From: Deltaproteobacteria bacterium
Lineage (GTDB): Bacteria; SAR324; XYD2-FULL-50-16
Direction: 5' to 3'
Length of the DNA: 64,000 bases
Assembly: GCA_029881655.1 (NCBI GenBank)
Contig: JAOUME010000001.1
Coordinates: 2,351 to 66,350, forward strand
Shown: positions 1-64,000 of the stretch, piece by piece
How the letters are laid out: the number at the start of each line of letters is the position of its first letter
Numbering within the stretch: position 1 is the first letter of the stretch
Translations under genes and position numbers: made by a program
The notes under the pieces: model-generated
Seen by the model: the letters and a program-made list of their open reading frames with translations, nothing else
Databases searched by the model: none
What the model was told of the DNA's origin: nothing

Positions 1-1550
1 CTTTCAGAGAGGGGTTTCTAAGAAACAGCACTTGGCCCTTTAAGACGGGGTCAGGAGCTGAAGTTCACAATCCTCCCGGGGAATGGGCTTTAAAAAATTG
101 TCTGGATTCCTGGCTACCCATTTTGAGAGCTTGCATAACACTTAAAAATCAGGGGATCGACTACCAACTCAGTCTGGATATTTCTCCCCCGGTAGCCTAT
201 TTAATCTCTAGTCCGCGATTTAAAGATTATATGTCCCGATTTTTGTTACGGATGATAGCGAGAATCAAAAGTCAGTTGGCGCTAATGAAATCGAGACTTG
301 ATTCTCCCGATTTGATATGGGCGGGGCAAAGGTATTTAGAAGATTTAGAAGCGATTGATCGGTTTTATAATCATGATTTACAAAAAAACATGATCGGAGC
401 TTTTAGGGAATTGGAACTTCAGGGATTTTTAGAGATATCCACCTGTACCGCGACTCATGGGATGCCGGCGGTGCTTGAAAGCACTCCAGACTCTCTCAAA
501 ACTCAAGTAGCACTGGCCTGCCGGAGTCATCACCGTATTTTCGGCGACAGGCCTCGAGGTATCTGGCCGGCGGAAAATTCGTTTTTCCCTGGGATGGAAC
601 ATTTCCTGGATCAGGAATCGCTTTATTACTTCTTTACTGAAGCGGAAGCGGTTCTGTGGGGGTCCCATCAGTTAGCTCAAGAGGAATTCAATCCACTTTT
701 GTTGCCAGATGGGGGAATCGTGGCTTTTGGCAGGAGCCGGATGGGTCGCCTTCAGGTCTGGGACGCTGATCACGGTTACGCCGGGCATCCTGATTTTAGG
801 GAATACCATCACCGTCATCTGGGATTGCCCCTTAAAAAAATCACCTCAAAACTGACAGAAGACAAAGCGCCTTATAACCCTGATCATGCCGAGCATACCG
901 CTAAAAGCTTCGCGCATGATTTCCATAACAAGCTATCTCAAAAAGCTAATGAGCTAAGAGACTTTGAATTTCCGAACATTCCATTGATTACCTGCACATA
1001 TGACGCTGAGCTTTTTGGGCATCACTGGTCTGAAGGCGTTATATTCCTAGAGGAGCTCTTAAGGGCATTTTATCATAAAAGCGATTTTATTGGATTGACC
1101 ACGCCTTCTCATTATCTAGTCGGCAAACCCGTTTTGCCGACCTTGACGCCAAACCCTTCGACCTGGGGACATGAGGCGGTTCATATCCGCTGGACAGACG
1201 CGAAAGTCATCTGGACCCAAAGACAACTCGACCGAGCCGATGAACTGTTAAGGAAATATCTTGAAAAGGCAGTTATTGGAGTGCTGAATGAAACACAAAA
1301 GAGAATGGTGGAGCAGATGGGCGCCGAATTGGTTCGAGCCCAAAGTTCGGACTTAACTTTCGTAATCATGGCGGGTGATTTCGAAGAAGACATGGTAAGA
1401 GAGATTCAAAAATACCTGGATTACTTTTACCGTCTTAAATATCTGGTTGATAATCGGATCGAGGATGAAGACTTTCTCGAGTTTCGTCTTTTGGAAAACG
1501 ATATGTTCCCTGAAATTCCTGAATATTATCAGATTAGATCATCATTTTAA
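1..1550 (+). CDS. GH57 family glycoside hydrolase (1,4-alpha-glucan branching enzyme-like), 5' partial. The reading frame is open to the window edge.
   Basis: Frame 3 is open from nt 3. The GH57 region III-like motif GIWPAENSFFPGMEH (WxxE nucleophile context) and the region IV-like motif YDAELFGHHWSEG are present, followed by a C-terminal helical DUF1957-like tail. Confidence 0.6.
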   Translation, partial: FREGFLRNSTWPFKTGSGAEVHNPPGEWALKNCLDSWLPILRACITLKNQGIDYQLSLDISPPVAYLISSPRFKDYMSRFLLRMIARIKSQLALMKSRLDSPDLIWAGQRYLEDLEAIDRFYNHDLQKNMIGAFRELELQGFLEISTCTATHGMPAVLESTPDSLKTQVALACRSHHRIFGDRPRGIWPAENSFFPGMEHFLDQESLYYFFTEAEAVLWGSHQLAQEEFNPLLLPDGGIVAFGRSRMGRLQVWDADHGYAGHPDFREYHHRHLGLPLKKITSKLTEDKAPYNPDHAEHTAKSFAHDFHNKLSQKANELRDFEFPNIPLITCTYDAELFGHHWSEGVIFLEELLRAFYHKSDFIGLTTPSHYLVGKPVLPTLTPNPSTWGHEAVHIRWTDAKVIWTQRQLDRADELLRKYLEKAVIGVLNETQKRMVEQMGAELVRAQSSDLTFVIMAGDFEEDMVREIQKYLDYFYRLKYLVDNRIEDEDFLEFRLLENDMFPEIPEYYQIRSSF

Positions 1551-1576
1551 CTTTATTAGCTTGATTGACATATTAA

Positions 1577-1598
1577 ATTATAATATTTAGATATTATA
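1577..1598. promoter_or_regulatory. AT-rich 9-4-9 perfect inverted repeat (TTATAATAT-TTAG-ATATTATAA) in the ferritin promoter region. Candidate Fur/PerR-family operator.
   Basis: The arms at 1577-1585 and 1590-1598 are exact reverse complements. The site lies 34-55 nt upstream of the ferritin ATG, next to a TTGACA at 1564-1569. The half-site TTATAAT equals the PerR/Fur-type half-site. Confidence 0.35.
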
Positions 1599-1631
1599 AA
1601 TCACCTGATTATTGAGTGTACAAGAGGAGTT

Positions 1632-2138
1632 ATGCTGACCAAAAAAATCGAAGACGCTTTAAACCACCATTTAACCGAAGAGTTTGAATCGGCATATCTT
1701 TATCTTTCGGTGGCATCTTATTTCAGTTCGATTGAATTGCCAGGCTTCGCGCATTGGATGAAGATTCAGTATGAAGAAGAGATGTACCATACGATGAAGT
1801 TCTATGATTTTTTGGAACTTAGGGACGGCAGGGTTAGATTGGCGGGGTTAAAGGCTCCCAAAGTCGACTGGGCATCGCCAATTGAAGCTTTTTCCCAGGT
1901 TTTCGCGCATGAACAGTTGATATCATCCAAGATACATGAACTGGTGGATCTTTCTCTCAAGGAAAAGGATCACGCTACCAATAATTTTTTGCAATGGTTC
2001 GTTTCCGAACAGGTGGAGGAAGAGGCCACGACAAAAGGCATCCTAAGCAGACTGAAGATGATAGGGGATTCGACCTCAAGTCTATTAATGTTAGATCAGG
2101 AATTATCCAAACGGGTTTTTGTGCCTCCTGAGAAATAG
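1632..2138 (+). CDS. Ferritin (non-heme, bacterial Ftn type).
   Basis: 168 aa with ferritin-like di-iron motifs (EEFESAYLYLSVASYF, YEEEMYHTMKFYDFL, FAHEQ, QWFVSEQVEEE). An SD sequence (aggag) precedes the ATG. Confidence 0.8.
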   Translation: MLTKKIEDALNHHLTEEFESAYLYLSVASYFSSIELPGFAHWMKIQYEEEMYHTMKFYDFLELRDGRVRLAGLKAPKVDWASPIEAFSQVFAHEQLISSKIHELVDLSLKEKDHATNNFLQWFVSEQVEEEATTKGILSRLKMIGDSTSSLLMLDQELSKRVFVPPEK

Positions 2139-2191
2139 ATTTATTTGGATTTTGTCTTGGAATTTATCATCAACAAATATAAACGAGAAAT

Positions 2192-2536
2192 ATGAAGGAT
2201 AATTCGGAAGCCAATGATCAATTGATCAGTCAATTAACGAGCTTATTTGATGATCAGGAAGAAAATATTGAAAAGGCGGTACGATGCCTTAAGGTGATTG
2301 CCCATCCGGCCAGACTGAAGATTATTTGCGTGCTGGAGACAGGCGAACATTCAGTTCAGCAGCTAGAACAGTATGTGGGTATAGCTCAGGCCACATTATC
2401 TCAACATCTCTCACTTTTAAAGGATCGAGGGATTTTGTCTTCGAGGCGAGACGGGAATTTTTCTCTTTACCGGGTCGCCAACAATGACATGATCAAACTG
2501 TTTGAGTTGATTAAGAAGATTTTTTGTACCTTGTGA
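2192..2536 (+). CDS. ArsR/SmtB-family HTH transcriptional regulator.
   Basis: 114 aa. The winged-HTH core matches ArsR family (HPARLKIICVLETGEHSVQQLEQYVGIAQATLSQHLSLLKDRGIL). It is encoded immediately downstream of ferritin. Confidence 0.65.
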   Translation: MKDNSEANDQLISQLTSLFDDQEENIEKAVRCLKVIAHPARLKIICVLETGEHSVQQLEQYVGIAQATLSQHLSLLKDRGILSSRRDGNFSLYRVANNDMIKLFELIKKIFCTL

Positions 2537-2538
2537 TT

Positions 2539-2754
2539 TTATTTTTTGATGATAACATCGGTTGTGAGTTTGTAGATCAAAAACAAAATCGGCCAGATAT
2601 GAAAAATAAGATCGAAAATATCGATTGGTCGAGAAAGATTCCCCTGAAATAACATCCGTAATTTTTCTACCAGATGCGGTTCCGGGAAAAAAGGAGCCAA
2701 CCCAAACGCAATCGTAGCAATAATCAGAAATTTGTAAGATAAAAAGAGTTCCAA
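2539..2754 (-). CDS. Small hydrophobic hypothetical protein (71 aa).
   Basis: ORF with two predicted TM-like segments. No recognisable family. Confidence 0.25.
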   Translation of the reverse strand: MELFLSYKFLIIATIAFGLAPFFPEPHLVEKLRMLFQGNLSRPIDIFDLIFHIWPILFLIYKLTTDVIIKK

Positions 2755-2980
2755 ATTTACCTTTTTATTTAATCGGGTAAAAGCATTCTTTGAATAAGTT
2801 TATTCTCACCCAAACCAGCTTTCAGAGGCAATAAATTTCCTGTCTTTGTTCAATCCAGAATACAAAAATCAAATATATTATTCAATCTAAATATTTTTAT
2901 AATATAATATACTTAAGTGGCGATATAATTTAAAACTGTTGCGTTTTTCAAAAACGATTAAAGACCTTTGCATGGGAGAA

Positions 2981-3019
2981 AACAGAGATGGTTGTTTTAA
3001 ATGATATTATCTGATTAAA
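2981..3019. repeat. Perfect 11-bp inverted repeat (ggttgttttaa / ttaaaacaacc) with a 17-nt spacer, in a 675-bp AT-rich intergenic region.
   Basis: Direct reading of the sequence. There is no flanking U-run, so it is not a canonical terminator. Confidence 0.5.
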
Positions 3020-3445
3020 ACAACCCAAAGGAAATGCCTCATGGAGCGAAAAGTCGAGACTCAAAGTACGATCGCTGATTATTAAACCGTAGAAAACCAA
3101 TAAAATAGGCTTTTTGGAAAAGTGGATCGGTTGAAATGAGGGATTAGTCCTTAAAGTAGAAGTTAACCCAAGGTTATGGAATGAAAACTGGGCTAACTTA
3201 TTCAAAAAAGAACGGTTGAAAGTGAAAAATAGTAGAGTACAACCTCGTTCAGAAATCTTAAAATATCTTTTGTTTAAGCTGACCCAGTCGAATAACTTGA
3301 TTTATTTTTAATATAAGGTTACATGAAAAGTTAAATAAAAGCATCCTTGTCGCTCGCAAACACATTAACTTTAAAATTGACAATTTAAAAGACCAGACCT
3401 GACTCAATTCTTGAAATCATTTTAAATTAATTGGAAATCATCGCC

Positions 3446-4618
3446 ATGTATATTATAGCCACTTACAATCAAATTGCCTCAAAAGGCCTTGACTGTTTTG
3501 CCAGAGAACGTTTTGAAGTCGGCAGCGGACTTACCTCACCAGATGGCATTTTAGTGCGCAGTTACAAAATCCTGCCTGAAAATCTCGATCCTAATCTCAA
3601 GGCTCTCGCCAGGGCCGGAGCGGGTGTAGATAAGATCTGCGTGGATGACTGCACTAATAGAGGCATCGTGGTTTTCAACACTCCTGGCGCCAATGCCAAC
3701 TCGGTCAAGGAACTGACCATGCTGGGACTTTTACTCTCGACCAGAGGCGTAATCAAAGGGGCGAGGTTTTTGGAGGAACTCAAAGCAACGACCCAGGACC
3801 CAACTGAAATATCCAAAACCGTCGAGCAGGAAAAAAAACGCTTCGCAGGAAATGAAATCAAAGGTAAAACCTTGGGTATCGTCGGCCTGGGGGCTATCGG
3901 CTCTTTGGTGGCAGACATGGCACTGAGCATGGGCATGAGCGTGCTGGGGTATGACCCTGGGCTTTCGGTCGAATCAGCCTGGCGGCTTTCAAATCAGATC
4001 CAAAAAATGGACAACCTGCCTAGCCTTCTCGGAAAAGCGGACTTTGTGACCCTGCATCTACCTATGCTGGAGGCGACCAAGGATTTGATCAACAAAGACA
4101 GCATCCAGTTTTTCAAGAAAGGGGCCGTCCTCCTGAATTTCTCAAGGGAAGGCATCGTTGACAACGAGGCAGTTTTAAAAGCCTTGAAAGCGGGTATCTT
4201 AAGCCGATTCATCTCTGATTTCCCCACACCCAACCTAATGGGAAGAGAAGATACCATTTTCATGCCCCATATCGGCGCGAGTACCCAGGAAGCTGAAGAG
4301 AACTGCGCAATCATGGCTTCAAAACAGCTGATCGATTTTTTGGAAAACGGCAACATAGTCAATTCGGTCAATTTTCCCCAGCTTTATCTGGAACGGCTTA
4401 GCCAACACCGGATCGTTTTTGCCAATAAAAACATCCCCAATATGCTGGGTCAGGTCTTGCCGATTTTGGCAGAAAGCAACCTTAATGTCCTGGATATGCT
4501 CAATAAAAGCAGGGGAGAAATCGCCTACAGCGTCATTGATGTTGAAAGCTCTATTCCCAAAGAGACCATCGATAAAATTAAAGGTATTGAAGGGATTTTG
4601 TCGGCAAGAGCACTTTAG
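3446..4618 (+). CDS. serA: D-3-phosphoglycerate dehydrogenase with a C-terminal ACT domain.
   Basis: Rossmann NAD motif GKTLGIVGLGAIGSLVA and a 2-hydroxyacid dehydrogenase catalytic region, with an ACT-like C-terminus. The adjacent serC supports the call. The start was chosen at ATG 3446 (MYIIATYNQ); the ORF track begins at a TTG at 3431. Confidence 0.8.
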   Translation: MYIIATYNQIASKGLDCFARERFEVGSGLTSPDGILVRSYKILPENLDPNLKALARAGAGVDKICVDDCTNRGIVVFNTPGANANSVKELTMLGLLLSTRGVIKGARFLEELKATTQDPTEISKTVEQEKKRFAGNEIKGKTLGIVGLGAIGSLVADMALSMGMSVLGYDPGLSVESAWRLSNQIQKMDNLPSLLGKADFVTLHLPMLEATKDLINKDSIQFFKKGAVLLNFSREGIVDNEAVLKALKAGILSRFISDFPTPNLMGREDTIFMPHIGASTQEAEENCAIMASKQLIDFLENGNIVNSVNFPQLYLERLSQHRIVFANKNIPNMLGQVLPILAESNLNVLDMLNKSRGEIAYSVIDVESSIPKETIDKIKGIEGILSARAL

Positions 4619-4681
4619 TTTCTCAACATAATATTGTTTTATTGATTACTTTTTTTACAACATTTCCAAGGAGTGATTTAA

Positions 4682-5773
4682 ATGTCAAAGAAGGTTTATA
4701 ATTTCGGAGCCGGCCCAGCTATGCTACCTATTCCTGTGATGGAACAGATTCAAAGAGAATATCTCGATTATAACAATATGGGAGTATCAGTCGTTGAAAT
4801 CAGTCACCGTTCGAAAGAGTTCGACAAACTGCTCGGTGAAACCGACGAGCTTTTCAGGGAGTTGGTCGCGTTACCTAAAAACTATAAAATTCTTTATATG
4901 CACGGCGGTGCTCAAATGCAGTTTTCAGCTGTTCCCATGAATATTTTGGGGCTCAAACCCGCCAAGAAGGCAATTTATATTGAATCGGGCAACTTCGCCA
5001 AGGTCGCCCACCAGGAAGCTTCACGCTATGGAGAAATCGAGATTTTAGCCTCCAGCAAGGAAACCAATTTCGACCGCATCCCCGATTTTGATCCATCAGA
5101 CATTAATCCCGAGGCATCTTATTTTTACATCACCAGCAACAACACCGTTATGGGTACCCGCTGGAATAAAATACCCCAGACCGGAGAGGTGCCTTTAGTC
5201 GCTGATGCCACTTCCGAGATCCTATCCAGAAAACTGGATTTTTCCCAGTTCGGCCTTATTTTCGCGGGAACCCAGAAAAATCTTGGCCCCTCCGGTCTAG
5301 CCATGACCATCATCAGGGAAGACCTGCTCGGAAAAGCCATGTCTGAGACACCGAAACTTTTAAACTACCAGCAATGCGAAAAGGATCATTCCCTGACCAA
5401 CACGCCCAATACCTTCGCGATTTATGTCATCAGACTCGTTTTGGAATGGCTTAAAGGAAAAGGCGGTGTCGAGGCGATCGAGAAAATAAACATCCAAAAA
5501 TCAAATATCCTCTACGATCTGATCGATAAAACCAGTTTTTATCTGGGTCATTCACAACCGGAGCATCGCTCGACCATGAACGTTACATTCAATTTGGCCA
5601 ACGGCGATCTTTTGGAGACTTTTTTAAAGGAAGCCTTGGCTGAAGGATTTTATGCCTTGAAAGGCCATCGGGCAGTCGGTGGAGCTAGAGCATCGATCTA
5701 TAATGCGATGCCAATCGAAGGGGTTCAGGCACTAGCTGATTTTATGAAACACTTCGAGCAAAAAAACGGTTAG
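4682..5773 (+). CDS. serC: Phosphoserine aminotransferase.
   Basis: The N-terminus MSKKVYNFGAGPAMLP is a SerC hallmark. The PLP-fold length is 363 aa. A strong SD (aaggag) lies upstream. Confidence 0.85.
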   Translation: MSKKVYNFGAGPAMLPIPVMEQIQREYLDYNNMGVSVVEISHRSKEFDKLLGETDELFRELVALPKNYKILYMHGGAQMQFSAVPMNILGLKPAKKAIYIESGNFAKVAHQEASRYGEIEILASSKETNFDRIPDFDPSDINPEASYFYITSNNTVMGTRWNKIPQTGEVPLVADATSEILSRKLDFSQFGLIFAGTQKNLGPSGLAMTIIREDLLGKAMSETPKLLNYQQCEKDHSLTNTPNTFAIYVIRLVLEWLKGKGGVEAIEKINIQKSNILYDLIDKTSFYLGHSQPEHRSTMNVTFNLANGDLLETFLKEALAEGFYALKGHRAVGGARASIYNAMPIEGVQALADFMKHFEQKNG

Positions 5774-5850
5774 CTTTTCTAAATACCCAGGCAGTCCGGT
5801 TTGAAGACTTCCATGTGGTTTTATTAAAAACCACTTCCTCCCCTAAGACC

Positions 5851-6663
5851 ATGACAAAAGACAGTATTGCGATTATCGGTTGCGGCAATATGGGATCGGC
5901 CATTGCGAAAGCCCTGCTGGAAAACAGGATCGTTCAGCCAGAGAACCTCGTTTTGATCGAAAAAAACCCGAATCAAGCCATAAAAGCTCTCACAGAAGCG
6001 AAGTCTCGACATTATCATGAAATTGAAGAGTATCAGGGGATATACAAGAAAGTGATTCTTGCGATCAAGCCACAAGACGCCGAAACGACCCTGAAACGAT
6101 TGGCCAAAAAAACCGATCATGACAGTCTCGTGATTTCAGTCATGGCGGGAATCACCCTGAAGAAGATGGTAGCTTATCTAGGCGATATTGAGATCATCCG
6201 TTGCATGCCTAACACACCCTGCCAAGTTCGCCAAGGGATGAGTGCCTACTTTGGCTCAAATAAAGTCCGGCAAGTTAGCTTCGATTTCGTGCGGGCCATA
6301 CTTGAAGGCATGGGAAAAGCGATTCGCCTTAAAAAAGAAGGACTGATCGATGCGGTTACCGCCATTTCTGGAAGCGGTCCGGCGTATGTTTTTTATCTGG
6401 CCGAAGCACTATTCGAAGGCGCGATTGAGTTGGGTCTCGATGAAAATCAAGCTCTTATCTTATCCAAACAAACCTTGCTTGGCGCGGCAACGCTTTTGGA
6501 TCAATCTGACATCCCCGCTGGTGAGCTTAGGAAAAAAGTCACCTCTCCCGGAGGGACAACCGAAGCGGCTTTGAATCATTTTAAGGATAAAAACTTGAAA
6601 GGAAACTTGATCGAAGGTTTCAAAAAAGCCTGCCGTCGCTCCTTTGAACTGGGTGATAAATAG
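5851..6663 (+). CDS. proC: Pyrroline-5-carboxylate reductase.
   Basis: IAIIGCGNMGSAIAKALL NADP-binding motif and the C-terminal signature SPGGTTEAAL. The start is uncertain; the ORF is open from 5815. Confidence 0.8.
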   Translation: MTKDSIAIIGCGNMGSAIAKALLENRIVQPENLVLIEKNPNQAIKALTEAKSRHYHEIEEYQGIYKKVILAIKPQDAETTLKRLAKKTDHDSLVISVMAGITLKKMVAYLGDIEIIRCMPNTPCQVRQGMSAYFGSNKVRQVSFDFVRAILEGMGKAIRLKKEGLIDAVTAISGSGPAYVFYLAEALFEGAIELGLDENQALILSKQTLLGAATLLDQSDIPAGELRKKVTSPGGTTEAALNHFKDKNLKGNLIEGFKKACRRSFELGDK

Positions 6664-6681
6664 CCTGCTTTATTTAGCCCC

Positions 6682-7629
6682 TTAGGATTTATATTTATCG
6701 AGCCGGGCGCAAAGAGAAACAACGCCCATGGCATTGACCTCAATGTCGAAGGAAAGCACTTCCTTCGTGATAAAATCCTCTGGCACTCCCTGACTATAAA
6801 GCCAGCCAAAGATTCTTTCTTCCAAAAACAACGTTGTTTTTTCAAGCGAGCGGTGCTGTCGATAAAAAGAGAGCGCCTCAACCCCGAAAAGATCAACCCA
6901 GTCCAAGGTATGCCGTAAAAGGATCATGGCCTGATCGGTCATACCGAAATGGGTATAAAAGATTTTGAGCGGCTCGAGAGCCATTATTTTTTCTAAGGTG
7001 GACTTCATTGCCTCAGGGTCGAATTGGGTAGGCGTGGTCGCTGGTAAACATAAAGCCACTCCATATTGTTTAAATAGAGCCGCGTAAAACATCCCGCCCG
7101 CGTCGCCTGAAAAAACACCTCGGCTTTTTTGGTCATAAACCACAAAATGATGCAGAGCATGACCGGGGCTATCGAAAAACGTTAATTTTCTATTTGGTCC
7201 GATTTGGAGTTCTTCACCTTCGCCTTTAACAATAATCCGTTCTTTTTTGATCGGTAAAATCGGATCAAAATAAGACTTAAAAGCCTCCCTGTAAACCGTT
7301 TCCGCGCTTGAAATCAGTTTTGCGGGATCGCATAAATGGGCTATTGCTCTTCTATGACAAACCAGGACCGCATTTTCGCATTGACTTATTAAAAGCCCCG
7401 CTCCACCTGAGTGATCAAGGTGAATATGAGTCACAATCACAAAGTCCAGTTCACTTGGCTTAACACCCAATTCATCAAAAGCCTCTAATATCATCCCATT
7501 TGAAGGCGAAGCCCCGGTCTCGATAAAGATTTTTTTTTCAGCCAGTATTAAATAACCTGATGTCGCGAACTTCATTTTTTCATTTATCAGCTCAACACAA
7601 TAAACCGCGTCGCCCAGTTCCTCGATCAT
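6682..7629 (-). CDS. MBL-fold metallo-hydrolase.
   Basis: HIHLDHSGGAG metallo-beta-lactamase motif, 315 aa. Confidence 0.65.
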   Translation of the reverse strand: MIEELGDAVYCVELINEKMKFATSGYLILAEKKIFIETGASPSNGMILEAFDELGVKPSELDFVIVTHIHLDHSGGAGLLISQCENAVLVCHRRAIAHLCDPAKLISSAETVYREAFKSYFDPILPIKKERIIVKGEGEELQIGPNRKLTFFDSPGHALHHFVVYDQKSRGVFSGDAGGMFYAALFKQYGVALCLPATTPTQFDPEAMKSTLEKIMALEPLKIFYTHFGMTDQAMILLRHTLDWVDLFGVEALSFYRQHRSLEKTTLFLEERIFGWLYSQGVPEDFITKEVLSFDIEVNAMGVVSLCARLDKYKS

Positions 7630-7727
7630 CCTGATTGCCAGTTGATTAATATTTCAAAAGCCCTTAATCTTTGCGTAACCGCATAAACGACGGTTATTTC
7701 ATTAATCTTCTGTAACAAAAAAGAAGT

Positions 7728-8783
7728 ATGTTGCCTAGTTTTTTCAAGAAAAAGACCCTGACGGGACTTTCCAGAACCTGCGGCTGAGCGGCAAAGATCA
7801 ATCCGACAGGTCTGTCGGAAGTCTTAAAAGTGCTAACAGCTTCGAATGATCCGAATCTGCTGATCGGCTTTGAAAACGCCGATGATGCCGCGGTCTACCG
7901 TTTAACCGATGAGATCGCCATGATTCATACTATTGACTTCATCACGCCGCCAGTGGATGATCCCTACTGGTTTGGTCAGATCGCCGCGGCCAATTCCATC
8001 TCGGATATCTATTCGATGGGTGGGATACCTCTGACCGCCTTGAACGTGGTGATGTTTCCCTCAAAGATCCTGGATATGGGTGTCCTTAAAGAAATCTTAA
8101 GAGGAGGCAACGACAAAGTGATTGAAGCGGGAGCGAGCCTTGTCGGGGGTCATTCCGTGGATGACGAGGAACCGAAATTCGGGCTTTGCGTCAATGGCAA
8201 GGTGCATCCTGAAAAAATATTAACCAACAAGGGAGCACAACCGGGCGATGCCTTAATCCTAACCAAACCGCTCGGAACCGGCGTTCTTTTCAATGCGGTC
8301 CGATCAAATAAATTCGATTTTAAGAACCTGGAATCTCTAATTCTTCCGAGTGTCGCGGCCTTGAACAAAAATGCGATTGAAGCTGCCCTCGACTATCCGA
8401 TCAACGCCTGCACGGACATCACGGGATTTGGAATCATTGGTCATTGCCTGGAAGTCGCCAAAGCTAGCGCTGTTGAGATCCGGCTTTCTTTTAATAGCCT
8501 TCCGATCTATCCCGGGGCACTCGAAATGTACCAAAAAGGCGAAACGACCGGTAGCAACAAGGGGAATAAAAAACTCAGCCAGGATTTTCTACGAATCCAG
8601 CGTAAAATTAAATCGCCTCAAAAAGAGATCCTCTTTGACCCCCAGACCTCGGGCGGTCTCCTTTTTTCCCTACCTGAATTAACAGCCCAAAAGCTACTTG
8701 AGTCCCTTCATCTAAAAGGGATTCATGATGCCCGTATCATCGGAAAAATCACTCAGGGATTACCCCAAATCATCATCGAGTAA
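7728..8783 (+). CDS. selD: Selenide, water dikinase (selenophosphate synthetase) containing selenocysteine. The in-frame TGA at 7785-7787 (codon 20) is read as Sec.
   Basis: Translation from ATG 7728 gives MLPSFFKKKTLTGLSRTCG-U-AAKINPTGLSEVLKVLTASNDPNLLIG. This aligns with E. coli SelD [23 protein letters not shown], with U at the position of catalytic Cys17. Downstream is typical SelD/PurM-like (DAAVY, AAANSISDIYSMGG). An SD-like aagaag precedes the ATG. Confidence 0.85.
7803..7818 (+). other. Bacterial SECIS-like hairpin (CCGACA-GGUC-UGUCGG) 16 nt downstream of the selD UGA.
   Basis: A 6-bp stem with a GGUC apical loop, identical to the E. coli fdhF SECIS apical loop. The loop begins at +25 from the UGA, against +22 in fdhF. 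Confidence 0.6.
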
Positions 8784-8890
8784 GGCATTAAGACTGAAGA
8801 TTTTAAAACTTGTGCAGGGCTATCTACCATGATATATTTAAGCTATCATCACCGATAGGTCAGAATTGAATTTCACAGGTAAAATCTCCC

Positions 8891-9976
8891 ATGTTATTTC
8901 AAAAACCCAACCGAGAGACCTTTGAAGCCCGTTATTGGGAAAGGGTAAAAGGCGATGAAATCATGTGCGGACTATGTCCGAGAGCCTGCAAGCTCAACGA
9001 GGGACAAAAGGGAAACTGTTTTGTACGTCAAAATCTGGGTGGACGGATGGTCCTGACCACCTATGGTAAAAGTAGCGGGTTTTGCATCGATCCCATCGAG
9101 AAAAAACCACTGAACCACTTTTACCCTGGAAGTTCGGTCTTATCGTTTGGAACCGCCGGCTGTAATCTAGCCTGCAAGTTCTGCCAAAACTGGGATATCA
9201 GCCGCTCCAAGGAGTTCGATCGTTTATCTGAGAACGCCTCCCCTTTGGCAATCGCCGAAGCTGCCGAAACACACAAATGCAAAAGCATCGCCCTAACCTA
9301 TAACGATCCAGTCATTTTTTTGGAATATGCCCGTGATGTTGCCTTTGAGTGCCGAAAAAAAAACATCCGGGTTGTCGCGGTCACAGCGGGTTACATTAAT
9401 CCAGAGCCCAGAAAAGAATTTTTCTCTTTTATCGATGCGGTTAACGTCGATCTTAAATCATTCACGAACCTTTTTTATAGAAAACTAACCGGCGGTAATC
9501 TAAAAACGGTTTTGGACACACTGCTCCATATCAGGGAAAAGACCAAGGCCTGGCTGGAGATCACCACCTTGATCATTCCCGGAGAAAACGACAGCCCCCA
9601 AGAACTGAAAAAGCTTACCAAATGGATTAATAAGGAGTTGGGAAAAGATACCCCGCTTCACTTTTCGGCCTTTCATCCTGACTACAAGATGACCGATCGA
9701 CCCAAAACCCCTCTTTCAAGCCTGATTTCAGCCCGGAAAATAGCCTTGGATGAAGGCTTAAGGTACATTTATACCGGCAATGTCTACTACGAAGCGGGGG
9801 ATACCACCTTCTGCCCCAACTGTGGAGAAAAACTCATTGAGCGTAGCTGGTACGAGTTGCCGGGATATTATCTCTCTGAAAGTGGTTCCTGCCGACAATG
9901 TGGTTTAAAGGTCCCCGGAATGTTCGATTCCCAGCCCGGCACATGGGGAAACCGCCGAAAACCAATCCGGATTTAG
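8891..9976 (+). CDS. Radical SAM enzyme, AmmeMemoRadiSam-system (AmrS)-like.
   Basis: N-terminal CGLCPRAC motif, a radical SAM CNLACKFCQN (Cx3Cx2C) cluster and a C-terminal Cys cluster (FCPNCGE, SCRQCG), as recalled for TIGR04337-type proteins. Confidence 0.55.
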   Translation: MLFQKPNRETFEARYWERVKGDEIMCGLCPRACKLNEGQKGNCFVRQNLGGRMVLTTYGKSSGFCIDPIEKKPLNHFYPGSSVLSFGTAGCNLACKFCQNWDISRSKEFDRLSENASPLAIAEAAETHKCKSIALTYNDPVIFLEYARDVAFECRKKNIRVVAVTAGYINPEPRKEFFSFIDAVNVDLKSFTNLFYRKLTGGNLKTVLDTLLHIREKTKAWLEITTLIIPGENDSPQELKKLTKWINKELGKDTPLHFSAFHPDYKMTDRPKTPLSSLISARKIALDEGLRYIYTGNVYYEAGDTTFCPNCGEKLIERSWYELPGYYLSESGSCRQCGLKVPGMFDSQPGTWGNRRKPIRI

Positions 9977-9988
9977 ATAGGGCTTTTA

Positions 9989-11668
9989 TTATCCGTGATA
10001 TCGGTTCAATGCGGAGACAACCGCTTTTGCCGAAGCGATAGCGATATGGGAGTCTTCCCCCGCGCCGAAAACAGCTTTGTTTTCTTCCAGCCCAATCCCG
10101 ATAAAAGCAACCGCCTTGGAGTCCGAACCTTCCTCAAGCGTGTGTTCTTCATAATGTATGAGTCGAAAATCAGCCAGACCGCTTTGGCTTAACCCTTTGA
10201 CGAAAGCGTCAATCGGACCGCTACCGGAAGACTGGATCTTTTGTCGCTTCCCTTTAACCCTTAAGGTCGCTCTGACTTGTACCTTGGGAGACTCGCCCCC
10301 TGTGTTTTCTTCAGTATACTCCCTGAAATCCAGCAATTCAAAAGGCTCTCTGCTTAAAAGATATTCCTTTTTGAAGCATTGGTAAATCTCTTCTGGTGCG
10401 ACTTCGCGCTTAACTGAATCCAGGTATCTTTGAAAAACCTCACCGAATTCGGGGCGCATACCTCTTGGAAGCCTTAAGCCGAAATCCCTTTCCAGCACAA
10501 AAGCGAAACCGCCTTTGCCTGATTGGGAATTGATCCGAATGACCTTTTCGTACTTCCGACCGATATCTCCCGGATCCAATGGCAAATAAGGCACTTCCCA
10601 AAGACCTGCCCCTTTTTCTTTCATCTCAGCCAATCCCTTGCTGATCGCATCCTGATGAGAACCGGAAAAAGCCGTAAAAACCAACTCTCCCGCATAAGGA
10701 TGTCGGGGATGCACTTTCATTTCGGTGGTATCTTCATAGATCTTGATCAATCGGTTTATATCATTAATTTTAAGATCCGGATCGATCCCTTGGGTTAAAA
10801 GATTCATGGCCATCGTAATAATGTCGACATTACCAGTTCTCTCTCCGTTTCCAAAAAGGGTTCCCTCGACCCGCTCGGCACCAGCCATCAACGCCAATTC
10901 AGCCGCCGCGACGGCAGTACCTCGGTCATTATGTGGATGGATACTGATGATAGCCTGATCCTTATTATTTAAGTGGCTTATAAACCACTCGATCTGATCG
11001 GCGTAGACATTAGGAGTCGACATTTCCACTGTTGCAGGCAGATTCAAAATCACTTTTTCCTGAGGTTTTGGGTCCCAGGCCTTAATAACCGACTCGCAAA
11101 TCTCAAGCGCGAAAGGCATTTCGGTACCCGTAAAGCTCTCGGGGCTGTATTGCAAAATAACTTCGGTTTCAGGGTTATTTCCTGACAACTCTTTGATATC
11201 TAAGACCCCTTTAACTGCAAGTTCTATCACTTCCTTTTTGCTTTTATTGAATACAACTTGTCTTTGAAGGGTCGATGTTGAATTATAAAGATGAAAGATA
11301 ACCCTTCTGGCGCCGGAAAAAGACGAAAAGCTTTTTTCGATCAAAGATCTTCTCGCCTGACATAAAATCTGCACCGTCACATCATCGGGAATTAAATTTT
11401 GGTCGATCAACTGCCTTAAAAATTCATTTTCCATCAGGGAGGCCGAGGGAAATCCCACCTCGATTTCATTAAATCCCAACTCCACAAGCACTTCAAACAT
11501 CGCTTTTTTTTTGACCACCGTCATCGGATTGACAAGTGCCTGGTTCCCGTCTCTTAAATCCACGCTGCACCAGATGGGTGTCTTTTCAATTAACTTTGAA
11601 GGCCATACCCGTTTTTTGATTTTCATTGGGGGGTAAGCTTTGTATTTATTTATGATTGGAACATTCAT
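9989..11668 (-). CDS. leuA: 2-isopropylmalate synthase (long LeuA type with regulatory domain).
   Basis: 559 aa. The N-terminus contains DLRDGNQ, EVGFPSAS and HPHNDRGTAVAAAE motifs. A strong SD (aaggagg) precedes the ATG. Confidence 0.85.
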   Translation of the reverse strand: MNVPIINKYKAYPPMKIKKRVWPSKLIEKTPIWCSVDLRDGNQALVNPMTVVKKKAMFEVLVELGFNEIEVGFPSASLMENEFLRQLIDQNLIPDDVTVQILCQARRSLIEKSFSSFSGARRVIFHLYNSTSTLQRQVVFNKSKKEVIELAVKGVLDIKELSGNNPETEVILQYSPESFTGTEMPFALEICESVIKAWDPKPQEKVILNLPATVEMSTPNVYADQIEWFISHLNNKDQAIISIHPHNDRGTAVAAAELALMAGAERVEGTLFGNGERTGNVDIITMAMNLLTQGIDPDLKINDINRLIKIYEDTTEMKVHPRHPYAGELVFTAFSGSHQDAISKGLAEMKEKGAGLWEVPYLPLDPGDIGRKYEKVIRINSQSGKGGFAFVLERDFGLRLPRGMRPEFGEVFQRYLDSVKREVAPEEIYQCFKKEYLLSREPFELLDFREYTEENTGGESPKVQVRATLRVKGKRQKIQSSGSGPIDAFVKGLSQSGLADFRLIHYEEHTLEEGSDSKAVAFIGIGLEENKAVFGAGEDSHIAIASAKAVVSALNRYHG

Positions 11669-11691
11669 TAACTCCTCCTTGGTTTTATAGA

Positions 11692-11731
11692 CAAAAAAAA
11701 GCCGTGGAATTTAATAATCCCACGGCTTTTT
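11692..11731 (-). terminator. Rho-independent terminator hairpin (GCCGUGG loop CCACGGC) with a U8 run, 25 nt upstream of the leuA SD. It reads as an attenuator terminator and is structurally bidirectional.
   Basis: A perfect 7-bp GC-rich stem at 11701-11707 / 11720-11726. An A-run on one side and a T-run on the other give a U-tract on both strands. Confidence 0.65.
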
Positions 11732-11742
11732 AAAAAACCATA

Positions 11743-11763
11743 CCCGCGGGACGAGCCCCGCGG
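11743..11763 (-). promoter_or_regulatory. GC-rich hairpin (CCGCGGG-ACGAG-CCCCGCGG) in the leuA leader. Its 3' arm can alternatively pair with the 5' arm of the terminator, giving an antiterminator.
   Basis: Sequence reading. The alternative pairing of cccgcggg with gccgtggg is 7 of 8 positions, including one G-U pair. Confidence 0.45.
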
Positions 11764-11790
11764 CAGTTAACAAAATAACTCAGCTCAGGC

Positions 11791-11877
11791 TCAAACCTTC
11801 AATAGTAGCAGTAGCAATCCTAGAGTGTGTCTTTTAGTCATTGTTTTTGGTTGATAGATTTTCCGATTGATTGTCAT
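11791..11877 (-). CDS. leuA leader peptide (28 aa) with six consecutive Leu codons: MTINRKIYQPKTMTKRHTLGLLLLLLKV.
   Basis: A minus-strand small ORF ending about 28 nt before the leader hairpins. It has 7 Leu in 8 residues, using CTA/CTG/TTG codons. This is analogous to E. coli leuL. A second ATG at 11841 would give a 16-aa version. Confidence 0.6.
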   Translation of the reverse strand: MTINRKIYQPKTMTKRHTLGLLLLLLKV

Positions 11878-12049
11878 GTTATTTATTGTAGTTTAACTAA
11901 AGCAATTGTCAATCCTAAACCAAGCCTCTAAATTCACCGTTGAAAAATTTCAGTCCGGTTTTAATTTAATTGGAACTGTCGCGATTTTGGATCGTCGTTT
12001 TTTCACGATTCAACAAACCTCTTTTCAAGGAGCATCAAAATAAGTATGG

Positions 12050-12502
12050 TTGAAATTTCAAGCCAACATCAAACGGCACTATTATGAATCAAAATCACTC
12101 TCAATTAATATGAATACTCCAGAAAACACCCAGGCAAACGATTTCCTAAAAAAAAATGCGCTTGACCCTGAAATAACCAAAACAGCATCAGGACTTCAGT
12201 TTAAAATCATCAAGGAAGGCACCGGCAAAACTCCAGATCAAAACAATATCGTTACGGTGCATTACATTGGAAAATTGGTCGATGGCACTGTAATCGACAG
12301 CAGTTATGACAAAGGGGCTCCCGCCACCTTCCCGGCCAACGGGGTTATCCCTGGCTGGCAGGAAGCTTTAGTAATGATGAGTGAGGGTAGCAAGTGGGAA
12401 ATTTTCATCCCACCATCTCTTGGCTACGGGGAAAGGGGTATCGGACCGATACCCCCTAACAGCACCTTGATCTTCGAAGTGGAACTCTTAGGAGTTAAAT
12501 AG
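12050..12502 (+). CDS. FKBP-type peptidyl-prolyl cis-trans isomerase.
   Basis: FKBP domain (VHYIGKLVDGTVIDSSYDKGAPATF, GWQEALVMMSEGSKWEIFIPPSLGYGERG). The start is ambiguous; candidates are TTG 12050, ATG 12046 (other frame) and ATG about 12110. Confidence 0.75.
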   Translation: MKFQANIKRHYYESKSLSINMNTPENTQANDFLKKNALDPEITKTASGLQFKIIKEGTGKTPDQNNIVTVHYIGKLVDGTVIDSSYDKGAPATFPANGVIPGWQEALVMMSEGSKWEIFIPPSLGYGERGIGPIPPNSTLIFEVELLGVK

Positions 12503-12534
12503 TTTTTCCTTATAATTGGGATAATTTTTGGCGA

Positions 12535-12765
12535 CTACCCGTCAAAAAAAGACTTCATGCAGTCATCGTCACAAAAGCAATGATTCTTTTTGTTAATGAC
12601 GGTTTTCTGGGCGACATGGGCCTTGCAATTATCGCATTGAACCAATTTGGATTCGTCAAGTTCCTTCGGCTTAAAAGCCCCAAAGAATTTAGGCCCAACC
12701 GTTTTTTTCAATAAACGGTAACATAAGTAACAGCCGATAACAATCAAAAGATAGCGCAGAATCAT
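12535..12765 (-). CDS. Membrane-anchored zinc-ribbon (TRASH/YHS-like) hypothetical protein.
   Basis: An N-terminal TM helix plus CDNCKAHV...HCFCDDDC cysteine cluster. Confidence 0.4.
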   Translation of the reverse strand: MILRYLLIVIGCYLCYRLLKKTVGPKFFGAFKPKELDESKLVQCDNCKAHVAQKTVINKKNHCFCDDDCMKSFFDG

Positions 12766-12921
12766 GATTGAATTCCTTTATTAAATATTGTATACCTGTA
12801 GGTAGCAGAGTCGGTTATCAATGGGTCCATCTTGAGAACCGTGAAAAAAACTGGCTGATTCATCGCCTGTTAACTATAAATTATCAAAGTCCCTTTTTTT
12901 TGACAAAGATAAAATAAGGAC

Positions 12922-13740
12922 TTGGTTTCTTTTATGACCGCTTTCAAGTTCCCTCTTATCTTAAGCATCTGGTGCTTAAGCCTGACAATGCCCCTTTTCG
13001 GGCAAGACCGGATTGTTGTCGATCAATACAACGATTTTGGCGGCAAAACCTTCGAATCATCCAACCGTAAAGACGGTATCCTTGTTTTCCGGGAGTTTTA
13101 CGCATTCGATGAGAAAAAAATGAGGGAGGAAACCATCTTCACCGACGACCATACGGCCATCTTCGGCATAGATCAAATCAACTCCGAATTTATGTTTGAT
13201 GTCAAGGTGAAAAGGGAAAAGATTTTCTCCATCCGCTTTGCCAAGGTCAATCTTGTGAAGAAATCGACCGACTTTTACGATCAATCATCCCGACTCAAGC
13301 TGAAAACTAAAAATAACTTTGTCGAGCCGTATCTGGGTTACAATATCATCCACTACAAACCAAAAAGCAATCTTAAACCAGACGAAAAATTCGGACTCGT
13401 CAAAACAAAGATGGAGTGGCATTACCCTCAAAATCTGGAAGGTTTAAGCAAGTATATTGAGTTTTATAGCGAAGATGGTGAAAAGAAAGTCCGAGTCGAA
13501 AATTATTACACCCAAAAATCAATGCGAGACAACGGTATCTACAAAAGCGTCTATTATACCGAAGACAAGCGGAGAGTAAAACAGGAATGGTATTATACTC
13601 CCCAGTTCTCGGAAAAGAACAAAGGTGTTTATAAAAAAATTCAAAACCACACCTACTACAGCATGAGTCGAAAAAAAACATCGACCTATTACTATGATCA
13701 GGCAGGAAACGTAATCTTTGACCAAAGTATTAAATATTGA
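12922..13740 (+). CDS. Hypothetical secreted protein (signal peptide) with Tyr-rich MORN/YwqK-like repeats.
   Basis: An N-terminal hydrophobic segment ends in LFGQD. Repeated YY/WYY motifs are present. No clear family. Confidence 0.4.
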   Translation: MVSFMTAFKFPLILSIWCLSLTMPLFGQDRIVVDQYNDFGGKTFESSNRKDGILVFREFYAFDEKKMREETIFTDDHTAIFGIDQINSEFMFDVKVKREKIFSIRFAKVNLVKKSTDFYDQSSRLKLKTKNNFVEPYLGYNIIHYKPKSNLKPDEKFGLVKTKMEWHYPQNLEGLSKYIEFYSEDGEKKVRVENYYTQKSMRDNGIYKSVYYTEDKRRVKQEWYYTPQFSEKNKGVYKKIQNHTYYSMSRKKTSTYYYDQAGNVIFDQSIKY

Positions 13741-13781
13741 TTTTTCACGTTATTTTATCAATTTAAACAGAATAAAAACCC

Positions 13782-14204
13782 ATGACCGACCCCAAAGACC
13801 ATCAGGCTCCCATTGATCTGGATTCCTTAAAGAAAATGCTATTTAGTGCTGCATTGATGAGCGCGATCGACGGAAAATTCGACCAGACGGAACGTGAGGT
13901 CTGCTTGAAATTTTTGGTAAGCAACTGGCTTACCGAGTATGGTGATGTTAAAGTTTTTTTCTCAACCGTGCTTGATGAGATCAAGACTCTTTTAAAAACC
14001 GGTCCGAAGCTTTATGAAAATATCGACCGGGTCGCGACCGAGTTAGCTTTAAAGCTGGCTCAGCCACACAAAGACGCTTTGATGAGCCTCATCGAAAACG
14101 TTATGCTGTCAGATGGTCAGGCCGTTGTCAGAGAAACCGACCTACTGAATCGCTACAGGAAAAAAATCCAGAACCCTCATTTAGTTGACCTGAAAAAGTT
14201 ATAG
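13782..14204 (+). CDS. TerB-like domain protein.
   Basis: The AALMSAIDGKFDQTEREV pattern (ADG...E.E), typical of TerB/DjlA-N-like domains. 140 aa. Confidence 0.4.
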   Translation: MTDPKDHQAPIDLDSLKKMLFSAALMSAIDGKFDQTEREVCLKFLVSNWLTEYGDVKVFFSTVLDEIKTLLKTGPKLYENIDRVATELALKLAQPHKDALMSLIENVMLSDGQAVVRETDLLNRYRKKIQNPHLVDLKKL

Positions 14205-14249
14205 CCGGTCAAACTGTTATCTTACGCCCTACCTTTTTATTCTTTCCAG

Positions 14250-14963
14250 TTAACGGTAATAAACCTCCACCAAACCCTTGGGATTTGTCGTAAAAATAAA
14301 AAGCACCTCACCATTAACCGCTTTTTCGTATTGTTGATAAAGCTCCGGGGCTGTAATATGGTTTTCGTTGTGATACTCGCTTTCTTTGGTTTTATCGGAA
14401 TAGGTTAAAACCGAAAAGCTTTTGACCTTTCCCTGTTCATCTCTATCAATACCGGTTACCTCTAGGCTAGATAAAACCCCGTCTCTTCTTTTGGTTTCGA
14501 CAATCAGCCCTTTTTTAATAACCTGATGATTTACTTTTCTGGTTTTAGTGGTAAAAGTCTTTTCCGCGAAAGGTTCCGAAGATAGCAAGGCGACCTTTTT
14601 TCCTTCGGGTAGCCATTTCAATTCGTAACCCACCCCTTTCCAGGTAAACTTAATGCTGTCTTCCGTGCTGGTCAGTTTAAATGGAAGCGACTGAATCTTA
14701 ATGACCGGGAAATTGCCGGTTTTATGCATCTCCTGAAACTCGATGGTGAGGTTGGTATCCTTGGATGTAATGGTCTGGATGCTTCCCGGCGTCAATATCG
14801 CTTTTTTGGGACTCTCGAAAGTGACCTTATAAGATTTCCGCTCCGAAGAACCTGCTTTTTCATCCAGGATCTGCACATTCTGATTTTTTGCGAAGCCTAC
14901 CGATCCCGCAATAAAGAAAGAAAACAAACAAATTATTAAATATCGATTCATTTTTACTCCCAA
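14250..14963 (-). CDS. Hypothetical secreted protein.
   Basis: 237 aa with a signal-peptide-like N-terminus. No recognisable domain. Confidence 0.4.
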   Translation of the reverse strand: MGVKMNRYLIICLFSFFIAGSVGFAKNQNVQILDEKAGSSERKSYKVTFESPKKAILTPGSIQTITSKDTNLTIEFQEMHKTGNFPVIKIQSLPFKLTSTEDSIKFTWKGVGYELKWLPEGKKVALLSSEPFAEKTFTTKTRKVNHQVIKKGLIVETKRRDGVLSSLEVTGIDRDEQGKVKSFSVLTYSDKTKESEYHNENHITAPELYQQYEKAVNGEVLFIFTTNPKGLVEVYYR

Positions 14964-14969
14964 CGTTGA

Positions 14970-17027
14970 TTAGGTGACATTCGTTTTAAGTAGCTCCATT
15001 CCCCAGTTTGATAAAATAAGTTGACTATTTTCACGACAAACTAGCTGCTGTTTTAGTTCCATTTCTTTTAGGATTCGATCAAAAGGAAGATAAGGATTTT
15101 TTTCCTTAAGCTTCTCAAGGGAGTCATGATCATTAACGGCCTTTAAAATCGATTTTTCTAAAACAGCCAAAGGATTGTTTTGATCTTTTAAACGCCGCAT
15201 CAAAAACAAAATCAGAGTTTCATGAAGTCTGCCGAGTTTTCCTAAAAGTTCCTTCTTTCCCCTAAGATAAAGTGCCGATTTATCCTCGGTTCCCGAATTG
15301 CGGATAAAAACCGCCCCCTGGATCACGTTTTCTTTTAGAATCGAATAGTATACCAACGAACTCTCCTCTGTAAACTCCACTTGTTCAAAACGAAAAGGCC
15401 TAATGAAATCCTTTTGCAGCTCGCTTTCGATCAAGGCCAAAAGTTCCTTGCGGAAAAGACTTTTTGATTCCAACTGACTTTTATTGACATAATAAACATA
15501 AGCGGTTTTTTTTATCCCACATTCAAAAGGACTTCGTAGATTTTCGAAATACACCTTGATCGGCATATGCTGAGACAATTGTTTTACGGCTACCAGAGAA
15601 TTAAGCCCCGTCTTGATCCCATTGCCCGCATACAGGGCCAGAGCCCCTCCCTTGTCAGGATCAAACCCAGCGGTTATGCAGTGACCCGATTCTTCAAACC
15701 CTATTAGAAAGCGGGTTTCTCCTTTATTTATTTTAAACTGACGACTATTGAGATGCTCCTTTAGAAGTCCAGTAAGGACAAAACCGGACTGGTCCTGGTC
15801 CCGTTCCAATTCTTTCAGCCTTTCAAACAGGACCTTATCCCGAGTTTTATTTAAATCTAAGGACGCGTAAAAAGACTCCCTTACCGCTCTTAACAAAATC
15901 CACTTATCCCCCACACCAGTTAATAGAGGTTGATAGCCCTCTAGCTGAGCTGAAATCGCCGTATTTAAATCGCTTTCGACCGTATTAACGAAAAGTGATC
16001 GATCATTTTTAAAAAAAGCCCCCTGTCTTAAAAACCGGGCCTGATGAATTCCGAGCTTATCGCCCGAGGAGACTATGATATGCTTTTGAAACGGCTGGTA
16101 GTCCAGGCGAAAGCAGCGATCTCCGTCACCATCAAAGATCAAGCATATCAACTTTATATTCCCGGAACCCACACCCGGATCGTTATCAGCCTCTTGGAAA
16201 ATTCGACGAAGGGCCTCGTAAGATTCAAAGACAGATCCCATTTTTAAAACATCCTCTCTTTTTATCACCTCCCGGCCTTCTATGTCGGCAACTCCGCAGG
16301 ATTCGTTTATATTGCCCTCCAGGTTCAACAAGACCACTTTTTTAAAGAGATCTTTTCTAAAAATCGTCTCAGCCACGGCGGCGACCGCCCCCTTGGACGC
16401 GTCGATGATTAAAATCGTATCTAAAAACCCTTCACCCTGAATCCAAGAGTTTTCATCATCAAGACTCAATTTGATAAAATAATCTCTGGCCTCTTCCTTA
16501 AAATCAAGCCGGTCACCCTGAGGTGGCTTTTGATCAAGCGGTTCCTTTCTTAAAAATAGTATTTTTTCTGTCAGCTGTTGATCTTCATATGGCAAAAACT
16601 TCAAGCCTGAAAAACCGTGAAACAGCTTGATCCCGTTTTGATCCGAAGGGTTATGCGAAGCTGTCAAAACGACTGCGCCTACCGCTTCTTTTTTTAGCAT
16701 GAACAAAGGCATCGCCGGAGTTGGGAGCATCCCAGCCACCAGAACGTTTAAGCCAGCTTTTAATATGCCGTTAATAGCCGCCCGGTTAAATTCTCCCGAC
16801 TGATCCCGTGGATCCCACCCGATGACGACACCATCTCCTATCAATGCCGCTCTCTCCTTCAAAAGAAGCAGGGCGTAACAATAAGTATAAAGCTCGAAAA
16901 ATTCTGGGGTAAGAAGCCCCTCTTTTAAATAGAATTCGACCGGGTCCAAACCGTCGGCAATCGAATTTAAGGTGACCCTGCCACGAATCCCATCGGTGCC
17001 TTGCAACCTCTTTGGAAAGGATATCAT
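14970..17027 (-). CDS. Alpha-D-phosphohexomutase superfamily protein (phosphoglucomutase/phosphomannomutase-like), unusually long at 685 aa.
   Basis: All four family motifs are present: GTDGIRG, active-site TASHNP, metal-binding DGDGDR, and sugar-binding GFEESGH plus IRNSGTED. There are large insertions and an extra C-terminal tail of about 110 aa. Confidence 0.7.
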   Translation of the reverse strand: MISFPKRLQGTDGIRGRVTLNSIADGLDPVEFYLKEGLLTPEFFELYTYCYALLLLKERAALIGDGVVIGWDPRDQSGEFNRAAINGILKAGLNVLVAGMLPTPAMPLFMLKKEAVGAVVLTASHNPSDQNGIKLFHGFSGLKFLPYEDQQLTEKILFLRKEPLDQKPPQGDRLDFKEEARDYFIKLSLDDENSWIQGEGFLDTILIIDASKGAVAAVAETIFRKDLFKKVVLLNLEGNINESCGVADIEGREVIKREDVLKMGSVFESYEALRRIFQEADNDPGVGSGNIKLICLIFDGDGDRCFRLDYQPFQKHIIVSSGDKLGIHQARFLRQGAFFKNDRSLFVNTVESDLNTAISAQLEGYQPLLTGVGDKWILLRAVRESFYASLDLNKTRDKVLFERLKELERDQDQSGFVLTGLLKEHLNSRQFKINKGETRFLIGFEESGHCITAGFDPDKGGALALYAGNGIKTGLNSLVAVKQLSQHMPIKVYFENLRSPFECGIKKTAYVYYVNKSQLESKSLFRKELLALIESELQKDFIRPFRFEQVEFTEESSLVYYSILKENVIQGAVFIRNSGTEDKSALYLRGKKELLGKLGRLHETLILFLMRRLKDQNNPLAVLEKSILKAVNDHDSLEKLKEKNPYLPFDRILKEMELKQQLVCRENSQLILSNWGMELLKTNVT

Positions 17028-17280
17028 TTTACTTATTCAAATTCGGTTCGATACATGATCTTTATAAAAACACCTTTTGAATCATAGGTCTAAAATCCCG
17101 TTCCGTAAAGTAAGGGCTTATGGTTTTCTTATATTTTTTATTATTTTTCAAAACAGAGCCTAAAGTAATCATCCTTTTTCGGCTCGTACGAATCGACCCA
17201 ACTCCTTTTTCCACTTGAAAAACATCAATAAACGACCTAAGTTAATTATTTATAAAAGATCAATTATTTATTATACATCC

Positions 17281-18276
17281 ATGGCAAAAATTGCATTAAC
17301 GGGTATCAAACCCACGGGTAATCCTCATATAGGGAATCTGCTAGGCGCCATCAAGCCCGCCTTGAAAATCGCGGAAAAATATCACGCGCTATATTTCATC
17401 GCAGATTACCACGCCCTAACCTCGGTAAAAGACAAACAGGCACTTCACCAACAGATCTACGGAGTTGCGGCTACCTGGATCGCCGCAGGGTTAGACCCCG
17501 AAAAGGTCGTTTTTTACCGACAATCGGATATTCCCGAAGTATTTGAATTAAGTTGGATCTTGTCTTGTTTTACCCCTAAGGGGCTTCTAAACAGAGCCCA
17601 TTCATACAAAGCCGCGGTCGATAATAATCTCCAAAATCAAAACGACCCTGATATGGGTGTTAACATGGGTCATTACAACTATCCGATCCTGATGGCGGCC
17701 GACATCTTAATGTTTAACAGCAATGTTGTTCCTGTGGGACAAGATCAGCGGCAACACCTGGAAATGACCCGCGATATAGCTCACTGGTTCAATCAAAATT
17801 ACAAAAAAATTCTTGTCATACCAGAAGCTCTTATCCAAGATAATGTCAAAACCATTCCCGGGATCGACGGCAGAAAAATGAGCAAGAGTTATCATAATGA
17901 AATCCCGCTGTATGTCCCTTCAAAACAGCTCAAAAAAAAAGTGATGCAAATCGTCACCGACTCAAAGGAGGTCCACGAGCCTAAAGATCCCGAGAACTGC
18001 AATCTTTTTTCGATTTATAAGCTCTTTGCGGAAGAAAAGGAAATCCAGACTACCCACCAACAGTACCTGGATGGTGGTCTCGGTTACGGACAACTCAAAC
18101 AGGCTTTGTTTGAATTAATCGACACTTTCGTCAACGAAGGAAGAGAGCGTTACGATTACTATATGAACCATACCGAGTTGCTCGATCAAATCTTGCTTGA
18201 GGGTGCCTCAAAGGCTAGAAAAATAGCCACACCCCTTCTAAAAACCATCCGACAGACCATCGGAATCGAGAAATAA
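17281..18276 (+). CDS. trpS: Tryptophan--tRNA ligase.
   Basis: The class I motifs HIGN (GNPHIGNLLG) and KMSKS. The TrpS length is about 332 aa from ATG 17281. Confidence 0.85.
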   Translation: MAKIALTGIKPTGNPHIGNLLGAIKPALKIAEKYHALYFIADYHALTSVKDKQALHQQIYGVAATWIAAGLDPEKVVFYRQSDIPEVFELSWILSCFTPKGLLNRAHSYKAAVDNNLQNQNDPDMGVNMGHYNYPILMAADILMFNSNVVPVGQDQRQHLEMTRDIAHWFNQNYKKILVIPEALIQDNVKTIPGIDGRKMSKSYHNEIPLYVPSKQLKKKVMQIVTDSKEVHEPKDPENCNLFSIYKLFAEEKEIQTTHQQYLDGGLGYGQLKQALFELIDTFVNEGRERYDYYMNHTELLDQILLEGASKARKIATPLLKTIRQTIGIEK

Positions 18277-18291
18277 TTTCAAGGAGTTTCA

Positions 18292-18618
18292 ATGGGACTG
18301 TTACCGATAAAATCAACCAACAAAAGAGTTTACGGCGCTGAAATGATCATTGGCGGGGGAATTCTATTTGCCAGCAAATTTTTTTTAGGCGTACTGGCAC
18401 CCGCAGTACTTGGGATATATGGCCTTTACCGTTTGCTTTTCAAAAAAAGCTACCCCGATGGAATCATCAGCATTGCTCTTGGGGTTTTGCTCTATTTTGT
18501 CCTGAACACCTTTAGCATTTTGCTCTGGATTCCTTCGGTCATGGGTATCATGGCGATCATCTACGGGGCTATTTTGTTGTTTATGCCCAGAAAAGAAGAC
18601 ACCGAACCCGAGATTTAA
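18292..18618 (+). CDS. Small integral membrane protein, hypothetical.
   Basis: 108 aa with three predicted TM helices. Confidence 0.4.
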   Translation: MGLLPIKSTNKRVYGAEMIIGGGILFASKFFLGVLAPAVLGIYGLYRLLFKKSYPDGIISIALGVLLYFVLNTFSILLWIPSVMGIMAIIYGAILLFMPRKEDTEPEI

Positions 18619-18644
18619 TCAAAATCCCGTACTCACTAAATAAT

Positions 18645-19226
18645 ATGGCAATAGAAAACGATCTGATTAAATCCGCCTTGCTGGAAGCAAAAACCCTGCT
18701 GGATGACTTTATCGTTCCCGAGAACATCGAAAAGACGGCTGTATTTGCCCGAGAGGTCTTTGAGACAATCCAAAAGGGAAACAAGGTGATCACCTGCGGA
18801 AACGGCGGCAGCATGTGCGATGCGATGCATTTCGCCGAAGAGCTGACGGGCCGCTTTAGAGCTGACAGACCGGCCTATCCCGCCATCGCCATATCCGATC
18901 CTTCGCACATCACCTGTACGGGAAATGATTACGGCTTGGAGTTTATCTTTTCCCGCTACATTGAGGCTTTGGGAAATGAGGGGGATCTGCTAATAGGAAT
19001 TTCAACTTCGGGTAACTCTCTTAACATCTATAACGCTGTCAGAGCGGCCAAGGAAAAAGGTCTTAAAACTTCAGCTCTACTTGGAAAAGGTGGCGGTACT
19101 ATAGCGCAAATCGCCGATAATTCAATCGTGGTTCCAGGACAGACCAGCGACCGGATTCAGGAAATCCATATCAAAATTATCCATTCAACCATTGAGGCGG
19201 TCGAAAGACTCCTTGCCGATAATTAA
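18645..19226 (+). CDS. gmhA: D-sedoheptulose-7-phosphate isomerase (SIS domain).
   Basis: KVITCGNGGSMCDAMHFAEELTGRF and ISTSGNS motifs of GmhA. Confidence 0.8.
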   Translation: MAIENDLIKSALLEAKTLLDDFIVPENIEKTAVFAREVFETIQKGNKVITCGNGGSMCDAMHFAEELTGRFRADRPAYPAIAISDPSHITCTGNDYGLEFIFSRYIEALGNEGDLLIGISTSGNSLNIYNAVRAAKEKGLKTSALLGKGGGTIAQIADNSIVVPGQTSDRIQEIHIKIIHSTIEAVERLLADN

Positions 19227-19287
19227 AAGAGAGACTAATTATTAATCAACAACATCCGAATAATTAACCGCTATAAAACCTTATCCT

Positions 19288-20820
19288 ATGATCGTTATTT
19301 TAGACTTCGGGTCCCAATACACCCAACTGATCGCCAGAAGAATCAGAGAATTAAACGTCTATTGTGAAATCCAAACCTATAATTTCGCACTGGAAAAACT
19401 TAAGGATATGAAACCCGAAGGTATCATCTTGTCTGGGGGACCCAGTTCGACCGTCAGCGATATGGCCATCACCATTGATCCGGCTATTTTTGAGTTTGGG
19501 GTTCCAGTCCTTGGAATCTGTTACGGTTTTCAGCTGATGGTGTCGCTTCTAGGCGGAGAAGTCCAAAACTCAGATCACTCCGAATACGGCAAAACCAATA
19601 TCGAAATCCTTTCACAGGACCCTTTTTTCGACCATATCCCGGACCTTAAAAACCACACCGTTTGGATGAGTCACGGCGACCGGGTTCAGTCTTTGCCCAA
19701 AGATTTTAAAATTCTGGCCAAAAGCGAGAACTCTCCTTTTTGCGCGATTTATGAACCAAAAAGGAAACTGTATGGTATCCAGTTTCATCCGGAGGTTTCC
19801 CATACCGATCAGGGCACTCAAATTTTAAGCAATTTCGTCTTTAAAATCTGCGAAGCGAAATCAAACTGGAATATGGCATCCTTTCTGGAGACTAAAACCG
19901 CAGAGATCAAACAGCAGGTAGGCGACCAAAAGGTCCTTTGCGCCTTAAGCGGTGGGGTGGATTCATCGGTGGTGGCAGTGCTACTACACAAGGCGATCGG
20001 CGATAACCTGATTTGCATCTTTGTCGATAACGGACTCTTAAGAAAAAATGAAGCCGAAAAAGTCGTACGAGTTTACCGGGAAAACTACCACATCAACCTG
20101 ATCCATATCCAAGCGCAAGATCTTTTTTTAGATAAACTCAAGGGCATTACCAACCCTGAGGAAAAAAGGAAAATCATCGGCTATGAATTTATCCGGCTTT
20201 TCGAAAAAGAAGCCAAAAAACTTGAGGATGTTCCATTTTTGGCACAGGGGACCCTTTATCCCGATGTGATCGAATCGGTTTCTTTTAAAGGACCATCCGC
20301 CGTCATCAAATCCCATCATAATGTCGGTGGGCTACCAGAAAACATGAAAATGGAATTAGTCGAGCCATTAAGAGAACTTTTTAAGGACGAGGTTCGCGAA
20401 CTAGGAAAAACGCTGGGGATGCCCGATGAAATCATACACCGCCACCCCTTCCCAGGACCGGGTCTTGGTGTCAGAATTTTAGGCGATATCGACCTAGAAA
20501 AAATCCAGACACTCCAAGAGGCCGATGCGATCGTCCTTGAAGAGATCAAAAAGGCGGGTTGGTATAATAAAGTCTGGCAGGCGTTCGCGGTCCTGCTGCC
20601 AGTTAAATCCGTTGGTGTTATGGGGGATAACCGAACTTACGAATGGACAGTCGCGATCCGTTGCGTCAATTCATTGGATGCCATGACTGCCGATTGGACG
20701 AGACTGCCTTATGAGCTTTTAGGGAGAATATCTAACCGGATCATTAACGAAGTAAAAAGAGTCAACCGGGTAACCTACGATATTACATCGAAGCCCCCGG
20801 GTACCATCGAATGGGAATAA
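19288..20820 (+). CDS. guaA: GMP synthase (glutamine-hydrolysing).
   Basis: An N-terminal GATase (GICYGFQLM), the ATP-PPase SGGVDSSV motif and the conserved C-terminal dimerisation domain. 510 aa. Confidence 0.9.
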
Positions 20821-20951
20821 TTTTTCATCCTAAACCTGATTGATTTATCCTACAGGCTCGTGTAATAAATAATAAAAAGACTCAAACGCTTAAAACCGTG
20901 TCGTGAAAATGCTGTTTTAGTTGGCTTTTAACTTATTCAGAAAAATACCAT

Positions 20952-21635
20952 TTGAGTATCAATTTAAATTATTTTATGTTTTCAAAAAAAAAAGGGGCAA
21001 TCATTGTAGTGCTTTGCTTTTTTTTGCCCTTTTTAATCGGCGCTAAGATTGATTTTTGGTCTCAATTTGAACAGAATTTTAGAAAATTTAAATCGTTTGG
21101 CGGTACCTTTAAACAGGAATATTACGATTCAATACAAAGCAAAAGCTTTGTTTCACACGGCCTGATTGAATATCTCTCACCAGGCTTAATGCGTTGGAGT
21201 TACAATAAACCCGACGAAATGGAAATTGTGATCGGCACTGACAGGATCTGGATTTACGATCCCATTCTAGATAACGTCACCATCCAGCGGCTCGACCAGA
21301 TTACCCGAATGAACGCGATCGGTTTTTTACAAAACCAATCAAAATTATCGGTTATTTATACTCCGGTAAAACCCGGGGTGGTCTTTCTAGATTCTTTTAA
21401 GAATCACCACCCCTTGTTTTTAAAGCCCAAACGAACAGATGCCGGCTATAGGGAAATTCAATTGGCGGTCAATAAAAGTAATTTTCAGATCACCCAGTTC
21501 GTGATCATCGACAATCAGTCCAATTATCGTAAAATTACTTTTTCAGACATCAATACAGGAATGAAGTTTAAACCAGAGGACTTTATGTTTAAAGTTAAAG
21601 ATAATCTGGAAGTTATCAACGAATTCGACAAATAA
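20952..21635 (+). CDS. LolA-like outer-membrane lipoprotein carrier family protein (tentative).
   Basis: A signal peptide and a beta-rich pattern resembling LolA/LppX-fold proteins. The call is weak. Confidence 0.35.
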   Translation: MSINLNYFMFSKKKGAIIVVLCFFLPFLIGAKIDFWSQFEQNFRKFKSFGGTFKQEYYDSIQSKSFVSHGLIEYLSPGLMRWSYNKPDEMEIVIGTDRIWIYDPILDNVTIQRLDQITRMNAIGFLQNQSKLSVIYTPVKPGVVFLDSFKNHHPLFLKPKRTDAGYREIQLAVNKSNFQITQFVIIDNQSNYRKITFSDINTGMKFKPEDFMFKVKDNLEVINEFDK

Positions 21636-21649
21636 TAAAAGAACCTAAT

Positions 21650-22363
21650 ATGCTGAGATTTGCTCTGATTCTTGTAAGTTTATTTTTTATTCTACAGCCC
21701 ATATGCAGTCTTTTCGCACAAGATAACAAAGAGTCCGCGTCCGTTGCGCAAAAACCCGCAAGCGAAGAAAAACCAATCTCGCCAGGTATTAAACGTTTTG
21801 GGAATAATTTTATGATTTTCCCCACCGAGCAGCCTTCTAATTCTTTTTATATCGGTAAAACGAAATATTTTTCCAAAAAAGGATTTATCCTGCGAGATGT
21901 CATTGAAGCCCCAGAGGGTTATGTTTATTCAGGAGAAACGGAAAACCAAAAAAAAACCATGGGGTATTTCGGTAAACTTGAGGCGGAATTCACCGAACTG
22001 GAAGGCGGTTTTTTCCAATTAAAGAAAGATTCCTTAAGCAAGCTTTACAGGAATTACCCAGGAGATAAGATTCAGGAACTGCTACCCAGATCCAACACAG
22101 CAGCCGGTTTGGTTTATAATGGTCATGACAGAGCCGTGTTCTTTCATATCGCTAATGGCAAATCCATTGAAACCGAAGATGGTAAAATGAAATATCTATA
22201 TACTTTCAAAATCCATTTAACCGATATAAAAACGCCAAATATTAAAACGATATCTCCCCAAATCGATGACTTTGATCCAATTTTAAAATTAAATTGGTTA
22301 AAAAGAAACGTGGTGCAATATATTTTAAGTGATGGTCAAAAGTTTCAAATTAATGTAGACTAG
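21650..22363 (+). CDS. Hypothetical secreted protein.
   Basis: A signal peptide (LFAQD cleavage-like). No recognisable domain. Confidence 0.4.
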   Translation: MLRFALILVSLFFILQPICSLFAQDNKESASVAQKPASEEKPISPGIKRFGNNFMIFPTEQPSNSFYIGKTKYFSKKGFILRDVIEAPEGYVYSGETENQKKTMGYFGKLEAEFTELEGGFFQLKKDSLSKLYRNYPGDKIQELLPRSNTAAGLVYNGHDRAVFFHIANGKSIETEDGKMKYLYTFKIHLTDIKTPNIKTISPQIDDFDPILKLNWLKRNVVQYILSDGQKFQINVD

Positions 22364-22408
22364 ATCATAATTGAGCATAAAAAAAGCAATCAGCAACCTA
22401 TTCGATTA

Positions 22409-22810
22409 ATGGCTCAGAAAATGAAATTCGAAAAAACACACGAATTAACCCCGGAAGAAAAACTTTATTTCCGCTCGAAACTGGACGAAAAACTCCATAA
22501 TCTTCTCAATGAATCCGGCGAGACCGTGCAAGAAATGCAGGGAAGCTCCCAGGAGTTCCCAGACCCGGGAGATAGGGCTAATTTCGAGTTTGAGAGAAAC
22601 ACAACCTTAAGAATCAGAGATAGAGAGCGAAAATTAATCAAAAAAGTGCAAGAGGCAATTAAACGCTTGGAAGATGACGAGTACCATGTTTGTGAAGATT
22701 GTGGTGACTGGATCAGCAAAGAGAGACTGGAGGCGAGACCTGTAACGACACTGTGTTTTAACTGTAAAGAGCAACAAGAGCAAAACGAAAAAGTAAGGAA
22801 ATTAAAATAG
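22409..22810 (+). CDS. DksA/TraR-family C4 zinc-finger protein.
   Basis: A coiled-coil N-terminus and a C-terminal CEDCGDWI...CFNC zinc finger. Confidence 0.65.
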   Translation: MAQKMKFEKTHELTPEEKLYFRSKLDEKLHNLLNESGETVQEMQGSSQEFPDPGDRANFEFERNTTLRIRDRERKLIKKVQEAIKRLEDDEYHVCEDCGDWISKERLEARPVTTLCFNCKEQQEQNEKVRKLK

Positions 22811-22890
22811 ACGCGAAAACTTGCTCTATACTCTGTTTGATTTTTATTTGCTTAGGCTGACCTCTTTAATAAAATGTAATATTCGCCACT

Positions 22891-24777
22891 ATGAGCCTAT
22901 CGGAACAAATATCCAACCTTGAATCGCTAGTAAAAGACCTGAAACTTGAAGACAATCGGATTCAGGAGTCCCTCGATAAAATCCGCTTTAATGCGTCGGA
23001 CCTGGAAGAGCAGATAGGGATTCTGGTTTCCGCTGGAGTCATGATCAGCCAGGACCAAGAACAAAGCAACGTCCTGCACATCATTATCAACACAGCCAGA
23101 GCCCTAACCAATGCTGACGGAGGAACTGTTTACATTCTAGAAGAAGAATATGAGGACGATCCCTTCAACCCTGGGGAGATCAAAGCCAGATATCTGACTT
23201 TCGAGGTGATGCAAAACGAGACGATGAACGTCTTTTTAAGTGGCGATAAGATCAATCTGCCACCCGTTCCCTTGGAGACCGACGGCAAGCCCAACCATAA
23301 GAACGTTTCCGCTTCCTGCGCCAATACAGGGAAAATCGTCAACATTCCTGATGTCTATGATGCCGAGGGTTTTGATTTCAGCGGAGCAAAAAAATACGAT
23401 CAGGCTACGGGTTACCGTTCCAAATCCATGCTGGTCATCCCTTTGAAGGATCATGAAAACCAAATCAATGGCGTTCTGCAACTGATCAACCGCAAAACCC
23501 CCGACGGCAAAGAAGTTATCGCTTTTTCGGACCGCGATCAGGCCTTGGTTCAGTCGGTTTCTTTCCAGGCAGCCTCGACCTTAACGACAGCTAGGCTTTT
23601 AAAAGATCAGGTTATACTTTTCAATTCTTTTGTTCAGGTACTGGCCGAAGGGCTGGGAGAGAAATCACCTTATAACTTTTCTCATATCAACCGGGTTGCA
23701 AAATTGTCTTTAGAGATTGCTGAGGAAATCGACAAATGGAGCGAAGGTGATTACGGTAAGATCCATTTCGATAAAAACAAAATGGATGAAATTTCGTTGG
23801 CTGGTTGGATGCATGATATCGGCAAGTTGACCACACCGGAAAATATTGTTTCCAAATCCATCAAACTTGAGCTTTTGAGCGACCGTTTCGACTTAATCGT
23901 CGAACGCTTCAACTCAAAGATCAAAGACTTACAAATTGATCATCTTCAAAAAGAAGTCGAAGGACTAAAAAACCAATCTTCTCCAGAATACTTCCATGAA
24001 ATCAACAAGGAAAAAGAAGAAAGTATCTCTTTACTGATTCAGGATTTAAAAACCATCAATAAAACCAACTTCGGAGGTGAGTTTCTCAACGACGATCTAA
24101 AAGCCCTAATCGAAAAATATTATCAGGTTAAACATACCCAGCATATTCTCACAAAAGAAGGCAAGGTCGCTGAATCCAATCGAACCGTGGATGTCGATCT
24201 GGCGGATCATCCGGGCAGTGCTTCTTTGATTAGCGAGGTAGAAAGAGAAATGCTTCTAATCGGCAAGGGAACCCTTTCCGAAGATGAGCGCAAGCAGATT
24301 AACGATCATGCGGACCGCTCCTGGCGGTGGCTAATGAAACTTCCCTTCCCCAAAAAAATGATCAAGTTGCCACTTTACGCCGGTGCCCATCATGAAACCC
24401 TCAACGGGCAGGGATATCCAAATAAGCTTAAGGCGAATCAGCTTCCGATCCAGTCTCGAATCATTGCGATTGCAGATATCTTTGAGGCCTTAACGGCTAA
24501 TGACCGGCCTTATAAAAGCCCCATGCCCCTTTCAAAAGCCTTAAACATTCTCGGGTTCATGATTAAAGATGGTCATCTTGACCCTGAAATCATCAAAATC
24601 TTTCTCAAATCCGGACGCTTCCTGAAATATGCCCAAGAATCCTTGGACAAAGAACAGATTGACGAAGTCGATATTGAGCAATGGTTTGAGAAATTTTTCC
24701 CCAAAGATTTTCAGCACAACCTCCCCTATTATCAAACTTTAACTCAGGAAGAAGACTCAGCTTCTGTAAAGCCATGA
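22891..24777 (+). CDS. GAF domain-containing HD-GYP phosphodiesterase (c-di-GMP hydrolase family).
   Basis: HD motif WMHDIGK and the HHExxxGxGYP motif (AGAHHETLNGQGYPNK). An N-terminal GAF-like region. Confidence 0.7.
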   Translation: MSLSEQISNLESLVKDLKLEDNRIQESLDKIRFNASDLEEQIGILVSAGVMISQDQEQSNVLHIIINTARALTNADGGTVYILEEEYEDDPFNPGEIKARYLTFEVMQNETMNVFLSGDKINLPPVPLETDGKPNHKNVSASCANTGKIVNIPDVYDAEGFDFSGAKKYDQATGYRSKSMLVIPLKDHENQINGVLQLINRKTPDGKEVIAFSDRDQALVQSVSFQAASTLTTARLLKDQVILFNSFVQVLAEGLGEKSPYNFSHINRVAKLSLEIAEEIDKWSEGDYGKIHFDKNKMDEISLAGWMHDIGKLTTPENIVSKSIKLELLSDRFDLIVERFNSKIKDLQIDHLQKEVEGLKNQSSPEYFHEINKEKEESISLLIQDLKTINKTNFGGEFLNDDLKALIEKYYQVKHTQHILTKEGKVAESNRTVDVDLADHPGSASLISEVEREMLLIGKGTLSEDERKQINDHADRSWRWLMKLPFPKKMIKLPLYAGAHHETLNGQGYPNKLKANQLPIQSRIIAIADIFEALTANDRPYKSPMPLSKALNILGFMIKDGHLDPEIIKIFLKSGRFLKYAQESLDKEQIDEVDIEQWFEKFFPKDFQHNLPYYQTLTQEEDSASVKP

Positions 24778-26369
24778 AACGTTTTTTCTTGTCCCTTCTG
24801 GTTTGTTTTTTTTTTACAGCTTGTTTTAATGCTCTTATCGCCGGGGAAACAAAAACTTACTACAGTTCATTATCAGCACCTATCAGGAATAAGGATATCG
24901 TTTTCGCTAGAACCAGCGTTATTTTTGATTTAAGAAGAAGCCTGCTAGAAAAGGCCATTGCCGACCTGATTAACCCCGTCATTTTAGAAGAAAACCATTA
25001 TTTGATCTATCGTTCAAAACCGCTTAATCCTGCAAAATATATCTCTTCTATCAAAGTTTTGAAAGAAAAGGTCGAGGGAAAGCATTTTTACATGGAGATG
25101 CAAGGGACAATTCAACTTGACAGCCTCAAGGAGAAGCTACGGGAAAAAGGCCTGATCCTGCTTGATGATCCTTGGATGGATGTGAGTTGGGTATTGGGAC
25201 AGAATATCGTTTTGCCGCAAAATAAAATCGATGAACGATTGGCTATTTTTCATATACGGCTTAAACCTCAGCAGATTGATACCAATCAGATTTTAACAGA
25301 TTTTGGTAATGAGAAAGCCTTTGCTAGGGAGTTGTTTTCGCGTTTTCCTGAAAATCCAATTATTTTTTTCGTCGATACAAGAGAAATGGAGGATTCCGCT
25401 TTGATCAAGGGCTTGGATTTCCAAATATTCAGGAAATCGGACTTTGCGCTAGTCGATCATTTCTTTTTGACCTTTTCTTCACCCACAACGCCCCCTGAGC
25501 TAAAACGCGCCATTCAAAGAAATCTCCCCAGGCTATTATCCCTTTTTTCTTTAAAAACCCTGGATATCGACACTTACGAAGTCGGTGAGGAATTCTCGAT
25601 CTCTTTAAGCGTTTCTGGCCTTGTCACACCTTATCAGCGATTTATGTTCGAAAGTTGGATTTTAAAACCCAATCGCTTGATCCAGTCCTTCAAAATTTTG
25701 GGCATTTCTAAAGAAAATGCTCAATACCAACTTTTCAGCGTTAGTAGCCTGTCAAACTTAAAACAACGTCTTCAAAAAACAAACCCTTATTTTGACATAA
25801 TACCGATCGAAACGGACCCACCCGTTAATGACAAATTGGCAGTCAGGGCGACACCCAAGCTGGAACCGAATATCCTTCAGATGAGATCCTGGAATCCAGA
25901 AAATAATGTCATCAAAATGATCAAGGAGACTTTGGCGATTCAAAACGAAGAGGAACTCGAAAGTTATATTCCGTCGGTCATTGAGGAAGAACCCAACAAC
26001 GACTCTCAACATATCGACCAACTCGTTCCTGATATATTAATGCTGGGAAAAATTTCTTCCAGAGTTGATAACGACGTTTTTATGCTAACCACTCCCGAGT
26101 TGAAATCGAAACTCAAAATCAAATGGATTCAAGTTGGAAAAACGGATCTTTCACCGCTATTAAAACTTTACGACAAGGACTTTAATTATCTCAATAGCTA
26201 TTTCCTGGCAGGCAACCAAAACCAACTGGAGATCGATTACGAACCAATTTCAGATGATCCCCAAACGCTCTTTGTCCTAATCACCGACCGTATCGGCTTC
26301 GTAGCAGGAGAAACTGGGGGATTTAAATCCTTTTATTATTTGCTACGATACGAATGGGAAAAGGATTAG
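24774..26369 (+). CDS. Hypothetical secreted/periplasmic protein (531 aa), start-overlapping the HD-GYP gene (ATGA).
   Basis: A signal peptide. There is a 4-nt stop/start overlap with the upstream gene. Confidence 0.45.
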   Translation: MKRFFLSLLVCFFFTACFNALIAGETKTYYSSLSAPIRNKDIVFARTSVIFDLRRSLLEKAIADLINPVILEENHYLIYRSKPLNPAKYISSIKVLKEKVEGKHFYMEMQGTIQLDSLKEKLREKGLILLDDPWMDVSWVLGQNIVLPQNKIDERLAIFHIRLKPQQIDTNQILTDFGNEKAFARELFSRFPENPIIFFVDTREMEDSALIKGLDFQIFRKSDFALVDHFFLTFSSPTTPPELKRAIQRNLPRLLSLFSLKTLDIDTYEVGEEFSISLSVSGLVTPYQRFMFESWILKPNRLIQSFKILGISKENAQYQLFSVSSLSNLKQRLQKTNPYFDIIPIETDPPVNDKLAVRATPKLEPNILQMRSWNPENNVIKMIKETLAIQNEEELESYIPSVIEEEPNNDSQHIDQLVPDILMLGKISSRVDNDVFMLTTPELKSKLKIKWIQVGKTDLSPLLKLYDKDFNYLNSYFLAGNQNQLEIDYEPISDDPQTLFVLITDRIGFVAGETGGFKSFYYLLRYEWEKD

Positions 26370-27049
26370 TCGCCTCGAATCACTATCTCGGGGAAATAGT
26401 TAATTTTGGGAATAAGAAGGTTTTGCGCGATGATTTCGGCCAACTCTTCCGGGTCGATCATTTTATTTGGGGGAAGGTGGGATTTGGTTTGCTTAAAAAA
26501 ATCGGTATTGACGCTACCGGGCTTATAAAGCCAAACTCTACCGTTTTCATGTTTAACTTCTGTTTGCAAGGTCTTCGCAAAATAATCAAGACCAGCCTTG
26601 CTGGCCCCATATAGTCCGTTTTTCATCCAGGTTTGACTGGTGGATGCCGAAGAAAGGAAAACAAGCTCATAACCCTTCTGATCCCTAGCAAGATGAAAAA
26701 GTCTGTAAAAACAAAATGCGGATGTCAAATTGATATCCATTACCTGATTCCATTCCTCAAGCGAAACATTGGCCAGCTTTTTAAAAAGAGGCATGCCGGC
26801 CATATGAATGCCGGTTTGAAAAGGGGTGCTTTGTGATTTAATCCAGTTCTGAACCTTTTTGAATTGTGTTGGGTCACAAAGAGGCCCAACTTGAAAAACT
26901 TGTTCCTTTTTCAGGTTCAACCTTTCCTGTAGGGATTTCAACTTGGCAGAAGATCGCCCCAGAACAAAAAGATTCGCGTGTCTTTTAATAAGAGCCTGAC
27001 ATACCGCTTGGCCGATTCCACCGGTTGCGCCATAGATCAAAACATTCAT
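26366..27049 (-). CDS. SDR-family short-chain dehydrogenase/reductase.
   Basis: A TGGIG glycine-rich NAD(P) motif in MNVLIYGATGGIGQA, plus YGASK (YxxxK). The start was chosen at the Met preceding the Rossmann motif; the ORF is open to 27073. Confidence 0.7.
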   Translation of the reverse strand: MNVLIYGATGGIGQAVCQALIKRHANLFVLGRSSAKLKSLQERLNLKKEQVFQVGPLCDPTQFKKVQNWIKSQSTPFQTGIHMAGMPLFKKLANVSLEEWNQVMDINLTSAFCFYRLFHLARDQKGYELVFLSSASTSQTWMKNGLYGASKAGLDYFAKTLQTEVKHENGRVWLYKPGSVNTDFFKQTKSHLPPNKMIDPEELAEIIAQNLLIPKINYFPEIVIRGD

Positions 27050-27062
27050 CGATAATTTTTCC

Positions 27063-28031
27063 ATGTATTCCAACTATACTTTCAAAACCATTCCAATAGA
27101 TCACATTGATGAACAGGATAAAACATTTTTAATCCGGAGTCATCCTGAAAACCATGACATCAAATACCCCGGTTTGCGTATTTTTAGGCCGATTTATCTT
27201 CAGGAAACGAAAACCGCTCAATATAAAATCCTTTCAGATCATTTTTTAATCGAACAAATCAAAAATGAGAATAAAAACCTCAGCGTTCCTGCCCTCATTT
27301 TCCCCAAAGAAGAAGACAACCTCCAACTATGGTTATTAATGATACACCAAAGCCATTTTGAAAAAAAGCTGACTCCTTTTGGTTTTTTTGAAAGTCTATA
27401 TAAGGTCTCAAGTCTGGTCGATAAAAGCAAGCTGTTGGGAAAGAGCCGGGAATTTCTTATATCTCAAAACTGGACCAAAAAAGACTTACGCTTCCAAGAC
27501 GTAAAAAATATTATCGATAAATCCACCCATTACACCTATTTCACAAATCCTTTTCTGTTAAGTTCCCAGGAGCTGATCCTTTTGGCTGAGTTCGATGAAA
27601 AAAGTCTTGTCCTTTTAACGGAACTCTTAGAAGGCATTCAACTTAAGGGAAATAAATTATTCGGGCTTCTTCAAATGCTCCGCGAACTTAAAATCGGGTA
27701 TAAAACCGACATAAAAAACCTTTTATTGAACCCTGAGATTCAAATAATAGTCAAGGACCAGCCCAAGAATTTGCTGTATCGAAATTTAAAAGCCAAATTA
27801 AGCGAGTTGCGTAACCCCACGTTAAAATCCCTTCAACATAAATGGAGCCAATCACTAGAAAAGGTCCATCTCCCAGAAGGAATCAAAATCAAACACGATC
27901 CGTACTTTGAACAAGATTTTATCGAACTAGTTTTTTACGCCTCCTCAAAAAACCAGTTGAAAAACCAAATCAAATGGGCAAAAGATAGCCTACTCTCCAA
28001 CGAGTTGAACAGCCTATTTGATATTTTATAG
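27063..28031 (+). CDS. ParB N-terminal (ParB/Srx-fold)-like domain protein, divergent and lacking the GERRxR arginine motif.
   Basis: The N-terminal region IPIDHIDEQD...RPIYLQ...YKILSDHFLIEQIKNE...VPALI follows the ParB-N domain pattern by recall. The rest is Lys/Leu-rich helical. Confidence 0.35.
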   Translation: MYSNYTFKTIPIDHIDEQDKTFLIRSHPENHDIKYPGLRIFRPIYLQETKTAQYKILSDHFLIEQIKNENKNLSVPALIFPKEEDNLQLWLLMIHQSHFEKKLTPFGFFESLYKVSSLVDKSKLLGKSREFLISQNWTKKDLRFQDVKNIIDKSTHYTYFTNPFLLSSQELILLAEFDEKSLVLLTELLEGIQLKGNKLFGLLQMLRELKIGYKTDIKNLLLNPEIQIIVKDQPKNLLYRNLKAKLSELRNPTLKSLQHKWSQSLEKVHLPEGIKIKHDPYFEQDFIELVFYASSKNQLKNQIKWAKDSLLSNELNSLFDIL

Positions 28032-28101
28032 TTAACCAGGATATCATAAGTAGCTATTTAAATTTTACTCAGCTCTCGTTAGATAATGATCATATAGTGA
28101 C

Positions 28102-28935
28102 ATGACTCTACTCGTATTCCCCTTTTCAAAAAATAAATTATTTTCTTTAAGCGAAAGAAGTAAGCACCAATGGATCACCGCATGGTTAAAAAATATCCAT
28201 TCCAAGTTGATCAGTGATCAGTTATCTCCTGGTTCACTGGATTTTTTCATGCAGAACTACTGTCGGGTTTTATCCTGGATCGGAGAACCCACGCCTATTA
28301 TCAACGAACATAAAGATCATCAATGGTGGCTCGAATTTATTTCTGATTGTTTTCACCATCACCAGAAGAAAACCGGCCTGGGATTATCGGAGGATCAATT
28401 TTTACCCAAAGTTCTCACAGGCGACAAAATTGGCCATGACTTTATCCCGAAAATTAAGTACATAGTCGCCCTAGATAATCTAAGAAGCGCATTTAACGTT
28501 GGTTCCATCCTACGGGTTATAGATGCCGTGAGCTTTGAGGGCGTCATCAGCACTGTGAAAACACCTGGAAATGACCACAATCAGGTTAAAAAATCAGCCA
28601 TGGGGTCTCAAGACTGGATTCCTCAGGAACAATGCGGCAACCTTAAGGAGACTTTGCTTGACCTGAAAAAAAAGGATTATCGAATCATCGGACTTGAGAC
28701 CGTGGAAAATTCTATCCGCTATGACCGATACAGTTGGCCTGATAAGGGTGTATTGGTCATGGGGAACGAGGAGTATGGAATTTCAAAAGGGGTTCTTTCC
28801 GTCTGCGACGAGTTTGTTCATCTGCCAATGAGCGGCATCAAAAACTCGATCAACGTAGCCAACGCTTTTAGCGTCGTCGCTTTTCAGATTATGAGCGACC
28901 AAACAAATAACGGTCCGGTAAGTCATGTTAAGTAA
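28102..28935 (+). CDS. SpoU/TrmH-family RNA 2'-O-methyltransferase with a roughly 110-aa N-terminal extension.
   Basis: The C-terminal SPOUT domain is present: ALDNLRSAFNVGSILRVIDAV, GLETVENS, LVMGNEEYGIS, NSINVANAFSVVAF. Confidence 0.6.
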   Translation: MTLLVFPFSKNKLFSLSERSKHQWITAWLKNIHSKLISDQLSPGSLDFFMQNYCRVLSWIGEPTPIINEHKDHQWWLEFISDCFHHHQKKTGLGLSEDQFLPKVLTGDKIGHDFIPKIKYIVALDNLRSAFNVGSILRVIDAVSFEGVISTVKTPGNDHNQVKKSAMGSQDWIPQEQCGNLKETLLDLKKKDYRIIGLETVENSIRYDRYSWPDKGVLVMGNEEYGISKGVLSVCDEFVHLPMSGIKNSINVANAFSVVAFQIMSDQTNNGPVSHVK

Positions 28936-30148
28936 AACGGAATTAATAACTTATTACCGCCATAACAAGGCCTTTCCTTTTAAACTCCCTGCCAACAAGC
29001 AAAACCTTTCCCTGGCCTTGGAGCTGGTCCGGATTTTCGAGAGTTCAAGAAACAAACATCGCTACGAGATCGACGCAGAAATAAAGAAATTATCCGGTGC
29101 CAAAACCAACTCAAAAGTCATCATGGGGTTAGCAAAAATCCTGACCCAGCACTCCACTTTCTCAAGTTGGGCAACTGAGGACCCCTTTATCTTAAGAGAA
29201 AGAATATTTTCTGCGGCAGCTGAATACTGGAAGAGACAATCACAGCCAAAAAAGGATTTCCGTGAGCATAAAAACAGTATTCTAAGTGGCTTGGGATATC
29301 ATCAACCAAAGATCATACGGCAAACCGATTCCTGGCTTTATGGGGATATCGCCGACAACCAGGTCTTAGATGAGTTTGATTCATTAACTCCGTTGGAACT
29401 AATTGATCGATACAACATCGAGCAGGTCAGAGGCACCCTTATCAACGCCACCTCCCTCGAACTAAACATTACGGTCGATCAGGAAGCAACCTTCCGTCAG
29501 GTCTTGAGAATGCTTAAATTTTTTGGTTTGATGTTTCAAGTCACCTCTCACCAAGGCAGAAAATTAATCATTCAAATCGATGGTACAGCCTCAATTTTGG
29601 AGAACAGCAAAGCCTACGGGATCGAAATCGCCAATTTGTTCCCCGCAATCTTGCTTTTAAAAAAAAGCTGGACAATGACCGCCAACATCAGCCGGCTCCA
29701 ACAAAAAAAACACTTTATTCTCGAGATTTCTAGTGAAAATGATTATAAGACCTATTATCGTTCACAGGGAATTTGGCATCAAGAGGTCCTTTTGCGCCTG
29801 ATAGAGCGGTTTAATGAGAAATACTCCAATGCGCAGGCAATCATCGAAAAAAAGGTCGTTCCATTAAAGAGAAACAGGTACCTTTTACCTGATATTATCT
29901 TGAAAAAAAATCCTGGTAAGGAGATTTTTGTTGAATGGTTGCCCTATCTTTCCAGCTTTAAACTTCAATGGTTAAAAAGTGTCTTTGCCGAATTGCCTGA
30001 GAACTATTACTTTGTGGTAAAAGGGAAAAAAGATGCCTTGGTTAAATTACCGGAAGCCTGCCGAGAGCGGCTTTTCACCTACAGGAAAGATTTAACAGCT
30101 CCCTTATTAATGAGAGTTTTACTTCAAAATAAAACCCCATCCAATTAA
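28925..30148 (+). CDS. Hypothetical protein (407 aa), possibly a PD-(D/E)xK-like nuclease. Unassigned.
   Basis: It overlaps the upstream gene by 11 nt. An IQIDGT...ILENSK segment is reminiscent of a D...ExK motif. The call is speculative. Confidence 0.3.
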   Translation: MLSKTELITYYRHNKAFPFKLPANKQNLSLALELVRIFESSRNKHRYEIDAEIKKLSGAKTNSKVIMGLAKILTQHSTFSSWATEDPFILRERIFSAAAEYWKRQSQPKKDFREHKNSILSGLGYHQPKIIRQTDSWLYGDIADNQVLDEFDSLTPLELIDRYNIEQVRGTLINATSLELNITVDQEATFRQVLRMLKFFGLMFQVTSHQGRKLIIQIDGTASILENSKAYGIEIANLFPAILLLKKSWTMTANISRLQQKKHFILEISSENDYKTYYRSQGIWHQEVLLRLIERFNEKYSNAQAIIEKKVVPLKRNRYLLPDIILKKNPGKEIFVEWLPYLSSFKLQWLKSVFAELPENYYFVVKGKKDALVKLPEACRERLFTYRKDLTAPLLMRVLLQNKTPSN

Positions 30149-30156
30149 ATATAATA

Positions 30157-31011
30157 ATGGCGATCATAAATCACACAATTTTAAAATGGGACGGACACAC
30201 CCACTCCGAGTTTTGCAAACATGGCAAGGCTGATAAAACCGAGGAAATGATAAAAAGAGCTATTGATCTCGGTTTTGAAAAATACAGTGTCACCGAACAC
30301 GCTCCTTTGCCAGAGGGCGCCGTTTTGGACCAGCAACTAGTAGAGGAGTATGCTTTGGATCATCGGGAGCTTCAAAGCTATTTTGAGCATGTAGGGGCTT
30401 TAAAAGAAAAATACAAAAAACAGATTCAAATTCTCTGTGGATTGGAGGTCGATTATCTCCTGGGTTGGGAAGACTATACCCGGGATTTGCTGGAAAAAAA
30501 CAGGCAACAGCTCGATGAATGTATCTTGTCTCTTCACTTTTTAACGGGAAATGGAGGCCTTCGTTGCGTCGACTGGAACCCTGAGGACTTACAAGATGGG
30601 TTGATCAAATATTACGGCTCAATTCAAAAAACCCACCTTGCCTACTGGAATACCTTGCAAAAGATGCTAACGGTCGATTTCAACTTTGACAAGAATATCC
30701 GGATCGGGCATATGGGCCTGATCAACATTTTCCAGAAACATTTTTCCTATAATTTAACTCCCGAATTATTGGCTCCTATTTTCGAAAAAACATTCCAGCT
30801 TATTCACACTAAGAACTATCAGGTGGATTACAACGTCAGTGGTAAAAGAAAATCTTACTGTAAGGAAGTCTACGTATCTGACGCCATGTTGCTTTTGTGC
30901 GAAAAATATAATATACCTGTCATCTATGGATCGGACGCTCACGCCATTGAACAAGTCGGAATGGATTATTCCTATTATGAAAAAACATTCGCAGCCCAAC
31001 TTGAAACATGA
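30157..31011 (+). CDS. PHP-family phosphoesterase (histidinol-phosphatase HisJ/K-like).
   Basis: N-terminal DGHTHSEFCKHG metal-binding motif, TEHAPL and the C-terminal SDAHA motif. Confidence 0.6.
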   Translation: MAIINHTILKWDGHTHSEFCKHGKADKTEEMIKRAIDLGFEKYSVTEHAPLPEGAVLDQQLVEEYALDHRELQSYFEHVGALKEKYKKQIQILCGLEVDYLLGWEDYTRDLLEKNRQQLDECILSLHFLTGNGGLRCVDWNPEDLQDGLIKYYGSIQKTHLAYWNTLQKMLTVDFNFDKNIRIGHMGLINIFQKHFSYNLTPELLAPIFEKTFQLIHTKNYQVDYNVSGKRKSYCKEVYVSDAMLLLCEKYNIPVIYGSDAHAIEQVGMDYSYYEKTFAAQLET

Positions 31012-31895
31012 TCTCGAAACCACCTGATTTAAATATTAAAAACATTCTCGAGTACAAAATCGAATATCTAAGATTTATCTGTGCAATCTTCATCCTTATC
31101 GCTCTGATAAGCCAGGGTAATTTTGATCCAACACCGGCTAATCTTTACTGGCCCTCAGATGGAGTTGAAAATTGGTTAAACCTGCCGGGAGCTCTTTTTG
31201 CCGGCGTTTTTTTCGATTACTTCGGTTGGATTTCAATTCTGATTTCTTTTTTAATGCTTTTTACCCAACAGCAAACCAAGATGAACTTTGGGTTCCTGAC
31301 GGTAAAACATCTTTTTGTAGTAATATTCACCTCCATGATGATTGCCTTTTTATTCCCAACCGATAACAGCTTCATAATTCCCCTCACCGGATTTATTGGT
31401 TACATGGCCAATCTGCTTTCAACCAGCACCACTTTAAGGATTATGGGGATTGTAATTTTATCTTTATCCCTGTTCTCGACTCTTAAAAATTACCGTTTCG
31501 ACCCTCTTTTTTTTTATTTGTTGGTCATTTTAGGAGGCTTCGCGCTCAAAACGTCAAAAGAGATGGCGGTCCAATCAGTTCTGCTAATAAAACAAACCGA
31601 TGAGATAACACGAACCTTTTTTTATGACTTAAGTAGAAGTTTTTCCCCAAAAGACCCCAAATCAAATAAAGGCTATCCCTCCAGTGAATCCTTTGTTAAT
31701 CAAAAGTTGGAACCGGCTCAAGTAGTGAAACAAATATTATTTTGGCCCCTTACCCTCTACAGGTCCTCTGCACAAAAAAGAGAGCAGGTCAAATCAGCTA
31801 AATTTAAAAGAAAAGGGTTTGAAAACGAAAGCGGTGACCAAAACTTAATCCAGCAGGCTTTAAAGGAGTACGAAAAAAACAACATCGGTAATTAG
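31008..31895 (+). CDS. Integral membrane protein, hypothetical.
   Basis: Multiple TM helices. A 4-nt overlap with the PHP gene. Confidence 0.4.
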   Translation: MISKPPDLNIKNILEYKIEYLRFICAIFILIALISQGNFDPTPANLYWPSDGVENWLNLPGALFAGVFFDYFGWISILISFLMLFTQQQTKMNFGFLTVKHLFVVIFTSMMIAFLFPTDNSFIIPLTGFIGYMANLLSTSTTLRIMGIVILSLSLFSTLKNYRFDPLFFYLLVILGGFALKTSKEMAVQSVLLIKQTDEITRTFFYDLSRSFSPKDPKSNKGYPSSESFVNQKLEPAQVVKQILFWPLTLYRSSAQKREQVKSAKFKRKGFENESGDQNLIQQALKEYEKNNIGN

Positions 31896-32201
31896 TTGTT
31901 TATTTTGTTTTTTTGATATTTTAATTGACTTTGTTTTTGATAAAAATCGTTTTTTCAATTAAGATGTTGACTTATTTAAGTAAATTTAAATACTATAGTG
32001 AAACTTCTAGTTAGATGACAACTCACCTCAATTTCGTCATCTTTTGATATTGCTGCATTTACAAGTCTATAAAATCCCGTTCTGTTTTTGAAAAAGATTT
32101 TATTTCAAAATAAAACAGCATATTAACATTAATCTATATTTAGTACTCCAACCTGCAGCAACTTATATAATCTCAAAGACAACCCCCAAAATATCATTCA
32201 A

Positions 32202-33509
32202 ATGGAAAAAAGAATACAGATGAAAGCTAAAACCGTTCCCAACACTGAGAAAAACAAAGCGGGTTCTCTAATTTTAACCGATATCAAGCGGATGAACATC
32301 AAGGACCTTGAAGAACTTGGAAAAGAGTACAATATCGAAAACGCGACCAGTATGCTCAGGCAAGATCTTATTTTTGCATTGCTTAACGCTCAAACTGCAA
32401 GAGGGGGTGCAATTTTCAGCCAAGGAGTGTTGGAGACACTGCCCGATGGTTTCGGTTTTTTGAGATCCCAGGATTTCAGTTACGTACCTGGCCCGGATGA
32501 TATTTACGTTTCTCCCTCGCAGATCCGCCGTTTTAACCTTAGAACAGGAGACACGATCGAGGGGCAAGTACGGCCACCAAAAGATAATGAAAGATACTAC
32601 GCCTTATTGAAAGTTGAGAAACTCAATTTTGAACAACCCGATCAGGCGAAGGACAAGACCCTTTTTGACAACCTGACGCCTCTTTATCCCAATTGCATGA
32701 TGAAACTTGAGCGCAAGGACAAGGACAAGACTACCCGCATCATTGATATGTTCTGCCCCATTGGCAAGGGCCAAAGAGGATTGATCGTCGCGCCGCCCAG
32801 AGCCGGCAAGACCATGATCCTTCAGACTATCGCCAACAGCCTTACCGAAAACCATCCCGATATTAAGCTAATTGTCTTATTGATCGATGAAAGGCCCGAA
32901 GAAGTAACCGATATGAAGCGATCTGTAAAAGGTGAGGTCATTAGCTCCACATTTGACGAGCCCGCCACAAGACACGTTCAGGTTGCTGAAATGGTTATCG
33001 AAAAAGCAAAAAGACTGGTTGAGCATAAGCAGGATGTTGTTATCCTTTTGGACTCCATAACAAGATTGGCAAGAGCCTATAACACCGTCATCCCGCCCAG
33101 CGGAAAGATCCTTTCTGGTGGAGTTGACGCAAACGCCTTGCACAAGCCCAAACGCTTTTTCGGAGCGGCCAGAAATATCGAGGGTGGCGGGTCCCTGACT
33201 ATTTTGGCGACCGCTCTGATTGAAACCGGCAGTCGGATGGATGAAGTCATTTTCGAAGAATTCAAGGGAACTGGCAACATGGAGTTGATCCTGGATAGAA
33301 AACTGGTGGAAAAAAGAATCTTCCCTTCCATCGAAATCGAAAAATCGGCAACCCGAAAAGAGGAGTTGCTTCTTGATAACCTGAGTGAAGTATGGAAACT
33401 CAGACGGGTTCTTTCGGCTTCTAATAGCCAAGAGTCCTTGGAGTTTTTACTTGACAAACTAACTAAATATCCGACTAATTTAGAACTGTTAAAAATGGTC
33501 AACAATTGA
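32202..33509 (+). CDS. rho: Transcription termination factor Rho.
   Basis: The N-terminal RNA-binding region ([28 protein letters not shown]), Walker A (APPRAGKT) and the Rho helicase core. Confidence 0.9.
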
Positions 33510-33557
33510 TCAAGATTTATCATTAATTCTTTGATAACTGCGATTTACAAAAAACAT

Positions 33558-33767
33558 ATGAAAGCTGAAATACATCCACAATACACCGAAACAAAATTTC
33601 ACTGCGCCTGCGGAGCGGATTTTGAAATCGGCTCAACGATGTCTGGAGAAATTAAACTGGAAATCTGTTCTAACTGCCACCCCCTTTTTACAGGAAAAGA
33701 AAAACTGGTCGATACAGAGGGAAGGATTGAAAGATTTAAGAAAAAATATCAAAAGGCAACCCCTTAA
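33558..33767 (+). CDS. rpmE: 50S ribosomal protein L31.
   Basis: MKAEIHPQY...CxxC...C..CHPLFTGK, the typical zinc-binding L31. Confidence 0.85.
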
Positions 33768-33835
33768 TTTTTAAGTAGTATTTAAAACAACGAGCCCCTC
33801 CTTTAGACTCCCTGGCATGGCAGTCCGTTAACGGT

Positions 33836-34936
33836 TTGTCTCAACGATTGAAAATTATGTTGGAAAAGCTGGCGAGTATAGCCGATCGATATCAAGAACT
33901 CACCGATGCCTTGTCCCAACCGCAGGTCACTGAGGACTTAAATCGTTTTCGTGATCTTTCAAGGGAGCAGTCCAAACTTCAACCCCTGGTTGAGCTATTC
34001 GAAGAACTGCGCCAACAGCAAAAAGAACTCGACGAAAATATATTGATATCCAAAGACACAAGCGAAGACCCTGAAATCAGGGATATGGCAAAAGCCGAAA
34101 TTCCAGCGTTAAAGGAGTCCATCTCCCAACTAGAAGAAAACGCGAGAATACTTCTGCTGCCTAAAAATCCGGACGATGAAAAAAGTATTATTCTTGAGAT
34201 CCGAGCTGGTACCGGGGGCGATGAGGCTGCGCTTTTTGTCGCTGATCTCTACCGGATGTATAGTCGCTTTGCGGAACAAAACCGCTGGAAAGTCGAGGTT
34301 ATCGAATCCCACGCTACTGGTATCGGTGGGTTTAAGGAGATTTCGGTCTCCATTGAAGGCAAGGACGTTTACGGTCAACTGAAGTTCGAAGCCGGGACGC
34401 ACCGCGTCCAAAGAGTCCCATCCACTGAGACCCAAGGCAGAGTTCATACCTCGGCTGTAACGGTTGCGGTACTGCCGGAAGCCGACGATATTGAAATAGA
34501 AATCAACCCGGCCGACTTGAGGGTTGATACATACCGTGCTCAGGGAGCTGGTGGCCAGCACGTCAATACCACCGACTCAGCCATTCGCATTACCCATGTC
34601 CCAACGGGAATCGTTGTCTCTTGCCAGGAAGAGCGTTCCCAGCATAAAAATCGATCTAAAGCCCTAAAACATCTCAAAGCGAAACTTTACGAAGTACAAC
34701 TTCAACAAACGATGGACGATGAAGCCAAGCTAAGAAAGAGTATGGTGGGATCGGGGGACAGAAGCGAACGAATCCGCACCTACAATTACCCACAAGGCCG
34801 AATCACCGATCACCGTATCGGGCTGACGGTGTATCGCCTTGAGGAGATTATGGGAACTGGAGAAATCAAAGAGATCGTCGAATCTCTTATCACCAGCCAC
34901 CAAGCCAACCTTCTCAAAACCGCGATTACTCACTAA
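33836..34936 (+). CDS. prfA: Peptide chain release factor 1.
   Basis: The GGQ motif (GAGGQHVNTTDSA), the RF1-specific PxT (VPSTETQG) and SGDRSERIRTYN. The true start may be at the internal Met at 33857. Confidence 0.85.
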   Translation: MSQRLKIMLEKLASIADRYQELTDALSQPQVTEDLNRFRDLSREQSKLQPLVELFEELRQQQKELDENILISKDTSEDPEIRDMAKAEIPALKESISQLEENARILLLPKNPDDEKSIILEIRAGTGGDEAALFVADLYRMYSRFAEQNRWKVEVIESHATGIGGFKEISVSIEGKDVYGQLKFEAGTHRVQRVPSTETQGRVHTSAVTVAVLPEADDIEIEINPADLRVDTYRAQGAGGQHVNTTDSAIRITHVPTGIVVSCQEERSQHKNRSKALKHLKAKLYEVQLQQTMDDEAKLRKSMVGSGDRSERIRTYNYPQGRITDHRIGLTVYRLEEIMGTGEIKEIVESLITSHQANLLKTAITH

Positions 34937-35021
34937 ACTTGGACAAACCTCGGATTAAATTGCTTTGTTTCCCAAGAAACCTTGCACAAAATAATCAATT
35001 TCAATAAGAAAGGTGCCGTTT

Positions 35022-35774
35022 TTAAGCGGTCAGATAAGACCTCATCAGAGAACGCAACATTGCGATCGCCTTGGTACGGAGTTGAGAAGCCCTGGATTCG
35101 GTTATATCAAGTACTTCACCGATTTCCCTTAAATTAAGCTCCTCGTTGTAGTACAGTGATAGTACCAACTTTTCCTTTTCTGGCAGTTTTTCAATAGCAT
35201 CAATCATCAGTTGATTGGTTTCTTTTTCCACCAAGCTATCGAGCTGACTTGAGTCTTCTTCACAAGCTATCGTTTCTAAAACTTCCATGTGGTCATCACC
35301 GGAAATCTTATTTCCCATCTCTTCCAAAGATAAAAGAGGAATCGGCTTAGCCTTACTTAAAAAGACAGGTAATTCCTTCGGTTTGACCTCCAGCTCCTTG
35401 GCCAGTTGTTGATCGTTTGGATGGTCGATATTCTTTGAACGCAGTTTAGTATAAGCGTTTTCGAGTTTATGGGAATTATCTCTAACCGACCTTGGAATCC
35501 AATCCTTTCGTCTTAAATCATCCAGCATAGCCCCCTTAACCCTAAACTCGGCATAGGTCTTAAACTTAACGCCTTTATTCTCGTCAAATTTATCCATCGC
35601 TTCCAAGAGTCCGATCATCCCTGACTGAATCAGGTCATCCACCTGAAATTCGGAGGGCAGTCTGGCTGCTAGCCGATTGGCGATGAACTTGACCATCGGA
35701 GCGTATTCCAAGACCACATCCTCTTTGCTTGCCTTGGTTTTCTCAAGATAGGGATTATGTTTTAACGCCTGCAT
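35022..35774 (-). CDS. fliA: Flagellar RNA polymerase sigma factor (sigma-28).
   Basis: Sigma-70 regions 2 and 4 are present. It lies immediately downstream of flhF-flhG. Confidence 0.75.
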   Translation of the reverse strand: MQALKHNPYLEKTKASKEDVVLEYAPMVKFIANRLAARLPSEFQVDDLIQSGMIGLLEAMDKFDENKGVKFKTYAEFRVKGAMLDDLRRKDWIPRSVRDNSHKLENAYTKLRSKNIDHPNDQQLAKELEVKPKELPVFLSKAKPIPLLSLEEMGNKISGDDHMEVLETIACEEDSSQLDSLVEKETNQLMIDAIEKLPEKEKLVLSLYYNEELNLREIGEVLDITESRASQLRTKAIAMLRSLMRSYLTA

Positions 35775-35869
35775 GGCTAATTTTAATTAATTATTTCCGG
35801 TAATTAAATTTTAAGAATCTCGCGTTCCGCCAGAATTTCCCTGCTATTATAAAGCAAGAGCTATGCCTT

Positions 35870-36754
35870 TTAATTTTTTTTCCACTTTGCCAGTTTCTGC
35901 CAAAATCCCCCTTTGAGCCCTTCATCAAAAAAAGGCAATCCAGGATTGGCGTCAATATGTTTGGCAATAAGACCGAAGGCTTTGGTCGTAGCGGAGTTGG
36001 GCATTAAAAGACTTAAGGGCTTCTGATTCTTTACGGCTTTGGTGAAGTTGGGGTCTCTGGGAATAAATCCCATGAAGATCAAATGGATGGGTAGGAATTG
36101 ATTGAAAACGGTGGAGAGTCTCTGGTAAACTTCCTGTGCCTCTTTTAAAGTTGATTGATTAACGATCAGGTTGAATCTTTTTATCTGATATTTGGTGGCC
36201 ATGATTTTCATGAGCGCATAAGCGTCAGTCATGGCGGTCGGTTCCGAGTTGGTAACCACGCAAATCTCATCGGCAGCGGCGTTAAAACGAAGGACACTTG
36301 ATGCGATACCCGCTCCCGTGTCGATCAGGATATAGTCGTATTTTGTTTTAAGCCCGCTTAATTCCTTTAGCATACTCATCTGCTGGTTGGAGTTCAACTC
36401 TGTCATCTCCACCACTCCCGATGACGCGGGGACAATGTGTACCCCCATCGGGCCTTCAACGATAATATCGTTGATATTCTTCTTGCCGGACAAAACATCC
36501 TCGATCGTATAGGCCGGTGTCAGATTTAGCATGATATCGATATTAGCAAGTCCCAGGTCCGCGTCCAACAAAAAGACCTTCTTACCCATGCGGGAAAGTT
36601 GCATCGCCAAATTGACAACAATATTGGTCTTCCCGACTCCGCCTTTGCCGCTCGTAAAACTCAGAGATCTAACACCGTACTGGCCTTGATCGGTCTTGCG
36701 CTCCGAAATAACGTTGAATTTCTCTCTTAACGAGGCAGCTTGGTCCTTTTTCAT
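35870..36754 (-). CDS. flhG: MinD/ParA-type ATPase FlhG (YlxH). Flagellar number regulator.
   Basis: Deviant Walker A GKGGVGKT, the MinD-like fold and the position between flhF and fliA. Confidence 0.7.
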   Translation of the reverse strand: MKKDQAASLREKFNVISERKTDQGQYGVRSLSFTSGKGGVGKTNIVVNLAMQLSRMGKKVFLLDADLGLANIDIMLNLTPAYTIEDVLSGKKNINDIIVEGPMGVHIVPASSGVVEMTELNSNQQMSMLKELSGLKTKYDYILIDTGAGIASSVLRFNAAADEICVVTNSEPTAMTDAYALMKIMATKYQIKRFNLIVNQSTLKEAQEVYQRLSTVFNQFLPIHLIFMGFIPRDPNFTKAVKNQKPLSLLMPNSATTKAFGLIAKHIDANPGLPFFDEGLKGGFWQKLAKWKKN

Positions 36755-36887
36755 TGATTTAAAGTTTGATCCTCTTAAAATACGGATAATAGGCTATTAA
36801 AGCAGGAGGCCCAGAGCTGCCACCTGAAATAAGGTCGATCATGACTGCCAATCGGTGATGCTGACGCTTTCATGCTAAAATAATGAA

Positions 36888-38192
36888 TCAACTCGCCTCG
36901 TTCATCTCACCTGAAATGTTCATCAATAAATCGATCAAACGCTCCCTCGTTGCGTCTTCAATATCCTCGGGAACATTCTGACCAGTGGTCAGATATGTCA
37001 ATGGGAGTTTAAAGCGGATAGAATGATTAAAAATACTCCCATAACTCGTAGACTCATCCAGCTTGGTAAAAAGAATCCCTCCAAGTTTAAAGGTACTGAA
37101 ACGTTTTGTGATCTCGACCAGGTCACTATCCTTGGTCGTGGAGCTTAAGACCAATAGGTTGGTGAAATCATCAAAATTCTTTATAAGTTTTCTCAGGTCA
37201 GCCATCTGCGTTTCATCTCGCTGGGAGCGGCCCGCGCTGTCGATCAGAATCAGGTCCATGTCCTTAAAGCCCTCTAATGCGTCAACCAATTGCTTCTGGT
37301 CGTTAACGACTCTAAAGGGTACCTTAATAATCCTCGCGTATTCCTGAAGTTGCTGCACTGCGGCGATCCTATAGGTATCAATAGTGATCAGCCCTATTTT
37401 TAAATCAGGATTTCCGATTTTTTCCTTACTGGCGATCTTAGCCAAACTGGTTGTTTTCCCGACACCGGTCGGTCCCAAAAAAGTCAAAATACGGGGCTTG
37501 TTCTTTTTTGTTTTTTTAGTTGGTTGATCATCTATTTGAAGCACCTGCATGAACATTCTTGCCACATAGACCTTCACATATGAAAAATTGTTCAATTCCT
37601 TTCGGGGTATCTTCTTGTTAACTTCCTCAATCAGCCTTTTAGCGAACTTATCTTCCACACCATTAAAACACAGCTGTTGGTACAAAGCGACCAGGTTCTC
37701 GTGCATGTCGTCTTGTTTCAACTCTCCCGACTGGTGGATCAAGGCGTTGATCATATTTTTGAGTTCCGAGACCTCATAGCGCAGATGAGAGACAGTCGCC
37801 TCGTCATTGACTTCTCGTCTCTGGTTTTTGCTTATATCCGAAACCAGTTCCTTGAGATCCAAGATATCCCCTTGGATATTTTCTAGTGATTTCTTTTCGA
37901 CGACCCCAGTTGGCTTATTTCTTATTTCAGGTGCTTTCATGGCGATCTGGTCTAGGTAATCTTTATCAGACTTGTCATCCTGAGTGATTTTGGCCAGGGT
38001 ATTTTTACTTGAGATATAAGTTTCGTCTCTTGCCGCGGTTACCTCCAAAACAAATTTACCAAACATCCCGAAAGTACCGCTGCCTTTTCTGACTTTTCTG
38101 GTGGAAATAATTACCGCTCCTGAGCCTAACTCTTCCTTGATCATCCGGATTGCGTGCTGCATATCATCAGCGTAATATTTTTTCACTTGCAT
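36888..38192 (-). CDS. flhF: Flagellar biosynthesis SRP-type GTPase FlhF.
   Basis: SRP-GTPase motifs (LGPTGVGKTTSLAKIA, DTYR, DSAG) and operon context. Confidence 0.75.
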   Translation of the reverse strand: MQVKKYYADDMQHAIRMIKEELGSGAVIISTRKVRKGSGTFGMFGKFVLEVTAARDETYISSKNTLAKITQDDKSDKDYLDQIAMKAPEIRNKPTGVVEKKSLENIQGDILDLKELVSDISKNQRREVNDEATVSHLRYEVSELKNMINALIHQSGELKQDDMHENLVALYQQLCFNGVEDKFAKRLIEEVNKKIPRKELNNFSYVKVYVARMFMQVLQIDDQPTKKTKKNKPRILTFLGPTGVGKTTSLAKIASKEKIGNPDLKIGLITIDTYRIAAVQQLQEYARIIKVPFRVVNDQKQLVDALEGFKDMDLILIDSAGRSQRDETQMADLRKLIKNFDDFTNLLVLSSTTKDSDLVEITKRFSTFKLGGILFTKLDESTSYGSIFNHSIRFKLPLTYLTTGQNVPEDIEDATRERLIDLLMNISGEMNEAS

Positions 38193-38593
38193 TGTATTGA
38201 TTTCATTTTAAATGAAAAAGTATTCTCCCCACTATCTGTGGAAAGCAGACCGTGAAATTTATCGGACTTTAAGATCAAATCCAATAAGAGATGTATAAGG
38301 AATATTCATGCCATAAAAACATTTAGGCTGCATCAAAGGGACTCTTTTATGAATTAAATAAATTCTTCTAATTTACTCGATTAGGTTTCATTTTTGTTTG
38401 GAAGTCAAAGAGATTTTTATTTAGGTGGTTTGATTCACTTTCAGCAAAGACATCTACCTGAAACAGAAATGGTTTACTCAGTAAAAACCCATGAAAGTAA
38501 AGCACTTAATGCCTTTACAACACCATTAAAAACAACATAACCAATAAGTAGAGACTTTCGCCTTTTTTAAACCCGAAGCCAATCTTTCATTTA

Positions 38594-40153
38594 ATGAGTC
38601 AAGTTAATTCACACCACAAGACAAATCTCTTTAAATCAATCGGAACCATAAGCTTGCTGACTTTTTTCAGCAGATTGTTGGGATTGGTAAGAGAAATCGT
38701 CAAGGCTCATTATCTCGGAACCAGCTTTTACAGCGATGCCTTTACCCTGGCTTTCAGTTTGCCGAACCTTTTCCGTAGACTCACTGCAGAAGGTGTCATG
38801 TCGAACGCCTTCATCCCTGTATTCTGTCAAATCAAAGAAGAAAATGGCAACTCAAGAGCCCTGGACTTCGCAAAAAATTTTTTCTGGTTCTCTAGCTTAA
38901 TCCTGCTCTTTTTTACGTTGATTTTTATTTTTTTGGCCCCTTGGCTGGTTAGATATATTTTCGCGTCTGGCTTTAGCGAATCAACACTCGAAATAACGGT
39001 TTTTCTGACCCAGTTGATGTTTTTTTATATAGTTTTCATTTCCTTGGCGGCGGTTTGCCAGGGAGTTTTAAATTCCTTTTCTTCATTTTGGGTTTCCGCT
39101 TTTGCGCCAGTACTTTTAAACCTCTGTATCGTCGGTTTTGCGGTATATTACTCACCTCGCCTTGAAAACCCTGCCACCGGATTTGCCATTGGAGTTCTCG
39201 TTGGGGGTTTTTTCCAACTCATATTCCAAATCCCTTTTTTAAAGAGATTTGGTTTCAATTTTTTTAAAAACCTACACCTTAGGGACCCTTATATAAAAAA
39301 TGTTCTCTTGCTCATGCTACCGGCTATTTTTGGTGTTGGGATCTATCAGGTCAATATCATCATCAGCAACTTGATAGCCACCACCTTAAAGGAAGGCTCG
39401 CTTTCTTCTCTTACCTTCAGCAACCGTTTGATGGAATTATTCATCGGCGTGATCGTCGTTTCTATTGCCACGGCATTATTGCCCCGATTTTCAAGTCTGG
39501 TCGCTCAAAACAAGACCGAGGAGGTAAAATCAAATCTGGCTGAATCGCTCAGCATCCTTGCATTCATTACCCTGCCTGTGATCATCGGCACCCTTATGAT
39601 CAGTGAAGAAGTGGTAACTTTATTGTTCCAGCGGGGTAATTTTGACGAAAATTCGATGATTATGACAGCTGGCGCTTTACGATATCATATAATTGGTTTA
39701 TTTTTTATTGCATGGAATCGGATATTGTTGACGGGGTACCAATCAGCCCAAAATATCAGAATAACCGTCCTAATTTCGTTTGTCGTCGTGTTCGTCAACC
39801 TAGTCTGTGCTTTCGTGTTAGCCGAGTATATGGGACATCTAGGAATCGCTTTCGCGAATTCAATTAGTCAAGTTGTACAAACCATTTTACTTTTCGTTTT
39901 TTTGAGAACCATCAAAATAAGAGGTTTTTACCGCATTCTGTTCAGGCTGAATTTTTTTAAGATCCTTTTAAATAGTTCCTTGACCTTTATACTGTTATGG
40001 TATCTAAAACACCTGATCACGCCTGCGGATTATCCCTACTGGATGGTTTTGTTGATCCTGTTTTTTGGGGGAAGTCTTTTTTATTTGAGTTTATCCATTA
40101 TTTCCAAAACTAAGGAACTGGTCGATCTGAAAAATATCATAAGCCGGGCATAA
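38594..40153 (+). CDS. murJ: Lipid II flippase MurJ (MviN).
   Basis: N-terminus LLTFFSRLLGLVREIVKAHYLGTSFYSDAF and about 14 TM helices. 519 aa. Confidence 0.85.
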   Translation: MSQVNSHHKTNLFKSIGTISLLTFFSRLLGLVREIVKAHYLGTSFYSDAFTLAFSLPNLFRRLTAEGVMSNAFIPVFCQIKEENGNSRALDFAKNFFWFSSLILLFFTLIFIFLAPWLVRYIFASGFSESTLEITVFLTQLMFFYIVFISLAAVCQGVLNSFSSFWVSAFAPVLLNLCIVGFAVYYSPRLENPATGFAIGVLVGGFFQLIFQIPFLKRFGFNFFKNLHLRDPYIKNVLLLMLPAIFGVGIYQVNIIISNLIATTLKEGSLSSLTFSNRLMELFIGVIVVSIATALLPRFSSLVAQNKTEEVKSNLAESLSILAFITLPVIIGTLMISEEVVTLLFQRGNFDENSMIMTAGALRYHIIGLFFIAWNRILLTGYQSAQNIRITVLISFVVVFVNLVCAFVLAEYMGHLGIAFANSISQVVQTILLFVFLRTIKIRGFYRILFRLNFFKILLNSSLTFILLWYLKHLITPADYPYWMVLLILFFGGSLFYLSLSIISKTKELVDLKNIISRA

Positions 40154-40198
40154 GGAGTCGTCTGTCATTTTTTTTATCATATAAGGTATAATTGACAT

Positions 40199-40231
40199 CG
40201 AATTGTAACAATAAACAATCGATACAATTCG
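40199..40231. repeat. Perfect 9-bp inverted repeat (cgaattgta / tacaattcg) with a 15-nt spacer, upstream of lepB. Possible operator.
   Basis: Direct sequence reading. A TTGACA lies immediately upstream at 40192-40197. Confidence 0.4.
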
Positions 40232-40356
40232 CTCCCTCGTGGGAGGCCTGAAATATAAGGAGCTTATCTAATAATGATTTTTAATGTTCATTTGAATTAA
40301 CTGTTAAGTGTAACTAATCGGATTTTATTAACTTCAATCAGTCATCGGGTTGTTCA

Positions 40357-40980
40357 ATGAGAAAGATAATTAATTTAGAACGTTTTATTAAAAACAAAAC
40401 GATCCGCGAATGGTTAGAAGCACTCATTTTCGCGGGTATCGTTGCTTTGATTTTTAGGACTTGGCTATATGCTCCTTATAGGGTGCCCACAGGTTCCATG
40501 ATCCACACGATCGAAATTGGCGATCATATTTTCGTCAATAAACATTCCTACGGCTTTATTGTTCCCTTCACCGATTATAAATTATTTCCGAAGGAGGTCC
40601 ATAGAAAAGATATCGTTGTTTTCCCTTACCCTGAGGACCCATCCATTGATTTTATCAAAAGAGTGATCGCCATCGGAGGCGACGAAGTCGAAATCATCGG
40701 CGAAAAAGTCTATATCAACGGTAATCAAGAAATAGAACCCTACCTTTATTATGACAAGCGTTTCGCACCGGTACCAGGCAACAGAAAATTTAAAGTTCCC
40801 GATGGCAACCTGTGGGTGATGGGCGATAATCGCAGGAACTCCAAAGATAGCCGTTATTGGGGTTTTGTCGAGGAAAAGATGGTGCAAGGCAAGGGCATGA
40901 TCATTTACTGGTCCCACGACCCTTCAAGTAGTATTTTTGGTGGCTACAAACTCGAAAGAATCGCAAAGAGTCTTGATTAA
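40357..40980 (+). CDS. lepB: Signal peptidase I.
   Basis: Catalytic Ser box VPTGSM, Lys box, and the GDNRRNSKDSRYWGFV box E. Confidence 0.85.
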   Translation: MRKIINLERFIKNKTIREWLEALIFAGIVALIFRTWLYAPYRVPTGSMIHTIEIGDHIFVNKHSYGFIVPFTDYKLFPKEVHRKDIVVFPYPEDPSIDFIKRVIAIGGDEVEIIGEKVYINGNQEIEPYLYYDKRFAPVPGNRKFKVPDGNLWVMGDNRRNSKDSRYWGFVEEKMVQGKGMIIYWSHDPSSSIFGGYKLERIAKSLD

Positions 40981-41120
40981 GAGATCAAGAGCAAGACCCA
41001 AGCTCAGGAAAGCAGTTATTATTCGATTTGAAAACTTCATGGGATAAACACGAGAAGGGCTGAATCATGCATTTATAAAACTTGGTTAATCCCCTTCTTT
41101 AAACCAGATAGGTTTAGACA

Positions 41121-41840
41121 ATGCCTAACAGCTTAAGCGCAAAAAGATTATTCCTGCTGATTTTATTCTTGATTTCTTGCGGATACACATCAAATGTAAT
41201 TGCCCAGCAAAACATTTTCAGCGATTATACCGTTAAACAGCTCAGTAGCGGTATGTCCAATTATGGCTATATCCAATCGGTCTATTACCAATATACCGGC
41301 AACCCCATCTTTGAGGCCAGCAACCCTCCCAAAGGGGTGTTTTCCAATATGAACTGGCTGAATATCCATGAGGTCAACCTCTATCTTCCAAAAGGATTCG
41401 GCTATGGTTTCGAATACATGCGATTTTACTCGTCCTCTCAGTCAACCTATCTTGGGAAGGATAATGTCATCGGACCGGATATCAATATGCAGGTCGATTT
41501 TTGGAGTTTCACTGTCAGAGGTTTCTTCCAAAGTCCCATGAAAGAACCCCTTCAACCATATTTCGGCGCGGGTTGGGGCGTCATGTCAGGAGTATTCGAT
41601 ACCATCAAGGTAGATGGTTCTGAACACCAAAACCGCTTTCAAGGGCTCATTAATTACCGATCGATCGGAACTCAGCTTATGTTTAGCGAAATCGTGGGCA
41701 TTTCTGTTGAAATCAGAAGTCTGACGAGTAACAAGGTCCGAGTTTCTGGTGATCCTTTTGGTGTTGCCGAAATAGATAGCGATCTCTTTTTGGATTTCAG
41801 CGGAAGCATGCTGAACCTGTTTGGCTTTATCCGTTTTTAA
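41121..41840 (+). CDS. Outer-membrane beta-barrel protein, hypothetical.
   Basis: A signal peptide, alternating amphipathic strands and a C-terminal aromatic ending (GFIRF). Confidence 0.45.
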   Translation: MPNSLSAKRLFLLILFLISCGYTSNVIAQQNIFSDYTVKQLSSGMSNYGYIQSVYYQYTGNPIFEASNPPKGVFSNMNWLNIHEVNLYLPKGFGYGFEYMRFYSSSQSTYLGKDNVIGPDINMQVDFWSFTVRGFFQSPMKEPLQPYFGAGWGVMSGVFDTIKVDGSEHQNRFQGLINYRSIGTQLMFSEIVGISVEIRSLTSNKVRVSGDPFGVAEIDSDLFLDFSGSMLNLFGFIRF

Positions 41841-42636
41841 ATGAAACAACCTCCTCGAATCCTTTTCCATGATCAATCAAATTTTCGCCCTTCCCCAAGG
41901 AAAGGCTATGATTGATCGCTTTCAGAATATATCCCTTGGCGTTTTTAACCACTTCTTCAATCTCATTATTGAGAGCATAATTTCCAGCGATAGCACTTGA
42001 GTAGACACAACCACTCCCGTGAACAGATTCGGTTTGGCTTCTTTGCGATGGATACCAACTCATTTTCATCTTGTGAAACAGCAAATCATCCGCATCCTCT
42101 TTTCGATGGCCCCCCTTAATAATAACCGTCTGGGCTCCTTTGAACTGAATCAACCTCGCCGCATTTTCCATATCGATCCGGCTCGTAATCGAAATCCCGC
42201 TTATCCTTTCAGCCTCCATAAGATTAGGGGTAATGATCGTTGCAAGAGGCAAAAGTTGATCGATCATAAACTCGATTCCATCTTCGTCCAGAAGTTCATG
42301 CCCGCTGGAGGATAGGATAACGGGATCTAAAACGATGGGGACCTCCCCGATATTTTTTAAGGCCTTACAGACCGATCGGACGACACTTTCGTTACCCAGC
42401 ATCCCGATTTTGACCACATCAATTTGAAAATCCTCAAAAAGCCTGATTATCTGCTCAAATACCAACTGCGGCTCCAAAGATTCGGCTCTGTAGACCTTTT
42501 TTGTGTCCTGAACGGTAAGCGTGGTGATAACTCCAAGTCCGTAAAGACCCAGGGATTCAAACGTTTTAACATCCGCCATGACTCCGGCGCCACCACTAGG
42601 ATCAAATCCGGCGATTGAAAGACCGGTTTTCTTCAT
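41827..42636 (-). CDS. thiD: Hydroxymethylpyrimidine/phosphomethylpyrimidine kinase.
   Basis: N-terminal SIAGFDPSGGAGVMADVKTF and the ribokinase-fold HGSGC anion hole. Confidence 0.85.
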   Translation of the reverse strand: MKKTGLSIAGFDPSGGAGVMADVKTFESLGLYGLGVITTLTVQDTKKVYRAESLEPQLVFEQIIRLFEDFQIDVVKIGMLGNESVVRSVCKALKNIGEVPIVLDPVILSSSGHELLDEDGIEFMIDQLLPLATIITPNLMEAERISGISITSRIDMENAARLIQFKGAQTVIIKGGHRKEDADDLLFHKMKMSWYPSQRSQTESVHGSGCVYSSAIAGNYALNNEIEEVVKNAKGYILKAINHSLSLGKGENLIDHGKGFEEVVSFKNG

Positions 42637-42646
42637 TGCGTCCCTT

Positions 42647-43570
42647 TTAATTAATCAACGCCATTAAAATCCGCTTTGTTTTTAAATGTCTGATAAAAAA
42701 CTCAATCTCTTTTGCTCCGATATTGCCGCCCATACTGCTTAAAACCGGTAACATTACCTTCTTCGCGCTGATTCTTGGATCAATATCATAATAATAAGAC
42801 TCGGTAGCGTCAGGAATATCAAAAGGCCCAAGCTCATGCATCCCAAAATCGAAACTCAGTGAAAAACTTAAGATAATCGACGTTACGTCTTGTATCTTTC
42901 GACTCTGAAACCCAAAACGCTTTACATCACTAACCTGACCGAAACCATGGCAATTTAAGCCAGATCCCCGTCATTATTACTGGCCCATCCGCTTAGAAAT
43001 GAACCGTCAATCGCCACATATCATCTCCAGGATGAGTCCAACCTTCCATCGTCATAATTGCTACTGATCGCTACAATTCAGGTGCCCTTTTCATAAAGGA
43101 CGATGTTCTCAAGGGCAGTTCCGGTTTTACGGCAAGGGTTGAAAATTGGAAAATATCGGAATGGTACAGGTTCCCTGATGGGTCTTCAACTGTTGCACTG
43201 TAATAATAGACCGTAAGAGGATCAAGCCCTGGGAGTACAACTCATGAAGATACAAGTAGGTTGAATATAAGCTCATGGAAGGATCCACCGCCGTATAAAT
43301 CAGGCTGTATCTGCCCAATCCGTGCATAATTTCGCAACGAAATCTTGATCAGATTGGAAACGGATCACGGCTTGATGAGCCGTGATCTCCTCAACCCAGA
43401 CATCGAGAAAATCGATTTACCTGTCCGAACTATCGTTACCGCATGAGCATCCCTGGATAACTAATATCAACAACACCCAAATAATGCGGCTAACAAAAAC
43501 CTTTAAATCAAGCTTTTTTCAGATAGTTTCCCTTAATTAATTACAACAACAAACTTTTTTCTCAAACCAC
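42647..43570 (-). pseudogene. Probable decayed gene remnant. A coding-like stretch is broken into multiple short ORFs of 20-64 codons in three frames.
   Basis: About 930 bp with normal GC but no ORF longer than 66 codons. Protein-like peptides appear in shifting frames (for example LPGLDPLTVYYYSATVEDPSGNLYHSDIF and MHELGPFDIPD...). It lies between the TPR-CHAT gene and thiD. Confidence 0.3.
43363..43387. repeat. Perfect 10-bp inverted repeat (gatcacggct / agccgtgatc) with a 5-nt loop.
   Basis: Direct reading. It sits inside the ORF-poor region upstream of thiD. Confidence 0.55.
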
Positions 43571-43571
43571 T

Positions 43572-46500
43572 TTATTTGTTTGGCTTGTCAACCATGACAA
43601 ATGCCGCCCAATAATAAGGGTGGTTCCAATCTTCTGATTTAATTAGTTCCATTTGCGACTGCTTCAATGCTTCTCTGGTGGGGATCTTTTTGTAGATACG
43701 GTCATAAAACCCCGTCATCAACAACCTTGTTCCCTCGTCACTAACCGGCCATAAGGAGTTGATCACGCTGATAACCCCAGCCTCCTGAAAGGATCGGCGA
43801 AGTCCATAGACACCTTCACCAGCATGGATCTCGCCCACTCCGGTTTCACAAGCCGAAAGAACAACCAGTCTTGTTCCTGAAAGTTTCAGGTTTAATACCT
43901 CAAGCGCTGTTAAAACCCCATCGTTATTGGTATCAATATCACCTAAAAACGGCGCGTTCGTATTGATCCCCGCAAAAGCCAGTCCCGCTCTCAATAAAGG
44001 ATTATCCCCCGGTGGCGGTAGTTTCTGCGGCCCACCCCTTTGCATGGATAAAAGCCTGCTCTTTAAGCGCTCTTCCGCCTGCAAAAAGAAACCGTGTGTC
44101 GCGATATGCAACATTCCTGGTGGCTTGTCGATTGAACGAAGCAATTGCTCCTCAGCCGTTTTCTTGCTATAAATCCGAGATACACCTTGGGCGCTTTTTG
44201 AAACCTTCTGGATCGCCTCTCCTTCGAGTTCCGCTCCCAAAAGCGGATCAAAGGACAATGACCTCAGGCCGTGAGACTGGACCTTAAGCGCATTGGTCGC
44301 AGCGCTTCTTCTGCCTTTGGCTATTTGTTTGGCAACCTTGTTTGTCTCGGAATCCAGATCATAATCGGGACCCGCCAGGATTACAAACTCACCCGAAGAA
44401 GGAGGCAGAGCCGGAATCACGATATCCCGTCCAGAGGATATGACTTTCAAGTCCAGTGTTTCGATCAGATATTTCCCGTCTTCATCTAAGATGGCGTCAA
44501 ACGGCAATAAATGCAAAATGCTGTCGGGAACCAGATAAACGCTTTTTCGATTTGCCAAGTGCGGCACGATCGGTTTCCAAACCAGATTGTAAATATCCTT
44601 TGCGGCTTCCTCGAAGTCGGCGTCGGTCGCGTATTCGTCTTGAATCACTTCCCTAAAAAAAGAAACGAATTTTCGGACCTCTTCCAACTCACCCAAGGGA
44701 ATTAGTTTGATTTCATCGTTTTTACAATCAAAGACTAAAAAACATTCACTGGTACTTTTTTTCGCCACCATGGCAAAAATCTTTGGGGTTCCGTCAACAT
44801 AAGTTAAATAATCAATCAGGACATCTTCCTCGTTTAGTTGCTCGAAAAGCTGATCCACGCTCACCCACTGCGACGCGGTTCTAAAAGGCATACTCTTTTG
44901 CCCCAGAAGTGCCTGAAGATCGTTGACCTCTTCTTCCAAATCAACCAGTTTCTTTTGAAATTCTTCGGGTGTCTCGCCGACCGGACCGGAAAGCGTCAGG
45001 GAGGCCAATTCCTTTCTAGTTTCATTCAGTTTTTTCGCTAAACTGGAAAGTTCCGGCGATTTGGTCATCTCTAAAACTTTTTGAATCTCGGACGCAATTT
45101 TCAAAAGTAGCCCCTTTCTCTGAAGACTCACGTCCAACGCTGACTTGGCGGTTTCAGGAGAATTAACTTTAAGTAATAACTTGAGATATTTATCCTGCTC
45201 ATGTTTGTGAAGAGTGATATAGTTCTCGCGGGTGTTCTCGCCCGTAGCCCAAAGCACCCGGTCAAAAAAGTCACTTCTTCTTTGAAAACCTCTCTTGCGA
45301 TTCTCATAAGCCTCACTGGTCTTCTCGCCAAACTCCAAGGCATCTGAAAGATTGTTCAAGGCCTCGAAACTGTACTGATGTTTATCCCCTAAAACCTCGT
45401 CTGAAAGCTGCAAGGTCTCAGTCAAAAGCTTTTCGGCCTCGCTGAATTTTTCTTCGGAGATCAAAAGCCCCGACATATCGATCTGACTTCTGACTACGTC
45501 CGGATGTCGATCACCCAAAACCTCCTTTCTTAACTTAAGAGATTGAGTAAACATCTCCTCCGCAGCAACAAGGTCGCCCTTGTAATGTTTCACTCTGGCA
45601 AGGTTGTTTAACGCCTTAAGAGTCTTTTGATGCTTCAGTCCAAGCTGGGATTTCCAGACATCCAACACCTGGGAAAACATCGGTTCTGCCAGGTCAAATT
45701 CCCGCTCCATCAAAAACAGATAACCAAGGTTGTTAACGCTGGCGATGGTATTGGGATGATTGTCGCCAAAGATTTCCTGGCTGAACTCGATCGTTTGGTT
45801 GTAAAGAGGTTCTGATTTTTTAAAGCTCCCCTGACTTTCAAAGAGCATGGCAATATTATTCATGATCGCCAAGGTAGAGGGATGCTTCTCTCCATTGGCT
45901 TTTCTTGAAACGGTTAGCGCCTCCTTAAACAAAGGCTCGGCCTGTTCGTAGTATCCTTGGTTTTCATTTAACAAAGCCAGATTGTTCATTATATTGACGG
46001 CTTGCGGGTGATATTTGCCCAGAGCCGCTTCAACCTGACTGAGCGCTTTTCGATAGGTCATCTCGGAAAGTCCGTAATCTCCTTTTCTGCGGTAAAGCCC
46101 CGCAATCTTATCCAAATCCACGATAGTATTGGGATGAGTCTCTCCCAGACTCTGCTTGTCGTACTCATAAACCTTCTTATAAAGCTCTTCTGCCTGATCG
46201 TATTTCCCGATATCTTCATAAAGGATCGCTAGATTGCTAATCGTCTGATAAAGATCGGGATTCATATCTCCCAATGTTTGTCTCATCAAGCGTACAGCAT
46301 CGTTAAAAAGCGGCTCTGATTTTTTATATTGCCCCATCAATCGATAAAGCTCAGCTAAGCTGGACATGGTGACCAAGGTTTCCACGTCCTTATCACCCAA
46401 ATTCTGACGCTTGATTTCTAAGACATCGTTTAAAATAGTTTCCGCTTGGGGATAATCACCACCCGCAATATAAGTTGACGCTAGGATATCTTTAGAAAAC

Positions 46501-47117
46501 AGCAACTCGGGAACATCTTGAATCGAAAGACTGCCTAAACTGCTCAACGCCTCCTTGAGGACCGCTTCGGCTTTTCTCCATTGCCCTTTGGCCAAGTACA
46601 TTTGAGCCAGGTTATTAACATTGTGAAGTATCTCAGGATTGTTGATTCCAATGCTTTTCTTCTTGGCCAGAAAAACCTTTTCCAGCATTTCCAGCGCACG
46701 GTTATAATCCCCGGAATCCCCATAAGTTAACCCCAACTCTTCCGTAACCATCAGAGTCTCCGCATGATCTTCTCCCAACATCTCCGTCGCAATGGACAAA
46801 GCCTTTTTATAGACCTTTGTCGCTTGTTCGTAATCCTGTACCCCCGAATAAGTCCGGGCAAGATTAAATATAGCTGAAAGGGTAAAAGGGCTGAGTTGCC
46901 CAAAACTGTTTTCGGCCTTTTGCGCTGCATTGATCGCAAGCTTCACTGCTTCCTCGTAATTGCCCTGCTCAAAAAAACCGATTGAATCGCCAATCATTTG
47001 ATCCAATTCGGACTCAGTTATAGCTGAAGAACTATTCTGAGCCGACAAAGAAGGATTTATCGCAAACATAAACATTATGCTTAACGATAATAACCAAACT
47101 AATTTAATCGATTTCAT
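43572..47117 (-). CDS. Secreted TPR-repeat protein with a C-terminal CHAT (caspase-like) protease domain. 1181 aa.
   Basis: An N-terminal signal peptide and at least 15 TPR-like repeats (Y/A/L periodicity; NNLA..Y..G.Y..AE.L). The C-terminal CHAT His/Cys dyad motifs HIATHG and LVVLSACETG are present. Confidence 0.7.
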   Translation of the reverse strand: MKSIKLVWLLSLSIMFMFAINPSLSAQNSSSAITESELDQMIGDSIGFFEQGNYEEAVKLAINAAQKAENSFGQLSPFTLSAIFNLARTYSGVQDYEQATKVYKKALSIATEMLGEDHAETLMVTEELGLTYGDSGDYNRALEMLEKVFLAKKKSIGINNPEILHNVNNLAQMYLAKGQWRKAEAVLKEALSSLGSLSIQDVPELLFSKDILASTYIAGGDYPQAETILNDVLEIKRQNLGDKDVETLVTMSSLAELYRLMGQYKKSEPLFNDAVRLMRQTLGDMNPDLYQTISNLAILYEDIGKYDQAEELYKKVYEYDKQSLGETHPNTIVDLDKIAGLYRRKGDYGLSEMTYRKALSQVEAALGKYHPQAVNIMNNLALLNENQGYYEQAEPLFKEALTVSRKANGEKHPSTLAIMNNIAMLFESQGSFKKSEPLYNQTIEFSQEIFGDNHPNTIASVNNLGYLFLMEREFDLAEPMFSQVLDVWKSQLGLKHQKTLKALNNLARVKHYKGDLVAAEEMFTQSLKLRKEVLGDRHPDVVRSQIDMSGLLISEEKFSEAEKLLTETLQLSDEVLGDKHQYSFEALNNLSDALEFGEKTSEAYENRKRGFQRRSDFFDRVLWATGENTRENYITLHKHEQDKYLKLLLKVNSPETAKSALDVSLQRKGLLLKIASEIQKVLEMTKSPELSSLAKKLNETRKELASLTLSGPVGETPEEFQKKLVDLEEEVNDLQALLGQKSMPFRTASQWVSVDQLFEQLNEEDVLIDYLTYVDGTPKIFAMVAKKSTSECFLVFDCKNDEIKLIPLGELEEVRKFVSFFREVIQDEYATDADFEEAAKDIYNLVWKPIVPHLANRKSVYLVPDSILHLLPFDAILDEDGKYLIETLDLKVISSGRDIVIPALPPSSGEFVILAGPDYDLDSETNKVAKQIAKGRRSAATNALKVQSHGLRSLSFDPLLGAELEGEAIQKVSKSAQGVSRIYSKKTAEEQLLRSIDKPPGMLHIATHGFFLQAEERLKSRLLSMQRGGPQKLPPPGDNPLLRAGLAFAGINTNAPFLGDIDTNNDGVLTALEVLNLKLSGTRLVVLSACETGVGEIHAGEGVYGLRRSFQEAGVISVINSLWPVSDEGTRLLMTGFYDRIYKKIPTREALKQSQMELIKSEDWNHPYYWAAFVMVDKPNK

Positions 47118-47335
47118 TTTTCCCCTTGTTTAATATTAAGAATGGCTTTTTATACTTCGCAATCAATACTTATAGAGTTTTGAGAGTTTCGATATATTCC
47201 TCTTTTTTTATGAAAGTATACTAAATTTTACTAAAAAAATAAAGATTAATCTTGAAATGTCTAAGTTACGATCATCGCACCAGCGCCATTTTAGTTTTCC
47301 TCTATAAACAAACTTAAGCTCCATCAATAATAATT

Positions 47336-47836
47336 TCAGTATACCCTTTCTCGCTGATGTTTGGCCTTAATCTCAGGTGGCCATAATGACTTGAAATAAT
47401 GTATGGTCGACTTTATCTCGTCATCGGACAACTTGCCTTTAAACTCCCTCATTGGTGATTCCTCGGCAATTGAGCCTTCCTTGACGACCTCAAATAATAT
47501 TTTGTCGCTATGATGCCAACCATGTCCCTTTCCGTTTAATGCCGGGGCTAAAAAAGATCCATCGTCCTTTAACCCTCCCTTTGGCTTAAATGGATCTTCT
47601 CCTTGGGCCTCATCCCCATGACACAGGCCACAGTGCTCAACAAAAAGTCTTTCGCCTTGTTTAATTTTTTGCGTTGTGGACTCACCCAGAATCGGTTTTT
47701 TCGATTGATTGTACTGATAGGTTATAGTCCCCGCTATGACTACCAAAAATACAATCAACCAAATAACTATTTTCTTTCTAGAATTGACCTCCTGGCTTTT
47801 TTGCTCTTGGTTCATAATTTTATTTATTAATATCAT
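47336..47836 (-). CDS. Membrane-anchored monoheme cytochrome c.
   Basis: An N-terminal TM helix, one CxxCH (CGLCH) and a downstream Met (SPMREF). Confidence 0.6.
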   Translation of the reverse strand: MILINKIMNQEQKSQEVNSRKKIVIWLIVFLVVIAGTITYQYNQSKKPILGESTTQKIKQGERLFVEHCGLCHGDEAQGEDPFKPKGGLKDDGSFLAPALNGKGHGWHHSDKILFEVVKEGSIAEESPMREFKGKLSDDEIKSTIHYFKSLWPPEIKAKHQRERVY

Positions 47837-47857
47837 TCATATAGTGCTGCCAGTTGG

Positions 47858-48712
47858 TCATCCTTTAACCGCTCCCTTGGTCAGACCAGCGATGATCTGC
47901 CTTTGGAAAACCAAAAAAGCCAATATAACCGGCAAAGACGCGATAACTGAACCCGCCATTAAATGAGCCGAATCGACACCCGAATGAGAAGATCGAAAAA
48001 AGGCGATCCCTAGTGGCAATGTCCTCATTGAATCCGACGCTGTTAAAATCAAGGGATAGATATAGGCATTCCAACTAACCAAGACACTATGGATCGCAAC
48101 CACCGCCAAGGCCGGTTTGGACAAAGGCATGATAATCGTAAAGAAAATGCGCCAGTCACTCGCCCCTTCAAGGCGAGCCGCCTCCTCCAACTCAACAGGC
48201 AAGGAGAGCATATACTGTCTTAACAGAAAAATCCCAAAAGTCTCAGCTACCATCGGCAGAATCAAAGCAAGGTGCGTGTCGTAAAGTCCAAGTCCCTTAA
48301 CGACGATAAAAGTCGGCACCATCAGTACCGTCGCAGGTATCATCAATTTGATTAAAATCAATCCGATCAACCAACCTCTTCCCTTAAATTCTCTTCTCGC
48401 CAAAGCGTAGGCGGCCATCCCGTCAAAAATCAGGTTGGCCGCCGTGATAAAAAACGTAACGATCAGAGAATTTAGAAAGTACCGACCGAAATTACCCTCG
48501 ATCCAGACTTCAATAAAATTCCCCAAGGTAAATTCCCCGCCAATCGGAAACACCGAGCCCAAACCCAAAGGACCCGACCGATCCAAAAAACTGGTGACAA
48601 ACATCACCCATAAAGGAACCAAGGTTATCAACGCCAATGAAAACAATATAATATGCAATATCTGTTTTCTCATTCCCTGAATAAATAAATCGCCAAATAA
48701 TGTGAAAATCAA
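47858..48712 (-). CDS. Carbohydrate ABC transporter permease (MalG/UgpE-like). An apparent orphan.
   Basis: Six TM helices and the EAA loop EAARLEGASDWRIFFTIIMP. No ATPase, SBP or partner permease is adjacent. Confidence 0.7.
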   Translation of the reverse strand: MIFTLFGDLFIQGMRKQILHIILFSLALITLVPLWVMFVTSFLDRSGPLGLGSVFPIGGEFTLGNFIEVWIEGNFGRYFLNSLIVTFFITAANLIFDGMAAYALARREFKGRGWLIGLILIKLMIPATVLMVPTFIVVKGLGLYDTHLALILPMVAETFGIFLLRQYMLSLPVELEEAARLEGASDWRIFFTIIMPLSKPALAVVAIHSVLVSWNAYIYPLILTASDSMRTLPLGIAFFRSSHSGVDSAHLMAGSVIASLPVILAFLVFQRQIIAGLTKGAVKG

Positions 48713-49029
48713 CTTCTAAAAATATATCAAGATGAACTACATCCAGTGTCGTGGTTGTTCGCCTAGTAAAAAATCAAATAAAAATCGTCATAACCCTTTA
48801 CTTAAAAACCCCAGCTCTGATAATAAAATCGAAAATTAAATAAAAAAGCACGGATTATACAAAGAATTAATTTTACATTATTTTTATTTTAATATAAATC
48901 TAGCACATTAAAAAAAGAAAACCTAACTTTATTTGTAAGGATTGTTGACCTTTGTTTTTTATTTATGTAATTTTCCTTACATCAAAACAAATTTAATTTG
49001 TTCTTTAGGATGTGCCCTTAACTTTATAT

Positions 49030-50373
49030 ATGATCAAAATTAAAAAAGGCTTGAAGCTTCCCATCTCAGGCGAACCCCAACAGAAAATTTCCAAAGGAAA
49101 TTCAGTCAAGACCGTTGCGCTCGTAGGACCCGATTACAGGAACATGAAACCGACTATGGCTGTAAAAGTTGGCGACAAGGTTAAACTGGGACAGGTTTTG
49201 TTTGAGGATAAGAAAAATCCAGGTGTACTTTTTACGGCGCCGGGATCTGGAACCATCATAGCGGTTAACAGGGGAGAAAAAAGAGTCTTTCTTTCGGTTG
49301 TCATCCAGTTGCAAGGTGATGAGGCCGAATCCTTTGGGGTATACGAGGAAGGCAAACTTTCTCAGTTGGAGCGTGTGGAAATTCAAGATAACCTTTTGCG
49401 CTCGGGTATGTGGACGGCCTTTAAGACAAGACCCTTCAGCAAGAGTCCTCAACCCGGTTCAACCCCAAACTCGATCTTTGTAACCGCCATGGACACCAAT
49501 CCACTGGCACCCGATCCTGAGATTTTTCTATCCGAACATCCTTCGGCTTTCGTCAACGGATTGAAACTGCTTTCCAAGCTGACTGATGGAAAAACCTATC
49601 TGTGCATTGCCCCTAACAGCAACATCCCTGGAAAGGACCTGAGTACAACCGAAACGATTACTTTTTCAGGACCACATCCAGCGGGTCTTGCGGGTACCCA
49701 TATCCACCATTTAGATCCAGTGCATGCCCAAAAGACCGTCTGGTCGATCAATTACCAGGATGTCGTCGCCATCGGCTATCTTTTTACCACTGGCAAGCTC
49801 TTTGTGGAAAGGATCGTATCCTTAGCGGGCCCACAGGTAAAAAACCCCAGGCTTATAAAGACCAGAACCGGAGCCAGTATCGATGATCTTATCAAAGGGG
49901 AGACCAAAACCGGCAACAACCGGGTTATATCCGGCTCAGTTCTCTCAGGACTCACCGCCAACAAAGAACTCGCTTTCCTGGGCAGATTTCATAATCAGAT
50001 TTCTATTTTGGAAGAAGGCTTTAAAAGAGACTTCCTTGGCTGGCTGGCTCCGGGATTCAATAAATTTTCCATTAAACAAATTTTTATCTCAAAATTGTTC
50101 CCCACTAAAAAATTTAACTTCACCACTTCCGAAGAGGGAAGCACAAGAGCTATGGTTCCAATCGGCATGTATGAGAAAGTGATGCCCTTGGACATCCAGC
50201 CAACTTTTTTATTGCGTTCTTTAATCACAAAAGACACCGACAAGGCCCAGGCGCTAGGCTGTCTGGAACTGGAGGAAGAAGATCTAGGACTTTGCACCTT
50301 TGTATGTCCTGGAAAATACAACTACGGGTCTATCCTTAGGGAGAACCTCACTCAAATCGAAAGGGAAGGTTAA
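49030..50373 (+). CDS. nqrA: Na(+)-translocating NADH-quinone reductase subunit A.
   Basis: [17 protein letters not shown]-terminus typical of NqrA. Operon context. The ORF track starts at an upstream TTG at 49012. Confidence 0.85.
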
Positions 50374-51585
50374 ATGAAGTTTTTACGGGATATTTTAGAC
50401 AAGCAACACCCGAAATTCGCCAAGGGCGGTAAGCTGGAAAAGTTTTACGCTCTTTATGAAATGGCCGACACCTTCCTTTATACGCCGGGCACCGTCACCA
50501 AAGAAGCCTCTCATGTACGCGATGGCATGGACCTAAAAAGGATGATGATCACCGTGGTTGTCGCTTTGACGCCGTGTATTTTAATAGCCATTTTCAATAC
50601 CGGCTATCAGGCCAACCTGGCGATGGACCAGATGGGTGTTCCTGAGGCTTCGGGCTGGCGTGAGACAGTGATCGCTTTGCTTGGTAGCGGATACGACCCC
50701 TCCAGTATCTGGGCGAATTTTATCCATGGACTCCTTTATTTTCTACCGATCTTTCTCGTCTGCAACCTCGTTGGAGGTTTTTGGGAAGGTCTTTTCGCCT
50801 CGGTCAGGGGTCATGAGATCAACGAAGGTTTTTTGGTTACAGGGATGCTATTCCCCCTGATTCTACCCGCAACCATTCCACTTTGGCAGGTGGCGTTGGG
50901 AATCTCTTTTGGAGTGGTTTTCGGCAAAGAGATTTTCGGGGGTACGGGAAAAAACTTTTTAAACCCCGCACTTACAGGTAGGGCTTTTTTGTTTTTCGCC
51001 TATCCGGCGCAAATCTCGGGTGATCAGGTTTGGGTCGCGGTCGATGGATTCAGCGGAGCCACCCCGCTCGGAGCCGCGATAAATGGCGGTTTGCCCGCGA
51101 TAGAGAAACTTTATAGTTTTTCAGACGCGCTGATCGGCTTTATCCCCGGCTCGATCGGGGAGACATCTGCTTTGGCATGTCTATTTGGAGCCATCGTTTT
51201 GATTGTATCCGGTGTCGGCTCATGGAGAATCATGCTCAGTGTCCTTATCGGAGCCATGGGACTTTCAGCCTTATTATATTTTGTCGGTAGCAGCACCAAC
51301 CCGATGTTTTCCATTTCCCCCTTATGGCACCTGGTAATTGGCGGGTTTGCCTTTGGACTGGTTTTTATGGCAACTGATCCTGTATCCTCCGCAATGAGCG
51401 AAACTGGTCAGTGGATATACGGCATTCTCATCGGAATGATGGTCATCTTGATTCGGGTCGTTAATCCGGCCTACCCCGAAGGGATGATGCTGGCGATCCT
51501 CTTCGGCAATATTTGCGCTCCGGTAATCGATTATTATGTCGTCAAGGCCAACATCAAACGAAGGAAAATCAGAAATGCCCAATGA
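50374..51585 (+). CDS. nqrB: Na(+)-NQR subunit B.
   Basis: Polytopic membrane protein with the conserved FMN-attachment region (FSGATPLG) and NqrB/RnfD-like TM topology. Confidence 0.85.
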
Positions 51586-52344
51586 TTCCATCATAAAAAC
51601 CATCATCGTCGCATTTCTTCTTTGCGTCTTTTGCTCTGTTTTGGTTTCTAGTTCCGCAATCTACCTGAAACCGCTTCAGGAAAAAAACAAGCTTTTAGAA
51701 ACCAAAAAGAATATCCTTATCGCCTCGGGGCTAATGGAAGAGGGCAAAACCATCGAAGAGATGTTAAACAAATAACGGTCAGGATCATCGACCTTAAGAC
51801 CGGAGAGTTCGACGATGAGATCGATCCCAGCCAGTACGACGTAAAAAAAGCCATTAAAGACCCGCTTTTGGCTTATAAAATACCAAAAGATTTGGATTTG
51901 GCGAAAATCAAGCGAAGAGCAAAGTCGGTACCCGTTTATCTGGTGATGAAGGAAGATCAAATCGACACTGTCATTCTGCCCATCTACGGCAAGGGTCTTT
52001 GGTCTACCATGTACGCCTTTTTGGCTTTGGAAGGTGATACCAATACCGTCAAGGGACTATCCTTCTACGAGCACGCTGAGACTCCTGGACTTGGGGGCGA
52101 GGTTGATAACGAGCTTTGGAAGAAGTCATGGAAGGGCAAAAAGGTCTTTAGCCCCGACTGGGCACCGGTCATTGATCTTCCCAAAGCGAAAGTCGATCCA
52201 CAAAGACCCGAGGCTATTCACCAGGTCGATGGATTATCAGGGGCGACTTTAACGACCAGAGGAGTAAAAAATCTATTACGCTACTGGCTTGGAGAAAACG
52301 GCTACGGCCCCTTCCTTGCCAATCTAAGACAACAAGGAGTCTAA
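51575..52344 (+). CDS. nqrC: Na(+)-NQR subunit C, interrupted by an apparent 1-nt deletion/frameshift near 51770-51776.
   Basis: The N-terminal part (TM helix, [23 protein letters not shown]) is in frame 2 and stops at 51773. The continuation ([13 protein letters not shown]...[17 protein letters not shown]-binding SGAT motif) is in frame 1. Both halves align to Vibrio NqrC when joined with one extra nucleotide. Confidence 0.75.
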
Positions 52345-52345
52345 T

Positions 52346-52969
52346 ATGATCAAGCCCAAAAACGTTTTATTAGATCCCATTTTTAAAAATAATCCGATCG
52401 CGCTTCAGGTTTTGGGTATCTGTTCTGCCCTGGCGGTTACCAGCAAGCTGGAGACCGTAATCGCCATGTCGTTTGCGCTGATGTTCGTCACAACTTTTTC
52501 CAACATCGGTGTCAGTCTGATCAGAAACCATATTCCAAACAGCATCCGCATCATCGTGCAAATGACCATCATCGCTTCACTGGTTATCATTGTCGATCAG
52601 GTCCTTAAGGCCTATGCGTTCGGCATTAGCAAACAACTTTCGGTCTTCGTGGGTCTCATCATCACCAACTGCATCGTCATGGGAAGGGCCGAGGCCTTCG
52701 CTATGAAAAATGGGGTGGGATTGAGTCTGCTTGATGGTCTGGGCAATGCCTTGGGCTATAGTCTGATTCTGTTTGTAGTGGGCTTTATCAGGGAGTTGAC
52801 CGGTTCAGGTAAATTATTGGGATTTAATATTTTAACACCTATCACCGAGGCTGGTTGGTACCAGCCTAACGGCTTGATGCTCTTGCCTCCAAGCGCTTTT
52901 TTTCTCATCGGGATCTTTATTTGGATTCTAAGAAGCTGGAAAAAGGATCAAGTCGAAAAGGACAACTAA
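52346..52969 (+). CDS. nqrD: Na(+)-NQR subunit D.
   Basis: NqrD/RnfA-like six-TM protein. Operon position. Confidence 0.8.
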
Positions 52970-52972
52970 GCT

Positions 52973-53584
52973 ATGTTAGAAACCTATTTAAATCTTTTAG
53001 TACAGTCCATCTTCATCGAGAATATGGCACTGGCCTTTTTCTTGGGGATGTGCACCTTTTTGGCCGTCTCCAAGAAAGTCGAAACGGCTTTGGGTCTTGG
53101 AATCGCGGTTGTCGTTGTCCAAACGATCACCATTCCCGCCAACTATTTGATTTACGCCTACATCTTAAAAGAGGGTGCCTTGAGTTGGGCCGGCATGCCC
53201 AATACCGACTTAAGCTTTCTAGGTTATATCAGCTATATCGGTGTCATCGCGGCTATGGTTCAGATTTTGGAGATGGTGCTGGATAAGTACTTCACGTCTC
53301 TTTATAATGCGTTAGGGATTTTTTTACCATTAATTACGGTGAACTGCGCCATCTTGGCGGGCTCCCTGTTTATGGTCGAGAGAGATTATAATTTTCCAGA
53401 AAGCGTGGTCTACGGGATTGGGAGCGGCGCAGGATGGGCCATCGCCATTGTCGTTTTAGCTGGAATCCGCGAAAAAATGAAATACAGCGATGTACCGGAC
53501 GGCCTAAAAGGGCTGGGAATCACCTTTATCACCGTTGGACTGATGGCGATGGCTTTTATGTCGTTTTCAGGAATCCAGCTTTAA
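52973..53584 (+). CDS. nqrE: Na(+)-NQR subunit E.
   Basis: NqrE/RnfE-like membrane protein. Operon position. Confidence 0.8.
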
Positions 53585-53674
53585 GCTTTATCATCGATTT
53601 GAGTCTATATTATATTTTAATGAGCTAAGACTTTTATTAAGTTGCTTGTTTACTGCCAATAAAGAGATTTTGTA

Positions 53675-54904
53675 ATGACCGAAATATTATTAGGAGTTGC
53701 CTTTTTTACCGGTATCGTACTGAGCCTTGTTCTGGTCATCTTGTTCGCGAAATCAAGGCTTGTGAGCACTGGCAAGGTCAAGATCCTGATCAACAACGAT
53801 GAATCCAGCGCAATCGAAGTTCCAGCCGGAGATAAACTTTTAGGGGCTTTGGCCGGGCAGAAAATCTTTTTATCATCGGCCTGTGGCGGCGGCGGAACCT
53901 GTGGACAGTGCAGGGCCAAGGTCTTCGAGGGTGGTGGAGATATCTTGCCGACCGAACAAAGCCTGATCACCAAGAAAGAGGCACTAGAGGGTGAGAGACT
54001 CGCCTGTCAGGTGGCGGTCAAAAGGGACATGAAAATCGAGGTTCCCGCAGAGGTATTCTCAGTCAAGAAATGGTCCTGCAAAGTCGAATCGAATCACAAT
54101 GTCGCGACCTTCATCAAAGAATTGGTCATAAAGCTCCCGCAAGGAGAGAACGTCGATTTTAGAGCTGGTGGCTACATCCAGATCGAATGCCCGCCGCACG
54201 ACCTAAAATACGCTGATTTTATAGTTGAGGATGAATACCGGGGCGACTGGGACAAATTTAACCTCTGGAAATACCAGTCCCATGTAACCGAAGACGTAAT
54301 TCGCGCCTACTCCATGGCAAACTACCCTGAAGAAAAGGGCCTAATCAAGCTGAACGTGCGTATCGCGTCTCCGCCCCCAGGCGCTCCAGACCATATTCCT
54401 CCCGGAATCATGTCCTCCTATATTTTCAACTTGAAGCCAGGAGACGATGTTATTATATCCGGACCCTTCGGTGAGTTTTTCGCCAAGGAAACTGAGGCCG
54501 AGATGGTATTCATTGGGGGTGGAGCCGGCATGGCACCCATGCGCTCTCATATCTTTGATCAACTAAGAAGAATCAACAGCAATAGAAAAATCACCTTTTG
54601 GTACGGCGCAAGAAGCTTAAGAGAGATGTTTTACGTGGAAGACTTCGATGAACTGCAAAAAGAAAACAAAAACTTCACTTGGCACGTCGCGCTGTCCGAC
54701 CCACAGCCTGAGGACAACTGGAAAGGCTACACTGGTTTTATCCACAATGTGCTTTATGAATACTATCTCAAAGACCACCCCGCGCCAGAAGACTGCGAGT
54801 ACTATATGTGCGGCCCCCCCATGATGAACAAGGCGGTAATAGACCTTTTGGAAAGTCTTGGAGTAGAAAAAGATAACATTTTGTTGGATGACTTTGGTGG
54901 TTAA
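53675..54904 (+). CDS. nqrF: Na(+)-NQR subunit F (2Fe-2S ferredoxin, FAD and NADH binding).
   Basis: An N-terminal TM helix, the [10 protein letters not shown] 2Fe-2S motif, an FAD RAYSMAN motif and a NAD-binding GGGAGMAPM. Confidence 0.9.
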
Positions 54905-55958
54905 GATCCATTCCCCGCTTACCAAGCCCATCTTATCTCTTACCTTACTATTAAGCCTCTTTTTTTCGGCTGGTTGCGAAAATTCAAATAGAAAACCGGA
55001 ATATCAAGTTATATCGGGCAGAACCATGGGTACCAGCTACCAGGTCAAGCTCGCCGGAAACAATCTTCCTCATAAAACACAACCGATTAAAAAGGAAATT
55101 GATTTGCGGTTAGAGCGCATCAATCAGCTGATGTCGACCTATTTTCCCGATTCTGAGTTAAACAGGCTTAACCGAACTGACAGCAAGTGGTTTCCGGTCT
55201 CCAAAGAAACCTATTTTGTTATCGGAAACGCCCAAAGGATAAGCCGAGACAGCGGAGGAGCCTTCGATATTACGGTCGGGGCTTTGGTAAATTTGTGGGG
55301 ATTCGGTAACAAAATAAGAGCCGATCAGATCCCCGATGAAAAAGCCATTTCAACTTTGAAAAATAAATTGGGTTATGATAAGATTATGTTAAACCCCGAT
55401 GAGCTTCTCATTGGGAAAAAACACCCCGAAATCACCCTTGATCTTTCGGCCATTGCCAAAGGTTACGCTGTTGACTCTGTAGCTGCCCTGTTAGAGAAAA
55501 GGGGCATTTTAGACTATATGGTCGAGATCGGCGGAGAAATTAAGGCCAGGGGCTATAAAGCTGAGAACCACCCTTGGGTTCTGGCAATCGAAAAACCGAT
55601 TCTCGAATCCAGAGAGGTTCAGAGACTTGTTTCTCTAAACGATCAAGGGATGGCGACTTCAGGGGATTACCGTAACTATTTTGAAAAAGACGGGGTAAGA
55701 TATTCACATAGCATCAATCCAAATACGGCGAGGCCCATCACCCACAAACTGGCATCGGTCAGCGTGATCAACCCTTCGACAATGATCGCTGACGGATGGG
55801 CAACCGCTTTGATGGTTCTGGGACCTGAGAAGGGTTATGAAATCGCTTTGAGAGAAAAACTCGCTGCTTATTTTATTTACAGGGAAAAAGACGGATTCGT
55901 TGAAAAGTATACCCCTGATTTCGAGAAATATTTTATCGAAACCAAAACAAGACTTTAA
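54888..55958 (+). CDS. apbE: FAD:protein FMN transferase (flavin transferase ApbE), probable lipoprotein.
   Basis: ApbE family core ([19 protein letters not shown]). A signal peptide ending in FSAGC. It overlaps the nqrF stop. Confidence 0.8.
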
Positions 55959-55964
55959 GCGTTT

Positions 55965-56153
55965 ATGAGTACCTTTATCGCCGCGTTGATCATAATTGGC
56001 TTAGCCATGCTGGCTATGTCCGTTGGCATGATCCTAAGCAATAAATGCATTCAGGGTTCTTGCGGCAACAAGAATCTCCTGGCGAAAATCCAAGGGACTT
56101 CCGCTTGCGATTTTTGCGATAAGAAACAAGACTGCTCTGAAAGCGCGTCCTGA
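55965..56153 (+). CDS. nqrM: (Na+)-NQR maturation protein NqrM.
   Basis: 62 aa with a single TM helix followed by a Cys cluster (CIQGSCGN...CDFCDKK), which is the NqrM/DUF539 pattern. It is located directly after apbE. Confidence 0.65.
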   Translation: MSTFIAALIIIGLAMLAMSVGMILSNKCIQGSCGNKNLLAKIQGTSACDFCDKKQDCSESAS

Positions 56154-56195
56154 GACTTTAATTGGACAACTTGGTTGAGCAAAGTTGCGCCGGAT

Positions 56196-56477
56196 TCATT
56201 GAACCTGCCCGGTAATCTCAAAAAGGTGATAAACCGGATTTTTTGGCGCGATCTGAAAAGAACCCAGATACCACAGATTGTTTTTATCCTCCTGGATCAA
56301 CTCACCGGCAACAGCAAACCTAAATTTTCTGCTTTCCACTTCTACCCCCGGCTCAATCAGAACATGAAGTTGAGGGGTCTGGTCATAAAATTCCAGCGAT
56401 AAAATCTCCGCGCCTTTTGGCATCGAGAGCTCAAAGCTGTCCCTGAGTTGCAAATCAAATTTCAGAGTTTTGACCAT
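56196..56477 (-). CDS. Hypothetical protein (93 aa).
   Basis: An ORF with reasonable composition. No family recognised. Confidence 0.3.
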   Translation of the reverse strand: MVKTLKFDLQLRDSFELSMPKGAEILSLEFYDQTPQLHVLIEPGVEVESRKFRFAVAGELIQEDKNNLWYLGSFQIAPKNPVYHLFEITGQVQ

Positions 56478-57007
56478 AATGTTATCCGATTGCTATAGTG
56501 GACCCATTTGTCCAGACAATTTTTTGTTGAGTCATATTCCTTTACTTGATCTATTTTAAGCTGCTTTTTTATCTCTTCTTTCGATAAATTTCCAACGGTT
56601 TTTTGTAGATCAGGACCGAGTGAAATCGGTTGAAGTCATAAAAGAGCATCGAAGCGTTCTTAAAATCAATTATTTCCAATGATTGAGGCTACTCGGGGTG
56701 GCTTCATGCTTGCTGGCCAACCGGGCTTGGGACATTTCCCCCGATAATTGTTCCAAAACTATCTTGGTTTTGAACTCGAGACTGAAATTTAGTTCCTTTT
56801 TTACTCATTTTCCTCTTGAATTGAAGTTTGATTTAACTATTCAGAAATGACAACCAATGGAAAAACTGTTTGAATTTATAGTTCCATTATACCAATTCCA
56901 TGATTGATTAGATCGATCCTATTTGCTAATAATAAGTTTGAGGAAGCGATCCGACTTGTAAAATCGGCATAACCGTTTTTTAAAAATACTTCTAGAAATC
57001 GAGCTTT

Positions 57008-57358
57008 ATGGAAAACCACCGTCAAGTCCAGAGAAATTTTCTTAAATACTACCTGGACGTGAAAGAGGAACCGGAAGGTGAAGTGATCGGCCAACTTTAC
57101 GATCTCAGCGACAAGGGGATGATGTTATTAAGCGAGCGGTCCTTAGAGGAAAATATGGAAATGGATTTCTGGATCGGTTTAAAGGAAAACGTTAACGGCA
57201 AGAACATGATCCGCGGCAGGGCAAAGAGCCTTCGCTGCGTCAAAGACATGGATTTCGACAAGCACCGGATCGGGTTTCAATTTATCGAAATCTCCAGAGA
57301 AGATACCGAAACGATCAACCAACTGATCGAACGATTCGGCTACAACATCAATCTATAA
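57008..57358 (+). CDS. PilZ-domain c-di-GMP-binding protein.
   Basis: The RxxxR (RQVQR) and DxSxxG (DLSDKG) motifs with correct spacing. 116 aa. Confidence 0.65.
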   Translation: MENHRQVQRNFLKYYLDVKEEPEGEVIGQLYDLSDKGMMLLSERSLEENMEMDFWIGLKENVNGKNMIRGRAKSLRCVKDMDFDKHRIGFQFIEISREDTETINQLIERFGYNINL

Positions 57359-57421
57359 GAAGAGTTTGTTTATTTTAGCCCGACCGGGGGCATGAAACGG
57401 TCGCAGAGAGTCTATGGAAAC

Positions 57422-58159
57422 TTAACGGTTGGCCATTTCGGTACTGCCCCGTTTGTTTCTAGGTGGAAGATAGTTGATGGGATCGATAGGTTTACCGTTT
57501 TTGATAACCTCGAAATGCAGGTGAATCCCGGTAGACCTGCCCGTGTTGCCCATTTTTGAAATCAGGTTCCCTTTGCGCACCAGCCTTCCTTTTTTTACGT
57601 AGATTCTGGAGTTATGGGCATAGAGTGTTTTAAGACCGCCCCCATGATTGATGATCACCGTTTTACCATAGCCCTTTTTCCAACCCGCGTAAACTACGGT
57701 ACCAGATTTGGCTGCCCTGATCTTTTCGCCAGCTGTTTTGGTGATATCGATGCCTTGGTGCATTCTTCCATGCCGTCTCCCAAACCTAGAGGAAATACTG
57801 CCCTTGGATGGCCAGAGCATTCGATCGTTCTTGGTAAAACTCTCCAAATTGACAGGATTGTACTCGTTACTTCTTGAAACGGGTTGAATCTGTTGGGGAA
57901 TAAATATTTTCATACCCGCGGAGAGATCGTTGGGGTCGTAAATTTGATTTTCCCTTTGAAGCCTGATCTGATCGACCTTAAACCTTTGGCTGATTCTAAA
58001 GAGGTTATCTCCGGGTTTAACTTGGTACCAAACCCCACCATTAATAACAGGGCGGCTGTTTTTGACCGAACAGGAACCCAAGCCCCAGATTAGCGCGGTC
58101 ATCGTCAAGCTGATCAACAATATTTTTTTTAATTCAACAAATGATTTTTTTTCGCTCAT
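57422..58159 (-). CDS. LysM-domain M23-family peptidase lipoprotein (NlpD-like).
   Basis: Lipobox (LGSC), a LysM (YQVKPGDNLFRISQRF) and M23 motifs (HQGIDI, HLHFEV). Confidence 0.8.
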   Translation of the reverse strand: MSEKKSFVELKKILLISLTMTALIWGLGSCSVKNSRPVINGGVWYQVKPGDNLFRISQRFKVDQIRLQRENQIYDPNDLSAGMKIFIPQQIQPVSRSNEYNPVNLESFTKNDRMLWPSKGSISSRFGRRHGRMHQGIDITKTAGEKIRAAKSGTVVYAGWKKGYGKTVIINHGGGLKTLYAHNSRIYVKKGRLVRKGNLISKMGNTGRSTGIHLHFEVIKNGKPIDPINYLPPRNKRGSTEMANR

Positions 58160-58474
58160 TTTGACTAATTGATTGTTTTTGCTACCTAGTTTTCATTATA
58201 GCATGCTGTTTTATTTAGTTGTTAATTTTATTAGCTGTTTTATAATTTAATGCAATATCCGTGCTGGTTTTAAACTTTTGCCACACTTACTCATTCGCGC
58301 AGCAAATCAAACCTGATAAAGTTTATTTTTTTAATAAAAAACTTCCATGTCTGGCAATTTATCATAAAAGCATTTAAGTTCTTTTAAAAGACCTGTTGGA
58401 ATATTTTTAATAATTATGTATTCTCGTAAGATAAATTATCGAAACAGAAAAATCTTATTCACTGATTTTTATAA

Positions 58475-61400
58475 ATGAGCGCAGAACTAGCAAGCGAGCC
58501 TGAAGAGAATAAATTTAAGTCTTATCTAGAGGCATCAAAACCCCAAAATCCCGATCTGGTGGCTAATTTTATCGGGTTGCAGGACCCAAGGCAAATCGAG
58601 GGCATGGACTACATCAGAGGCCAGCTAGAGAAAAAGGGATTTCGAGTCGACTCATACGAATATAAAGTAACGACCAAAACCGAAATCAGAAGACCCATCA
58701 ACCCCAAGTTAAAAAACGGTCCCACCGAAAGAGTTACCCTTGAGGAAAAAATCAATGTCAACAGCAATTTCAAGGCCGTTCGCCAGCTCGATTGGAGAGT
58801 TTCCAAAGACCCGGAAAATATCTTGATCCTTCAGGTGACCCGCGCTAAGGGCGAGTCACTCAGCTTGCCGATCATCTTCCCCAATATCATTAAAAAAGGC
58901 CGCCAAATCCTCGTCAACCGAATCAGCAAGGTCACCCACGCCCAGCTTATCGCCAAACCGGACTTGAAGTTCGAGACAATCCCAAAACCCATCGAAGATT
59001 GCCCGGAGCTAAAAGAACAACTTCTGGAACGCTCCAAAAGAAAAAAAGGCATGCAGTCCACCGTGAGAGAATTGCTTGATATGCCAGGACTACCAGTGAG
59101 TATCTCCGAAAAAATCGCCGGAATCGCAACTGGAAAGGCGATCGACATCACCGACACAGAAGCTATTAACATCATCCTGCTTTCTGATCTACAAACCCGC
59201 TATATGGGCCTACTGCAGAATTTTATCGAGGAAGTGGCCAACAAGAGTACTCCGGTTCCGGGTCTTGCCAAACAATTCCAGGAAATGACCTTAAGCCTCA
59301 AGCCCAACTATCTGGCCAATAAATTCCAGATGTATTTTGACGAGGAAGTTCATTTCAACGACAATGCGGACGTCTTCAAACAGATTTTCAAGACTCTGCA
59401 GAAAATGGAGGAGAAAGCCATCATCGTCAATGACAAGCCGGTCACCAAAAACCAGATATTCACCCAAATCAAAAGCATCGTCGTTTTGTCCCGAAGTCAG
59501 GTCGATCCGGAGCTGTGGAAAAGATGCCTATTTCTTTATGATCCCGACGAAGAAAAAAATCTGGTCAATAAAAACGATCAGGTGATCGATGAATTGGTTG
59601 AGAATTGCAGAAAAATTATCATGAGCATCCACAGTGCAGCCTCGCAAAGCCTGCTGGAAGTCTACCTGACTCATAACGCTGATTATTTTATGAAAAATAA
59701 ATTCGTCCGTTTTGATCAGGAACCCTTCGAGAAAAATGAGCCGGCGTTTTTTAAAAGCATGGTAATGCCTCTGCTTCAGCTCAAGTCACCCAAAAAAGGT
59801 GAAAAAGAAACGATCTTTAAGCTCTTTTCTGAAAGGGGTATCGAGCCCAATAAACTGATCCACCCCGTGCATTGTATGGGGGCCGCCTACGGTTTTTTAA
59901 TTGGAAAACAGATTTTAGAGGGTATGCAAAAATTTTTACAGATCGGATTAAATACTCTTTTTCACCGCTTCGGTAAGGATTTTTTCGAGATCTGTTATGA
60001 GCGGATCATCTTTGAGGCCGGCCTGCCGGTCTCAAGAGCTAATTTCGCGAAATGGCTGATTTTAAAAAGAATTATCAACAAACCGGAAGAATTCGGTTAT
60101 ATCCCGATCGAAAATGAGACGGACTACGACCCTTTGCTGACACCCGAAATCTTGGCCGGTAGCGGTCAATCCATTTTCCCGGTCAATTTCACCTCGAAAG
60201 AGTTCACCAAAGCTTTTTTTGAAAAACAGGACCAGTTCATAGCCTTTATCCAAAGGCTCAAGGGAAGTCTGGCCACCCAGGATTCCGAATTCAGCGCGGC
60301 CCAGGTCTTTATGGATCTCGCTAACGCGGGCAGATATAATTTCCGTTCCTCCGGATTTAAAAAACAACTCAAGGGAACCTTTTTATATGACGAGCTCAGC
60401 GAGGTTATCTCGAATTCCTGTAGCGACATCAAAAAGGAAATCGAGGCAAACGCCACCAACCGAAAAGCGATCCTGAAGATCCCGCTCGCCTACTCTTCGA
60501 TCCTTTATATCGGTAGTACTTTTAGCGTTTATGTCGGGGACCATGCCGTCCAGGTCCACCTAATGGCCGTTCCGGTCCTCAATGTAGAACAACTGAGCGA
60601 CATTTCCAAGACCTTTTCCAAAAACATGATCCAACATCTCAAGCAAACCAACACCAGCGAAAGGAAAGGCTTGGTCCAGGCTATCAAGATCCTGAATGAA
60701 TACATCAAAATGTCCCTGGAGTTTACCCGGTTTAGCTCAATCCTCGTCATGGACAGGATGATCCATCATATTCTCGATCAGGAACACAAGAAATCTGAAA
60801 ATACCCCACTCCATCAAAAATATTTCGTGTCTGACCGTGACAAGCTTTTTGTTGGCAACATCAAAGACATCAATATCGGTAATCTCGCTTTGTACCAGAT
60901 CGACAACATTAAGATCAATCTTGACGAACTCGACACCATGGCCTTCGGTAAGGCTCTGCAATGTATCGGTTTTTACAAATCCGCGCAAAAAACGATCAAG
61001 GATAAAATGGAAATCATCGGCAAGGTGATGATCATTTTAGGGCGGTTCGCAACCCACCTAAAGGAAACCAAGGAATGGAAAACATACTATAAGCTCATCG
61101 AAAACCTAAAACAGTTGGTTCCCCAACCGATCGAAACCCTCAATGACAAAAAACTCAGGATGCTGAAAGTAATCAGCGACGAACTTAAAGGAATGCTTCA
61201 GACCTCGACCAACAACGATAACATCGTTAATCAACTAGTAGGGGAATGGAAAAGAAGATACCCCAGTATGATCGCCAAATTCTACTTCTACAACTCTTTT
61301 TTGGATAGCGATCAATCCTTTAAGGATAATCTGGTTTTAGAGATCAAACAATCCCGTAACTTTATCAATCTCCTAAAATCGAAGAAAAGCGTCTTCTTCT

Positions 61401-61609
61401 TTCCCGAAGGATCAAAGGACTTTCAGATCAGTCATATGAATGAAATCGGCAACTTTCTTAAAAAAATAAACTATCAGGGCAACATTTATGTCGAAATCCA
61501 AAATCTTAGCGATGAAAAGATAAATGCCATCACCAAAATGTTTTATCCCAACCACTTCTTCAAGCTCAACCAGCTAAACCCCATCAAAAAAACGCCACCC
61601 AAAGCGTAA
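58475..61609 (+). CDS. Large hypothetical protein (1044 aa), no recognisable domains, no signal peptide.
   Basis: A long uninterrupted ORF with coding-like composition. It is Lys/Glu/Asn-rich and predicted cytoplasmic. Confidence 0.5.
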   Translation: MSAELASEPEENKFKSYLEASKPQNPDLVANFIGLQDPRQIEGMDYIRGQLEKKGFRVDSYEYKVTTKTEIRRPINPKLKNGPTERVTLEEKINVNSNFKAVRQLDWRVSKDPENILILQVTRAKGESLSLPIIFPNIIKKGRQILVNRISKVTHAQLIAKPDLKFETIPKPIEDCPELKEQLLERSKRKKGMQSTVRELLDMPGLPVSISEKIAGIATGKAIDITDTEAINIILLSDLQTRYMGLLQNFIEEVANKSTPVPGLAKQFQEMTLSLKPNYLANKFQMYFDEEVHFNDNADVFKQIFKTLQKMEEKAIIVNDKPVTKNQIFTQIKSIVVLSRSQVDPELWKRCLFLYDPDEEKNLVNKNDQVIDELVENCRKIIMSIHSAASQSLLEVYLTHNADYFMKNKFVRFDQEPFEKNEPAFFKSMVMPLLQLKSPKKGEKETIFKLFSERGIEPNKLIHPVHCMGAAYGFLIGKQILEGMQKFLQIGLNTLFHRFGKDFFEICYERIIFEAGLPVSRANFAKWLILKRIINKPEEFGYIPIENETDYDPLLTPEILAGSGQSIFPVNFTSKEFTKAFFEKQDQFIAFIQRLKGSLATQDSEFSAAQVFMDLANAGRYNFRSSGFKKQLKGTFLYDELSEVISNSCSDIKKEIEANATNRKAILKIPLAYSSILYIGSTFSVYVGDHAVQVHLMAVPVLNVEQLSDISKTFSKNMIQHLKQTNTSERKGLVQAIKILNEYIKMSLEFTRFSSILVMDRMIHHILDQEHKKSENTPLHQKYFVSDRDKLFVGNIKDINIGNLALYQIDNIKINLDELDTMAFGKALQCIGFYKSAQKTIKDKMEIIGKVMIILGRFATHLKETKEWKTYYKLIENLKQLVPQPIETLNDKKLRMLKVISDELKGMLQTSTNNDNIVNQLVGEWKRRYPSMIAKFYFYNSFLDSDQSFKDNLVLEIKQSRNFINLLKSKKSVFFFPEGSKDFQISHMNEIGNFLKKINYQGNIYVEIQNLSDEKINAITKMFYPNHFFKLNQLNPIKKTPPKA

Positions 61610-61612
61610 ATC

Positions 61613-63664
61613 CTAACCGATCTCCGAGGTGATCTTATGGACCAAAAAATGGTGGATCTGCCCTGGATCGAGTTTGACGAACAACAAATCCTCTTTCAAG
61701 GAGGCCGAGAGATAGATATATTGCGCTCCATCCTGGTTTAGGTCTAAAAAACGGTACTCTCCCTCGAAATTGAGATCGATGACCTTCTCCAGCTGAACGT
61801 GGCCCCAATGCTCCATATCGTCCAGATTAAAGATGACCAACTCAGCCTCGATGTTGATGTCTTTTAGACCCGCTTCCATCTTTAGGACGCTCCATTTTTT
61901 GTCTTTACCCCTATAAACGATTGGCCGATCTTTTGGATCGCTGAAAACGCAGGAAAGTTGACCGCCCGGGTTTTCCTCGATTTCAAGATCATGGAAATAG
62001 TCAAAAAATCTGATCTCCCTCTTGCCAATCCTGAGCAATTTATCCCTCAAATCCCTATCCTCCACCATCCGCTCGATGGGAGGCGAAAAAAAGCTCCAGT
62101 TATTCCATTCGTTCCCAACTTCACCGGATGTGCCTGGCTGTAGATTGATGTTATTTTGAACATCGGGCTTGCGGAAGGCCGGACACAAAAGCGAAATCAG
62201 GCTTGAGAGACTAAAAAGAACTTCTTCCGATTTTGACCCGAAACAAAGTCTCCTGACGATCTCAAACGAAAATTCGTCGCTGATTTCCTCAAGCGAAAGG
62301 GGAATATCACTTGCGACAAAGGGCAGCCCCAAAACCCTCCTGCAGAAATCAAGGATATTGGCCTCATCCTCAAAGTCATCCCTCGATCCTTTCTTGTTGA
62401 GAAGATACTGAAGCAATGTCGAGGTATCGTGCGTCTCAACCGTCAGTAATGTTTTTTCGCTATAGTTCTTAAGAGGTTTCCGCTTCCAATTATCATTTTC
62501 CCAACGGACAATCGCCATCCCGCTGATGTTTTCACCTTTCTTTATATAATCCTTGAGTACATTCTGAGTAACTTTAACCCGCTCAGCATCACCTGCGATC
62601 TCTCCTCTTATTTCCAAACCGCACTGAATCGCCAGATCCAGGAACCATCTGAGATTCTCTTTCCTCATTATTTCATTCTCGGTTGTGAAACGACCGTTAG
62701 GTCCACTTGTCGCTTTTTTTAGCCGCATAGGAAGAGTATACTGACCGCACCACCCCACCAGATGATCAATGAAGATACCACTTCCGATTTTTCTAATCCA
62801 GCTTAAGCGTTGAATCAAATAGTCCTTGAGTCCCGGGGTTTTTTCTCGGTAGGCCGCAATTCCCCATGCCTGCTCGGGATAACCGTTTTGCGGTTCGGGA
62901 GAACAGCCCACTTGGCGGCTTTGATCGAAGACCTCCGGATGGAAATAAACATCCGGACTATGGCACTCGATCCCGAAGGGTAAGTTGACGATAATCCCGA
63001 TCTTTTTCATATCCAGTGCCTGAATCAGGTTTTGTCTTTGCTCGAAACACAGGAACTGAATATAGCGGTGATATAATAGCCGCTCCCTATTCTCCAAAAC
63101 CAGTTTTAAGACCTTGGGATGGTTGACCTCACGGTATTCTTTCCTGTCCAGGGAAATGGATTTTTCCTTGTAAAGCGCAAAAAGAGCATACTCGTTTATC
63201 CAGTAACGGGCGGTCTCCAAAAAAGACTCGAACTCCTTGTTCCTCTGGATGGAAACCTGAGTGATAAATATTTTAAAGCATTCCCTTAAGACCAGATCCA
63301 GCAGACTCCGCTTTAAGGTATAGCTTACCCGGCGGTTTGAACTGAATTTCTCCTTGTAGCTCAGCTCGATCTCGGTCAAAAAACGAAAGAGTGACTTGTT
63401 CAGGTTAAGCTCGGGTATCAAAAACAGATCCAGTTCATCAGGATTCAAGGCGAACCCGCTGTTTAGTGAAAAAGGACTGGCTGTATCGGATGAACGACTG
63501 CCGTTGGGAAGATCATAAATATCTCCCCGGATGCCCAACTCAACCATCAGGTCGCTTAAATGATGAAGGCCCGCGATAGTTCCTGTACCCAAGGACCTGC
63601 CCTTTACGCTGTTGAGCTGTGAAGTCGCAACCAGTAGATTAAGTTTCATGGAACCCTTTTTCAT
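61613..63664 (-). CDS. malQ: 4-alpha-glucanotransferase (GH77 amylomaltase-like).
   Basis: The N-terminal pattern GTGTIAGLHHL...SPFSLNSGFALNPDELDL matches the GH77 signature (GIGDLG...SPYS..S.FA.NPLLI). A DHLVGW catalytic-Asp context is present. Confidence 0.5.
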   Translation of the reverse strand: MKKGSMKLNLLVATSQLNSVKGRSLGTGTIAGLHHLSDLMVELGIRGDIYDLPNGSRSSDTASPFSLNSGFALNPDELDLFLIPELNLNKSLFRFLTEIELSYKEKFSSNRRVSYTLKRSLLDLVLRECFKIFITQVSIQRNKEFESFLETARYWINEYALFALYKEKSISLDRKEYREVNHPKVLKLVLENRERLLYHRYIQFLCFEQRQNLIQALDMKKIGIIVNLPFGIECHSPDVYFHPEVFDQSRQVGCSPEPQNGYPEQAWGIAAYREKTPGLKDYLIQRLSWIRKIGSGIFIDHLVGWCGQYTLPMRLKKATSGPNGRFTTENEIMRKENLRWFLDLAIQCGLEIRGEIAGDAERVKVTQNVLKDYIKKGENISGMAIVRWENDNWKRKPLKNYSEKTLLTVETHDTSTLLQYLLNKKGSRDDFEDEANILDFCRRVLGLPFVASDIPLSLEEISDEFSFEIVRRLCFGSKSEEVLFSLSSLISLLCPAFRKPDVQNNINLQPGTSGEVGNEWNNWSFFSPPIERMVEDRDLRDKLLRIGKREIRFFDYFHDLEIEENPGGQLSCVFSDPKDRPIVYRGKDKKWSVLKMEAGLKDINIEAELVIFNLDDMEHWGHVQLEKVIDLNFEGEYRFLDLNQDGAQYIYLSASLKEDLLFVKLDPGQIHHFLVHKITSEIG

Positions 63665-64000
63665 CTTTCAACTTAAATTCAAGTATCTTGCTCTCAGGAT
63701 TAAAGGGCTTTAGCTGATTTAGCCCCAGTTCTCCGGCGATTTCTTCAACCTTCTTCTCTTGCTGGCTACTTGAGAGTTCCTCGATCCGCCCAGGATCAAG
63801 CAGGGCCTCCAAGGGGATCATCCCCACCAGTTCAGAACCGGTTACGTCAACGCCAAGCCTGAGTGCTTCCTGGCGAATGGTATGAAATACCCGAACCAGT
63901 GGTGATTTTCTGAAATCTAAAATATTGGTGCTAACCTGAGCTTGTTGAAGCTCCTCCATGTACCAGCCGATCGCCTTGACGAATTTTAACATCCCTTCTC
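63639..64000 (-). CDS. Formiminotransferase-like protein (FtcD C-terminal subdomain), 5' partial at the window edge.
   Basis: The GVDVTGSELVGMIPLEAL motif resembles the formiminotransferase C-subdomain. The reading frame is open to the end of the window. Confidence 0.3.
   Translation of the reverse strand, partial: EGMLKFVKAIGWYMEELQQAQVSTNILDFRKSPLVRVFHTIRQEALRLGVDVTGSELVGMIPLEALLDPGRIEELSSSQQEKKVEEIAGELGLNQLKPFNPESKILEFKLKDEKGFHET

Follow-up and report, generated by a model that had tools for sequence, protein, structure and literature searches.

Activity of SelD requires a Gly-rich loop that carries Sec or Cys at position 17 and Lys at position 20, as mutants of the Escherichia coli enzyme have established. 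Sec is found in H. influenzae SelD, and natural Aquifex SelD has Sec at the position equivalent to the UGA described below and was crystallised as a Cys mutant. The SECIS of E. coli fdhF binds SelB partly through a bulged U in its upper stem. No bacterial selenoprotein families are more widespread than FdhA and SelD, of which SelD ranks second, and every organism with selenoproteins has one or both of them; SelD is listed for each of the deltaproteobacterial selenoproteomes described (Syntrophobacter, Geobacter, Desulfovibrio, Desulfotalea) (PMC1794560; PMC9312934). According to the published bSECIS model, as given in a 2026 review, the loop has 3-9 nt, the upper stem 4-16 bp and the first two loop positions a G, while the distance from UGA to loop is 16-37 nt and the MFE is <= -7.5 kcal/mol (PMC13188914). 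The wrong annotation of selenoprotein genes as truncated products has been documented as a general problem (PMC13188914).

Here we describe a selD gene in a 64-kb stretch of DNA from an uncultivated deltaproteobacterium-like MAG, the whole of which was analysed and is called the window throughout. The gene, at 7728-8783, very probably encodes a 351-residue SelD whose catalytic residue 20 is Sec, its UGA codon being read via a SECIS. A Sec-type SelD is already well known in kind and adds nothing to the selenoprotein repertoire or to the mechanism of Sec insertion; the practical value of the analysis is correct annotation, in that restoring the first 34 codons gives back the true enzyme. The features of the locus are the following:

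7713..7715, plus strand: TAA stop in frame with the ATG at 7728-7730, upstream boundary of the frame
7728..8783, plus strand: full-length selD CDS, 351 codons and a TAA stop (8781-8783), with codon 20 a UGA very probably read as Sec
7785..7787, plus strand: UGA, the putative Sec codon of residue 20, at the position of Cys17 in E. coli SelD
7794..7825, plus strand: predicted bSECIS element, with lower stem 7794-7798/7821-7825, upper stem 7802-7808/7813-7819 and loop GGUC at 7809-7812
7830..8783, plus strand: shortened 317-aa ORF as reported by gene callers, with a GTG start and without the catalytic Sec and Lys loop

The selD reading frame and its product

When the sequence was re-read and translated, the ATG at 7728, the TAA at 7713, the TGA at 7785-7787, the hairpin at 7802-7819 and the GTG at 7830 were all found exactly where a first-pass annotation of the same DNA had put them. 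Because the in-frame TAA bounds the frame upstream, ATG 7728 is its first possible start. Which of ATG 7728 and TTG 7731 serves as the start is uncertain, since only 1 nt separates a Shine-Dalgarno-like GAAG from ATG 7728. Among 83 homologous copies, the first ATG stands 17 codons before the TGA in 55, often behind a good Shine-Dalgarno sequence, and in the window it stands 19 codons before it. The predicted peptide across the UGA codon is TCG-U-AAKINPTGLSEVLK.

That annotation had taken the product for SelD, and comparison of the 7728-8783 translation with SelD families agreed: if the TGA is taken as sense, the frame gives a full-length 351-residue selenophosphate synthetase. In profile searches, the TIGR00476 selD model scored 354.4 bits against a cutoff of 125, with a match starting at residue 11, upstream of GTG 7830, and NF002098 scored 304.1 bits against a cutoff of 299. 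Both AIRS domains were detected, PF00586 in the N-terminal part (4.1e-25) and PF02769 in the C-terminal part (6e-16), and the matches to the solved structures 2yye (1.7e-64) and 3u0o (5.2e-60) begin at residues 11-12. Judged by these matches the product is unambiguously SelD (selenide, water dikinase), predicted to carry out ATP-dependent selenophosphate synthesis.

Alignment to E. coli SelD (PDB 3u0o) placed residue 20 on Cys17 and K23 on Lys20, so that the UGA falls at the catalytic cysteine, and the residue-for-residue correspondence claimed for the two N-termini held (window 'ltglsrtcg-C-aakinp' against 'ltqyshgag-Cys17-gcK20isp'). The E. coli enzyme has the same fold, with N- and C-terminal AIRS domains, an aligned N-terminal loop and the Lys20 in place. 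In contrast, it has Cys, encoded by TGC, where the window gene has UGA/Sec, and because of this replacement it needs no SECIS; it also carries Cys19 at +2, whereas the window SelD has a Cys at -2 (CGU motif). The best solved structure was that of Aquifex aeolicus SelD (2yye, 2zod, 2zau), whose RSSG-C-AAKVGP aligns with RTCG-U-AAKINP of the window protein in an alignment of 315 residues with several small gaps; this protein comes from a different phylum and is without the Cys at -2. To include the Gly-rich loop with Sec/Cys and Lys, the frame must be read from 7728 and across the TGA.

The forecast that gene callers would shorten selD proved right. The database protein for this locus (P0001) has 317 aa and is 100% identical to the truncated ORF, and an exact look-up of the full-length product with X at residue 20 found no entry in the protein collection. 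Most database homologues have 307-330 aa and are without the catalytic loop. The entry for Geothermobacter hydrogeniphilus SelD (P0037, NCBI/UniRef) begins 'MGPAVL', just after the Sec, and the 328-329-aa entries of the SelD clade begin 'MGP...' directly after the Sec codon (entries viewed: P0037, P0006, P0002 and P0086).

These short entries could also be taken at face value, with the TGA as a true stop, a 19-residue upstream peptide that may or may not be made, and a shorter SelD translated from GTG 7830. The 317-aa product is indeed the one found in the mechanical ORF list and in the public database, and TGA serves as a normal stop in 8 of the 50 window ORFs. However, this product would be without the Gly-rich loop that bears Sec/Cys17 and Lys20, and the SelD family model aligns, as described above, from before GTG 7830. 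In addition, across ~157 homologues the 34 codons preceding GTG 7830 show higher conservation than the remainder of the protein, and GTG 7830 itself is not conserved as a start, other residues being found there. A genuine stop at 7785-7787 is thus very unlikely, and the reading of the UGA as a Sec codon is kept in what follows.

A hairpin downstream of the UGA codon

Within the selD CDS, in a segment that also codes for N-P-T-G-L-S-E, the upper stem CCGACA (7803-7808) / UGUCGG (7813-7818) is lengthened by a U7802-A7819 pair. This stem starts 16 nt after the TGA, the hairpin with its added pair lying 14-15 nt downstream, and the TGA-to-loop distance is 21 nt. A folding check supported the hairpin: 51 nt beginning at the TGA form a two-tier stem-loop of -16.4 kcal/mol (z = -2.7, with 1 of 200 shuffles as good), and the bare hairpin has -9.2 kcal/mol. 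With a loop of 4 nt, a stem of 7 bp, GG at the start of the loop, a spacing of 21 nt and an energy of -9.2 to -16.4 kcal/mol, the element falls within the bSECIS model on every count. Results of a scan of the window showed that 14 of its 2560 TGA trinucleotides (0.55%, both strands) precede a contiguous hairpin that has bSECIS geometry and is equally stable, and that 43 TGA sites reach -7.5 kcal/mol; only the selD site has both a long open frame on either side and homology. Rfam returned nothing relevant, either for the whole window at the gathering threshold or for 7600-8000 at E <= 10. A match to a bacterial SECIS would not be expected at the hairpin, the element being short and variable.

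The GGUC loop had been likened to the apical loop of the E. coli fdhF SECIS, and reading that element from NC_000913 showed that the two loops are the same. The fdhF SECIS likewise lies directly 3' of the UGA within the CDS, with GGUC closed by an A-U and then a C-G pair, and the octamer CAGGUCUG is common to both. The distance from UGA to loop is 18 nt in fdhF and 21 nt in the window, the lower stems are unrelated and, unlike the fdhF SECIS, the 7-bp upper stem of the window hairpin is without a bulge.

Conservation of the UGA codon and of the hairpin

Homologues were collected from one genome per species. The best 80 loci, belonging to Desulfobacterota, Thermodesulfovibrionales/Nitrospirota, one Acidobacteria MAG and others, contained 83 SelD copies of 61-69% identity, and no SelD relative above 71% identity was found in the genome or metagenome contigs scanned. 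TGA occupied the Sec codon in 83 of 83 copies from these best 80 genome loci. The same codon was present in 74 further metagenomic copies, which came from 73 of 80 metagenomic loci, the remaining 7 giving no match to the strict motif used. Not one of the retrieved copies (83 genomic and 74 metagenomic) had TGC or TGT at this position. The peptide around the UGA is nearly invariant, KKKTLTGLARTCG-U-AAKIGP, which can be written KKKTLTGL(A/S)RTCG-U-AAKIGP. Far from being non-coding in relatives, the region 7728-7829 is coding in them, and no other part of the protein is as well conserved over the ~157 homologous copies.

The Sec-SelD proteins of Desulfobacterota and Nitrospirota (for example those of Geothermobacter hydrogeniphilus, Desulfopila aestuarii, Desulfosediminicola flagellatus and Candidatus Electrothrix; loci L012, L073, L043, L020 and L030) share with the window the UGA codon, the peptide and the register of the hairpin, whose pattern is UCCGNCN/loop/NGNCGGA. 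The window SelD differs from them by two extra N-terminal residues and by AAKINPTGLSEVL in place of AAKIGPTDLSDAL. Two of the loci carry tandem selD pairs, ~1.3 kb apart: L017:1754 and L017:3049 in a Thermodesulfobacteriota single-cell genome, and L023:1717 and L023:3018 in a Desulfobacterales MAG. Both copies of each pair have their own in-frame TGA and SECIS hairpin.

A single-base change is enough to turn TGY into TGA, and the codon might on that account be an assembly or sequencing error of a TGC or TGT Cys codon, or the gene a pseudogene. The JGI, ENA (ERZ27296367) and Logan (SRR7132271) assemblies are, however, 100% identical over 271 nt that take in the promoter region together with TGA and hairpin. 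Identity between independent assemblies means that the TGA did not arise by faulty assembly or sequencing. The rest of the selD frame is intact, all retrieved homologues have TGA and none TGY at the Sec codon, and the SECIS that follows the TGA is under synonymous-site selection (see below). We therefore give next to no probability to an error or to a pseudogene, and hold to an intact gene with a genuine TGA codon.

The hairpin was then compared across the 83 SelD copies, aligned without gaps over 57 nt from the TGA onwards (alignment A2). The stem occupies the same columns of A2 in 83 of 83 copies. Standard pairs filled 96.5% of the pair cells, compared with 20-48% when the 3' partners were slid by 1-3 columns. 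Changes on both sides were seen at three stem pairs (U-A to C-G; C-G to U-A; A-U to U-G or C-G). None of 500 shuffles of A2 reached the covariation score, although much of this signal is owed to a few lineages and the possible changes are limited by coding constraint. In Thermodesulfovibrionales, the change of pair 22-31 from A-U to U-G needs a Thr to Ser replacement coupled with a Ser to Ala one. The first base of the loop, G, is invariant in all copies, and the lower stem is not conserved among the homologues. The loop of the window, GGUC with an A-U closing pair (A2 columns 24-29), occurs in none of the ~157 homologous copies; these have a G.U closing pair and loops such as GAUC, GCUC, GUUC, GACC and similar.

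Because the peptide encoded by the hairpin is itself conserved, synonymous sites constitute the more telling test. In the stem, Pro was encoded by CCG in 81 of 83 copies, compared with 36% elsewhere in the same genes; Ser was encoded by UCG in 77 of 77, against 17.5% elsewhere; and Leu was encoded by CUG or UUG in 83 of 83, against 50% elsewhere. This codon fixation holds across selD genes of 43-67% GC. Such fixation of synonymous stem positions shows that selection acts on the RNA.

These data also bear on the proposal that the hairpin is no SECIS at all, and is either a terminator of the minus strand or a by-product of the conserved peptide. A consensus scan marked 7819-7802 on the minus strand as terminator-like, a call that the palindromic stem accounts for and that we rejected. 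The conserved encoded peptide PTxLS would on its own preserve part of the hairpin sequence. However, no minus-strand gene ends upstream of the hairpin, the site lies within selD and the T-run is poor (TTGATCTTTG); conservation of the peptide, for its part, explains neither the fixed third codon positions nor the paired T to S and S to A changes at pair 22-31. An unrelated element is accordingly extremely unlikely here, and we continue to treat the hairpin as the SECIS of selD.

It could be argued that the UGA is translated as an amino acid other than Sec, either under a reassigned code (Trp or Gly) or by SECIS-independent near-cognate readthrough (Cys or Trp). One database homologue, the ENA entry P0086, is translated with a W at the Sec site, and Cys can functionally replace Sec in SelD, as it does in E. 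coli. The W of P0086 is, however, a gene-calling artefact, and suggests a code-4 gene call in which UGA was taken as Trp. The 50 window ORFs end in 29 TAA, 13 TAG and 8 TGA stops, the latter terminating Rho, NqrB and six other well-supported ORFs; because TGA ends these 8 of 50 ORFs, UGA is not reassigned. In addition, a conserved SECIS hairpin would serve no purpose under non-Sec decoding. Translation of the codon as another amino acid is extremely improbable, and Sec is retained as the residue at position 20.

Probable selenocysteine use in the host and other features of the window

On the E. coli paradigm, translation of selD would begin at ATG 7728, possibly at TTG 7731, and the GG(U) of the hairpin loop would recruit SelB-GTP-Sec-tRNA(Sec) at UGA 7785-7787. 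This complex would outcompete RF2, and Sec would be inserted into the Gly-rich loop in place of termination. By analogy with the known system, we infer both the binding of SelB and the actual incorporation of Sec (selenium) at the UGA. Sec-20 and Lys23 would then carry out selenophosphate synthesis, and the selenophosphate would act as the Se donor for Sec-tRNA synthesis. Expression of SelD would depend on SelD itself, because its product is needed for Sec-tRNA; this self-dependence of Sec-type SelD has long been noted.

A Sec-requiring SelD cannot be made without selA, selB and selC, and for this reason we strongly infer that these genes lie elsewhere in the genome. In the 64-kb window, ARAGORN found no tRNA genes, hence no tRNA-Sec, and Pfam and NCBIfam profiles detected no SelA, SelB, SelU/YbbB or YqeB/C among the 50 ORFs; the 4.6 kb upstream of the window, present in the ENA and Logan contigs, contained neither tRNA-Sec nor selA, selB or any other selenium gene. 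Inspection of TGA-joined frames and of TGA sites followed by hairpins gave no credible further selenoprotein in the window. The ORF 56196-56477(-) extended through its TGA was discarded because it continues into junk, the TGA sites at 8867, 20904, 24775, 33507 and 51583 were ordinary gene boundaries, and the one at 49461(-) was antisense to nqrA.

The selD gene marks this MAG as a probable selenocysteine user, and other UGA-containing genes in its genome are therefore likely to be mis-called too. Apart from a 100% identical NCBI protein of a deltaproteobacterial MAG, the closest GuaA relatives were from MAGs (72%), SAR324 (70%) and Candidatus Lambdaproteobacteria (68%). Since these identities reach at most 72%, the host is assigned, on protein similarity, to a sparsely sampled lineage that is not Desulfobacterota, SAR324 and Candidatus Lambdaproteobacteria being its closest named relatives. 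In a 2016 survey, two single-cell genomes of SAR324 appear among the 'orphan SelD' organisms, for which no selenium-utilisation trait is known (PMC5029168). The presence of a Sec-type SelD in a lineage related to SAR324 implies that the Sec trait occurs there, and hints that missed UGA genes or incomplete genomes may lie behind some of the 'orphan SelD' calls in the SAR324 group. That the host possesses the Sec machinery with SelD as its only or nearly only selenoprotein is unlikely. Were it so, the main reason for keeping the Sec trait would be to produce the very enzyme that supplies it, a self-referential loop, and this too would point to orphan calls made in error.

The neighbours of selD are of a housekeeping kind: serA, serC, proC, a divergent MBL-fold hydrolase, an AmmeMemoRadiSam radical-SAM enzyme and leuA. 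Other features of the window that are mentioned below are:

2192-2536: ArsR-type HTH gene, preceding a gap of ~900 nt before serA
35022-38192: flhF/flhG/fliA-like genes
49012-55958: Na+-NQR operon
55965-56153: Cys-rich 62-aa membrane ORF, putatively NqrM-like by its position
56196-56477, minus strand: 93-aa ORF
57008-57358: 116-aa ORF

Several stretches had few or no convincing genes. The ~900 nt between the ArsR-type gene and serA (2540-3430) contain no convincing ORF, the sole candidate being a 71-aa hydrophobic ORF at 2539-2754(-); Rfam gave no match in 2540-3430, and the ENA and Logan gene calls are also empty there. The 1.4 kb that follow the nqrA-F/apbE operon (55959-57421) hold only small ORFs, among them the three in the list above. 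At 31008-31895, a 295-aa ORF matches only the 4TM N-terminal region of FtsK/SpoIIIE (PF13491), and no FtsK/SpoIIIE motor domain was seen nearby; a 300-nt gap and rho follow. The segment 33558-34936 contains rpmE (L31) and then RF1, whose true start is probably ATG 33857. An RF2 programmed frameshift considered at 33.8 kb was rejected, the protein being RF1 by its PST and GGQ motifs. Finally, the 935-nt gap between thiD and a gene for a 1181-aa TPR-CHAT protein contains, at ~43371-43397, a very stable 12-bp hairpin, GGAUCACGGCUU-GAU-GAGCCGUGAUCU, of -18.4 kcal/mol, which is probably the terminator of the TPR-CHAT gene.

Follow-up and report, generated by a model that had tools for sequence, protein, structure and literature searches.

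A putative leucine-responsive leader-peptide attenuator upstream of a stand-alone long-type leuA gene in an uncultured SAR324-like bacterium

The 64-kb stretch of DNA analysed here, hereafter the window, carries a leuA gene coding for a 2-isopropylmalate synthase of 559 amino acids and belonging to the long 'leuA_yeast' type (Table 1). Gene order indicates that leuA is a stand-alone gene, since its downstream neighbour is convergent and its upstream neighbour, encoding an FKBP isomerase, is divergent. This agrees with a preliminary description of the locus, which called leuA monocistronic; the low-GC lineage evoked in the same description has to be toned down, the GC content of the window (40-46%) being only moderately low. 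Two gains for annotation follow from the locus: the start of leuA is placed at 11668, whereas the public gene call uses an internal Met, and a 28-codon leader gene with its putative attenuator is to be added.

A search among 5.8 billion proteins returned the contig itself at 100% identity and the next LeuA homologue at 58%, the nearest homologues falling in the Desulfobulbaceae and the Brevinematia. An exact look-up of the LeuA protein of the window retrieved no further contigs. Three SAR324-like relatives, whose GuaA proteins are 70-72% identical to that of the window, retain the PGM-tRNA synthetase-guaA synteny, and leuA was not found within 10 kb on either side of their guaA.

Table 1. Features of the leuA locus and of its leader region (positions in the window).
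Feature	Position	Strand	Description
leuA, 2-isopropylmalate synthase	9989..11668	-	559 aa, long 'leuA_yeast' type; NF002991, 797 bits; TIGR00970, 699 bits
leuA Shine-Dalgarno sequence	11680-11674	-	AAGGAGG, 5 nt before ATG at 11668
Terminator	11693..11731	-	A5 + GCCGUGGGAUU (11731-11716), loop AUUA, AAUUCCACGGC + U5 (11711-11696); 16-bp stem, -21.6 kcal/mol
Putative antiterminator	11717..11752	-	GUCCCGCGG (11752-11744) with CCGUGGGAU (11725-11717); 9 bp, 18-nt loop, -14.6 kcal/mol
Hairpin 1 (putative anti-antiterminator)	11744..11763	-	CCGCGGG, loop GCUCGU, CCCGCGG; -14.2 kcal/mol
Small hairpin inside relay helix	11765..11780	-	AGUUA-UUUUGU-UAACU; in MFE structures
Putative relay strand	11787..11792	-	GAGCCU; overlaps last two bases of UGA stop codon (11793-11791)
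Leader ORF	11877..11791	-	28 codons + stop; MTINRKIYQPKTMTKRHTLGLLLLLLKV
Putative regulatory Leu codons	11800..11823	-	CTA (codon 19), GGA Gly (codon 20), TTG CTA CTG CTA CTA TTG (codons 21-26)
Alternative in-frame leader start	11841	-	ATG; 16-aa peptide MTKRHTLGLLLLLLKV
Putative sigma-70-type promoter	11885..11912	-	TTGACA (11912-11907), 16-nt spacer, TACAAT (11890-11885); consensus match only
FKBP isomerase gene	12050-12502	opposite to leuA	upstream neighbour of leuA

In the direction of leuA, a candidate promoter, an ORF with a Leu run, a hairpin and a terminator follow one another, all within 190 nt and immediately ahead of the gene. The putative promoter scores 11/12 against the sigma-70 consensus and is the sole minus-strand site of at least 9/12 in the leuA-FKBP intergenic region; in particular, a consensus scan found no further promoter-like minus-strand site between 11885 and 11669. 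Transcription is predicted to start at about 11879-11877 and, from this geometry, the first leader ATG (11877) would be either leaderless or preceded by a 5' UTR of 1-3 nt. Because no gene lies upstream on the same strand and the gap between terminator and leuA is only 24 nt, transcription of leuA must read through the terminator.

The 28-codon minus-strand ORF reported in the preliminary description is present at the expected place, and its product ends in LGLLLLLLKV. A Shine-Dalgarno (SD) sequence was sought before both in-frame ATGs, and neither has one. Since an SD-like motif precedes only 9 of the 49 ORFs in the window, the genome appears to be SD-poor, with SD-independent initiation as its probable norm, and in a genome that rarely uses SD sequences their absence before the leader ORF is normal and uninformative.

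Both the length of the Leu run and its content of a rare codon are non-random. As described initially, six Leu codons stand in a row (11817-11800), and the CTA at codon 19 brings the total to seven. Of 20,000 shuffles of the 381-nt intergenic region, 3 yielded at least six Leu codons in a row, and no frame of the 64-kb window contains an L6 run other than that of the leader. In the ORFs of the window, CTA is used less than any other Leu codon (8.9% of their Leu codons), yet it makes up four of the seven Leu codons of the leader (P=0.0017).

The ORF, its Leu run, the hairpins, their complementarities and the gene arrangement are all read directly from the DNA. The GC hairpin noticed after the leader ORF is real (hairpin 1) and begins 27 nt, rather than 28 nt, past the stop codon. 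The Rho-independent terminator with its U8 is equally real: it reads AAAAAGCCGUGGGAUU-AUUA-AAUUCCACGGCUUUUU (11731-11696), with the U8 at 11700-11693. From the end of the U-tract it is 12 nt to the leuA SD, instead of the 25 nt that had been stated, and 24 nt to the ATG. The alternative pairing of 7 bp proposed between the 3' arm of hairpin 1 and the 5' arm of the terminator also exists and lengthens to 9 bp. This putative antiterminator is mutually exclusive with both hairpin 1 and the terminator, and the MFE fold predicted for the nascent RNA contains it. In their energies, antiterminator and terminator are similar to the helices of classical attenuators. The 5' arm of the terminator is also contacted by a weak competitor, the hairpin UAUGGUUUU/AAAGCCGUG (-6.1 kcal/mol). 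As a whole, the leader folds better than its shuffles (z=-2.5).

One further complementarity lies between the stop codon and hairpin 1. The hexamer GAGCCU (11792-11787) can pair with GGGCUC (11758-11753) to form what we call the relay helix (-15.2 kcal/mol, including the small hairpin that it encloses). Its 3' strand, G11758-C11753, is part of hairpin 1, and folding predicts that hairpin 1 forms with a probability of at least 0.95 once the relay strand is masked. Hairpin 1 is followed by GUAUGGUUUUUU, with a U-run at 11737-11732, and may thereby also act as a pause site or as a weak first terminator.

The effect of ribosome position on the fold was computed at equilibrium for a nascent RNA ending at 11714, with the ribosome footprint masked. 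The predicted probability of the antiterminator is 0.70-0.94 when the A site is at codons 19-24 and falls to 0.00-0.04 when the ribosome stands anywhere from codon 25 to the stop codon. In the same two settings the relay strand is respectively exposed and covered, the stop codon included. The MFE structures differ by 3.8-4.5 kcal/mol, and the effect persists when the footprint is varied from +10 to +16 nt. According to the computation, the fold thus depends on ribosome position, and the check proposed in the preliminary description, a prediction of mutually exclusive foldings, comes out in favour of a terminator/antiterminator pair whose predicted balance shifts with the ribosome. With no ribosome at all the two states are about 50:50, unlike the trp-type logic in which no translation leads to termination.

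The shuffle controls of the switch are only modestly significant, at about 0.04-0.05. After shuffling of the spacer (11790-11732), a switch as large was obtained in 25 of 600 cases, and sequestration in the stalled state was as strong in 9 of 600. The measure finally used for the switch is based on energies. A first statistic, which counted the 5' arm of the terminator as paired with anything, was abandoned as a poor discriminator inflated by spurious long-range pairing and by a weak U/A-rich hairpin.

A co-transcriptional scan narrows the conditions under which the switch would work. With a stalled ribosome, RNA ends from 11744 to 11721 still favour hairpin 1 at equilibrium, and only those from 11717 to 11708 favour the antiterminated state. 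When the full-length leader is folded with a masked ribosome, hairpin 1 and the terminator always form and the antiterminator never does, whatever the ribosome position; this says little, however, because the decision precedes the existence of the 3' arm of the terminator. A ribosome stalled 40-60 nt upstream is unable to open hairpin 1 alone, and the putative relay helix is needed. The relay step is the weak point of the proposed design, with an outcome dependent on folding kinetics. The ribosome-stalling model of the preliminary description is supported by the computations, and was incomplete in that it missed the GAGCCU/GGGCUC relay.

Taken together, we consider that leuA is probably controlled by a ribosome-mediated, leucine-responsive transcription attenuator. 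All in-silico tests that were run agree with, and support, a Leu-sensing leader-peptide transcription attenuator, Leu-run uORFs recur before this leuA type at distant loci (see below), and E. coli and streptococci are known to control leuA by leader-peptide attenuation (PMC5314783). We infer that the promoter is used, that the ORF is translated, that ribosomes stall on it and that the relay helix lasts long enough during transcription. Transcription would start at about 11878 from the TTGACA-16-TACAAT promoter, and translation would begin either near the 5' end, at the leaderless AUG 11877, or at the in-frame AUG 11841. With plentiful charged tRNA-Leu, the ribosome would clear the seven Leu codons, reach the UGA and cover GAGCCU. 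Hairpin 1 could then form and sequester the antiterminator strand, the terminator would fold, and transcription would end 24 nt before leuA. With scarce charged tRNA-Leu, the ribosome would stall early in the Leu run, at codons 19-24 where the rare CUA abounds, leaving GAGCCU exposed and free to pair with GGGCUC within hairpin 1. This relay pairing would liberate GUCCCGCGG, which would pair with CCGUGGGAU in the 5' arm of the terminator; the terminator would be blocked by the resulting antiterminator, and RNA polymerase would enter leuA.

An unlikely alternative, albeit the one that survives best, is that the terminator is real while its readthrough is set by a protein, by a small RNA or by constitutive leakiness, the Leu-run ORF being untranslated or irrelevant. 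The lack of an SD at both leader ATGs would suit this explanation, although it loses its value in an SD-poor genome. Also in its favour are the invariable folding of the full-length leader into hairpin 1 and the terminator, the narrow range of RNA ends favouring the antiterminated state, and leader mutants of Streptomyces leuA and ilvB that do not fit classical attenuation (as cited in PMC1262725). What such a readthrough leaves unaccounted for is the coding content of the leader. Six consecutive Leu codons with an in-frame ATG, directly before a gene of leucine biosynthesis, are most unlikely to be fortuitous, and a bias towards rare codons is sensible only if the codons are read. Moreover, Leu-run uORFs precede the long-type leuA at 41 of 78 distant loci spread over many phyla, and runs of no other amino acid recur in this way: the opposite strand gave 2 loci, shuffles 2.3 +/- 1.4 and any other amino acid at most 4.

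Control at the level of translation appears very improbable. In this scheme, which has been proposed for the actinobacterial LEU element, the Leu-codon region would pair with the leuA SD, possibly as a pseudoknot, and translation of the uORF would open the pairing. In the 217-nt MFE structure, ACUCU immediately ahead of the Leu run does pair with GGAGU of the SD region, but, at an MFE frequency of 0.0002, this long-range pairing is negligible among the predicted folds. Pairing of the Leu region with the SD was rejected as a specific interaction, the -7.8 kcal/mol of its duplex being equalled or bettered by 197 of 300 shuffled SD regions. The actinobacterial element precedes the same long leuA type (PMC1262725) and, by inspection, the relay helix and the outer pairs of hairpin 1 would have an H-type pseudoknot topology; yet LEU elements lack such a terminator (PMC1262725) as the strong canonical one with U8 that separates the two regions here.

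Just as improbable is a separate expression of leuA next to a 28-codon ORF that would be a small-protein gene in its own right, or a small RNA, ending at a terminator of its own. The promoter, short ORF and strong terminator could indeed form a self-contained unit of about 185 nt, but only 24 nt remain between the U-tract and the leuA ATG and, with no minus-strand promoter-like site from 11885 to 11669, leuA would be devoid of a promoter. Nor would such a unit account for a leader-like peptide dominated by a Leu run rich in rare codons or for the 9-bp alternative partner of the terminator 5' arm. Least credible of all is a T-box or another riboswitch sensing uncharged tRNA-Leu or a metabolite: T-boxes do serve the ilv-leu operons of Firmicutes and a leader of about 190 nt would be compatible, but no such family, including the T-box leader (RF00230), matches the leader at E<=10, nothing in the whole window reaches an Rfam gathering score, and sub-threshold matches align to the generic terminator hairpin only.

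Among those sub-threshold matches (trpB motif, caiA, Termite-leu, L10 leader, RsaE and others), all discarded as generic terminator alignments, Termite-leu RNA (RF01730) scored 21.8 bits against a gathering threshold of 51, on the terminator only, and was absent from a narrower search. Searches of 11400-12200 with a cutoff of E<=10, and of 11660-11900 with E<=0.5, gave no match to Leu_leader (RF00512) or to the Leu/phe leader of Lactococcus.

The attenuator proposed here can nevertheless be compared with known leaders. The preliminary description attributed to it the architecture of E. coli leuL, which is valid for the Leu-run ORF, the terminator and the antiterminator, though not as homology of sequence or structure, given the lack of a Leu_leader match at E<=10. 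The leuL leader of E. coli and Salmonella (leuABCD, RF00512) likewise combines a short ORF in which Leu codons, in E. coli chiefly the rare CUA, follow one another with an intrinsic terminator located directly before leuA whose 5' arm is shared with the antiterminator; in both, control would pass through a multi-helix relay rather than through contact between ribosome and antiterminator. The window differs from it by its single gene instead of leuABCD, by the long 'yeast/actinobacterial' type of its leuA, by a leader ORF without SD and possibly leaderless, and by six to seven Leu codons where E. coli leuL has four consecutive ones (PMC5314783).

Other Leu leaders are found further afield. In Corynebacterium glutamicum, the small ORF cgb_03035 upstream of leuA (cg0303) was detected in RNA-seq data and taken to be an attenuator (PMC4046766, PMC3890552). 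As in the window, a stand-alone long-type leuA follows a small ORF with consecutive Leu codons, although the phylum differs, sequence similarity is not to be expected and the Leu codons number four. For the region upstream of leuA in Actinobacteria, a model has been put forward with a pseudoknot that joins the Leu codons to the SD and with no clear terminator (PMC1262725), whereas in the window this pairing is unsupported and a canonical terminator is present. The LeuA leaders of Streptococcus (PASIFIC) and the ilv-leu attenuator peptide of Staphylococcus aureus combine, outside the Proteobacteria, a Leu-rich uORF with a terminator/antiterminator switch (PMC5314783, PMC5794164); these belong to Firmicutes operons with other leuA types and contexts. 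The locus had been thought notable for its monocistronic leuA, an appraisal that does not hold since Leu leaders before stand-alone leuA are documented in C. glutamicum (PMC4046766) and are frequent among the 78 loci sampled.

The closest LeuA homologues (58% identity) carry a Leu uORF and a similar terminator. Within a family of related leaders, the antiterminator and terminator pairings covary, with 98.5% and 97.2% of cells paired, against at most 56% when the pairings are slid. A covariance model, R1, was built from alignment A1, which gathers leuA leaders of Desulfobulbaceae, Nitrospirota and related MAGs. Nothing else in the 64 kb matches R1 as well as the terminator of the window (22.5 bits, with an E of about 0.001), but the match covers model positions 59-106 only, while untrained family members reach 24-94 bits over positions 1-106. 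Full-length membership, which comprises an in-ORF CCGUGGC, a GGAGG-GUUGUAG stop region, a spacer and the terminator, was rejected accordingly, as the window shares the terminator half only. A common layout with the short-tail '...LLLRR-stop' leaders of Steroidobacteraceae and other GC-rich Proteobacteria was likewise rejected; those leaders share CGGUCGGCGC..ACAAGACCGG and often lack a U-tract terminator. A search including 19 related loci found no Rfam family for R1-type leaders.

R1-type leaders, which precede the closest available LeuA homologues (51-58% identity), have several traits in common with the leader of the window: leuA is a stand-alone gene, a Leu-run uORF is present, the terminator combines an A-run and a U-run with a GCCRYGG stem (and stops 20-60 nt short of leuA in the R1 type), and an antiterminator strand is complementary to the 5' arm of that terminator. 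They diverge in the way the ribosome would act on this strand. In R1-type leaders the strand, CCGUGGC, is part of the uORF, some 20 nt ahead of the stop codon, where the ribosome would cover it directly. By contrast, the uORF of the window stops two codons after the Leu run, and its antiterminator strand lies 39 nt past the stop, in an extra hairpin, where it would be reached only via the relay helix.

Most likely, the locus represents an ordinary switch of a long-known type, expressing leucine biosynthesis only when leucine is scarce, in an uncultured bacterium, and the current understanding of attenuation is unchanged. We give a distinctly smaller chance to a broader interpretation, in which the design of the window evolved independently (a leaderless, SD-less peptide stopping after its Leu run, and a distant relay helix disabling both hairpin 1 with GUAUGGUUUUUU and the main terminator), long-type leuA genes, such as the one found here in a non-syntenic position, repeatedly acquired or re-invented Leu-uORF attenuators while moving between phyla, and R1 leaders form a distinct uncatalogued RNA family. 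If confirmed, the leader would provide a well-formed example of leader-peptide attenuation in a SAR324-like 'Deltaproteobacteria' MAG whose genes mostly lack an SD, and would show that attenuation can operate where translation of the leader needs no SD and is possibly leaderless. In this organism, leuA expression is predicted to track leucyl-tRNA charging. The Leu-run uORFs before about half of the long-type leuA genes, in many phyla, are a by-product possibly more useful than the single locus, and one large subgroup of these leaders constitutes a covarying family without an Rfam model.

The leuA gene is preceded on the minus strand by a short ORF with a run of six Leu codons, a GC hairpin (hairpin 1) and a strong Rho-independent terminator, all present as the preliminary description had them, and over positions 11500-12100 the elements follow in the order promoter-like site, ORF, hairpin 1, terminator, SD and leuA ATG. 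Two distances required correction: the leader stop codon lies 27 nt, not 28 nt, before hairpin 1, and the U-tract is separated from the SD by 12 nt and from the ATG by 24 nt, instead of lying 25 nt upstream of the SD. In a consensus scan, the putative promoter was the only good minus-strand promoter-like site of the intergenic region. Since its -10 hexamer ends at 11885, transcription should start, judging from sequence, at about 11879-11877, and the first AUG would be leaderless or nearly so. An alternative in-frame AUG at 11841 has an A-rich stretch before it and would produce a shorter peptide of 16 aa that retains the Leu run; the choice between AUG 11877 and AUG 11841 leaves the attenuation model unchanged.

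Features of the leuA leader and its neighbourhood (window coordinates)
Feature	Coordinates	Strand	Remarks
AmmeMemoRadiSam radical SAM enzyme	8891-9976		Next gene downstream; convergent with leuA
leuA ATG	11668	minus	SD AAGGAGG 5 nt upstream
leuA SD	11680-11674	minus	AAGGAGG
Intrinsic terminator	11731-11696; U8 at 11700-11693	minus	AAAAAGCCGUGGGAUU-AUUA-AAUUCCACGGCUUUUU; strong
Hairpin 1	11763-11744	minus	CCGCGGG-GCUCGU-CCCGCGG
Leader ORF	11877..11791	minus	Encodes MTINRKIYQPKTMTKRHTLGLLLLLLKV*
Sigma-70-like promoter (putative)	TTGACA 11912-11907, 16 nt, TACAAT 11890-11885	minus	11/12 consensus match
FKBP-type isomerase	12050-12502		Upstream neighbour; divergent from leuA

The downstream ORF (11668..9989) encodes 2-isopropylmalate synthase, 559 aa in length and of the long type 'leuA_yeast' (NF002991, 797 bits; TIGR00970, 699 bits). 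The public gene call (P0001) is a 545-aa protein beginning at internal Met15 (window region 11627-11668). The AAGGAGG located 5 nt before ATG 11668, together with homologue alignments spanning query residues 1-556, supports the 559-aa form as the likely product. leuA stands alone, and its surroundings revealed no further genes for branched-chain amino acids. Given its convergent and divergent neighbours, the terminator (11731-11693) serves no other gene and, as the consensus scan found no promoter-like site in the 24 nt separating it from the ATG, leuA would be expressed only through terminator readthrough.

The coding content of the leader is unlikely to be fortuitous. When the 381-nt intergenic region was shuffled 20,000 times, runs of at least six Leu codons arose in 3 cases, and the six-Leu run is unique across all six frames of the 64-kb window. 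CTA, the rarest Leu codon in the 49 long ORFs of the window (175 of 1,972 Leu codons, 8.9%), accounts for four of the seven leader Leu codons (P=0.0017). Classical leaders owe their sensitivity to rare-codon bias, and such bias is expected only when the codons are truly read. The leader also folds more stably than its shuffles (z=-2.5).

Folding supported the earlier proposal of a leuL-like stalling architecture, but the model as first drawn lacked a link from the ribosome to hairpin 1. This hairpin is 39 nt downstream of the final Leu codon, too far for a stalled ribosome to open it directly. GAGCCU (11792-11787), which overlaps the UGA stop codon, can pair with GGGCUC (11758-11753), i.e., the end of the 5' arm of hairpin 1 and its loop, in a relay helix surrounding a small hairpin (11780-11765; total -15.2 kcal/mol). 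The antiterminator, initially described as 7 bp, is a real pairing that extends to 9 bp (GUCCCGCGG, 11752-11744, with CCGUGGGAU, 11725-11717; -14.6 kcal/mol); helix energies are -14.2 kcal/mol for hairpin 1 and -21.6 kcal/mol for the terminator. We folded the nascent transcript from its 5' end to 11714, with the 3' arm of the terminator still absent and the ribosome as a constraint, and obtained the mutually exclusive folds anticipated from the sequence. With the A site at codons 19-24 (+13 nt footprint), the antiterminator has a probability of 0.70-0.94 and hairpin 1 a low one, whereas from codon 25 to the stop codon the values are 0.00-0.04 and 0.95-0.99, respectively. The minimum free energy structures of the stalled and stop-codon states are 3.8-4.5 kcal/mol apart, and the effect of ribosome position persists when the footprint is varied from +10 to +16 nt. 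We propose that an early stall in the Leu run would expose the relay strand, break hairpin 1 and let the antiterminator form, while a ribosome at the stop codon would hide the relay strand so that hairpin 1 and the terminator form. This relay logic is that of multi-helix attenuators, with enterobacterial his and leu as examples.

In the complete leader, hairpin 1 with the terminator is the preferred fold at every ribosome position (P=0.98), as is normal for attenuators. In a co-transcriptional scan with the ribosome stalled at Leu codons, the relay helix is the first to form, hairpin 1 is the equilibrium structure while the RNA end lies between 11744 and 11721, relay and antiterminator are favoured only with the end at 11717 to 11708, and the terminator wins from about 11703 onward. 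Folding kinetics would therefore decide whether the switch works. Without any ribosome the antiterminator and hairpin 1 states are about 50:50. When the spacer (11790-11732) was shuffled, 25 of 600 sequences gave an equal or larger energy switch and 9 of 600 matched the strength of sequestration seen with the stalled ribosome; these controls are supportive, not overwhelming. Taken together, the leader is quite probably a Leu-responsive, ribosome-mediated attenuator, while the specific relay step, a product of folding models, is a tentative proposal of which we are slightly more doubtful than convinced. Hairpin 1 is followed by GUAUGGUUUUUU (11732-11743), whose U-run begins 6 nt past the stem, a spacing resembling that of hairpin-dependent pause sites, and the two together scored as terminator-like in a simple consensus scan; that hairpin 1 may act as a pause site or as a weak first (tandem) terminator is speculation.

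The mechanism proposed here is that of E. coli leuL, whose four consecutive Leu codons are summarized along with new LeuA leaders from streptococci in PMC5314783. A Leu leader before a monocistronic leuA had been thought notable, yet a Leu-run leader peptide before stand-alone leuA is already reported for Corynebacterium glutamicum (PMC4046766, PMC3890552). The kind of element is thus well known and the window leader is a further case. For the 'LEU element' of actinobacterial leuA, a pairing of the Leu codons with the SD was put forward (PMC1262725); computation did not support such pairing here. The window leader and 19 related loci gave no match at or near threshold to Rfam Leu_leader, Leu/phe leader, T-box or Termite-leu. 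The locus would be leuL-like in working but is outside every catalogued RNA family.

The most useful by-products of this analysis are annotation corrections and evidence that an uncatalogued leuA leader family is widespread in other phyla. We surveyed 78 loci from many phyla bearing this leuA type (LeuA 51-58% identical) for ATG-initiated upstream ORFs (uORFs), 8-60 codons long, that contain at least three consecutive Leu and lie at most 300 nt upstream of leuA. Such uORFs proved widespread, occurring in 41 loci; the opposite strand gave 2, shuffled sequences 2.3 +/- 1.4, and no other amino acid exceeded 4. In the four closest LeuA homologues fetched (L087-L090), leuA is stand-alone and divergent from ilvBN, and each locus combines a Leu uORF with a terminator composed of A-run, GC stem and U-run. 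In an alignment of 20 related leaders, an in-ORF CCGUGGC pairs with the terminator 5' arm in 98.5% of cells (slid controls, at most 56%) and covaries at the terminator's own central position (U-A, C-G or U-G versus A-U or G-C), good evidence that these leaders are real attenuators.

This family is seen across Desulfobulbaceae, Nitrospirota, Thermodesulfovibrionales, Ca. Electronema and one Planctomycetales MAG (loci L002-L030, L039, L051 and L087-L090; also L005, L015, L017, L023, L024, L054, L072, L016 and L026), none with an Rfam match at gathering score. Its leaders lie about 100 nt before leuA, with a uORF ending ...(S/T)VA(D/E)xxGL* and a terminator with 5' arm GCCACGG and A-run/U-run, covarying with the in-ORF CCGUGGC. 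A covariance model built from the alignment matched untrained members (Thermodesulfovibrionales, Nitrospirota, Ca. Electronema, Planctomycetales MAG) over its full length at 24-76 bits; L088 reached 94 bits as a near-duplicate of training sequence L087. Its best match in the 64-kb window was the leuA terminator (22.5 bits, E about 0.001), covering only model positions 59-106, the terminator half. The window leader is therefore no member of this family but an analogue, at most distantly related. Family members have an antiterminator strand covered directly by the ribosome, whereas the window uORF stops two codons past the Leu run and needs the relay helix. GC-rich proteobacterial leaders (Steroidobacteraceae and others; L041, L056, L064, L065, L070, L076), 100-140 nt before leuA, show a design unlike both; they end ...LALLL(L)RR*, share the motif CGGUCGGCGC..ACAAGACCGG and often have no obvious U-tract terminator.

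A search of 5.8 billion proteins gave no near match to the window LeuA beyond its own contig; the next protein was 58% identical. GuaA (19288-20820) is identical to a protein named 'MAG: Deltaproteobacteria bacterium' by NCBI, with next relatives at 68-72% identity, including SAR324-cluster and 'Candidatus Lambdaproteobacteria' MAGs. Three SAR324-like relatives (L081, L083, L085; GuaA 70-72% identical), compared with window 14250-20820, keep the order PGM/PMM, class-I tRNA synthetase, SIS-domain, guaA; leuA was not found within 10 kb of this synteny and the adjoining FKBP gene is also missing, compatible with acquisition or relocation of leuA in the window lineage.

The lineage had been called low-GC; at 40-46% the window is no more than moderately low. 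SD-like motifs (4-mer at -20 to -4) precede only 9 of 49 ORFs of at least 120 aa, so an SD-less leader ORF is not unusual in this genome, which by this count is SD-poor, with SD-independent initiation predicted to be the rule. Start regions are mostly A/T-rich, and few genes other than leuA have a strong SD. Finally, the SelD (selenide, water dikinase) gene (7728-8783, plus strand) has an apparent start at ATG 7728 and an in-frame TGA (7785-7787) at the position of the catalytic Cys/Sec, reading MLPSFFKKKTLTGLSRTCG[TGA]AAKINPTGLSEVLKV; the match of the mechanical ORF (7830-8783) to the SelD profile began only at position 33, and the window SelD is probably itself a selenoprotein.
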